The notes below the pieces were generated by a model. It was not told the origin of the DNA. It saw only the letters and a list, made by a program, of their open reading frames with translations, and did not search any database. A stretch of DNA of 41,072 nt from an uncultured Planctomycetaceae bacterium (lineage in GTDB: Bacteria; Planctomycetota; Planctomycetia; Pirellulales; UBA7805), in the NCBI GenBank assembly GCA_964347545.1, contig CAYFZZ010000251.1, positions 1 through 41,072 on the forward strand, in the 5' to 3' direction. Every line of letters begins with the position of its first letter. Positions within the stretch are counted from its first letter, which is position 1. The position numbers and the translations under genes were made by a program. Below are positions 1 to 41,072 of the stretch, piece by piece.

Positions 1-341
1 TTCCGCAGGTAGGGGGCCAGCAGGAGAGCCAGCAGCACATAGCCGCCCGTCCAGCCCATCAGGTAGATCGAACCGTCAAAGCCCAGGAAGCTGATCATCC
101 CGGCCATCCCGATAAACGAAGCGGCACTCATCCAGTCCGCCGCCGTCGCCGCTCCGTTGGCGATCGCCGGCACGCCCCGACCGGCCACGTAAAAACCCTC
201 CGTCTCCCGCACGCGGCTTCGCCAGCCAATGTACAGGTACACCATGAACGTGATCATCACGAACACAAACGTGTACAGTGTCGTCCAGCCAGCATCGGAG
301 GTGGGAGTAAAGCCCAGCAACATCCAGCTCGGTTGTGTCAT
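1..341 (-). CDS. Sodium:solute symporter (SSS family, ActP/VC_2705-like), N-terminal fragment; gene runs off the left edge
   Basis: My own translation of the minus strand from the ATG at 341 gives MTQPSWMLLGFTPTSDAGWTTLYTFVFVMITFMVYLYIGWRSRVRETEGFYVAGRGVPAIANGAATAADWMSAASFIGMAGMISFLGFDGSIYLMGWTGGYVLLALLLAPYLR. It has TM helices and the FYVAGR...AADWMSAASFIG signature of SSS transporters. It shares an ATGA start/stop overlap with the upstream DUF4212-like ORF. It is absent from the ORF track because there is no stop in the window. Confidence 0.85.
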   Translation of the reverse strand, partial: MTQPSWMLLGFTPTSDAGWTTLYTFVFVMITFMVYLYIGWRSRVRETEGFYVAGRGVPAIANGAATAADWMSAASFIGMAGMISFLGFDGSIYLMGWTGGYVLLALLLAPYLR

Positions 342-649
342 TCTTGCACCCCATACCGGCGGTCCAGCCGATCCATCGCGAAGGCGTACACGAAGATCAA
401 AATCACGAAGGTGTAGATGGAACCTTGTTGAGCGAACCAGAAGCCCAGCGGCAGTTTCCCGATGTGGAACTGGTTCAGGTACTCGACCCACAAAATACTG
501 CAGCCGTACGAGACCCCTGCCCAGATCAGCAATAGCACGCCGATCAGCATCAGGTTGTGTCGCCAATACGAGCGATGATCGATATCCCGCTTGCCCGGCG
601 AACCTGGCGGCCGGCTGGCCTCTGGCGTCGATGAAGAATTGTCAGCCAT
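338..649 (-). CDS. DUF4212-type small membrane subunit associated with SSS symporters
   Basis: This lies in track ORF 338..700(-). The likely start is the internal ATG at 649 (MADNSSS...). The protein has two TM helices (NLMLIGVLLLIWAGVSYG, IYTFVILIFVYAFAM) and the LPLGFWFAQQGSI motif typical of the family. Its stop overlaps the symporter ATG (ATGA). Confidence 0.8.
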   Translation of the reverse strand: MADNSSSTPEASRPPGSPGKRDIDHRSYWRHNLMLIGVLLLIWAGVSYGCSILWVEYLNQFHIGKLPLGFWFAQQGSIYTFVILIFVYAFAMDRLDRRYGVQE

Positions 650-876
650 GGTCTGCCCTGTTCCCCCTGAGAAATGATGAAAGCCGTGACGAGAAGGCAT
701 AACAGACCGTAAACAGGCAGCTTTGTCAATGAGCGCCGTCGTGCCTCGTTTGCTCGGCTGACCGCGAAAAAACCGGGCGGGGGCGAGGACCAGCGGTGAT
801 CCGACACAGCGGCTATTGCCCCGCGCACCGCCATCACCAGTGCCGATCCCGCGACCAAGGCGGGTCCCCCAAACCC

Positions 877-2475
877 CTACCGCGGCTTCCCCCTCCGCCC
901 CCCTGGCCGCCGGTCACCGCCAGCCAGAACCACCACCGGCCAGGGACTCTCCTCGGCCAGCCCAGCCGCCTCGGCCTCGCTGGGCACGAACACCAACGCC
1001 GCATCGGCCGGGACCTTGTCCAACGGCAGATCTCCCACGTGCCGCCACTCCTCCTCAGCCGTCCAGTCCATCACTCGTCCCCGACCCCGGGTCTGCCCCG
1101 CTTGAAAAAACGGCCGCTCCTCTTCCGGCAACGCCGACCACAGTTCGGGTTGGCCGTACTGGACAGGCCGCGCTCCGCGCTGGACCAGCCAGTCGCGGCG
1201 GAGGCAGATCCCGTAGGGCTCGCAATCCCACCGCGTGCGATGCGGGCGAAACACCCGCCGGTGAGGTAAGTCCGCCAGCGGCACTGCAGTAAAACAGACG
1301 ACCGCCGCGCCGCCCCGAATGGCACGCGGCGAGGCCCGTAGCCGCCGCGTGTGGATGATCCGCCGCAAGGTGGCCAGCGGTGAACGATCAGCGCGGTCCG
1401 GTTGCACGATCAGTTCCTCCAGGTACTCTTCCTCCCGCTGGTCCGGCCAAGGACCGTCACAGCGACGTGTCCAATGCGTCAGGTACTCCCAGGGCTCGGC
1501 CCCTGACACGCGGCTGATATCCACCACCTTCGCTGGTGCGGACAGCCCAGCGGCGGGTCGCGGCGTCGGCACCCTTTCCTTCGGCGGTTCGGTCGCCGAA
1601 ACTACCCAGCCCACCGCCCCGGCGTCCAACAGTTCCGCGGCACCGCCGCTCGACACCCGCTGGGGGCCCACGGCCACGTAGACCGAGCCCGGTGGCCAGC
1701 GGTTGCTGGTCAGCCGGTGGGACAACAGCCGGTGATGGCGACCGCCCCGGCGGAGATGGAAGACCAAGACGCGGTCGCTGAGCGCCACCAGGGCGCGGTC
1801 GCGGAGGGGCGCCGCGCGCGCCAGTTCGATCTCGGCCGGCGGTTGACCATCCAGGGGGGGCGAGAGGATCATTCGCGGCATGTGGTCGTCGCCGGCAGGC
1901 CCCCGTCGGATCCGTTCCCGCCACTGCCGCCAACCGCGGTGGTCGTCCTCGACCGTGTCGATGCTCAGCAACCGCAGGTCGAACAGCGCCGCCGCCTGCC
2001 GGACCAGGGCCGCGGCGGCCGTGTCGCTGGCGGTCAGCAGCAGATCCCGTCCCCGCTCGACGCGGGCGCAACCGGCTCGCAAGGCCGCCAACCACGCGGG
2101 CTGCTGGTCCAGCTGCCGGCCCAGCCGCGAGCTGGCCAGGCCGATGCGGCGACCGGCGGGCCTGCCGCGGGGCCACCAGGCCAGGCGGATCCCCAGCCAA
2201 CCGCGGGCGGCCGCTTCGTAGGGGCTGTCGTATCCCACCGTCAAGGCCGCCCCCCGACCCTGCTGCTGGGCTAACCACGCGGCCACTTCTTGCTGCCCCA
2301 GATCACCGATCGAGCCCCAGCTCTGCACCAGCAGCGGCAGCAAGTCGCCGCTCGACATCGCCTGCTCCTCCCCGGGCAGTTGCGGAGGTGGGGCCGTCGC
2401 CGGCCAGAGGCCGCCACGGACCAGGGCCCTGGCCAGGGAGCAGCTGAGCGACATGGTAGGCGGGGGAACGGCCAT
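877..2475 (-). CDS. Hypothetical protein, DprA/SLOG-like Rossmann region fused to an AbiGi-like C-terminal domain
   Basis: This is the 3' part of track ORF 877..3588(-). The upstream part of that ORF is antisense to the PAP2 gene, so the start is taken at ATG 2475 (MAVPPPTMSLS); ATG 2454 is an alternative. The N-terminal half has DprA-like strings: TVGYDSPYEAAARGWL, LRDRALVALSDRVLVFHLRRGG and GSVYVAVGP...GAAELLDAGAVGW. The C-terminal 180 aa has the ordered pattern YLTHWT, VVCFTAVPLADL, YGICLRRDWLVQRGARPVQYG and AEEEWRHVGD. Confidence 0.6.
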   Translation of the reverse strand: MAVPPPTMSLSCSLARALVRGGLWPATAPPPQLPGEEQAMSSGDLLPLLVQSWGSIGDLGQQEVAAWLAQQQGRGAALTVGYDSPYEAAARGWLGIRLAWWPRGRPAGRRIGLASSRLGRQLDQQPAWLAALRAGCARVERGRDLLLTASDTAAAALVRQAAALFDLRLLSIDTVEDDHRGWRQWRERIRRGPAGDDHMPRMILSPPLDGQPPAEIELARAAPLRDRALVALSDRVLVFHLRRGGRHHRLLSHRLTSNRWPPGSVYVAVGPQRVSSGGAAELLDAGAVGWVVSATEPPKERVPTPRPAAGLSAPAKVVDISRVSGAEPWEYLTHWTRRCDGPWPDQREEEYLEELIVQPDRADRSPLATLRRIIHTRRLRASPRAIRGGAAVVCFTAVPLADLPHRRVFRPHRTRWDCEPYGICLRRDWLVQRGARPVQYGQPELWSALPEEERPFFQAGQTRGRGRVMDWTAEEEWRHVGDLPLDKVPADAALVFVPSEAEAAGLAEESPWPVVVLAGGDRRPGGRRGKPR

Positions 2476-2610
2476 GGGGACGACGCCATCGGCAGAGCGC
2501 TGGTTCACCACGAAGTTTCCTATTCTAGCGTCGCGGCGGCGAGCGAGCGATGTGGGGGGGATGCAAATCCGCGTTGTCCTTCCGGCAGGGTTCGGCGTAT
2601 AAGAGCTCTC

Positions 2611-3384
2611 ATGCGGCAACCACCCACGACCCCCGCCGCCGGCGGCCCGCCGGCTGGCCCGGCACCCGCCGAACCGGCTCAGCCGGCCTGGTCCTGGTTG
2701 GGCGTCACCCTGTTGTTTGTCATTGCCGGGTGCGTGGCGCTGCCGTTCGACCTGCCGATCGCGCACTGGTTTGTCAGCGGCAAATGCCCTGAGCCCATTC
2801 GGGACATCTTGCATCGCAGCGAATCGTTCGCTCACGGTATCGGCATCGCGGTGATCCTGGTGGCTTTCTACGTGCTGGCAGACACGCGCCGTTGGGCCAT
2901 GCCCCGCTTGTTGTGCATGGTGTTGGGCGGAGGCCTGATCGCCAACGGGGTCAAGCTGCTGGTGAGTCGCACGCGTCCCCATGCCTTTGACTTTTCCGCC
3001 GGCCAGGTGGAAGACTCCTTCCAGGGGTTCTTTCCGCTGTTGCACGGCGGCAGCGCCGCGCAAAGCTTTCCCTCGGCGCACACGGTCGCCACGGTGGCCC
3101 TGGCGGTCGGGCTGACATGGCAGTTCCCTCGCGGCAAATGGCTGTTTGCCGGCATCGCCCTGTTGGCCGCCCTCCAGCGGCTGGACAGCGGCTCGCACTT
3201 CCCCAGCGACGTCTGCTGGGGCGCGGCCCTGGGCTGGTTTCTGTCCGTGGGTATCCTCCGACGGCGGCTGACACCGGCCTGGTTCGACCGTTGGGAAGAG
3301 AGGCTGCGAGCCCGGCCAGGTAGCGTCAGCGCAACCCGTGGCCAGGAACCTCGACTCTCGACTGTCGACAAACGGGCCGCCTGA
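2611..3384 (+). CDS. PAP2-superfamily phosphatase (phosphatidic acid / undecaprenyl-PP phosphatase-like membrane protein)
   Basis: The start is the internal ATG at 2611 of track ORF 2290..3384(+) (MRQPPTT...). The three PAP2 motifs occur in order: KLLVSRTRP, PSAH and SGSHFPSD. There are several TM helices. The gene is divergent from 877..2475. Confidence 0.85.
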   Translation: MRQPPTTPAAGGPPAGPAPAEPAQPAWSWLGVTLLFVIAGCVALPFDLPIAHWFVSGKCPEPIRDILHRSESFAHGIGIAVILVAFYVLADTRRWAMPRLLCMVLGGGLIANGVKLLVSRTRPHAFDFSAGQVEDSFQGFFPLLHGGSAAQSFPSAHTVATVALAVGLTWQFPRGKWLFAGIALLAALQRLDSGSHFPSDVCWGAALGWFLSVGILRRRLTPAWFDRWEERLRARPGSVSATRGQEPRLSTVDKRAA

Positions 3385-3469
3385 CGGCGGGCACGCAAAT
3401 TGCCGAGCGGGCGAGTTGAGGGTAGACTGACGGCGGGCTTTGCGGAACAAGAAGGCAAAAGAGCGCTCG

Positions 3470-4132
3470 ATGCACTGCCTGGTCACCTGGCTGGTGATGG
3501 TCAGCGGCCCTGCGTGCGACGCCGCGGAGACGCCAGCGGAAATGCCTCTGCAAACGCGGACCGCCTGGGTCCGCCAGGTCGGCGACACGCTGCGGCGGCA
3601 AGCGACGGCTGACGACGTCGACCAGCCGCAGGTGATGCTGGACCTGATCGCGCTGTATCACCAACTGTCCGCCGATACCCGTCTCCGCTCGTCCGACCGC
3701 CAGCGCTTGCAGGCCAAGTTGCGCCAGCGACTGTGGCGGGTGTCGCGAGCGTTGAGCCGCGATGTGGAACAGCGCTTGGCCAGGATCAAGACCGTGCGTC
3801 ACGCCGCGGCGGCGGAAGGTCATCCACAGAGGTTGGCCAGCATTCGCGACGACCAGCAGGTGCTGGATCGCTGGCAAGCCGTCTTGGCCCAGGCGGGACC
3901 GCCCGCTGGGGTCGCCGGTCGTGGCGGGGCCGCGGGCGGGCTGCCCGATCACGGTGACCAGCTGGTCGAGCTGATCCAGGCGGTGATTGCTCCAGCCGCG
4001 TGGGACGTCCACGGTGGTCCCATGGCGATCGTTTACTACCGCCACGGCCGCGTCCTGGTGGTCAGTGCCACCAGCGAGATCCACGAACAGGTGGGTGGCC
4101 TAACCGAGGCCATGCGCCGCGTCGGCAACTAG
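3470..4132 (+). CDS. Hypothetical secreted protein
   Basis: This is track ORF 3440..4132(+), taken from ATG 3470. It has an N-terminal signal-like segment (MHCLVTWLVMVSGPACDAAE). The C-terminal block LVELIQAVIAPAAWDVHGGPMAIVYYRHGRVLVVSATSEIHEQV resembles secretin-N/NolW-like modules common in planctomycete hypotheticals. The competing antisense ORF 3326..4084(-) has no such features. Confidence 0.5.
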   Translation: MHCLVTWLVMVSGPACDAAETPAEMPLQTRTAWVRQVGDTLRRQATADDVDQPQVMLDLIALYHQLSADTRLRSSDRQRLQAKLRQRLWRVSRALSRDVEQRLARIKTVRHAAAAEGHPQRLASIRDDQQVLDRWQAVLAQAGPPAGVAGRGGAAGGLPDHGDQLVELIQAVIAPAAWDVHGGPMAIVYYRHGRVLVVSATSEIHEQVGGLTEAMRRVGN

Positions 4133-4292
4133 GGGTCGGTCAGGCCGGCGGCTTGGCCCCGCCCCCGCTCGCCTACGTCGCCCTGGCGCTCGGCCCCACG
4201 GGAACGAACGGGTACACCTGCGGCTGCCGCCGCAGCCCCTCAGCCGGCGCAATTGACGCAAGATGTTGCCAGGTCAACAATAACAGGCCGCT

Positions 4293-4375
4293 GGGGATGT
4301 GGCGGAATTGGCAGACGCGCTAGATTTAGGATCTAGTGGGCATCGCCCGTGGAGGTTCGAGTCCTCTCATCCCCA
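4293..4375 (+). tRNA. tRNA-Leu (anticodon UAG), class II with long variable arm
   Basis: I folded the cloverleaf by hand. The acceptor stem is GGGGATG (4293-4299) paired with CATCCCC (4368-4374), and the discriminator is A4375. The anticodon stem is CTAGA/TCTAG with loop TTTAGGA, placing the anticodon TAG at 4327-4329. The variable arm is GGGC-ATC-GCCC, and the T arm is GGAGG-TTCGAGT-CCTCT. No CCA is encoded. Confidence 0.9.
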
Positions 4376-4804
4376 TTCGCTGTGCCGCACGCCCTCAAGC
4401 TGGTCTGCAAGGCGTGCTGATGGACAAAGATCTCGGAATTGGTGTCCGCTCGCCTGGCGCGATATCATAAGAAGGTGGCCGAAAGTGCGGGTGGGGTTGC
4501 TTGGCCCGTCGACCCGCGATTTCCTGCGGTGGCGTTGGTCTGGGGCGAGCCATCCGCGGTCGCTGGCCCGGCCCGCCGTCAGCGGACTCGTCTTCGAGAG
4601 GGAGAGTGCCATGCTGGGACGCAGCCAAACAGATCGGTACCAACGCGGCCAGACAGCTTGGCAAAAATCGCTCAGCCACAACGCGGTCCTCGTCAGCGGC
4701 GGGGGCGGCCAGAGCGGGGGAACCGCTGGTGCGTTATGCCCGCTCGGCTGGCCCGCTCAGCACGCCGTGGGGGTTGAGTGGGGGCGCGGGGGAGAACGCA
4801 GTCG

Positions 4805-6463
4805 ATGAGCACACCTGCGCATGTGATCTTTAGAAAGATCTGCCTGCACAACAAGCTGGCAGACGAAAAAACGCTCGATCGGCTGCTGCTGGAGTACGCC
4901 AATCCCGAGGATCTGGTCCACCTCTGGATCGAGCAGCAGAAGTTATCGGAGAAGGTCGGGCGACAGCTGCTGGAAATTTACCACAAGAAGCTGGACCAGC
5001 ACTTCGCCACATTGACCGGGATGACCATTGTGGGGAAGATGCCGTCCCCGACGGCGGCCGCCGAGGCGGCGCCGCCTTCGGCCCCGACCGCGGTTGCCAA
5101 ACAGCCGCCACAGGCCCCGGCTGCCAAGCAGCCAACGCCCGCCCCCGCGCCGGCCGTCGGGCAGCCGCCAAGTGCCCCGAAGCCGGCGGCCGCCAAGGCG
5201 GATAAATCCCCGGTGGGGCCGGCCGGCAAGCCTGCCGGCAAGCCCGCTCAGAAACCGGCCGCCGACGCCGGGGATGCCCAGCCGGCCGCCGCCGCCCCCG
5301 CGAAAGAGACCCCAACCACGGCTCAGAAACCGGCCCGACCCAAGGCCGCCGCCCAGGCGGCCCCCGCCGGCCCCGCCACAGGAAAAATCCCCCCCACGAT
5401 GGCCAAGATTTTCCAGGCCGCCCTGCAAAACGGGGCCTCGGATATCCACATCACCTCGGGACATCCGCCGGTGCTGCGGGTGGCGGGCGCGCTGCGCGAG
5501 TTGAGCCTGCCGCCGATGTCGACCGACGAATGCCGTGAGGTGTTGCTGCCCCTGTTGAACGACGAACAGCAACGGCGATTCGACGAAACGCTGGATATGG
5601 ACTTCTGTTACGACGGTGGTGAGAAGTTCGGTCGTTTCCGTACGAATTATTTTGTCGAGAGGGAAGGGATGGATGCCGTTTTCCGCTTGATTTCCGAAAA
5701 AGTGCCGACCATGGAGGAATTGAAACTTCCCGAACAAATTGGGCGGCTCACCGAAGCCAGTACCGGCATCGTGCTGGTCACGGGCCCGAAGAGTTCCGGG
5801 AAAACCACAACCCTGGCGGCCATGATCGATCTGATTAATAACACCCGCCGCGAACATATCCTCACGATCGAGGACCCCATCGAGTTTATTCACACACCCA
5901 AGAAGGCGTACCTGACCCAGCGCGAGGTGGGTACGCATACCCATACCTTTGGAACGGCGTTGACCGGTGCCATGCACGAGGCGCCGGATGTGATCATGGT
6001 GGGCGAGTTGCGCGATCTGGAGACCACGTCGTTGGTGATTACCGCCGCCGAGACCGGATTTCTTGTATTGACTACCCTCCACACGCCGGATGCGATCCGC
6101 ACGATCGGCCGGATCCTGGGAGTGTTTCCCGCACGCGAGCAGGCCCAGATTCGCTCGATGCTGGCCAAGTCCCTCCGCGGGATCGTCTCCCAGCAACTAG
6201 TTCCCAGCCCCGACGGGAAATCGCAGGCCCTGGCGGTCGAAGTCCTGGTCAATACGCCCGCGATCGGAAACCTGATCCGCGAGAACCGCACGTTTCAGCT
6301 GCCCAGCCTGATGCAGGTGGGCGGCCGAGCGGGGATGATGATGATGGACGATTCGCTGATCCGCCTGGCCCGCAACGGAGAAATCTCCAAAGACGAGGCC
6401 CTGGCCCGTGCCGCCGACGATCACAAGGTCCGCGGCGAACTGCAAATTTCTGCCGAGGAATAA
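4805..6463 (+). CDS. pilT: PilT-family type IV pilus retraction ATPase with N-terminal extension and Pro/Ala-rich linker
   Basis: This is track ORF 4778..6463(+), taken from ATG 4805. The C-terminal ~350 aa is a PilT core: ASDIHITSGHPPVLRVAG, Walker A GPKSSGKTTT, Asp box ILTIEDPIEF, Walker B DVIMVGELRD, and TGFLVLTTLHT. The N-terminal ~70 aa is helical, followed by ~130 aa of P/A/K low complexity. Confidence 0.9.
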   Translation: MSTPAHVIFRKICLHNKLADEKTLDRLLLEYANPEDLVHLWIEQQKLSEKVGRQLLEIYHKKLDQHFATLTGMTIVGKMPSPTAAAEAAPPSAPTAVAKQPPQAPAAKQPTPAPAPAVGQPPSAPKPAAAKADKSPVGPAGKPAGKPAQKPAADAGDAQPAAAAPAKETPTTAQKPARPKAAAQAAPAGPATGKIPPTMAKIFQAALQNGASDIHITSGHPPVLRVAGALRELSLPPMSTDECREVLLPLLNDEQQRRFDETLDMDFCYDGGEKFGRFRTNYFVEREGMDAVFRLISEKVPTMEELKLPEQIGRLTEASTGIVLVTGPKSSGKTTTLAAMIDLINNTRREHILTIEDPIEFIHTPKKAYLTQREVGTHTHTFGTALTGAMHEAPDVIMVGELRDLETTSLVITAAETGFLVLTTLHTPDAIRTIGRILGVFPAREQAQIRSMLAKSLRGIVSQQLVPSPDGKSQALAVEVLVNTPAIGNLIRENRTFQLPSLMQVGGRAGMMMMDDSLIRLARNGEISKDEALARAADDHKVRGELQISAEE

Positions 6464-6497
6464 GCCCTCCCCAGCTCGTACCCCGCAAGGTCCCCCG

Positions 6498-7583
6498 ATG
6501 GCCAGAATTGATGCATTGTTGAGCCAGATGCCGACCAGTGGTGCTTCGGATACCTTCTTTGCCGCCGGCCGCAAGCCCGAAGTCAAGAGGTACGGAGAAG
6601 CCCACGAAGTCGAAGATCATCCGGTCCTGGAAAATGATGAACTTCGGGAGATGATGTTCGAGATTATCAACGAGGAACAAAAGGAGCGGTTTCTAGAGCA
6701 CTCCGATCTGGATTTTGCTTACGGGATCGAAAATGTGGGGCGGTTCCGTTGTAATTACTTTGTCCAGCGGACCGGCGTCGGCGCATGCTTCCGGCTGATC
6801 CCCTCGAAACTCATGACGCTGGAAGAACTGAACATGCCGGCGGTCGTGCAGAAATTGTGCGGCTATCGCAGTGGCCTGATTCTGGCCACGGGCCCGCCCG
6901 GCAGCGGCAAGACAACCACCCTGGCCGCCTTGATCAACCATGTCAATCACCATGAACGCCGGCGGATCGTGACGATCGAAGATCCTGTCGAGTTCGTGCA
7001 CGAAAGCGACAAGTCGCTGATCGCGCATCGCGAAGTCGGAATTCATACCCGCTCGTTTCCCAACGCCCTCCGCGGGGTCACCCGGCAGGATGTGGACGTC
7101 GTGATGGTCGGGGAACTGACAGACCACGCCACCGTGGATCTGGCGATGTCCGCCGCGGCGATGGGCGTGTTGGTGTTGAGCACCCTGCCGACGAACAGCG
7201 CGGCCAAGACAATCGACCGGGTGATCGACATGTTTCCAGCCGAACAACAACAGCAGGTTCGCACGATTCTGGCCGAATCCCTGGCTGCCGTGCTGGCCCA
7301 ACAGCTGATCAAACGCAAGGATGGCAACGGGCGGATTGCCGCCGTGGAGGTCTTGCTGGGGAACCAGGCGCTGTCGAATGTGATTCGGGAAGGGAGGATC
7401 GAGCGGGTGTCCAGCGTGTTCCAGTCCGGCCAACGGGAAGGCATGCAGATGATGGACGACTCCCTGCTGGCCCTGGCCCAAAAAGGACTCATCGATGGGG
7501 CCGCCGCCTACATGAAGGCAGACGAAAAAACGCGGTTTCAGAAATTTATCGAAGGCAAGGAACATACGGTGCTCAGCGAATAA
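6498..7583 (+). CDS. PilT/PilU-family type IV pilus ATPase (canonical length)
   Basis: This is track ORF 6408..7583(+), taken from ATG 6498 (MARIDALLSQM). It has ASDTFFAAGRKPEVKRYG, Walker A GPPGSGKTTT, IVTIEDPVEF, DVVMVGELTD and GVLVLSTLPT. It starts 34 nt downstream of the first PilT gene. Confidence 0.9.
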   Translation: MARIDALLSQMPTSGASDTFFAAGRKPEVKRYGEAHEVEDHPVLENDELREMMFEIINEEQKERFLEHSDLDFAYGIENVGRFRCNYFVQRTGVGACFRLIPSKLMTLEELNMPAVVQKLCGYRSGLILATGPPGSGKTTTLAALINHVNHHERRRIVTIEDPVEFVHESDKSLIAHREVGIHTRSFPNALRGVTRQDVDVVMVGELTDHATVDLAMSAAAMGVLVLSTLPTNSAAKTIDRVIDMFPAEQQQQVRTILAESLAAVLAQQLIKRKDGNGRIAAVEVLLGNQALSNVIREGRIERVSSVFQSGQREGMQMMDDSLLALAQKGLIDGAAAYMKADEKTRFQKFIEGKEHTVLSE

Positions 7584-7832
7584 GCCGAGCCCGACGGCCG
7601 ACCGCCCGCCCCCCCCACGCACTCACCAGTCCGCCCCTCGCCCCCCCGGGAAAGAAACGGCGGTTTGATTGAGTCATCAGCCGCAACTCGATACCATGGG
7701 GCACGGATTGTCCCTTTCCAGAGCGGCGTTGCGGGGGACGACGACGCCTCTGGACCCATGCCAGCTGACCCCGCCCCACCCCAGGTGGCCCCAGACCACC
7801 AGCGCGTGGCGGGGCCTCGGGAGTCGACCGCC

Positions 7833-9176
7833 ATGTCCCCGGAAAAGGACTTGCTGGCCCAGGCCCAACAGCCTGCCCAGGCAGCCCTGCGGCTGCACCC
7901 CTTTTATCGCGGGAAGGTGCAGATCGCGCTGAAATGCCCCGTCCGCGATTTCGATGACTTCGCTATTTGGTACACGCCCGGCGTGGCCGCCTCATGTCGC
8001 GCCATCCAAGAAAATCCCGACCTGGCCTACAGCCATACCAACAAGGCAAACACGATTGCAATTGTCTCCGACGCAACTCGCGTCCTCGGCCTGGGGGACA
8101 TCGGACCCGAGGCGGGCCTTCCCGTGATGGAAGGTAAGTCGCTGCTGTTCAAATACCTGGGAGGGGTGGACGCTATCCCCCTCTGCCTCCGCACGAAAGA
8201 TCCCGACGAACTGGTTCGCACGGTTCAAATCCTCGAGCCTTCCCTGGGCGGCGTCAACCTGGAAGATATTGCTCAGCCCAAGTGCTTCGGTGTGCTCGAA
8301 CGGCTCAGAGCCCAGATGCGGATTCCGGTGTGGCATGACGACCAGCAGGGATCCGCCACGGTCCTTTTGGCCGGACTGCAAAATGCCCTCCAGGTGGTCG
8401 ACAAACGGCTGGACAACATTCGGATTGCCATGATCGGAGCGGGTGCGGCCAATGTGGCCACCTACCGCCTGCTGAAGGCCACGGGTGTCAAACCCGAGGG
8501 GATCGTGGCTTGTGACAGCCGGGGAACTCTGCATCGAGGCCGAGATGATATCGAGCGCGAGCAGGCCACCTATGCCGCCAAGTGGCAGATCTGCCAGGAG
8601 ACAAATCCGCAGGGAGTGACCGGCGGGATCGCCCAGGCCCTCCGCGGGGCCGACGTCTGCATCGCCTTTTCCGCACCCGGCCCCGGCCTGATTCGGCCCG
8701 CCTGGATCGAGTCGATGGCCAGCCAGGCGGTGGTCTTCGCCTGCGCCAACCCGATTCCCGAAATCTGGCCCTGGGAGGCCAGGCAGGCCGGCGCATCCAT
8801 CGTGGCGACCGGACGCAGCGACTTCCCCAACCAGGTCAACAATTCGCTCGGATTTCCCGGCATCTTTCGGGGCGTGCTGGATGTCCGAGCGCGGACGATT
8901 ACCGACGAAATGGCCGTGGCGGCGGCCGGCGAGCTGGCACGCGCCGCCGCCGAGGCAGGGTTGAGCGCCACGCGGATTGTGCCCCGCATGGACGAGTGGG
9001 AGGTGGTGCCCCGCGTGGCCGTCGCCACCGCGATGAAGGCCCAAGAACAGGGGTTGGCCGCCCTGGCCGTCTCCCCCGACCAACTCCACCACCAGGCCAC
9101 GACCGTCATCCGCCAGGCTCGAGAAACAACCTCCCTCCTCGTCCGCGAAGGCCTCATCGCCCCCCCGCCCCCTTAA
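7833..9176 (+). CDS. NAD(P)-dependent malic enzyme (short form, no PTA-like domain)
   Basis: This is track ORF 7665..9176(+), taken from ATG 7833. It has YRGKVQIALKCPV, WYTPGVAASCRAI, VSDATRVLGLGDIGPEAGLPVMEGKSLLFKYLGGVDA, GGVNLEDI, the GAGAA dinucleotide-binding loop, and NNSLGFPGIFRG. Confidence 0.9.
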   Translation: MSPEKDLLAQAQQPAQAALRLHPFYRGKVQIALKCPVRDFDDFAIWYTPGVAASCRAIQENPDLAYSHTNKANTIAIVSDATRVLGLGDIGPEAGLPVMEGKSLLFKYLGGVDAIPLCLRTKDPDELVRTVQILEPSLGGVNLEDIAQPKCFGVLERLRAQMRIPVWHDDQQGSATVLLAGLQNALQVVDKRLDNIRIAMIGAGAANVATYRLLKATGVKPEGIVACDSRGTLHRGRDDIEREQATYAAKWQICQETNPQGVTGGIAQALRGADVCIAFSAPGPGLIRPAWIESMASQAVVFACANPIPEIWPWEARQAGASIVATGRSDFPNQVNNSLGFPGIFRGVLDVRARTITDEMAVAAAGELARAAAEAGLSATRIVPRMDEWEVVPRVAVATAMKAQEQGLAALAVSPDQLHHQATTVIRQARETTSLLVREGLIAPPPP

Positions 9177-9334
9177 TTGCCATACCGTTCCATGGCCGAG
9201 CGGTCTGGTGGTCAACCGCAAAGCGGTGACAGGAAAAATTCTCGGCCGCCAGCCCAGCCTAGTAAAGCTCGCTCGATTTCTCGGGCTTGCCGCACGCTTC
9301 ACAACGGCCAAAACCACAAATGCTCATATTTTAT

Positions 9335-9419
9335 GCGGGATGCGGGTTGCGGGAGGCGGGATGCGGGTTATGGGGTGCGGGTCGCGGGAGGCGGGATGCG
9401 GGAGGCGGGTTTTGCGCAG
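9335..9419 (+). repeat. Tandem G-rich heptamer array (GCGGGNN x ~12)
   Basis: Read directly from the sequence: GCGGGAT GCGGGTT GCGGGAG GCGGGAT GCGGGTT ATGGGGT GCGGGTC GCGGGAG GCGGGAT GCGGGAG GCGGGTT. G3 tracts recur every 7 nt. Confidence 0.9.
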
Positions 9420-9467
9420 GGCTGCGCCCGGGGCTGTTGAATCGCTGTCCGGTGGGGCTGGGGTTTT

Positions 9468-9765
9468 CGCCCCGAAGGGGCGAGACTCGATAGCCCAGGC
9501 CGCAGGCCTGGGAATGACATGGGAAAAAATCCCAGCCCCAACGGGGCGTAACCCATTGGTTTTCCCAGGGCTGTGCCCTGAGCTGCCGCGTCACGGCCCG
9601 TTGGGCCTGGGGTGCGGGATGCGTCAGGCGGGGGACGGGCAGGAGTGCCCGTCCTACAAGCATCCCTATCGCAATCAACGGCGGAGCGGTTGTAGGTACG
9701 TTCCGCAACTCAACCGCGGAGCGGTTGCAGCGATTAGCCGGAGGTAAGCGGAGCGCCACCTCCGG
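9468..9765. repeat. Cluster of short GC-rich palindromic (REP-like) stem-loops
   Basis: The palindromes are CGCCCC-GAA-GGGGCG (9468-9482), CCCAGGCC-GCA-GGCCTGGG (9494-9512), TGGGA-AAAAA-TCCCA (9520-9534), CCCC-AAC-GGGG (9537-9547), CAGGGC-TGT-GCCCTG (9566-9580), GGCCC-GTT-GGGCC (9595-9607), GGACGGGCA-GGAG-TGCCCGTCC (9633-9654) and CCGGAGGT...ACCTCCGG (9738-9765). CAACSGCGGAGCGGTTG occurs twice, at 9676-9692 and 9711-9727. Confidence 0.85.
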
Positions 9766-9779
9766 ATAAGCAGGCCTCG

Positions 9780-9804
9780 AAAAAAAAGCATCCCGAAGGG
9801 ATGC
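9780..9804 (-). terminator. Rho-independent-type terminator on the minus strand (7-bp GC stem, GAA loop, U8 tail)
   Basis: The plus strand reads AAAAAAAA GCATCCC GAA GGGATGC. On the minus strand this is GCATCCC-TTC-GGGATGC followed by T8. No annotated minus-strand gene lies upstream of it. Confidence 0.6.
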
Positions 9805-9816
9805 CAGCCAGACGAG

Positions 9817-9842
9817 TTGCGGGATGCGGGATGCGGGATGCG
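9817..9842 (+). repeat. Second copy of the GCGGGAT heptamer array (x3)
   Basis: The sequence is TTGCGGGATGCGGGATGCGGGATGCG. It uses the same unit as the array at 9335-9419. Confidence 0.85.
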
Positions 9843-9883
9843 CTTACCAATCCCGCCCTCTCACCACTCACCACTGCCCCCTA

Positions 9884-9954
9884 GAACCTTCCCAGGACAG
9901 GCAAGGGGAACCTTCCCAGGAACCTTCCCAGGGAACCTTCCCAGGACAGGCAAT
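9884..9954 (+). repeat. Tandem 12-13-nt repeat GAACCTTCCCAGG x4, the outer copies extended by ACAGGCAA
   Basis: Copies lie at 9884-9896, 9908-9920, 9921-9933 and 9934-9946. The extended form GAACCTTCCCAGGACAGGCAA occurs at 9884-9904 and 9934-9954. Confidence 0.9.
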
Positions 9955-10170
9955 GCGGCCCCCGCTTCGTCGCGGAGCAGAATATTGCCCACACTGCCTA
10001 TCTTCTATATCTTGTAATTCGTCTCCCTTTTTTCGTCGCCCCTCCGCTACCCACTTTCCCTGCATCCGCCAAAAGGCCGGTTGGGCCCAGCGGGCCGCAG
10101 CTGCCGCCAAAATCGCTGCAAACAGGCCCTCACGGCGGCCTCCCCTCCCGCCCCGGTCCTCGGCCCGCGG

Positions 10171-10330
10171 CCAAATCATGCCTGTCCTTTTTTGCTCCTG
10201 CGGTTATGGCTGTCCTTTTTTGCGGTTCCTTTTTTGCGGTTCCAATCATGCCTGTCCTTTTTTGCTCCTGTTTTTGCTCCTGCGGTTATGCCTGTCCTTT
10301 TTCGCGGTTCCCTTGGCTGCGGTTTTGGGG
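10171..10330 (+). repeat. Pyrimidine-rich degenerate tandem repeats with ~70-bp higher-order period
   Basis: AATCATGCCTGTCCTTTTTTGCTCCTG occurs at 10174-10200 and 10244-10270. The sub-units TGTCCTTTTTTGC, TTTTTGCGGTTCC and GCTCCTGCGGTTATG are reiterated between and after these copies. Confidence 0.85.
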
Positions 10331-10600
10331 GCAGTGGGGGGGCCGATCGCGGGCTGCCCCTTCCGTTGCGCCGCAGGTTCTGGCAATCTGACAGGTAGTT
10401 TCGCCATCCGGGTTAGCTTGCCATGGGTTCAGCCTCACGACTGGCTGCGGACTGAGCGTTGGCGGCAGCCCGCCGGCGTTTCCCCTCGTGGGGAAATCGG
10501 CCCCCCGGCGCCCCGGTTGTGATCTGGCCGACTTGCCCCCCCGGTCCTGGTGGCCGTTTGCGTCTGATCACCATCGGTTTTTTTCCTTCCCCGACCATGA

Positions 10601-12895
<2,295 letters not shown>

Positions 12896-13091
12896 CCTGC
12901 GTGCGGGCATCGGGTTCCCACAGATCCGGGTCGTCCCCGTGCGGCCCTCGCGGCCTTTGCGCGCCGCCGGCCACAGAAACGCGACCCGGGGGTGGTCCAC
13001 CCATTGTGTAGCGGACGGGACCGCGATCCAGGCTGGGCCGAGCAGCGGCCTGCGGGGGTGACCGCCACGAACACCGGCGGCGGGGTGGTGG

Positions 13092-13895
13092 TTAGAGGGG
13101 GACGATGTCTGTATGGGGGGCGAGCGCCACCGGCTGGGGGACCGCGGGCTGCTGCAGGGGGACGGTCTGGCAGACTCGCAAAGCCAAGGCCGCTGGCTGC
13201 GGGCAGCGGGCCGCCAGCGCCAGATAGTGGGGTCCCCGCTCGAGTTGGACGAACTGCCACCACCGCGGATCATCCTCGAGGTCGGCCAGGAAGGTGATCG
13301 TGGGGGGGTGGGGGGGAGCGAACTGAAAGGCGAAGTCGGCCAGGGGGAGGGAAAAGCCCTTGCCGCGGGCCTTGATGTAGGCCTCTTTCAACGTCCAGAT
13401 GCGGAAAAACGCCTCCCGCTGCTGGGACGGGTCGAACCGCTCCAGGTAAGCTACTTCCGGCTGAGCGAAAAAGCGCCGCGCGATCGACTGCGGTTCGGTG
13501 CGGCGATCGATCCGTTCGACGTCGACGCCCAGCAGGGGTAGGTCCGCCACCCCGCAGATCACCAGCCCCTCGCTGTGCGAAATGTTGAAGGCCAGCGGCA
13601 GTTCCCGGGGGCCGGCCACGTGCGGCTTGCCGAATTTGTCCGCCGCAAAGACCCACTCCTGGGGCGGGACGTCGTAGTAATAAGACAGCGCGGACCGGAC
13701 CAAGGCCCGGGTCACCAGGTATTGGTGACGATGTTTGTCAAACACGAACCGGTCCGCCTGCTGGGCTTCGGTGGCCGTGATCAGCTTGCGGTACTGATCC
13801 AACAGCGCCGGGTCGTCCACTTCGGCCACCGACGTGTACCAAAGGTCGATCCCGCCGGGGGAAAGGCCGTGGTTGCGAGCCTGGCTGTGGGACAT
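13092..13895 (-). CDS. 4'-phosphopantetheinyl transferase (Sfp/EntD type)
   Basis: This is the 3' part of track ORF 13092..14387(-), taken from ATG 13895 (MSHSQARN...). It has FNISHSEGLVICGV, GVDVERI and the WTLKEAYIKARGKG motif characteristic of Sfp-type PPTases. Confidence 0.85.
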   Translation of the reverse strand: MSHSQARNHGLSPGGIDLWYTSVAEVDDPALLDQYRKLITATEAQQADRFVFDKHRHQYLVTRALVRSALSYYYDVPPQEWVFAADKFGKPHVAGPRELPLAFNISHSEGLVICGVADLPLLGVDVERIDRRTEPQSIARRFFAQPEVAYLERFDPSQQREAFFRIWTLKEAYIKARGKGFSLPLADFAFQFAPPHPPTITFLADLEDDPRWWQFVQLERGPHYLALAARCPQPAALALRVCQTVPLQQPAVPQPVALAPHTDIVPL

Positions 13896-13918
13896 CGTCA
13901 GACCACTTTCCCCCGTGC

Positions 13919-14365
13919 CTAGGAGCGTTCCCCGGGCGGTTGCTCTTTGTCGGACAGGCCCGGTACCAGCTCCCTCCGATCCCCCGCCAGGTACCGAATC
14001 ACGTTCCCGGTGTCGATCAGCAGGGAGGCGAGGTTCAGACCCAGCAGCACCCGCAGCCAGATCCCGTAGGCATGGTCGGCCGGGCACTCCTCCAGGCGGG
14101 TGGCCAGGTAAAAGACCAGCGGGATCCAAGGCAGGTGAGCCAGGCTCAGCAGCCGGGTGAACCCTTGAGCGGCGGTGAGCAGGGTGAAGAGGGCTGAGTT
14201 GGCGATGGTGGTCAGGAAGACCACGCGGGCTTCGGGTCGGGTGATGAAGACCAGGGGCAGGATCAGGTTGGCGATGAACAGGGCGGCCAGGAAGGGTCGC
14301 CAGTACCACGGCATGCGGGCCAGGCCCCGATGGTATTGGACAAAGGCACGGGCCAGAGTTTGCAT
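13919..14365 (-). CDS. Hypothetical small integral membrane protein (about 4 TM)
   Basis: This is the 3' part of track ORF 13919..14575(-), taken from ATG 14365 (MQTLARAFVQY). It has four hydrophobic helices. I recognise no family. Confidence 0.5.
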   Translation of the reverse strand: MQTLARAFVQYHRGLARMPWYWRPFLAALFIANLILPLVFITRPEARVVFLTTIANSALFTLLTAAQGFTRLLSLAHLPWIPLVFYLATRLEECPADHAYGIWLRVLLGLNLASLLIDTGNVIRYLAGDRRELVPGLSDKEQPPGERS

Positions 14366-14442
14366 GGTTGCTTCCCACGGCAGCCACGAGAGGGTGGGGG
14401 GCGGTCGGGGGGGATCGCGGGTCCCGTCGCGGCAGTTGGGGT

Positions 14443-15186
14443 TCAATAATAAAACACGCCCCAGGGCGAGATGTACCACTGCCGGCGTTGGTTCAGCGGA
14501 GCGTATTGGCTGAAGGCCTGGCCTCGCCGCGCCGCCTCGGCCGCAGCCCGTTCGGCCGCCCGTTCCCGTTCCCAAATCGCACGCTCGCGATCCTCCCGGC
14601 GAGTCTCTTCGCGGGCCTCTTCCTGCTGCTTCATCAAGTCGGCTCTGCGAGCGACCCGTTCCTGCTGGGCGCGACGCGACTGGGCGTACGCTTGGGCTTG
14701 CACGGCCCGTTTGTCCCGAAACTTCTGCAGTTCCTCGCGCAACTGGCCCGCGGACATTTTAAAGACGTTGGGCACCTGGCCGTCGGGGGCCACCAGGCGT
14801 CGCCGCGCTCGCTGGTTCAAGACATCCAGGTACAGGCGGGCTTCGTGAGCCTGATCGCTCAACAACACCGCCAGCCGTTCCTCGGTGTCCACCAGGAAAT
14901 CTGCCAATTCTGTAGCGGACATGGCGGCGATCTGTTTTTTCAGGCCTGCTTTCAGCTGAGCCACTTCGGCGGCGGTATAGATTTTTTGCACCTCCAGCCA
15001 CTGTGCCAGGGATTCCTGCATCCGCCGCCAGCGGGGGCTGTGCAGGATTTTGTCCCGGTCTGCCGTCTCCTGGGCGTCGGGCGGTTGAGCGGCGCTGACG
15101 ACCCGCCCCTCTTCCATCGGGACGCCTCCTCCCAGGAAGACCAAAAGGCCCAGGATCATCCCGGCATGGCTTGTCCACTTCCCCAT
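14443..15186 (-). CDS. Hypothetical secreted, highly charged coiled-coil-like protein
   Basis: This is track ORF 14443..15186(-). It has an N-terminal hydrophobic signal/anchor (MILGLLVFLGGGV) followed by a Glu/Arg/Gln-rich helical sequence. The antisense ORF 14368..15513(+) lacks any protein-like features. Confidence 0.55.
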   Translation of the reverse strand: MGKWTSHAGMILGLLVFLGGGVPMEEGRVVSAAQPPDAQETADRDKILHSPRWRRMQESLAQWLEVQKIYTAAEVAQLKAGLKKQIAAMSATELADFLVDTEERLAVLLSDQAHEARLYLDVLNQRARRRLVAPDGQVPNVFKMSAGQLREELQKFRDKRAVQAQAYAQSRRAQQERVARRADLMKQQEEAREETRREDRERAIWERERAAERAAAEAARRGQAFSQYAPLNQRRQWYISPWGVFYY

Positions 15187-15243
15187 GGCTCGTCCTCCCT
15201 CCCTCTTGCTTGTGCCGCGTCTTCCCTCCCGCGGGGATCTCGC

Positions 15244-16158
15244 TCACCGCGGCAACCGTACGCGTTGGAACTCTACCACGGAATTGTCCAGTGCCGCGTC
15301 GCCAACCTTCACGTGGCTGGCATTCAGCACCCAGCGGTCTTCCCCTTCGGGGACCCAAAAGTTGACCGCCGCCGACCGCTTCCCGTCGCTCAACACCCCG
15401 CTGGTCTTCTCAATCCAGGCACCGTCTTCCCGCCGCCAATCTCCTTCGACGATGGTCCCGTCCGAGAGGAAGGTCCAGGAACGAATTTTACCAGCGGCGG
15501 CGTCCCAGCCTAGCCGCTGGGTGCCGCGGCGGACCACGCTCCCCGCTTGCTCAATCGTAAACCGCCGCAGGATGAATTTTTCATTTTCGCTCCAGACACC
15601 AGACCACCGCACGCTCAGATTTCCACCCTCTCCCACCCACTCGCCCAGCATCCAGCTGAGCGCTTCCAGGGGATGACCGGATGCCGCGGAGGCGGGCGCC
15701 CGTTCGCGAACACTATCCAGCAGCCAGCGGGGACCCCGTTTGACCCACACCGCGGTAAACCGCCCCGGGACGACGTGGGCCCCCTGGACCCTCCGCGAGG
15801 TCCCCTCTTCGATGGCCACGTCCGCCGTGACAAATCGCAGGGACGATTCGGTGTCGACGTCGATGCCACCGGTCCCTGCCTGCGGCTGACCCGCCTTGAA
15901 TTGTTGCTGGATCAGGGCTCGAGCGTCGAACGAGCGGTCGGTGGCGTTTACGTAGACCCCCCCTGGCACCCAGTGTTCGGCCAGCGCCTCGGCATCCCCC
16001 CGTCGCAGGGCGGCGACATACGCCTTCCCCGCCGCCCGGATCGCGGCCCGATCGGCGTCTTGTGGGCCGGACCCCTCGTCGGCGATGATTTGCCAGCCGG
16101 TAAGGAGTATCAAGCCACTACCCACTGCGGCAACGGTTAGCAATCTGAAACAACTCAT
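15244..16158 (-). CDS. Secreted protein with NTF2-like (SnoaL/DUF4440-type) domains
   Basis: This is track ORF 15244..16158(-). It has a signal peptide (MSCFRLLTVAAVGSGLILLTG). The segments DRAAIRAAGKAYVAALRRGDAEALAEHWVPGGVYV and RFTAVWVKRGPRWLL are typical of DUF4440/SnoaL-like folds. The second half looks like a related beta-rich domain. Confidence 0.6.
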   Translation of the reverse strand: MSCFRLLTVAAVGSGLILLTGWQIIADEGSGPQDADRAAIRAAGKAYVAALRRGDAEALAEHWVPGGVYVNATDRSFDARALIQQQFKAGQPQAGTGGIDVDTESSLRFVTADVAIEEGTSRRVQGAHVVPGRFTAVWVKRGPRWLLDSVRERAPASAASGHPLEALSWMLGEWVGEGGNLSVRWSGVWSENEKFILRRFTIEQAGSVVRRGTQRLGWDAAAGKIRSWTFLSDGTIVEGDWRREDGAWIEKTSGVLSDGKRSAAVNFWVPEGEDRWVLNASHVKVGDAALDNSVVEFQRVRLPR

Positions 16159-16443
16159 ACCTTCCTCCTGGGTGTTTTGCCGCGCAGTTCCCGTGGGGCC
16201 CGATGCCTGTTGTTATACTACAGCCAGAGCGGGTGCGCGAAGAATCTGCCAGGGGTGTGCCAGGCCGTGGGGGCGCCGGTGGGCGCTGCTTTCCGTGCGG
16301 CGGGATTCGGTTCACCCCTGGCCACCCCCCTCCCATCTCGCGGCGGCGTTCCTGGCCCCGCCTCCCCGACCAGCCCCCCCTGCAGCCGACCTCCCTGCGG
16401 CTGGCGCGTCTTGGCTGGGTCTGCGGAAAGTTAATGGATTTTA

Positions 16444-16561
16444 GACAGGATCAACAGGATCAACAGGATGAGGCACGAAATTAAGAATCCAACGGAGCAT
16501 CGCCTCACGGATTTACAGCCCGCTGATCCTGTTACATCCTGTTGATCCTGTCGATCCTGTC
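16444..16561. repeat. 27-bp inverted repeat built from tandem 9-mers (CAGGATCAA), 64-nt spacer
   Basis: The left arm is GACAGGATCAACAGGATCAACAGGATG (16444-16470). The right arm is CATCCTGTTGATCCTGTCGATCCTGTC (16535-16561), with one mismatch. An inner pair TGAGGC (16469-16474) / GCCTCA (16502-16507) lies within the spacer. The structure sits 42 nt downstream of the VOC gene stop. Confidence 0.85.
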
Positions 16562-16602
16562 AAAATCGCTCTGCCGTCAGCCAAGAATCGCTGTGGGCCT
16601 GT

Positions 16603-17001
16603 TCAGTCTGCAGGAGGAGCCAGGGGTTGCCACAAGCCGATAATATTGTCTTCGCTGTCCTTGACTTGAGCGTAGATGCCCAGTTGAGCGATGGGCAGGG
16701 GGCCCATCACCCGCGCTCCCCCCGCGGCCTCCACGTCGGCGACCCGCTGGTCACAGGAGTCGACTTCGATCACCACCACCGGCGCGGTGCTGCCACCCTC
16801 CGCGCCGCGAGGGAACATGCCCCCGTTGATTCCGCCAGGCTGGGCCGGTTGGAACTTCTCGTCCAGCGGCGTGGTGATCGCAAACAAGTAGGGTATTTCG
16901 GTCGGCGCGGGGTAGATCTGCCAGCCGAACACCTCCCGATAAAACTTTTCGGCGCGACTTTGGTCCGCATACGGAATCTCGAACAGACAAACGCGATCCA
17001 T
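16603..17001 (-). CDS. VOC/glyoxalase-family protein
   Basis: This is track ORF 16603..17001(-), 132 aa. It starts with FEIPYADQSRAEKFYREVFGW and ends with GIYAQVKDSEDNIIGLWQ, which is the typical paired beta-alpha-beta-beta-beta VOC pattern. Confidence 0.85.
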   Translation of the reverse strand: MDRVCLFEIPYADQSRAEKFYREVFGWQIYPAPTEIPYLFAITTPLDEKFQPAQPGGINGGMFPRGAEGGSTAPVVVIEVDSCDQRVADVEAAGGARVMGPLPIAQLGIYAQVKDSEDNIIGLWQPLAPPAD

Positions 17002-17261
17002 GGTTTTCTCCCTGGCAGCGAGCAGAAATAAGGTCGGAGGGGAACAGCCTGCCGGGAAGGCTGGCCCGTGGCCGTTTGAGCATCTGGCATCCGCCGGCCC
17101 TTGTCAATCGCCGCGAGAGGGTCGCGTGCGGGGGAGGGTGTCCGCCCGGCGTCGCGCGTCAGGGGGGCAGATGGCAGCTGGCGGCGGGAAAGGCGTTCGG
17201 GGGGCTGACCGACGGCCGCCGGCTGCGGGGGGCCTGGCGGTCGCGGCTGCGGCCCGGGCGG

Positions 17262-17990
17262 TTAGAAGGGCCACTGGCGGCCGAGCGCTGTTTTTTGAGC
17301 GGCGGTCAGTTGTTTGATCCCGCGGCGGGCCAAGCTCAACAGCGCATGCAGCTCTTTTTCGCTGAACGTGGCCTCTTCTCCCGTCCCCTGCACTTCGACG
17401 AACCGGCCTGACCCGGTCATGACGACGTTCATGTCGACCGAGGCACCCACGTCTTCGGCATAATCCAGATCCAACACGGGGTGGCCGCCGACCAGTCCCA
17501 CGCTGACCGCTGCCACGCTGTGGGTCAAGGGAAACCGTCGCGGATCGGGCAGCTGCTTGTGCACGGCGGAGATGGCGTCGACCAGAGCGATCAGGGCGCC
17601 GGTGATACTGACGGTCCGTGTGCCACCGTCGGCCTCCAGGACGTCGCAGTCCACGGTGATCATCCGTTCGCCCAGCGCCTGCAGATCGGCCACCGCCCGC
17701 AGACTGCGCCCGATCAAACGTTGGATCTCGGTGGTGCGGCCGTCGACCTTTCCTCCTCGATCGCGCGACTTGCGGGGGCTGGTGCTGCCCGGCAGCATGC
17801 TGTATTCGGCCGTGATCCACCCTTTCCCCTGGCCGACCAGCCAGGGGGGGACCTGGTCGGCGACGGCGGCGGTGCAGAGCACGGTGGTGCGGCCGCACTG
17901 GATGAGCACGCTGCCGGGTGCCGAGCTGGTGTATCGCCGCTTGATCTTCAGCGGCCGCAATTCCGCTCGCCGACGCTGGTCGTGACGCAT
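17262..17990 (-). CDS. rph: Ribonuclease PH
   Basis: This is track ORF 17262..17990(-). It has [58 protein letters not shown], and [14 protein letters not shown]. Confidence 0.95.
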
Positions 17991-17993
17991 GGC

Positions 17994-18028
17994 GCTAGGG
18001 GCTAGGGGCTAGGGGCTAGGGGCTAGGG
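17994..18028 (+). repeat. Tandem heptamer (GCTAGGG) x5 followed by a G7 run
   Basis: The sequence GCTAGGGGCTAGGGGCTAGGGGCTAGGGGCTAGGG AAT GGGGGGG fills almost the whole 50-nt argF-rph spacer. Confidence 0.9.
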
Positions 18029-18040
18029 AATGGGGGGGAA

Positions 18041-18979
18041 TTACGGGCTGCGGTCCCCTTTGGTGCCCAGCAGCCAGGCGAGGACCCCTTTTTGGACGTG
18101 CATGCGGTTGGCCGCCTGCTGGACCACAATGCTCTGCGGTCCGTCGATCACCTCGTCGGTGACTTCCAGTCCACGGCGGGCGGGGAGGCAGTGCATGAAG
18201 ACCGCCTCGGGGGGTGCCTCTCCCATCAGGACCTGGTTGACCTGGTAGGCCGCAAAATCTTTTTGCCGCTGTTCCTTTTCCGCTTCCTGGCCCATGCTGG
18301 CCCACACGTCGGTGTAGACGGCGGTCGACTGCCGCACAGCTTCGACCGGGTCGTGGGTGACCGCGATGTCGGCCTCCGGCACGGTGGACTGGATTCGCGC
18401 GATCAACTCGGGATCCAGCTCGTAACCGGGTGGCATGGCCGCCACGAAGGGCATGCCGGCCAGGGCGCAGCCGATCGCCAGGCTGCGAGCGACGTTGTTG
18501 CCGTCGCCGATCCAGGCCAGGCGGCCGCCGTGGGAGGCGCCGAAGCGTTCGCGGAGGGTGTAGAGGTCCGCCAGGGCCTGGCAGGGGTGAGCCTTATCGG
18601 TGAGGCCGTTGATCACGCTGGACGTCGAATGCCCCGCCAGCTCGACCACCGTCTCGTGCTGCTTGGCTCGCACCACAATCACATCCACATAAACGCTCAG
18701 CACCCGCCCAAAATCCGCGATCGTCTCCCGCTTGCCGAACCCGACGTCGTCTCCCAGGAACAGGCTGCCGCCCCCCAAGTGCAGCATGGCTGCTTCGAAG
18801 CTGACCCGCGTGCGAAGCGAGGGTTTTTCGAACAAGAGGGCCATCACGCGGCCTGGCAGCAGTTCGTCCCGATGGCCCTCGACAAATTTGGTCTTCAGGT
18901 CTTCGGTCACCGCAAAGATGCTGGCCACATCTTGAGCAGAGAGGTCAAACAGGGTTATCAGATGAGCCGCATCGTTCAT
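18041..18979 (-). CDS. argF: Ornithine carbamoyltransferase
   Basis: This is track ORF 18041..18979(-). It has FEKPSLRTRVSFE, HPCQALAD, DVWASMG and the HCLPA motifs of OTCases. Confidence 0.92.
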   Translation of the reverse strand: MNDAAHLITLFDLSAQDVASIFAVTEDLKTKFVEGHRDELLPGRVMALLFEKPSLRTRVSFEAAMLHLGGGSLFLGDDVGFGKRETIADFGRVLSVYVDVIVVRAKQHETVVELAGHSTSSVINGLTDKAHPCQALADLYTLRERFGASHGGRLAWIGDGNNVARSLAIGCALAGMPFVAAMPPGYELDPELIARIQSTVPEADIAVTHDPVEAVRQSTAVYTDVWASMGQEAEKEQRQKDFAAYQVNQVLMGEAPPEAVFMHCLPARRGLEVTDEVIDGPQSIVVQQAANRMHVQKGVLAWLLGTKGDRSP

Positions 18980-19104
18980 GATTTCTGTGGGTCTGGAGAG
19001 GGCGTCTGAGGGTGGGGGGGGGTCGAGCCGATGGGGGGGAGGCGGCGGTCCCCAGCCGTCTGGGCGGGGCCTGCCGGGCGGTCAGCTCCGCGGTTTCGTC
19101 GGTT

Positions 19105-20298
19105 TTACAGGCTGCGGATCACCTCGCAGAGGATGTCACAGCCTTCCTGGGCTTGTTGGTCGGTCAAGGTCATGGCGGGCAACAGCCGGATGACCACCTG
19201 CTGGGTGCAATTGACCAGCAGGTTTCGCTGCAGGCATTGTTGGACGACTTTGGTCCCGTCCTGGTCCAGTTCGATGCCGATCATCAGGCCCAGGATGCGG
19301 ACATCGCGGACGTGATCGCATTGTTGGTGCAGTTCTCCCAGGCGGGCCTGAAACAGGTCGGAGAGGGCCGCTGCCCGCTGGAGGAGGTTTTCTTCTTCGA
19401 TCGTTTCCAGGGTTGCCAATCCCGCTCGAGCCGCAATCGGGTTCCCGCCAAAGGTGGCAGCGTGCATTCCGGGCCGCAGGCTGGTGGCGATCTGAGCTGT
19501 GGTCAACATGGCTCCTCCCGCGATGCCCCCGCACAGCGCCTTGGCCAGGGTCATCACGTCGGGCGTGACGTCGTAATGCTGGTAGGCGAACCAGCGTCCG
19601 GTGCGGCCACACCCGGTTTGCACCTCGTCGAAAATCAACAGCAGTTGGTGGTCGTCTGCCAGCTGTCGCAGTCCGGTCAGATAACCCTCCGGGGGCAGGT
19701 TCACCCCTCCTTCTCCCTGGACCGGCTCGATCATGATCGCGGCGGTTTCGTCGTCGATCAAGCGGGCCACGGCGTCCAGGTCCCCGTAGGGCGCGTAGAC
19801 GAACCCCGCCATCAGCGGTCCCAGGCCTTCGTGGTATTTAGGTTGAGCGGTGGCGGCAGTGGCTCCCAGGGTCCGTCCGTGGAAGCCGTGTTCGAAGGTG
19901 ATGATCTTGTAGCGGTTGGGGGCGGAGTGGAGCCGAGCCAGCTTGATTGCCGCTTCATTGGCCTCGGTGCCAGAGTTGCAGAAAAAGGCCTGGCCGTTGA
20001 ATGATCGCTGAGCCAGCGCTTCGGCCCACCGCCCCTGCGGCTCGATGTACCACGTGTTGGGGACATGAATCAGCCTTTCCAGCTGCTGCTGGACGGCACG
20101 CACCACGGCCGGCGGACAGTGCCCCAGCAGGTTGCAGCCCCAGCCGGGGAAGAGGTCCAGATAGCGATTGTCGTCGTTGTCCCAGACGTACGAGCCTTCA
20201 CCCCGCACGAGGGTCACCGGGAACCGCGTGTAGTTGGGCACCACGTATCGTTGAAAGAGCTCGATGGTGCCTGGCGAAGCCAGCAACGGGCTGTTCAT
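19105..20298 (-). CDS. argD: Acetylornithine aminotransferase (class III PLP aminotransferase)
   Basis: This is track ORF 19105..20298(-). It has [49 protein letters not shown], and [12 protein letters not shown] with the PLP lysine. Its start overlaps the argB stop (ATGA). Confidence 0.92.
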
Positions 20299-21179
20299 GA
20301 GGGGTCCTTTACGATTTCGGTACCGACGCCTTTGTTGGTGTAGATCTCCAGCAACAGCGAATGTCGCAGGCGGCCGTCGATGATATGGATTTTATGCACG
20401 CCGCGATCCAGCGTCTGGAGGCAGGCTTCCACTTTGGGGATCATGCCCTGATTCACCGCTCCGGTGGCGATCATCTGGCGAGCCTCTTGTTCGGTCAGCG
20501 AGCTGATCAGCGAATCGGAATCGTCCTTGTTGCGGCGGACCCCATTCACGTCGCTCAGAAAAACCAGCTTTTCCGCCCCCAGGGCTTCGGCCACGGCCCG
20601 AGCGGCGGTGTCGGCGTTGACGTTCAGTTTCTCGTCGTGCTCGCCCAGGCACATACTGGGAATGACCGGGACGGTGTCGGCGTAACAGAAATTCTCGATC
20701 GTGGCTCGATCCACCCGCGTGATCTCTCCCACGTGCCCCAGATCCAGGGGTTGGTTTTCCGCGTCGCGCAGCGACAGGTGGTGGCCGAAGAGGACGTTGG
20801 TCGAGCGAAAGTTGAGCGGGACGGCGCGGCCTCCCAGTTCTTCGATCCAAGCGGCGATGCGTTCGTTGGTTTCGTAAGCCAGGACTTGTTCCACAATGGC
20901 CAGGGTGGCGTCATCGGTGACCCGCCGTCCTTGCACGAAACGCGGTTCCAGGCCGGCGGCGGCCATCGCCTGGCTGATCGCCTCACCCCCGCCATGCACC
21001 ACCACCGGCCGCATGCCGACCGTCTCCATGAAGACAATGTCGACCAGCAGGTTTTTCAGGCGATCGGCGTCCTCCATGACGCTGCCCCCCAGCTTGATCA
21101 CCGTAATTTTATCACGCAGCTGGCGGATCCAGCCGAGGGCTTCGATCAGGACAGCGGCTTTCTGAATGGCAGCTTCCAT
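20295..21179 (-). CDS. argB: Acetylglutamate kinase
   Basis: This is track ORF 20295..21179(-). It has [48 protein letters not shown] and GMIPKVEAC. Confidence 0.95.
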
Positions 21180-21410
21180 CGGGCCAGGCTCGGGGAAAAC
21201 AAAGACCCCCAGGTCGCGGGGCGCGGCACTGGGGGAAACTGAAAATTTTAGTTATTGTGGAAGAGAACTGTCAACGCGCGGCGGGCTCTGCGGCCTAGCG
21301 GCCGCCGAGCCGGACCCCCGCCCGCGGTCGCGGGGGCCCCGCGACCCCGTGGTGGGAGCGTCTGGTCGCCCAGGTGCTGATTCTGATCCCCCAAAAAAAG
21401 GGAGAAAACC

Positions 21411-22163
21411 GTGACCGAACGCGTGGCCATCGTGATGGCGGCCGGGAAGGGGACGCGGATGAAGTCCCCCCTGCCCAAGGTCCTGGTACCGGTCTGCGGA
21501 CGCCCCATGATTGACTATGTGGTCCACGCCTTGCGGCAGGCCGGCGTCGGCCGCCAGATCGTCGTGACGGGGCATCGAGCGGAACGGGTCGAAGCGCACC
21601 TGGGGGGGCAGCCGGACGTGACCTTTGTCCGCCAGGCCCAGCAGCTGGGCACCGGCCACGCGGTCATGATGTGCCGCCAGAAACTGGCCGATTTCGACGG
21701 CCCCCTGCTGGTCGTCGCCGGGGACTCGCCGCTGATGCAGAGCGATTCGCTGGGGGCCCTCTTTGCAGAATTCGACCGGACCCGTCCCGCCTGTATCCTG
21801 GGAACCGGCTACCGCCCCGATCCGACCGGTTTCGGGCGGATCCTCCGCGACGCGGAGGGGCGGTTCACCGGGATCGTGGAAGAAAAAGACGCCACCCCGC
21901 AGCAACGGGAGATCACCGAGGTCAATCTCAGCTGTTATGTCTTCGGTTGCCAGGATTTGCTGGCGTCCCTGGAGCAGCTGGACAACACCAATGTCCAGGG
22001 GGAATACTATATCACTGACTGCCCCCGGATCCTCCTCCAGCGAGGCTTGGATGTGCGGGCTCTGAATGTCCTGAAACCTTGCGAGGCGCTCAGCATCAAC
22101 ACCGTTGACGATGTCCAGCGGGTCGAGGCCGAGATGCGACGGATGCAGCAACAGGCCCCGTAG
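21411..22163 (+). CDS. Sugar-1-phosphate nucleotidyltransferase resembling the N-terminal (uridyltransferase) half of GlmU; no left-handed beta-helix acetyltransferase domain
   Basis: This is track ORF 21411..22163(+) with a GTG start. It has AIVMAAGKGTRMKSPLPKVL, QLGTGHAV, LVVAGDSPL and EYYITD. It ends at 250 aa, whereas bifunctional GlmU is about 450 aa. It sits in the classic gcaD-prs-ctc-pth position. Confidence 0.8.
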   Translation: MTERVAIVMAAGKGTRMKSPLPKVLVPVCGRPMIDYVVHALRQAGVGRQIVVTGHRAERVEAHLGGQPDVTFVRQAQQLGTGHAVMMCRQKLADFDGPLLVVAGDSPLMQSDSLGALFAEFDRTRPACILGTGYRPDPTGFGRILRDAEGRFTGIVEEKDATPQQREITEVNLSCYVFGCQDLLASLEQLDNTNVQGEYYITDCPRILLQRGLDVRALNVLKPCEALSINTVDDVQRVEAEMRRMQQQAP

Positions 22164-22233
22164 CCCGGCCGCCACGCCGGACCGGCTGGGGAGGCGAGCG
22201 TTGAAGCATTTTTTCACAAGCGGGTGAATCGAG

Positions 22234-23181
22234 ATGAAAGATCTCAAACTGTTTGCCGGCCGAGCGAATCCGGAGCTGGCTGAGCGGATCTGCAATTACC
22301 TCGGCTTGCCCCCCGGCAAGATCGCTCTGGGAAACTTCCCCGATGGCGAAACCTCCTGCAAGATCCTGGAGGATATCCGCGGGCGGGACGTGTTCCTTAT
22401 CCAACCCACCTGCCCGCCGGTCAATGATCACCTGATGGAACTGCTGATCATGATCGAAAGCTGCAAGCGGGCCAGTGCCGAACGAGTGACCGCCGTGGTC
22501 CCCTACTACGGTTACGCTCGACAAGATCGCAAAGACGAAGGTCGAGTGCCGATCACGGCCAAGCTGGTCGCGAACCTGATCACGCGGGCCGGGGCGGACC
22601 GGGTGTTGACCATGGATCTGCACGCCGCTCAGATCCAAGGCTTCTTCGACGTCCCCGTGGATCACCTCTACGCCGCTCCGGTGTTGAACGAGCACTTCCG
22701 CAATATGGGGCTCAGCCCCGACCAGATCGTCGTGGTCAGCCCCGACGAGGGGAGTATCAAACGAGCGTTGGGGCACGTGAAACGCTTGGGGGGCAAGCTG
22801 GCGATTGTGGACAAGCGGCGGAGCAGTGCTGAGCGGACCAGTCAGGAAAACATTATTGGCGGGCCGATTCGTGGCAAATACGTGTTCATGTTCGACGATA
22901 TGATCAGCACCGCGGGCTCGATCTGCGGCGCGGCGGAAATCCTCCACCGCAACGGGGCTCGCGAAATCTACGTCGCCGCGACCCACGGGGTCCTCTGCGG
23001 TCCGGCCATCCAGCGGCTGGAAGAGGCCCCGGTGACCCGGGTCGTGCTGACCGATACCATCCCCCTGACCCCTGACCAGAAGCTGGACAAAATCGAGGTG
23101 CTCAGCGTGGCCGCCCTCCTGGGGGAGGGGATCAAGCGGATCCACCGGAACGAGTCGGTCAGCCGCCTGTTTGTCCAGTAA
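22234..23181 (+). CDS. prs: Ribose-phosphate pyrophosphokinase
   Basis: This is track ORF 22234..23181(+). It has FPDGETSCKILEDIRGRDVFLIQ, YYGYARQDRK, LTMDLHAAQIQGFF and FMFDDMISTAGS. Confidence 0.97.
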   Translation: MKDLKLFAGRANPELAERICNYLGLPPGKIALGNFPDGETSCKILEDIRGRDVFLIQPTCPPVNDHLMELLIMIESCKRASAERVTAVVPYYGYARQDRKDEGRVPITAKLVANLITRAGADRVLTMDLHAAQIQGFFDVPVDHLYAAPVLNEHFRNMGLSPDQIVVVSPDEGSIKRALGHVKRLGGKLAIVDKRRSSAERTSQENIIGGPIRGKYVFMFDDMISTAGSICGAAEILHRNGAREIYVAATHGVLCGPAIQRLEEAPVTRVVLTDTIPLTPDQKLDKIEVLSVAALLGEGIKRIHRNESVSRLFVQ

Positions 23182-23261
23182 ACACTGGGCTTGAATTCCC
23201 GACGAAATCGGCCACAATAAACCGTTTGTGTCAGGTCGGCCCAGGCAGGACGGAGCGGACG

Positions 23262-23894
23262 ATGTCGGAAGTGTTACAGGTAGAACAACGGGGCTCGTAC
23301 GGGACGCGACACGCCCGCCGCTTGCGGGCCGCGGGCCGTATCCCGGCCATCCTCTATGGGCATGGCGAGGAGTGCGTCAGCCTCAGCTTGGACGCCAGCC
23401 AGGTGGGGGCGGCCGTGCGACACGGCAGCCGGATTGTCGAACTGGAGGGGGCGCTCCGCGAAAAGGCCCTGATTCGGGAGATCCAATGGGACCCCTTCGG
23501 AGTGGACGTGCTGCATCTCGATTTGACCCGGGTGGCTGCGGACGAAAAAGTGGCCGTCAACCTGCCGGTCGAACTGCGGGGGGTGGCGCCGGGGACCAAC
23601 GAAGGGGGGGTGGTCGAGCATCCGGTGCATGAACTGGAAATCGAGTGCCCCGCAGCAAAAATCCCAGAAAAATTGGTGCTGAATATTAACAATCTCCAGC
23701 TGGGCGAATCGCTGACAGCGGCCGCCTTGGAACTGCCCGAAGGGGCTCGGCTGACAGGCAGCCCGGACACGGTGGTCGCCCAATGCGTCGAACCGCATGT
23801 GGAGGCCGAAATGGAGGAGGCGCCGGAGTCGGTGGAACCGGAGGTGATTGGTCGTAAGCCGAGCGAGGAGGAAGCGGAAGCGGGTGGTGCTTGA
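23262..23894 (+). CDS. rplY: 50S ribosomal protein L25, Ctc (long) form
   Basis: This is track ORF 23226..23894(+), taken from ATG 23262. It has RRLRAAGRIPAILYGHGEE, IQWDPFGVDVLHLDLTRV and an acidic C-terminal tail. Confidence 0.9.
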   Translation: MSEVLQVEQRGSYGTRHARRLRAAGRIPAILYGHGEECVSLSLDASQVGAAVRHGSRIVELEGALREKALIREIQWDPFGVDVLHLDLTRVAADEKVAVNLPVELRGVAPGTNEGGVVEHPVHELEIECPAAKIPEKLVLNINNLQLGESLTAAALELPEGARLTGSPDTVVAQCVEPHVEAEMEEAPESVEPEVIGRKPSEEEAEAGGA

Positions 23895-23960
23895 GGATTG
23901 GTTGCGTTGGGTATCCTGGCGTCCTGGTGGCGGAGACTGAGCGGAAACAGCCAGCGACCG

Positions 23961-24518
23961 ATGAAATTGATCGTCGGTCTGGGAAATCCCGGCCGCAAAT
24001 ACGAGGGGACGCGACACAACATCGGCTGGATGGTGCTGGACGAATTGAAACGGCGGCACGCGACGGGTGCGGCCCAAGCGAGGTTTCACGGCCAGCTGAC
24101 GGAGGTTCGCCTGGGGGATGTCCGCAGCTGCCTGTTGGCTCCGCATACGTTTATGAATCGCAGCGGCACCAGCGTGGCGGCCGCCAAAAGTTTTTACAAA
24201 ATTGCCGACGAGGATTTACTGGTCATCTGCGACGACTTCCAATTGCCGCTGGCCAAACTGCGGATCCGTCCCTCGGGTAGTGCCGGAGGGCAGCAAGGTC
24301 TGGCCGACGTGATTCGCGCCCTGGGACACCAAAATTTCGCTCGACTCCGCATCGGTATCGGCTCGCCACCCCCCCACTGGGACGCGGCGGACTATGTGTT
24401 GAGCCGGTTTGGGGGGGGCGAACAAGAGGAACGGGGGGCCGCCGTCGGGCGGGCAGCCGACGCCGTCGAAGTTTGGGCGACCGCAGGGATTGGCCCCTGC
24501 ATGAATCAGTACAATTGA
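23961..24518 (+). CDS. pth: Peptidyl-tRNA hydrolase
   Basis: This is track ORF 23898..24518(+), taken from ATG 23961 (MKLIVGLGNPG). It has YEGTRHNIGW, TFMNRSG, GGQQGL and RLRIGIG. Confidence 0.95.
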   Translation: MKLIVGLGNPGRKYEGTRHNIGWMVLDELKRRHATGAAQARFHGQLTEVRLGDVRSCLLAPHTFMNRSGTSVAAAKSFYKIADEDLLVICDDFQLPLAKLRIRPSGSAGGQQGLADVIRALGHQNFARLRIGIGSPPPHWDAADYVLSRFGGGEQEERGAAVGRAADAVEVWATAGIGPCMNQYN

Positions 24519-24559
24519 CACGTGTGTGATCCCCTTTTTTGAGCCAAGGAGTGAGTATT

Positions 24560-24967
24560 TTGGCAAGTAGTGTTTACGAAAGTCTGTTCATCCTGGATGC
24601 GTCGCGGTACAGCCGAGATGCGGCTGGAATCAGCGGGCGGATTGAGAAGCTGATCGCCAAGTACGGAGGCGAAGTGCTGGTCAGCCGGTTGTGGGACGAG
24701 CGACGGTTGGCTTATCCGATCAACGGCCAGCGGAAAGGGGTCTATTGGCTGACCTACTTCCGCCTGGAAGGCCCCCAACTGGCCGCCTTGACCGAGGAAT
24801 ACGAGCGGGATGACAACATCCTGCGGCAGCTGATCCTGAAGATCGATCCGCGGATCGTTAATCAACTGGTCAGCCATGCCAGCCAAAAGGATGCCCGCGA
24901 AAAAAGTGCGGCCTCGGCGGAGGAAAAATCGGCAGATTCCTCGTCCGAAGTCGCCGCCCCGGCGTAA
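24560..24967 (+). CDS. rpsF: 30S ribosomal protein S6
   Basis: This is track ORF 24539..24967(+). The AAGGAG Shine-Dalgarno at 24546-24551 favours the in-frame TTG at 24560 (MASSVYESLFILD). TTG 24539 is the longest alternative. The WDERRLAYPING and WLTYF motifs match S6, and the tail is acidic. Confidence 0.88.
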   Translation: MASSVYESLFILDASRYSRDAAGISGRIEKLIAKYGGEVLVSRLWDERRLAYPINGQRKGVYWLTYFRLEGPQLAALTEEYERDDNILRQLILKIDPRIVNQLVSHASQKDAREKSAASAEEKSADSSSEVAAPA

Positions 24968-25230
24968 TACCCCTAGTTGCCGGGCGGCCGGGATTGTGGT
25001 AATCTCCTCTACGGTACGCCTGTGCAGTAACAGACGTGCCGCCAGGGGGAGCGGCGGGAGCGACGCGAAGAGAGGGGCGCCACAGAGAGAGGCGCCCCAC
25101 CGAGACGCCAAAGTGGTGCGGGCCCTGGCCCGCAGTGACGCGAGGTGGCCCTGCGGCCGCCGGGGGGTGCCCCCCTGCGGATCCCAGCGGGCAGGCCGTG
25201 GTTGCCGAGCGAGGGAGAAAGGAGTTGAGT

Positions 25231-25671
25231 ATGGCCAGTTTCAACCGAGTCATTTTGATGGGAAATCTGACGCGAGACCCGGAATTGCGATACATTCCCA
25301 ACGGGACGGCTGTCGCGGAATTCGGGCTGGCGGTCAACGACCGCCGGAAGAACAACCAGACGGGGGAATGGATCGAGGACACCCAGTTCATCGACATCAC
25401 CATGTGGGCTCGTCAAGCCGAGATCGCGGCGGAATATTTGAGCAAGGGTTCGCCGGTGTTTATCGAGGGCCGGTTGAAGTACGACACGTGGGAAAAGGAT
25501 GGTCAGAAACATTCGAAATTGCGGGTGATCGGCGAGCGGATGCAGTTTATCGGTGGGCGCGGGGAAGGTTCCTCGACCGGTCGACGCAGCGAGCCGTCTG
25601 CGGCCCAAGCCACCCCCGGGGCTCAGCCGGTCGCCGCAGGCCAACCGTCCGACGAGGACCTCCCGTTTTAG
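25231..25671 (+). CDS. ssb: Single-stranded DNA-binding protein
   Basis: The start is the internal ATG at 25231 of track ORF 25036..25671(+), preceded by GAAAGGAG. It has [36 protein letters not shown] and an OB fold. The Gly/Pro-rich tail ends in the canonical acidic tip DEDLPF. Confidence 0.95.
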
Positions 25672-25819
25672 CGTTTTAGGATAAGAGGACCTGCGGGGAA
25701 GGTTTGCCCGGCGGGGACCGCCTGGGGGGTGATGGTCGGCCAGCGCCGCAAGACGGATTTGGGGTGAGACGGATTTGGGGTTAGGTGGATCGCTTGTCGT
25801 TCCAGGGAGAGCAGTCATA

Positions 25820-26368
25820 ATGCCACGCACCAGGCAACCTAAAAGAAAGCGAGCTGCTGGAGGGCGTGCTCAACGCATCGCTCGGGGCCCGCTGGGCGGA
25901 GTCGAATTGTTGCTGATCCAGTCGGTGGATCAGCTGGGCAACCAGGGTGACGTTGTCGAAGTCAAGCCGGGTTATGCCAAAAACTACTTGCTGCCCCAAG
26001 GGCTGGCGACGGTGGCCACTGAGCATCACAAGCGGATGGTGGAAAAACACCGAGCGCGGCTGGTCGCCATCGAAGAGAAGCGTCGCAGTGGACTGCGGGC
26101 TCTGGCGACTTCGCTGGGCAACCTCAGCGTGACGATTGAAGCCAACGCCAACGACGAGGGCCATCTGTACGGCAGCGTCGGCGCCGCGGAAATTTCGGCT
26201 GCCTTAAAGCAGAACGACATTACCGTGACCCCGGACCAGGTGCGGCTGGCCGGACCGCTCAAAGAATTAGGGCTCTACACCGTCCAGGTCCATCTGGGTG
26301 CCGAGATTGACGCGGACTTGAAGGTCTGGGTCGTTCCGGCGGTGGCCAGCGAAAAGAAAGAAGAATAA
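25820..26368 (+). CDS. rplI: 50S ribosomal protein L9
   Basis: This is track ORF 25775..26368(+). ATG 25820 gives a 27-aa basic N-terminal extension. The in-frame TTG at 25907, after GGAG, would give the canonical start M-LLIQSVDQLGNQGDVVEVKPGYAKNYLLPQGLA. The start is therefore uncertain. Confidence 0.88.
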   Translation: MPRTRQPKRKRAAGGRAQRIARGPLGGVELLLIQSVDQLGNQGDVVEVKPGYAKNYLLPQGLATVATEHHKRMVEKHRARLVAIEEKRRSGLRALATSLGNLSVTIEANANDEGHLYGSVGAAEISAALKQNDITVTPDQVRLAGPLKELGLYTVQVHLGAEIDADLKVWVVPAVASEKKEE

Positions 26369-26446
26369 GGGTCAGCTTGTCCCGGCCGCGCCGGGCTTTC
26401 CGGGTTCGAATGTCACCATTGTCAGCCCGCAAGGAGGTGCGCTCTC

Positions 26447-27898
26447 ATGGCCACGGCCCGCGGAATCGAGCGTAAGGCGCAGGCCTCGAGCCTGCCGCTG
26501 TTGGACCGGCAGCCACCCTGCAATCTGGAGGCCGAACGGAACACGCTGGGCAGCATGCTCTTGCTGCCGGAAGTCAGCGACGAAGTTTCGCTGATTCTCA
26601 AGCCCGAGGACTTCTACGACGATGCTCACCGAGTGCTGTACCAGCACATGGTCGATCTGTACGAGACGGGCCAGAAGCTGGATCTGACGCTGCTGGTCGA
26701 CCGCCTCAAGTCGGCCGGGGACTTTGAGGAAATCGGGGGGGCCGCGGCCCTGGCCGAAATCGCGCATTCGGTGCCCACGGCAGCCAATGCGGCCTACTAC
26801 GCTCGTATCGTCCACGAAAAATCGATCCTGCGGTCCCTGATCTACACCGGGACCGAGATTGTGAAGGACGCCTACCAGCAGGGCTCGCCGGCGCGGGAAC
26901 TGTTGAATCTGGCCGAAGAGAAGATCTTTGGCATCCGCGATCAGCGTGGCAAAGGGGCTGAGCTGGCTAATATTCATGACGTATTGATGGAGGCTTTCGA
27001 GCAGATTGATGCGCGGATGGAGCATGGGGGGGCGAGTGGGTTGAGCACCGGGTTTCGGGACGTCGACAAACTGACCGGGGGACTGCACCCCGAAGAATTG
27101 ATCGTCGTCGCGGCTAGGCCCAGCATGGGCAAGACAGCTTTTGCGGCGAACATTGCCGAGCACGTGGCGGTGGAAGAGAACCAGCCCACGCTGTTTGTGA
27201 GCATGGAAATGTCCCGGCTGGAACTGGCTCAGCGCCTCATGTGCTCGTTGGGCGAAATCAACGGCGAAAAATTTCGCAGCGGTTTTCTCTCCGGCGGCGA
27301 TCACAAGAAGCTGATTGAAGTCTCGGCCACGTTGGGCAAAAGCCCCCTCTTTATTGACGATACCCCCACCCGCACCGTCACCGAAATCATCGCCACCGCC
27401 CGACGGCTCAAACGCCGACACGGCTCGCTGGGACTGGTGGTGGTCGACTACCTGCAGTTGATTCAACCGGATAATCCGGCCGATCCACGTCAGGAGCAGG
27501 TCGCCAAAATGGCTCGGCGCCTCAAAGCGATGTCCCGCGAGCTGGCCGTGCCCGTGCTCTGCCTCGCTCAGCTCAACCGACAGACCGAGATGACCAAGGA
27601 CAATCGGCCTCGGCTGAGCCACCTGCGGGAATCCGGCGCGATTGAACAGGATGCCGATGTGGTGATGATGATCCACCGGGAGGAGTATTATTTGAGTCCC
27701 CAGGAGCGGGAGGGGATGCGTTCCGGGGCCAACCCGCACAGCTGCCTGGGAGAGGCTGATGTGATTGTGGCCAAACAGCGGAACGGCCCCACGGGCGACG
27801 TCAAGCTGCACTGGTTCCAGCAATTTACCCGGTTCAAGAATGCCGCCACGCACACCCACAAGGAGTTCGAGGCCTATGCGGCCGAGGGGGAATTTTGA
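26447..27898 (+). CDS. dnaB: Replicative DNA helicase
   Basis: This is track ORF 26447..27898(+). It has PPCNLEAERNTLGSMLL, Walker A AARPSMGKTAFA, LVVVDYLQLI, SRELAVPVLCLAQLNR and VIVAKQRNGPTG. There are no intein-sized insertions. Confidence 0.97.
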   Translation: MATARGIERKAQASSLPLLDRQPPCNLEAERNTLGSMLLLPEVSDEVSLILKPEDFYDDAHRVLYQHMVDLYETGQKLDLTLLVDRLKSAGDFEEIGGAAALAEIAHSVPTAANAAYYARIVHEKSILRSLIYTGTEIVKDAYQQGSPARELLNLAEEKIFGIRDQRGKGAELANIHDVLMEAFEQIDARMEHGGASGLSTGFRDVDKLTGGLHPEELIVVAARPSMGKTAFAANIAEHVAVEENQPTLFVSMEMSRLELAQRLMCSLGEINGEKFRSGFLSGGDHKKLIEVSATLGKSPLFIDDTPTRTVTEIIATARRLKRRHGSLGLVVVDYLQLIQPDNPADPRQEQVAKMARRLKAMSRELAVPVLCLAQLNRQTEMTKDNRPRLSHLRESGAIEQDADVVMMIHREEYYLSPQEREGMRSGANPHSCLGEADVIVAKQRNGPTGDVKLHWFQQFTRFKNAATHTHKEFEAYAAEGEF

Positions 27899-28167
27899 GC
27901 AGCGTTGCTAGCAGCCCTTTCCCCCCCACCTGGCTCGGCCGCCTCCCCTCCGGTGGCGGGTCCCGTCCAGCGGCGGGCGCCAGCACCGCCAGCCGGCTGT
28001 CAATTCGACTTGCCGCGCGCTGGTCATTTCTTGTATTGCTTCCCAACCTATAGCCGCTATCCGTGCGTAAGAACAGGGTAGCTTCGGCATCTCGAGGTGA
28101 GGGGTATCCCATGTCGGAGGCAGCCCACCGGGCCAGCCTCTTGTTCGCGCCCTAGGGACGGATTCGT

Positions 28168-29628
28168 TTGACTTTTCTGGCCAAAGTTGCTGCCGCTCTT
28201 CGTAACCACGGGCTGATCTGCGCGACGATGGTCGCGTTGGCAGCCGGTGGCCAGCCTGGTTGGGCCCAGGACCGCGCCGCCGGGCCTGCACCCTCACCCT
28301 GGCAAACCACGCCCCCCGCCGCGGGCCAGACCGTGGCCGATGTGCAGATCACGGGCAACCACCGCGTGGACGAGCAGGAGATTCGGGATCAGCTTGATAC
28401 TCGACCCGGACAGCCCTTCGATCCGCGGATCGTCCAGCGGGACGTCAAAAACCTGACCAAGACCCGCAAGTTTTTTGACGTCAAGGTCAAGACACAGCCC
28501 GGTCCCCAGCCCGCCACGGTGGTGGTGATTTATGAGGTGTTCGAGTTTCCCCGGTTGGAGTACGTGCACTTTCTGGGGAACGAGGAGGTCTCCACCAAGG
28601 CCTTACGCCGCCAGGTGGAAATCCAGACCGGGGATCCGCGGGACACGACGGCCATCGAGGCTGCTCAGCGAAAATTGACCAAGTTTTATGAAGAGCGGGG
28701 CTACAACAAGGTGCAGATTACCGCTGTGGAAGGGCTGCGGTCGGAAGACCGAGGGGCGGTGTTTCGCATTCACGAAGGACCCCGGCAGCGGATCTGGGAT
28801 GTGGGGTTCGTGGGCAATTCCATCGTCTCCGGCGGACGACTGAAGACTCAGATTCAGTCCAAACCGAGCAAGTTCAAGTATGTGACGCCGCTGGCCAAGG
28901 GCTATTTCCAGCGACGTACCGTGGATGAAGATGTGCACCGCTTGACCGCGTATTACCGCAGCCTGGGCTACATGGTCGCTCGCGTGGGGCGGCAGGTCGA
29001 GTTCGATGAGGAGGGCCGCTGGGCCAACCTGACCTTCGTCATCGATGAAGGACCGCGATTCGTGGTCCGCAATGTGTCGTTCAGCGGCAACCAGACCTTT
29101 GCCGAAGCTCAGCTGCGGCCACGGATCACCCTGAATTCCGGCGATTATTTTGACTTAACCAAAATGAACAAGGATGTTCGCCAGCTGACGGACGCCTACG
29201 GCAGTGTCGGCTTCATCATGGCCGAGGTGAAACCGTCGCCGCGAACCCTCGAAAACGCTCCAGCCATCGACCTGGTGTACGACATTACCGAGGGTGACCG
29301 CTATCGGGTGGGGCAGATTCACGTGTCGATCACCGGCGATAACCCGCACACGCAACGTTCGGTCGCCTTAGATCGGATCTCGGTGCGGCCCGGCGACGTC
29401 GTCGATATCCGCGAGATTCGGGACAGCGAACGGCGGTTACGAGCTTCCGGGCTGTTTCTGACCGATCCGCTGAAGGGGGTCCGACCCCAGATCGTCTTTC
29501 GCGAGGCGGAAGAAGAGGAACAGATTGCCGAAGGGGGGGTTGAGCGGGGGACTTTTCGCGGGCAAAACCCGGATCGACCGGCCGGCTCGGTCGCGGGGCG
29601 GCCCACGACGGGGAGGGTGCCATGGTAA
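28168..29628 (+). CDS. Secreted POTRA-repeat protein (N-terminal, periplasmic part of an Omp85/BamA homologue)
   Basis: This is track ORF 28168..29628(+) with a TTG start. It has a signal peptide (MTFLAKVAAALRNHGLICATMVALAAGGQPGWAQD). Five POTRA-like units begin at ITGNHRVDEQEIRDQL, FLGNEEVSTKALRRQV, FVGNSIVSGGRLKTQI, FSGNQTFAEAQLRPRI and the final ISVRPGDVVDIREIRDSERRLRASGLF. No barrel follows in this frame. Confidence 0.8.
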   Translation: MTFLAKVAAALRNHGLICATMVALAAGGQPGWAQDRAAGPAPSPWQTTPPAAGQTVADVQITGNHRVDEQEIRDQLDTRPGQPFDPRIVQRDVKNLTKTRKFFDVKVKTQPGPQPATVVVIYEVFEFPRLEYVHFLGNEEVSTKALRRQVEIQTGDPRDTTAIEAAQRKLTKFYEERGYNKVQITAVEGLRSEDRGAVFRIHEGPRQRIWDVGFVGNSIVSGGRLKTQIQSKPSKFKYVTPLAKGYFQRRTVDEDVHRLTAYYRSLGYMVARVGRQVEFDEEGRWANLTFVIDEGPRFVVRNVSFSGNQTFAEAQLRPRITLNSGDYFDLTKMNKDVRQLTDAYGSVGFIMAEVKPSPRTLENAPAIDLVYDITEGDRYRVGQIHVSITGDNPHTQRSVALDRISVRPGDVVDIREIRDSERRLRASGLFLTDPLKGVRPQIVFREAEEEEQIAEGGVERGTFRGQNPDRPAGSVAGRPTTGRVPW

Positions 29629-31235
29629 TCCCAGCTCGATCCGCCCCCCGCCAGCTGACCGCCCTGGCCACCACTTTGCTCCTTTTGAGCGGCTGCAGCC
29701 ACTGGGGTTCGCCCTCGGCGGTGGAGGGGATTGCCCGCGGGACTTGGCCGCTGCCCCCGGCCGAAGACCGGGCCGCCGCCGTGGCGGCCGCACCGGTAAA
29801 CGCCCATCCGGGGGGCCACGCGTTTCTGGATCCTCGCCAGTCTCGCCCGCCGCAGCTGGTCCGAGGACAGGATCCCTCGGGCCCCGGCTACGGCGGCCAG
29901 AGCGTGGCGGCCCTGCCCGACGATCCGTTGGTGGGGCCGCGGTACACCAGCACACCCCAAGGATCGTACGCGGTACGGCCGGTGCAGTACGTGGCGCCGC
30001 CAGCCCCTGGCGGGACGGCCGGCGCCCCCCTGTTCCAACCGCCGGGAACGGGCCTGAATTCCTCCGGCGTGGGGCAACCCGGCCTACCTTACGGCGGCAG
30101 TGTGACCCCCGCCGCTCAGCCCCCCTTCACTCCCTCCTCCCCGCTGACGCTGCCCCCCGATCGGCCCATCGATCTGGATTTGTTGTTGCAGGAAGCGCAA
30201 ACGGGCCGCCTCATGTTCGGCGTGGGGATCAACTCGGACGCGGGGCTAGTGGGCAACATTGTGATTGACGAACAGAATTTTGACATTGGGCGGTGGCCCA
30301 CGGGGCTGGACGACTGGCTGAACGGCACCGCTTTCCGCGGCGCCGGCCAACGATTCCGCTTGGAAGCCTTACCCGGCACGGAGGTTCAGCGGTATTCGAT
30401 CAGTTTTTCCGACCCGTATTTCCTCGGTACCAACGTCAGCTTTGGGGCCAGCGGGTTTTATTACGAACGAAATTTCACGGATTGGGACGAGCGGCGTTTT
30501 GGGGGGAGGTTAAATCTGGGTTACATCTTCCCCTACCGCCCCGACCTGTCGACCACCCTCTCGGCTCGTTACGAACAGATTGACATTTCCAATCCCCGCG
30601 TCCCCACGCCCCCGGAATTGTTGGAGGTCTTGGGTGAAAATGACCTGGTCAGCCTCCGCTGGGAAGTGGCGCATGACACTCGCGACAACGCATTTCTCCC
30701 CTCCCAGGGCCACCTCCTGCGGCTCTCGTTCGAACAAGCCATGGGGACGTTCACCTATCCGAAATTTGAAGGGGACTACCGCCGATACTTTGTGATGCGC
30801 GAGCGTCCGGACGGGTCCGGGCGCCATGTCCTGGGCCTGGCAGGTCGCCTGGGCGTGGCCGGTTCGGACACCCCCATCTACGAAAATTTCTATGCGGGCG
30901 GTTTTTCGACGTTACGCGGCTTCGAGTTTCGTGGGGCCTCCCCCACCAACCTGGGGGTGATCGTCGGTGGCGAATTCTTGCTGTTGGCCAGCGCCGAATA
31001 TCGATTTCCCCTCACCGCGGACGACAACCTCTACGGTTCCTTCTTCCTGGATGCGGGAACCGTGGAAGAGCGGGTGGAGATCAACGACTTCCGTGTCACT
31101 CCCGGTTTCGAAGTGCGGGTCAACATCCCGGCCCTGGGGCCGGTCCCCCTGGCGGTGGGCATCGGCGTGCCCATCGTGCACGCTCAAGGCGACGACATCC
31201 AGAATTTCCACTTCTTTGTGGGTGTCAGCCGCTAG
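29622..31235 (+). CDS. Omp85/BamA-type beta-barrel protein with predicted lipoprotein signal peptide and long Pro/Gly linker
   Basis: This is track ORF 29622..31235(+). Its N-terminus MVIPARSAPRQLTALATTLLLLSGCSHW has an L-S-G-C lipobox. About 170 aa of P/G-rich linker follow. The barrel then runs from TGRLMFGVGINSDAGLVGNIVIDEQNF through YAGGFSTLRGFEF (the conserved L6 region) to the C-terminal strand NFHFFVGVSR. The gene overlaps the POTRA ORF by 7 nt, in a different frame. Confidence 0.8.
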   Translation: MVIPARSAPRQLTALATTLLLLSGCSHWGSPSAVEGIARGTWPLPPAEDRAAAVAAAPVNAHPGGHAFLDPRQSRPPQLVRGQDPSGPGYGGQSVAALPDDPLVGPRYTSTPQGSYAVRPVQYVAPPAPGGTAGAPLFQPPGTGLNSSGVGQPGLPYGGSVTPAAQPPFTPSSPLTLPPDRPIDLDLLLQEAQTGRLMFGVGINSDAGLVGNIVIDEQNFDIGRWPTGLDDWLNGTAFRGAGQRFRLEALPGTEVQRYSISFSDPYFLGTNVSFGASGFYYERNFTDWDERRFGGRLNLGYIFPYRPDLSTTLSARYEQIDISNPRVPTPPELLEVLGENDLVSLRWEVAHDTRDNAFLPSQGHLLRLSFEQAMGTFTYPKFEGDYRRYFVMRERPDGSGRHVLGLAGRLGVAGSDTPIYENFYAGGFSTLRGFEFRGASPTNLGVIVGGEFLLLASAEYRFPLTADDNLYGSFFLDAGTVEERVEINDFRVTPGFEVRVNIPALGPVPLAVGIGVPIVHAQGDDIQNFHFFVGVSR

Positions 31236-31236
31236 C

Positions 31237-32070
31237 TCAATCCGGCTCGCTCGACCGGAAGGGTAACGGATAGCTGGGCATCCAGCCCAAGGGGAGGGTG
31301 ACCCCGCTGATCCACCGCGCTTCGTTCGACGCCAGGAAGGCCACCGCCGCGGCCACGTCCTGGGTCACGCCGATTCCCAGGGGGTGGCAAGCCTGCAGTT
31401 TTTCCCAGGCATCGGCCGTCAGCCGCTGGACGTGCCGAGCGGCCATGGGGGTGCGGACCAAGGCGGGCGCCACGCCCACCACGCGCACCCCTTGATCGGC
31501 CATTTCCACGGCCAACGACTGTGTCATCCCGTTCAAGCCCGCCTTGGTGGCACTGTACGCCACCAATCCCGGCGTGCCCCCCAGGGCCGTGCAGGACGAA
31601 ACATTGACCACCACCCCCCCGCTCTCCTTCAGCGCCGGCAACATGGCTCGCGTGGTACGCATCACCCCGGTCAAGTTCACGTCCAGCAGTTCGTCCCACT
31701 CCTCGTCCGAGAGATTTTCGAAATCATGAGCCGTCTCGATACCGGCATTGTTCACCAGCACATCAATCTGCCCAAATTCGCCCAGACAAGCGTCGCGGGC
31801 CCGGTCCACCGCCCCCTGGTCCCGCACATCACAGTCGTTCCAGACCACGGGCTGCTTGAACGAATCCAGCCGTTCCAGCAGTTCGCCAGGGGCGCCGCGC
31901 GAGATCAGCCCCAGGGCGGCACCTTCCCGAGCCAGTCGCAGGGCGATCGCACCCCCAATGCCGAAGGGGCTGGCGCCGGTAATGACAGCAACCTTGCCGG
32001 TAAACCGCGCAGGCACAGCCGGCAGTTCCGCCGTGGCGGGGGCACTGTTCTCCTGAAAGTCGGTCGACAT
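31237..32070 (-). CDS. Short-chain dehydrogenase/reductase (SDR)
   Basis: This is track ORF 31237..32124(-), taken from ATG 32070 (MSTDFQ). It has the TGASPFGIGGAIA cofactor loop, an NNAG motif, and the catalytic S...YSATK triad region (AYSATKAG). Confidence 0.9.
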   Translation of the reverse strand: MSTDFQENSAPATAELPAVPARFTGKVAVITGASPFGIGGAIALRLAREGAALGLISRGAPGELLERLDSFKQPVVWNDCDVRDQGAVDRARDACLGEFGQIDVLVNNAGIETAHDFENLSDEEWDELLDVNLTGVMRTTRAMLPALKESGGVVVNVSSCTALGGTPGLVAYSATKAGLNGMTQSLAVEMADQGVRVVGVAPALVRTPMAARHVQRLTADAWEKLQACHPLGIGVTQDVAAAVAFLASNEARWISGVTLPLGWMPSYPLPFRSSEPD

Positions 32071-32471
32071 GGGCGGCAGGCAGTTTGCGGGGCGGGGGGG
32101 GCAGAGCGTCGCCGGATGGCGCAAACGTTTATTGTGAGAAGGCGAGCGGCGAATGTCAAATCCTCACCGCCGTCCCGTCCGGGAGGGGCCAGGCCTCGGC
32201 CCACTGCCGGCAGCCGAAACCGTGGCGGCGGTGCTGGCATGGTCCAGCCAGCACGGCCTGACCAGCGGTGAAGGTTCGCCGACCGTTAAAATTTGCCTGC
32301 TTTGGCTCTACTCCCAGAGGGACGCTCGGCGGCCGGAACGTCTAAAGCCTTATCACGCCAGCTCTCGATACTGATAAACAGATCCCGTCCGCGCGCGCTA
32401 GAATCGCCCCTCGTCTGCCGCGAACAACCGCATCTCTCGTCAGGCTATCCGCTCCTCACCAGGAGGCTGTC

Positions 32472-33701
32472 ATGTCTTCCCGCTGGTTTTCCGGCCTTTC
32501 GCACGTCACCACGGCGATCGCGCTGGTTGCTGTTTGTGCGTTCCCCGTCCGTGGTCAAGATACGCTCGATTCGGAATCACTCGCCGAGGCGCTGGCGGGG
32601 CCTGAGCAAGCCGCGGCCGCCGACCCGCAACCGGCTGATGCGCCGGCGGGCAAAGTGGAGGTTATCCGTGAGCGGCATCCCAACCGGGCGGTCAAGGTCG
32701 AACGCGAGGTGATCCGCGACGCGAACGATAACTATGTCAATCACGGCAGCTGGCGAATGTGGGACGAAAAAGGCAACATGGTGGCGAAGGGCACCTACAA
32801 TCACGGCCAACAGACGGGCGAGTGGACAGCCTGGTACGCGGCGCGGGCCAACCCCATTTTTCAGCAGCAGCCCTTCAACGAATTCGTGGGTCCTTTCACG
32901 TCGCATGCCTCCTTCCAGGCAGGACAGCTGCACGGCACGTGGACGATCTACGATGGCAAGAAGCGGAAGGTTTTCGAATTCCATTACGCGGACGGCGTGC
33001 GGCACGGGACCTGCACCCGCATCTACAGCAACGGCCGCAAGATGGAGGAGATCCAGTACGAACATGGCCAGCTGGAGGGGGCCTTCCGCCAGTGGACCCC
33101 CGACGGTCGTCTGGTGCGGGACGACGTGTACGAAAAAGGCCGTACCGTGGGCCGCAAAATGGCTCATTACCGCGACGGCCGAAAGAAAAGCGAAGCAGAA
33201 TTCCTGCTGGCCAAACAGGAACTGGCCGGCTCGGACGACTGGTGGAAAATTTCGTTGGCCACCACGGTTAAGCGAGGTGAAGACGAAAAACATGGTCCCT
33301 GGCGGACCTGGTACCCCAGCGGGCAATTACAGGTGCAGGCCAACTATCATCACAATCGGCCTTCCGGAGAAATGCCCTGGTCCTGGTGGTACGAAAACGG
33401 GCAGAGAGCCGTGGAAGGGCCTTACGTGGAAGGACAACAACAGGGGACCTGGACCTGGTGGCACCCCAACGGGCAGAAGAAACTGGCCGGCAGTTACGTC
33501 AGCGGCGAACCGTCCGGCAAGTGGATCTGGTGGAAGACGGACGGGATGGTCCTGCAGAAGATCGATTTTTCTGCCGTCAGCCGCGACCTGGTCGAGGAAA
33601 AAATTCCGGATGCCACCGCCGATCACCGCGGATCGGAACCCAGCGTGCTGGCCGTGCCGCTGAACAGCCAGCGGCCCGACTTGCACAGCATCAAGAAATA
33701 A
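32472..33701 (+). CDS. Secreted MORN-variant / YwqK-family repeat protein
   Basis: This is track ORF 32472..33701(+). It has a signal peptide (MSSRWFSGLSHVTTAIALVAVCAFPVRGQD). At least 10 repeats of the G-x-W-x-x-W-Y-x-x-G-x type are present, for example HGSWRMWDEKGN, TGEWTAWY, HGTWTIYDGKK, HGPWRTWYPSGQ and QGTWTWWHPNGQ. Confidence 0.8.
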   Translation: MSSRWFSGLSHVTTAIALVAVCAFPVRGQDTLDSESLAEALAGPEQAAAADPQPADAPAGKVEVIRERHPNRAVKVEREVIRDANDNYVNHGSWRMWDEKGNMVAKGTYNHGQQTGEWTAWYAARANPIFQQQPFNEFVGPFTSHASFQAGQLHGTWTIYDGKKRKVFEFHYADGVRHGTCTRIYSNGRKMEEIQYEHGQLEGAFRQWTPDGRLVRDDVYEKGRTVGRKMAHYRDGRKKSEAEFLLAKQELAGSDDWWKISLATTVKRGEDEKHGPWRTWYPSGQLQVQANYHHNRPSGEMPWSWWYENGQRAVEGPYVEGQQQGTWTWWHPNGQKKLAGSYVSGEPSGKWIWWKTDGMVLQKIDFSAVSRDLVEEKIPDATADHRGSEPSVLAVPLNSQRPDLHSIKK

Positions 33702-33792
33702 CCTGCCCGTGGGCTTCCCGTAACACTTTCCCGGATTGCAGTCGAGGGAAAGCGAGCGCTGTTTCCGCTTTTTGTTAGACACGCCTGCGGTC

Positions 33793-33968
33793 CCCTCTCC
33801 CCCGTCCCGGCTTGCCGGGATGGGGGAGAGGGCCAGGGGGGCCAGGGTGAGGGGGCCCTCCGCTGCCGCCCCCTCACCCTAACCCCCCTAACCCTCTCCC
33901 CCACAGCGATGCCGAGCACGCCATTTGAGTGCCGGTCCCAATAGGGGCATCGCTGCGGGGGAGAGGGG
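33793..33968. repeat. Three consecutive long GC-rich hairpins between convergent genes (likely bidirectional terminator / repeat-element cluster)
   Basis: Hairpin 1 is CCCTCTCCCCCGTCCCGGC-TT-GCCGGGATGGGGGAGAGGG (33793-33832). Hairpin 2 is AGGGTGAGGGGG (33844-33855) paired with CCCCCTCACCCT (33869-33880). Hairpin 3 is CCCTCTCCCCCACAGCGATGCC (33892-33913) paired with GGCATCGCTGCGGGGGAGAGGG (33946-33967), with one mismatch. Confidence 0.85.
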
Positions 33969-34051
33969 ACTTTGGTGGGCCGAACGTCAATTCTGATGGG
34001 CGACTTTTACCAATCTCAACTCACGGGAACACGTGGCCGCGGCACCAGTCG

Positions 34052-35077
34052 TCACTCGTCGCAGCGGATGACGACCTTGCCCAGGTGCTGGCCGGACTGG
34101 AGGTGAGCCAGGGCTTGGGGAGCCGCCCCGAAGTCAAACACCCGATCGATCACCGGCCGCAGGCGGGCGGTTTCTACGGCGCGCAGCAGGCAAGCCAGTT
34201 CGGCGGCAGACTCCATGTAGATCCCCCGCAGCTGCACCTGGTGCATCACGATCTGGAACACGTTGACATCGGCTTGCAGTCCATCCAGGACCCCAATCAC
34301 GGCCACGCGGGCGCCGTAGCCGCAGGCCTGGATCGATCGGGCCAGGGTGGCACCCCCCGCGGTCTCGACCACCACGTCCACCCCCCGCCCGGCCGTAATG
34401 CGGCGCACCGTTTGGGGCCAGTCTTCGTCCCGGTAGTCGATCGTGTGAGCGACCCCCTGTTCCTCCTCTAACCGCCGCGCCTTGTCCCGGCTGGACGTAC
34501 TGACGATCACGCGAGCGCCCAGCAGTTTGGCCAGTTGCAGGGCAAACAAGGAAACGCCCCCGGTGCCGTGGACCAGAACCCACTCGCCAGGCCGCGCCCT
34601 CCCGTGGGTCACCACCGCGGCCCAAGCGGTCAGACCGGCGACGGTGAAGGTACAGCCTTCCTCAAAATCCAGATGCGGCGGAATTTTCAGGAGGGACGCC
34701 GCGGGATAGGTGATCCGTTCCGCCAGCACGCCGTCGACTCCCTGGCCGCCGACGAAGGTTTTCGACCAGCTGCGATTCAGCGGCCCGGCCGGCCACTGCT
34801 TCAACGGGGCGTTCAGGACGCGGTCACCTACCTGCAGATCCGTCACCCCCGGCCCCACCTCGCTGACGACGCCCGCCATGTCCGAGCTGAGGATGATCGG
34901 CGGATCCTGCTGACCGCCGTAATCACCACGAGCCACCAGCAGGTCACGGTAGTTGAGCGACACGGCGCGGACATCGACGCCAACCTCGCCACCCCCCACC
35001 CCAGGCGCGGACCGCTCCTGGATCCGCAAACTCGCCATCCCCGTACCGTCGGTGGTCCAGCATCGCATGGTCAGCAT
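34052..35077 (-). CDS. Medium-chain (zinc-type/quinone oxidoreductase-like) NAD(P)-dependent dehydrogenase
   Basis: This is the 3' part of track ORF 34052..35293(-), taken from ATG 35077 (MLTMRCW); ATG 35068 is an alternative. It has GEVGVDVRAVSLNYRDLL, GEWVLVHGTGGVSLFALQLAKLLGARVI as the Rossmann GxGGxG-type loop, and the terminus GKVVIRCDE. Confidence 0.9.
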   Translation of the reverse strand: MLTMRCWTTDGTGMASLRIQERSAPGVGGGEVGVDVRAVSLNYRDLLVARGDYGGQQDPPIILSSDMAGVVSEVGPGVTDLQVGDRVLNAPLKQWPAGPLNRSWSKTFVGGQGVDGVLAERITYPAASLLKIPPHLDFEEGCTFTVAGLTAWAAVVTHGRARPGEWVLVHGTGGVSLFALQLAKLLGARVIVSTSSRDKARRLEEEQGVAHTIDYRDEDWPQTVRRITAGRGVDVVVETAGGATLARSIQACGYGARVAVIGVLDGLQADVNVFQIVMHQVQLRGIYMESAAELACLLRAVETARLRPVIDRVFDFGAAPQALAHLQSGQHLGKVVIRCDE

Positions 35078-35355
35078 TCCGGGGGCGGCGTGGGCGTTGA
35101 TTCCGGGGCTGGAGTCTAGCACATGCTGGCGCAAAGAGGCAATTCTGGCGATGCTATCCTTCAAACCGGCTTGACCCCCCCCACCTCGCTCGTTTACGCT
35201 CCGCCCCCCCAGCGGCGTGGGGTGGGGGCCGACCGTCCCCCCGGACGCTGCCGTGGCGCGGGTCCAGATGGGGTCGCGGGGGGTCGCCACCACCCAGGAA
35301 GCGGGTGGCTGCCCGAGGGCCCCTGCGACGGTTGAGGGTGAAGGGGTGTGCTGAC

Positions 35356-36438
35356 ATGGTGCTCGATCGCAAATTTCATCCCCCCATCTCCCGATGGTGC
35401 CGGTTCAGCTTGCTGCTGGGGTTGCTGGCCGCCGGCTCGCTAGCCCTGGCCGCCACACCCCCGGCTGCGGATGACCGGTTGCTGCTGCTGACCAACGGTC
35501 AGGTATTGCGCGGCCAGGTCAGCCTGCACGGGGATGACTATCTGGTGACGCTGCCTTACGGAGAGATTCGCGTACCGCTCGAGCAGGTCGAGCATGTCTG
35601 CGGTACGCTGGAAGAAGGTTTGCGGCTGAAACAAAACGCGATTCGCTTTGGGTCTGCCACGCAGCACCTGCGGCTGGCCAATTGGTGCCTGGACCACGAG
35701 CTGCACGAGGCTGCTCGGCAGCAACTGGCCACCGCGATGTCGCTGGACCCGCCCCACCGCTGGGCTGCGGCAACGGCCCACCGCCTGGCCGTCGCCAGCC
35801 GGGAGGCACAGCCGGTGGTGCCGCCGGTGACCGTCAGCCCGCCGGCCACGGATGCCTCGCAGTTGGAGGCGCTGGTTCGCCAGTTGCCGCCGGGTGCGGT
35901 CGAGTCCTTTACGCAGACGATCCAGCCGCTGTTGGTCAACAGTTGTTCGTCCCGGTCGTGTCACGGAGCGGCGGCTACCAACGATTTTCGCCTGCATCGT
36001 TTTCCCCCCGGCCAGAAACCGCGCCGGCGAGTGACGCTGCGCAATCTGGAAGCGGTTTTGCCTTGGGTCGACCGCGACGATCCGACCGCCAGTCGCCTGG
36101 TGTATGCCGCCACGCACCCCCACGGGGTCTCGCGACAATCGGCGCTGCTCTCGGACCATTCCCAGCGCAAACTGTGGGAGTGGGTCCAGGGGCTGGCCAC
36201 ACCTTCCTCGTCACCGCCAGCGACAGACGGCCCGCTGGAGGCCCCGCCGGAGGGGCCGGCCTTCGCCGCGGGTCGTTCCGCCCTGCACAACCCGGCCGAG
36301 TCCCAGCCGGTGGATGGGGGGCGGGCGCCGCGCAAGACCGCAGATCGACAGCGATCCGCGGCGGAAGGTGGGCATCCGTACGATCCCCGCGATCCCTTTG
36401 ATCCCGAGATTTTTAACCGCCGCTACCACGCGCCGTAA
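35356..36438 (+). CDS. Hypothetical secreted protein with planctomycete cytochrome-c-like (PSCyt-type) motif
   Basis: This is track ORF 35305..36438(+), taken from ATG 35356. It has a signal/anchor (RFSLLLGLLAAGSLALAA). The segment FTQTIQPLLVNSCSSRSCHGAAATNDFRL resembles the F..I.PIL...C...CHG block of PSCyt domains. I recognise nothing else in it. Confidence 0.55.
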   Translation: MVLDRKFHPPISRWCRFSLLLGLLAAGSLALAATPPAADDRLLLLTNGQVLRGQVSLHGDDYLVTLPYGEIRVPLEQVEHVCGTLEEGLRLKQNAIRFGSATQHLRLANWCLDHELHEAARQQLATAMSLDPPHRWAAATAHRLAVASREAQPVVPPVTVSPPATDASQLEALVRQLPPGAVESFTQTIQPLLVNSCSSRSCHGAAATNDFRLHRFPPGQKPRRRVTLRNLEAVLPWVDRDDPTASRLVYAATHPHGVSRQSALLSDHSQRKLWEWVQGLATPSSSPPATDGPLEAPPEGPAFAAGRSALHNPAESQPVDGGRAPRKTADRQRSAAEGGHPYDPRDPFDPEIFNRRYHAP

Positions 36439-36773
36439 GCGAGGGTTGGGGGGGGGCGGGGCCGCCGGGTGTCGATTGGGGATAGGCTCTGCCCTGAGGG
36501 TGCTGCCACCCGTCCGTCTCCCTCCCCGCCTCCGCCTCAGCCGGGGGCACCCCCGCGGTCCCCCTGCATGCCCCCCGCCGGCAGCGGTGGTCGCTGTTGG
36601 TTGCCCACAGGGGGCGATTAAAGCGTATGATATAGGGTAGTTGCACGTGGCGATGGACCGCTCGAGCCGGATTTGTCATATTCACGTTTTCGTCATCACT
36701 TTGAACCATCGCCGCCCGGTTGGCAGCCGGCGTCTTGCCTGGGAACCGCCGCGTGGGGGAGGGGTATGGGTGC

Positions 36774-37652
36774 ATGAACCGCGCTCGTTGTTTGCTGGAG
36801 ATCCTGCTCTGTACGGCGGCCCTCTTTTTGGGGGGCTGTGGAGGCGGAGCGGAGAACGAATCGGGTACCGCGGGCGACGCGGCCACCGCAGGTGCCGGGG
36901 AGGGGGCTCAAGCAGCGGGCACCGACGCCCGGGGGGATGGCCTGGACCCGGTGATTGACGTCGATCCCACCGAGTACACCAAATACCTGGCCAGCCGCGA
37001 AGACACCATCGGCGATCCGGTCTTCCTGGAACTGAAAGATGTTTTGACAAAGTATGAAAACGGAAAGAACAAACGCAGTTTCCAGCTGCAGCTCTTCAAG
37101 AATCATCCACCCCGCATGCATGGCGAATTCCGCGAGTGGTGGGAGAATGGTCAGCTGTGGAAAAAGGGTCAGTACCGAGAGGGGAAGCAGGTTGGTGCCT
37201 GGGAGTCCTACAACGATTCCGGCCAGCTGCTCAAATCGGGCGCTTTCCTCGACGGGCGGCCGGATGGCGAGTGGTCCTATTTCCGTACCGATGGCACCCT
37301 CCAGCGGATGGAGTCGTACCGCAAAGGGGAACGGCACGGGTTCTGGAGGGATTACGATGCGACAGGAAAGGTTCTGCTGGTCGAGGTGCACTACAAAGAG
37401 GGCAAACGGGATGGCGTCTGCAGCAAATGGTATCCGCTTGCCGAAGGCCAAGAGACGCCAATCAAACAGCGGGAAGTCGCGTTCGTCGCGGGGCGCCAGC
37501 ATGGGAGGCTCAACGAGTGGTATCCGAATGGCCAGTTGCGGCATCAATTTGATTTCCGGAATGGCAAGCGTCATGGACGAGCTGCGGAGTGGGACGAGGA
37601 CGGCAAGCTGGTGAACGAGCTGCAGTTTCGGGACGGTGAACTGGTCAACTAG
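36774..37652 (+). CDS. MORN-variant / YwqK-family repeat lipoprotein
   Basis: This is track ORF 36720..37652(+), taken from ATG 36774. Its N-terminus MNRARCLLEILLCTAALFLGGCGGG carries a lipobox. Repeats include HGEFREWWENGQ, VGAWESYNDSGQ, DGEWSYFRTDGT, HGFWRDYDATGK, HGRLNEWYPNGQ and HGRAAEWDEDGK. Confidence 0.8.
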   Translation: MNRARCLLEILLCTAALFLGGCGGGAENESGTAGDAATAGAGEGAQAAGTDARGDGLDPVIDVDPTEYTKYLASREDTIGDPVFLELKDVLTKYENGKNKRSFQLQLFKNHPPRMHGEFREWWENGQLWKKGQYREGKQVGAWESYNDSGQLLKSGAFLDGRPDGEWSYFRTDGTLQRMESYRKGERHGFWRDYDATGKVLLVEVHYKEGKRDGVCSKWYPLAEGQETPIKQREVAFVAGRQHGRLNEWYPNGQLRHQFDFRNGKRHGRAAEWDEDGKLVNELQFRDGELVN

Positions 37653-37854
37653 GGGGTCGGTCGCGGAGGGAATGGTGTTGGTTCCGGTTCCGTCGCCAGG
37701 CCGCGGCAAGGGTTTGATCGATCCGGGGCAGGGATGATGGGTGGTTGTTTTTACCCCAGGGGGGGTGCAGACCGGGCCGATGCGGGCCGCGGGTGCCGAG
37801 CGGGCGTGGCGCGGGCGGGAACGGAATTCTTGACAGGCTTGACAGGAAAGATTC

Positions 37855-39861
37855 ATGTTGGATGACAGACAGGATGGGGATCCGGGCCAGGGCTCGTCTG
37901 AGCAGAAAAAGCCACCCCGCATGCGCCTGAATGCCACTTCGCTGGTGTTTTTGGCCGTGTTGCTGCTGGCCTTAGGGATGCTGATTTTTTCGAACACGGG
38001 CCCCCAGCGGTCGGCGATCAGCTACGATTTCTTCCGCGCTCAACTGGACGCGGACAACATCGCTGAAATCGAAATCGACGGCCAGAACGTCCAAGGCAAA
38101 TTCAAGGAACCGCCGCTGAAGCCCCCCGGGGCCGACAGCGAGAAAGGCAAGGCGGCTGGCGAGGCGGCGGCGAAATACCTGGAACACTTCCACGTGGTGC
38201 TCAGCCCCCTGGTCGGTGAAGAACTGGACCAGGAATTGCTAAAGCGGGGTGTGGTCGTCAAGCCGCAGGTGCCCACCGACAGCACCAGCATGCTGATCTT
38301 CGTCTACCTCTTCGTGACGATCTTGCTGTTCGTGGCCTTTGTCACCATGTTTCGTCGAGCCCGGGACCAGTTCATGGGTGGGGGGGGCATCCTGTCAGGT
38401 TTTTCCAAAAGCCCGGCCCAACGTTACGAATCGAGCGACAAGCGGGTGACCTTTGGCGATGTGGCTGGCCTGGAGGGGGTCAAGCGGGATCTGCAGGAAG
38501 TGATCGATTTCCTCAAGGATCCAGAAAAGTTCCAAAGGTTGGGGGGCCGTGTGCCCAAGGGAATCCTGCTGAACGGCCCTCCCGGCACCGGCAAGACCTT
38601 GCTGGCTCGTGCCGTGGCGGGCGAAGCCGGGGTGCCGTTTTACTCCATCAACGGGTCGGAATTCATCCAGATGTTTGTGGGCGTCGGCGCGGGGCGGGTC
38701 CGCGACCTGTTCCGGACCGCCAAAGAGAACGCGCCTTGCATTCTGTTCATCGACGAAATCGATGCGGTGGGCCGTCATCGCGGAGCGGGATTGGGGGGGG
38801 GGCATGACGAGCGGGAGCAGACGCTGAATCAGATTCTGAGCGAGATGGATGGGTTCCAGCCCAACGAATCGGTGATTGTCCTGGCCGCCACGAATCGGCC
38901 CGACGTGCTGGACCCGGCCCTGCTCCGCCCGGGACGCTTTGATCGCCACATCACCGTCGATCGACCCACCCAACAAGGGCGGGTCGCCATCTTTCGGGTC
39001 CACTGCCACAACGTCCCCCTGGCCGACGATGTGGACTTGACCAAGCTGGCGGCCGGCACTGTGGGCCTGACCGGCGCGGATATTCGCAACCTGGTCAACG
39101 AAGCGGCCCTGTGGGCCACCCGCCAGGGCAAAGACAGCGTCGACATGGACGACTTTGAACACGCCCGCGACAAGGTGATCATGGGGGCCAAGCGGGAAGA
39201 GGTGCTGTCGGGCAAAGAGAAGGACATGACCGCTTACCACGAAGCGGGACACGCCTTGCTGGCCTGGCTGGTCCCCGGCAACGACCGGCTGCACAAGGTC
39301 ACGATCATCCCCCGGGGCCGTGCCCTGGGCGTCACCCAACTGCTGCCCGAGGAAGATCGGCTGAACATCAGCGAAAGCGACCTCAGGGCTCGGCTGGTGT
39401 TCACCATGGGCGGCCGCGCTGCGGAAAAGCTGGTTTATGACGAGTACAGTGCGGGAGCGGAAAATGATTTGACTCAGGCAACCAATCTTGCCCGCCGCAT
39501 GGTGGCCCATTGGGGGATGAGTGAAAAACTGGGACCGGTCGCTTATCATCTCTCCGAGGAACATCCCTTCTTGGGACGGGAAATCCACGAACAACGGCAA
39601 TTCAGCGAACATACCCAACAGCTGATCGACGAAGAGGTCGCTCGCCTGCTGCACGAATCCGACAGCCGCGCGCGGGATGTTTTGCAGCAGCACCGAGACA
39701 AGCTGGACAAGCTGGCCCACGAGTTGATCGAGCGGGAAGTGCTGGACGAAGACGAAATTGAAGAATTGATTGGACCGTCCGCTTACGCTGTCCATGAAGG
39801 AAATGGCAGTGAAGGGAAGCCAGCGGACTCGCAGAAGGTCTCCGGCGACGTCGGCGCCTGA
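37855..39861 (+). CDS. ftsH: ATP-dependent zinc metalloprotease FtsH
   Basis: This is track ORF 37855..39861(+). It has two TM helices, Walker A GPPGTGKT, Walker B ILFIDEID, the SRH motif [20 protein letters not shown], and the zinc site HEAGHAL. Confidence 0.97.
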
Positions 39862-39913
39862 AGGTGTTCTGGCCAGACTTGCAGGGAAAAGATGCCGAAG
39901 CGGGGGGAGTGGC

Positions 39914-41005
39914 GTGCAGCGACAACCGGTTTCTGATCACGCGCAGCCCGGCCCCGCGGGGACGGCCGCGGTGGCCCCGCCCAGCTTGGCGCCGTCCGCG
40001 GCCGTCGCCGAACTGCCCCATCCCTGGGCATGGCTGCGGCTGCCGATTCTGCTGAGTTTGCTGCTGTGGGGCGCCGAGGTGGCGGTGCTGACGCCCCAAT
40101 TCGAGTTCAAGGCCGGCGCGATGCGGTATGTCGCGCACCCGCTGACCGCCAATTTCGTCTTTCTGGCCACCGTGTTGTTTTTGCTGCTGGCCGGCGATCG
40201 CCTGGGGGGCGGCAACGCCTGGGATCGGCGAACGGCCCCGCACCGCCTCGCCTGGCTGGCGGTCAATCTGGTCAGTTTCGCTCTCCTGTGGGCGGTCACC
40301 TTGCGGTTGCAGGGGATGGCGGCGGGAGGTCCTGCCTATGGGGGGCTGGTCGCGGCCTGGGGAGTGCTGGCCCTCACGGTCGGACTCACGGCCTGGTTGG
40401 CGTTCCTGTCCGCTCGGCGGCTGGCGGCCTGGCTGGGCGACAGTTGGGAAAAGGCCTTCGCCGCCACTGTGCTCGCCCTGACGTTGACCCTCTTGACCCC
40501 GGAAATCCGCAGGCTGTGGTATTTCCTCCATCCCCCCGTCGCCGGCCTGACCCTCCAACTGCTGGAATGGACCGGCTACTCGGAACTGGTCTCCTTTGTC
40601 TCGCCCCGGTCGGGCAATCCCGTATTGGGATCGCGGCAAGCGGTGGTGCTGGAGGTCACGCCCTTTTGCGCGGAAGTCGAATCGCTGGCGGTCTTTTGCC
40701 TGTTGGGCGGCGCCTTGCTGGTGGCCGGCGGCCAGCGGATCCACCGCCTCCGGTTGGGCGTCGTCCTCCTGGGCGGCCTGGGTCTGCTGTATGTCCTCAA
40801 CGCCGTCCGCCTCTACCTCCTCATCGACCTGGCCGCTCGCCTGGACGACGTCCTCGTGGCGGTCAAGCTGGCCCACTCCCGTGTGGGACACGTGGCCTTT
40901 CTGGCCCTGTCGCTGGTCATGCTGATCGGCACCTCTCCCTGGTGGTATCGGCAGGCACCCGAGGCTGCCCCGGACTTGCACCCCCCCCCCGGCGGGCCAG
41001 AATGA
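39914..41005 (+). CDS. Exosortase/archaeosortase-family polytopic membrane protein
   Basis: This is track ORF 39770..41005(+). GTG 39914 is the first plausible start after the ftsH stop, so the start is uncertain. It has about 8 TM helices. The family catalytic signature occurs in order: Cys in EVTPFCAEVESL, N-x-x-R in YVLNAVRLYL, and His in LAHSRVGHVAF. Confidence 0.7.
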   Translation: MQRQPVSDHAQPGPAGTAAVAPPSLAPSAAVAELPHPWAWLRLPILLSLLLWGAEVAVLTPQFEFKAGAMRYVAHPLTANFVFLATVLFLLLAGDRLGGGNAWDRRTAPHRLAWLAVNLVSFALLWAVTLRLQGMAAGGPAYGGLVAAWGVLALTVGLTAWLAFLSARRLAAWLGDSWEKAFAATVLALTLTLLTPEIRRLWYFLHPPVAGLTLQLLEWTGYSELVSFVSPRSGNPVLGSRQAVVLEVTPFCAEVESLAVFCLLGGALLVAGGQRIHRLRLGVVLLGGLGLLYVLNAVRLYLLIDLAARLDDVLVAVKLAHSRVGHVAFLALSLVMLIGTSPWWYRQAPEAAPDLHPPPGGPE

Positions 41006-41072
41006 ACCTTGCCGATGCTCGACCCCGCCGCGTGATCACCCCCCCTGCCGGGCGCCGCTTGTAATGTCCTCC

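What the first reader, a model, noticed from the sequence alone, without database searches (positions are those of the whole stretch)
28168..31235. Omp85/BamA homologue encoded as two overlapping ORFs: a POTRA-only secreted protein and a lipobox-bearing barrel
In canonical BamA the POTRA domains and the 16-strand barrel form one non-lipidated polypeptide. Here the POTRA ORF (28168-29628) has a Sec signal peptide and about 5 POTRA units, and it terminates in a low-complexity tail. The barrel ORF (29622-31235) starts 7 nt upstream of that stop (ATGGTAA) in another frame; the offset is 1454 nt, which is 2 mod 3. It opens with MVIPARSAPRQLTALATTLLLLSGCSHW, which has a basic n-region, a hydrophobic h-region and an L-S-G-C lipobox. 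A hydrophobic SPII-like segment is hard to explain as an accidental out-of-frame reading inside an otherwise Pro/Gly-rich linker. This argues for a genuinely split, translationally coupled pair: a soluble POTRA protein plus a lipid-anchored barrel. The alternatives are an assembly indel, a pseudogene or a programmed frameshift.
Basis: partly seen in the sequence, partly recalled or inferred. Interest (0 to 1): 0.7.

Follow-up and report, generated by a model that had tools for sequence, protein, structure and literature searches.

The report
Two-gene BamA with lipoprotein barrel
BamA, the core protein that builds the bacterial outer membrane and is normally a single chain, is encoded here as two adjacent genes (a secreted periplasmic arm and a probably lipid-anchored membrane barrel); about half of the related planctomycete species sampled share this split, so it is a real evolved design and not a sequencing error.

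Summary
ORF1 (28168-29628) is a Sec-signal protein with five POTRA domains. ORF2 (29622-31235) starts inside ATGgTAA, opens with a lipoprotein signal (L-S-G-C25), and continues through a 165-aa disordered linker into a 16-strand BamA barrel.

The split is not an artefact. The same two-gene layout occurs in 10 of 56 related loci in one species-level sample and in 38 of 80 in a second. It is also found in cultured Bremerella genomes and in independent assemblies. Junctions vary from 7-nt overlaps to gaps of several hundred nt, in all three frame offsets, and every barrel gene has its own signal peptide.

More distant relatives carry one fused gene at the same rplI-dnaB-bamA position. Their POTRA5-barrel linker is 200-300 aa long and has no hydrophobic segment. 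The two ORFs are complementary halves of the NCBIfam BamA model (profile positions 2-370 and 386-738). Both are under purifying selection.

Best reading: a split BamA whose halves are exported separately and reassemble non-covalently. Lipidation, translational coupling and reassembly are inferred, not shown. I found no description of this in the searchable literature. I rate it a new variant of a known kind, testable in Bremerella.

The parts
28168..29628 (+). ORF1: the POTRA half of BamA (486 aa, TTG start, TAA stop)
   Evidence: ORF list. Pfam POTRA 2e-56. TIGR03303 BamA profile positions 2-370, 236 bits. AF2 model with five POTRA units, pLDDT 81.5. Foldseek top hits are BamA POTRA1-5, E=2e-28.
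28168..28266 (+). ORF1 Sec signal peptide (aa 1-33). The predicted SPase I site is GWA|QD.
   Evidence: Sequence shows n- and h-regions. A33 and Q34 are at least 90% conserved in a 46-sequence alignment. The cleavage site itself is inferred.
28330..29487 (+). Five POTRA domains (aa 55-440)
   Evidence: AF2 secondary structure. Third-position-dominated substitutions, 55/32/185 against L001.
29488..29625 (+). ORF1 disordered C-terminal tail (aa 441-486). It carries linker motif 1, F-RGQNP, at 29557-29571.
   Evidence: pLDDT below 50 for aa 450-486. 91 of 120 POTRA-only homologues carry exactly one RGQxP-like match, mostly near the C-terminus. Coordinates.
29610..29617 (+). Shine-Dalgarno-like GGGGAGGG, 4 nt upstream of the ORF2 ATG (its GGAGG core, 29612-29616, lies 5 nt upstream)
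   Evidence: Sequence. CGGGGAGGGTGCCATGGTA is invariant between the window and L001 although the flanks have diverged. GGAGG-like motifs sit upstream of the barrel start in most other split loci.
29622..29628 (+). ATGgTAA: the ORF2 start overlaps the ORF1 stop (7-nt overlap, ORF2 in the -1 frame)
   Evidence: The closest relative L001 has ATGgTAG. Other relatives have ATGA, GTGA, TAATG or TAGTG.
29622..31235 (+). ORF2: the barrel half of BamA (537 aa)
   Evidence: ORF list. Pfam Omp85 6e-51. TIGR03303 profile positions 386-738, 168 bits. AF2. The Foldseek top 50 are all BamA barrels.
29622..29696 (+). ORF2 lipoprotein-type signal peptide (aa 1-25). The lipobox L-S-G-C is at 29685-29696 and the Cys25 codon at 29694-29696.
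   Evidence: Sequence. A predicted helix covers aa 9-22. A Cys follows the h-region in at least 43 of the 56 database homologues that have an intact N-terminal signal and in about 34 of 38 split loci. Acylation is not shown.
29697..30191 (+). Disordered Pro/Gly/Ala-rich linker (aa 26-190). It carries linker motif 2, V-RGQDP, at 29862-29876.
   Evidence: pLDDT below 50. Composition is P 19%, G 13%, A 12%. Substitutions of 53/37/76 by codon position support this reading frame. R81 and Q83 are at least 90% conserved.
30192..31232 (+). 16-strand Omp85/BamA barrel (aa 191-537). Strand beta1, TGRLMFGVGINS, is at 30201-30236. The loop-6 motif LRGF is at 30912-30923.
   Evidence: AF2 gives 16 strands at high pLDDT. 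95% amino-acid identity to L001, with substitutions of 26/5/130. Motif coordinates.

Best explanation
This is a naturally split bamA. The orthologue of the single-chain outer-membrane insertase BamA is encoded as two adjacent genes.

Shown by sequence and comparison:
- ORF1 holds the five POTRA domains behind a Sec-type signal.
- ORF2 holds the complete 16-strand barrel behind its own lipoprotein-type signal and a 165-aa disordered linker.
- The pair sits at the same rplI-dnaB-bamA position where sister lineages have one fused gene.
- The break lies in a linker that is already 200-300 aa long and disordered in the fused relatives. It falls between two conserved RGQSP motifs, so each half keeps one.

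Inferred steps:
1. The two ORFs are co-transcribed and translationally coupled, through the 7-nt ATGgTAA overlap and the GGGGAGGG upstream of it.
2. ORF1 is exported and cut by signal peptidase I after A33, giving a soluble periplasmic POTRA1-5 protein.
3. ORF2 is exported, acylated on Cys25 by the Lgt/LspA pathway, sorted to the outer membrane, and its barrel is inserted by pre-existing BAM.
4. The two halves re-associate non-covalently under the barrel and act as BamA. This could happen through POTRA5 contacts with the barrel's periplasmic turns, through a shared partner of the two RGQxP motifs, or both.

The long flexible linker in the ancestor probably made covalent linkage dispensable. 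The lipid anchor may compensate by holding the freed N-terminal linker at the membrane.
For: Domains. ORF1 and ORF2 match complementary halves of the BamA equivalog TIGR03303: profile positions 2-370 at 236 bits and 386-738 at 168 bits. A simple sum of 404 bits exceeds the 297-bit cutoff. BamA scores far better than TamA or TamL for both. Pfam, the AF2 models and Foldseek agree.

Conservation of the split. Ten of 56 related loci are split, each with a new signal peptide right at the barrel start, and 38 are fused. In a second sample of 80 loci, 38 are split and 32 fused. In the protein database at least 43 barrel-only clusters carry lipoprotein signals, against 4 fused among the top 120. 119 of the top 120 ORF1 homologues lack the barrel-start motif and lack a Pfam Omp85 domain; most are POTRA-only proteins.

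Independent assemblies. P0014 is seen on 12 contigs from ENA and JGI samples. Bremerella isolate genomes and Logan SRA re-assemblies encode identical POTRA proteins with the same adjacent Omp85-only gene call.

Orthology. The order rplI-dnaB-bamA is shared by split loci (L001, L002, L004, L006, L057) and fused loci (L011, L046).

Selection. Third-position-dominated substitutions are seen in both halves and, more weakly, in the tail and the linker.

Junction. CGGGGAGGGTGCCATGGTA is invariant against L001.

Fused linkers. They lack any signal-like segment and show the order motif 1, AVLDLVLEGE, motif 2.
Against: - There is no protein-level evidence. Separate products, acylation and physical re-association are all untested.
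- The GC3 frame plot is ambiguous across 29450-30050.
- One formal X XXY YYZ heptamer, A AAC CCG at 29565-29571, lies where both frames are open, so a minor -1 frameshift product cannot be strictly excluded. It is not conserved in L001, which has G AGC CCG.
- The lipobox is absent from some split lineages (Bremerella, L009/L010, L016, L024), so lipidation is not essential to the design.
- A second, full-length BamA elsewhere in the genome could not be excluded from a 41-kb window. No other Omp85 gene was seen among the neighbouring ORFs scanned.
Confidence: 0.85

Rival explanations
1. An assembly or sequencing indel artificially breaks a single bamA ORF in this contig.
For: The region is GC-rich, has homopolymer runs (G7 at about 29531-29537) and three open forward frames. 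Two related loci, L050 and L054, do look like indel-broken fused genes: they have no signal peptide, extra frame breaks, and nest beside fused sisters.
Against: The same stop/start junction and lipobox are present in the closest relative, which has 71-80% amino-acid identity. They also occur in dozens of independent assemblies, isolate genomes and re-assemblies. A functional signal peptide sits exactly at the new N-terminus. No single indel between 29544 and 29626 would remove that hydrophobic segment.
Confidence: 0.01
2. The pair is a pseudogene: a recently inactivated bamA decaying in place.
For: A broken essential-gene homologue is formally compatible with a frame disruption.
Against: Both halves are intact over 45-80% sequence divergence and show strong purifying selection. 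The barrel is 95% identical to L001 with 129 synonymous codon changes. The layout is shared by about half of the sampled species. bamA is essential in the planctomycete Planctopirus limnophila (PMC10632474).
Confidence: 0.01
3. Programmed -1 ribosomal frameshifting or stop read-through makes a conventional fused BamA as the functional product, and the two-ORF appearance is secondary.
For: ORF2 is in the -1 frame and both frames are open over 29544-29626. A formal X XXY YYZ heptamer, A AAC CCG, lies at 29565-29571.
Against: The heptamer is not conserved in L001. Relatives have junctions in all three frame offsets, gaps of 3-544 nt, or an in-frame stop with a spacer, so no common recoding signal is possible. 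A conserved N-terminal signal peptide on ORF2 only makes sense if ORF2 is translated on its own. In a fused product it would be an internal hydrophobic segment that the fused relatives lack.
Confidence: 0.04
4. The two genes have diverged in function. ORF2 acts alone as a POTRA-less insertase, like the 'noNterm' Omp85 proteins or Sam50 without its POTRA domain. ORF1 is an independent periplasmic factor, for example a chaperone or shuttle, that does not dock stably on the barrel.
For: The halves have separate signals and no covalent tether. Some lineages have gaps of several hundred nt between the genes. POTRA-less Omp85 proteins exist, and Sam50 works without its POTRA domain (PMC4104836).
Against: The genes stay adjacent and in the same order in every split locus examined. 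Both keep BamA-level conservation. Each keeps one copy of the BamA-linker-specific RGQxP motif, which suggests a retained common partner. None of this excludes transient rather than stable docking.
Confidence: 0.09

Closest known systems
Canonical BamA (Omp85/YaeT; TIGR03303; E. coli BamA, PDB 5D0O and 4K3B)
   Same: Five POTRA domains, a 16-strand barrel and the loop-6 (V/I)RG(F/Y) motif (LRGF here). It is the best sequence and structure match for both halves. The pair is a positional orthologue of fused bamA in sister lineages.
   Different: The POTRA domains and the barrel are separate polypeptides, each with its own signal peptide. The barrel half has a lipoprotein signal. The E. coli hinge is about 7 residues (V418-G424), and a 4-residue insertion there already uncouples barrel and POTRA motions (PMC12494951). 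Here the connection is a 165-aa disordered linker with no covalent link at all.
TamL / Omp85 'Lipo' subfamily (Bacteroidota and Chlorobi; Heinz & Lithgow 2014, PMC4104836; PMC12045153)
   Same: [quoted passage not shown] This is the precedent for a protein that is both lipidated and a 16-strand barrel.
   Different: TamL is a single chain with three POTRA domains between the lipid anchor and the barrel, and it belongs to the TamA lineage. Here the lipid anchor is followed by a disordered linker, the POTRA domains are on another protein, and the NF052279 TamL model scores only 38-44 bits against a cutoff of 400.
'noNterm' Omp85 proteins (Heinz & Lithgow 2014; Leptospira paralogues, PMC11358297)
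   Same: An Omp85 barrel polypeptide with no POTRA domain of its own.
   Different: The noNterm proteins are described as a distinct Omp85 subfamily (in Leptospira, paralogues alongside a canonical BamA), and the passages read mention no partner POTRA gene. ORF2 is a BamA orthologue by synteny and phylogeny, always has an adjacent POTRA1-5 gene, and carries a long linker with a lipobox.
Fused Pirellulales BamA with a long linker (e.g. L011, L012, L046; P0107, 922 aa)
   Same: Same POTRA and barrel sequences, same genomic position, and the same linker motifs in the order RGQSP, AVLDLVLEGE, RGQSP.
   Different: It is a single ORF, and its linker has no internal signal peptide or lipobox.

Membership tests
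BamA (Omp85 insertase, TIGR03303 equivalog) | C-terminal 16-strand Omp85 barrel with the loop-6 (V/I)RG(F/Y) motif | tested here: met
   Pfam PF01103 at 6e-51. AF2 gives 16 strands over aa 195-536. The Foldseek top 50 are all BamA barrels. LRGF is at aa 431-434.
BamA (Omp85 insertase, TIGR03303 equivalog) | Five N-terminal POTRA domains | tested here: met
   ORF1 has five beta-alpha-alpha-beta-beta units. Foldseek aligns about 380-390 columns to BamA POTRA1-5. The domains are on a separate polypeptide.
BamA (Omp85 insertase, TIGR03303 equivalog) | POTRA domains and barrel on one polypeptide joined by a short hinge | tested here: not met
   There are two ORFs in different frames with a stop/start overlap. 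The layout is conserved in relatives.
BamA (Omp85 insertase, TIGR03303 equivalog) | Whole-protein score above the curated equivalog cutoff (297.15 bits) | tested here: inconclusive
   ORF1 scores 236.1 bits (profile positions 2-370) and ORF2 167.7 bits (386-738). Each is below the cutoff. A simple sum, about 404 bits, is above it.
BamA (Omp85 insertase, TIGR03303 equivalog) | Orthology to bona fide bamA (phylogeny and genomic position) | tested here: met
   The pair nests among fused Pirellulales bamA genes. The rplI-dnaB-bamA synteny is shared with fused L011 and L046.
BamA (Omp85 insertase, TIGR03303 equivalog) | Outer-membrane protein insertase activity and essentiality | not testable with these tools
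   This needs genetics or biochemistry. bamA is essential in Planctopirus limnophila (PMC10632474).
TamL / Omp85 lipoprotein subfamily | N-terminal lipoprotein signal on an Omp85 protein | tested here: met
   L-S-G-C25 follows n- and h-regions. The Cys is conserved in most relatives. This is sequence-level evidence only.
TamL / Omp85 lipoprotein subfamily | Three POTRA domains on the same chain and a TamL-model score above the cutoff | tested here: not met
   ORF2 has no POTRA domain. NF052279 scores 38.1 bits against a cutoff of 400.
noNterm Omp85 | A stand-alone barrel, distinct from BamA, without a periplasmic partner domain | tested here: not met
   ORF2 is a BamA orthologue. It always has an adjacent POTRA1-5 gene.
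Bacterial lipoprotein (SPase II substrate) | Lipobox [LVI][ASTVI][GAS]C at the end of a signal peptide | tested here: met
   LLLLSGC with Cys25, and basic residues R6 and R10 in the n-region.
Bacterial lipoprotein (SPase II substrate) | Actual diacylglyceryl modification and LspA cleavage | not testable with these tools
   This needs globomycin sensitivity, palmitate labelling or mass spectrometry.

The most novel reading that the evidence does not exclude
In a large part of the Pirellulales the BAM core has become a two-component machine. The free, soluble POTRA1-5 protein shuttles or hands over substrates across the planctomycete periplasm. It docks only transiently on a lipid-tethered barrel, possibly through the RGQxP motif retained on each half. 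The split has arisen more than once at the same linker. If so, covalent coupling between POTRA and barrel, thought to be mechanistically important in E. coli, would be dispensable for BamA function in nature.
Probability: 0.2. Interest if true: 0.85.

Novelty: new variant of a known kind. Interest (0 to 1): 0.7.

Why it matters
BamA is a conserved, essential outer-membrane insertase and an antibiotic target. Current mechanistic models stress coordinated motion of POTRA5 and the barrel through a short hinge. In E. coli a 4-residue insertion in that hinge already uncouples the two (PMC12494951).

A natural lineage that first stretched the hinge to 200-300 disordered residues and then cut it, giving each half its own export signal, is an evolutionary experiment on that question. 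It asks whether covalent linkage is needed, and what holds the halves together when it is gone.

The split also has practical consequences. Neither half alone passes the NCBIfam BamA threshold, so automated surveys can miscount BamA or miscall POTRA numbers in Planctomycetota. It adds a second lineage of lipidated Omp85 barrels beside TamL. Cultured Bremerella strains carry a split version, so the idea can be tested directly.

Tried and rejected
- The GC3 frame plot could not resolve the coding frame in the linker. Codon-position substitution counts against L001 and L002 replaced it.
- The third forward frame (29525-30268) has no Pfam hit and an Arg-rich, junk-like translation. I rejected it as a GC artefact.
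- L050 and L054 first looked split. They lack signal peptides, have extra frame breaks and sit beside fused sisters, so I treated them as assembly indels and excluded them.
- A single origin of all split genes was not supported. Monophyly of all split loci appeared in 0 of 200 bootstrap replicates, and 196 of 200 need at least 3 state changes. Deep NJ nodes are weak, so I do not claim a precise number of origins.
- My automatic lipobox classifier both under-calls (N-G-C, P-G-C, Q-G-C) and over-calls (a Cys inside the h-region, as in L082, L083 and L099). I adjusted the counts by eye.
- Literature searches found nothing on a split BamA. Queries were: 'split BamA'; BamA+Planctomycetes+POTRA; POTRA+Pirellulales; 'two separate genes'; Planctomycetes+Omp85; TamL. 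Browning 2013 contained none of my search terms for trans-expression or linkage (in trans, separately, covalent, linked, hinge, split). Mahajan 2020 is not held. A 2025 review of the phylum does not mention BamA.
- I could not run a multimer structure prediction of ORF1 with ORF2.
- I could not scan whole genomes for a second bamA.


Full report

The window has ORF1 at 28168-29628 (+, TTG, 486 aa) and ORF2 at 29622-31235 (+, ATG, 537 aa). They overlap by 7 nt in ATGgTAA, and ORF2 is in the -1 frame. An SD-like GGGGAGGG lies at 29610-29617.

Pfam finds only POTRA in ORF1 (2e-56) and only Omp85 in ORF2 (6e-51, aa 238-534). AlphaFold2 with 46-sequence alignments gives, for ORF1, five beta-alpha-alpha-beta-beta POTRA units (aa 55-440) and a disordered tail (450-486; mean pLDDT 81.5). 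For ORF2 it gives a signal helix (9-22), a disordered stretch (24-191) and sixteen confident strands (195-536).

Foldseek against the PDB returns BamA POTRA1-5 for ORF1 (E=2e-28). For ORF2 all of the top 50 hits are BamA barrels (TM up to 0.74 against barrel-only entries). ORF2 begins MVIPARSAPRQLTALATTLLLLSGC, with a basic n-region, an h-region and an L-S-G-C25 lipobox.

The locus is GC-rich (64%). A third forward frame and several antisense frames are also open, and a GC3 frame plot is ambiguous over 29450-30050. The sequence alone therefore could not decide between a real split and an indel.

2. The split is conserved, so it is not an artefact.

I analysed raw DNA of 56 related loci from species-representative genomes, independent of gene calls. 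Ten are split exactly as in the window (L001-L006, L009, L010, L016, L024), 38 are single fused ORFs, 6 are cut by contig ends, and 2 (L050, L054) look like indel-damaged fused genes.

In every genuine split locus the POTRA ORF's stop overlaps or abuts the barrel ORF's start. The junctions seen are ATGgTAG, ATGA, GTGA, TAATG and TAGTG, or a short spacer. In most of them a GGAGG-like motif precedes the start. A new signal peptide opens the barrel ORF in every case.

Between the window and L001 (71-80% amino-acid identity), the string CGGGGAGGGTGCCATGGTA and the lipobox codons are invariant while the flanks have diverged.

A second, broader sample of 80 loci, partly overlapping the first, gave 38 split, 32 fused and 10 undetermined. 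Of the split loci, about 34 are lipobox-type and about 4 SPase-I-type. Junctions range from 7-nt overlaps to 544-nt gaps and use all three frame offsets.

In the protein database, the 120 best ORF2 homologues include at least 43 barrel-only clusters with lipoprotein signals and only 4 fused proteins. Most of the remainder look like fragments. Of the 120 best ORF1 homologues, 119 lack the barrel-start motif and a Pfam Omp85 domain; most are POTRA-only proteins of about 430-600 aa.

Identical split proteins recur on independent assemblies. P0014 is on 12 contigs from ENA and JGI samples. P0111 and P0090 add two further lineages.

Two cultured Bremerella isolate genomes, plus Logan re-assemblies of their raw reads, carry the pair. 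There it has a spacer of about 60 nt and an SPase-I-type signal on the barrel. The type strain JCM 17758 does too (L099).

3. It is the orthologue of bamA, under selection.

The two ORFs match complementary halves of the NCBIfam BamA equivalog TIGR03303. ORF1 covers profile positions 2-370 at 236 bits and ORF2 covers 386-738 at 168 bits. Each is below the 297-bit cutoff, but a simple sum is above it. TamA and TamL models score far lower.

The gene order rplI-dnaB-bamA is shared by split loci (window, L001, L002, L004, L006, L057) and by fused loci (L011, L046).

Substitutions against L001 at codon positions 1/2/3 are 55/32/185 in POTRA1-5 and 26/5/130 in the barrel, which is 95% identical at the amino-acid level. 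The same direction holds, more weakly, in the ORF2 linker (53/37/76) and the ORF1 tail (17/11/27). This confirms the reading frames.

4. How the split arose.

Fused Pirellulales BamA proteins already have an unusual 200-300 aa disordered linker between POTRA5 and strand beta1. Its conserved order is F-RGQSP-D (motif 1), AVLDLVLEGE, W-RGQSP (motif 2), a P/Q/G-rich stretch, then the barrel. No segment in it is signal-like.

In the window the break falls between the two motifs. ORF1 ends 18 residues after motif 1 (RGQNP, 29557-29571). ORF2's signal peptide replaces the AVLDLVLEGE segment, and motif 2 (RGQDP, 29862-29876) follows. The motif is essentially specific to this linker: 99 of 101 occurrences in about 482,000 aa of ORFs at these loci fall there.

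A bootstrapped NJ tree of barrel domains (53 taxa, 200 replicates) supports the lipobox clade containing the window at 100%. It never recovers all split genes as one clade, and 196 of 200 replicates need at least 3 state changes. On the full tree there is one large split clade (L009, the lipobox clade, L059, L061 and Bremerella) plus two isolated split lineages (L016, L024). Recurrent splitting is likely, but the deep nodes are weak.

5. Mechanism.

Shown: there are two genes, each with its own export signal; the two halves are complete and complementary; the arrangement is conserved; both halves are under selection.

Inferred: co-transcription and translational coupling in this window; SPase I cleavage of ORF1 after A33 (A33-Q34 are at least 90% conserved); acylation of ORF2 at Cys25 and sorting to the outer membrane; and non-covalent reassembly into a BamA-like unit.

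The long ancestral linker makes it plausible that POTRA5-barrel docking was already non-covalent in practice. The lipid anchor may hold the freed linker at the membrane. The RGQxP motif retained on each half suggests a shared partner, but that is speculative. The lipobox is not obligatory, since Bremerella, L009/L010, L016 and L024 use SPase-I-type signals.

6. Rivals.

Assembly indel and pseudogene are effectively excluded by sections 2 and 3.

A programmed frameshift is unlikely. One formal X XXY YYZ heptamer (A AAC CCG, 29565-29571) exists but is not conserved in L001. Relatives with spacers, in-frame stops (L061) or other frame offsets cannot share any recoding signal. The conserved ORF2 signal peptide only makes sense for an independent product.

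One rival I cannot exclude is that the halves no longer form a stable complex, with ORF1 acting as a soluble factor and ORF2 as a POTRA-less insertase.

7. Comparison with what is known, and novelty.

The closest relative is canonical BamA. The defining single-chain feature is tested here and not met. Everything else that could be tested is met.

TamL, the Omp85 'Lipo' subfamily, is the precedent for a lipidated Omp85 protein. It keeps three POTRA domains on the same chain and belongs to the TamA lineage (PMC4104836, PMC12045153). The 'noNterm' Omp85 proteins are a separate POTRA-less subfamily (in Leptospira, paralogues beside a canonical BamA) for which no partner POTRA gene is described in the passages I read (PMC4104836, PMC11358297).

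In E. coli the hinge is about 7 residues, and a 4-residue insertion uncouples the barrel and POTRA conformations (PMC12494951). bamA is essential in Planctopirus limnophila (PMC10632474).

None of ten full-text searches, nor the Planctomycetes papers I read, mention a split BamA. Subscription literature was not searchable. Databases already list the halves separately as 'POTRA domain-containing protein' and 'BamA/TamA family outer membrane protein'.

I rate this a new variant of a known kind, with interest 0.7.

Noticed in passing
window 29557-29571 and 29862-29876; fused relatives such as L012 and L019 (linker): A short motif, [FWVIY]-RGQ-[SNDQ]-P, occurs twice in most of the long-linker fused Pirellulales BamA sequences examined and once on each half of the split proteins. 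99 of 101 occurrences across all fetched loci lie in this linker. Its function is unknown; it may be a binding site for a shared partner.
   Followed up: partly
L011-L056 (fused loci): Even the fused Pirellulales BamA proteins have a disordered P/Q/G/M-rich insert of 200-300 aa between POTRA5 and barrel strand beta1, where E. coli has a hinge of about 7 residues. That is unusual in itself.
   Followed up: partly
L057, L069-L072, L074, L078; P0013-P0017, P0023, P0025: One subclade of barrel lipoproteins has a conserved double Cys after the lipobox (…SGCCRLT…). The role of the second Cys is unexplained.
   Followed up: no
L050 (CAWBTK010000005.1) and L054 (RGBY01000069.1): These are apparent frame breaks in bamA with no new signal peptide, and L050 has an extra frameshift inside the POTRA region. 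Both nest beside fused sisters, so they are probably assembly indels and not true splits.
   Followed up: partly
L026, L033 (labelled Candidatus Kuenenia), L043 (labelled Chitinophagaceae), P0207 (labelled Patescibacteria group): These contigs or proteins carry taxon labels at odds with their close clustering among Pirellulales bamA genes. The MAGs are likely mis-binned or mislabelled.
   Followed up: no
window 29525-30268 (+), 29319-30077 (-), 29437-29955 (-): Long alternative-frame and antisense ORFs overlap the junction and linker. They have no Pfam hits and give Arg/Pro/Gly-rich translations. They are GC-content artefacts, not genes.
   Followed up: yes
window 28168 versus the database gene call P0121 (466 aa): The database gene call for ORF1 starts 20 codons downstream, at an ATG, which would truncate the signal peptide. 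The TTG start at 28168 gives a proper n/h/c signal and aligns from residue 1 with L001.
   Followed up: partly
window 25775-27898 and 31237-33701; L001, L002, L057: A conserved neighbourhood, rplI-dnaB-POTRA-barrel-SDR(-)-MORN-repeat protein, persists across relatives with 66-90% identity. None of the neighbouring ORFs scanned matched an Skp, LpxD or FabZ family, the genes that follow bamA in many Proteobacteria.
   Followed up: partly
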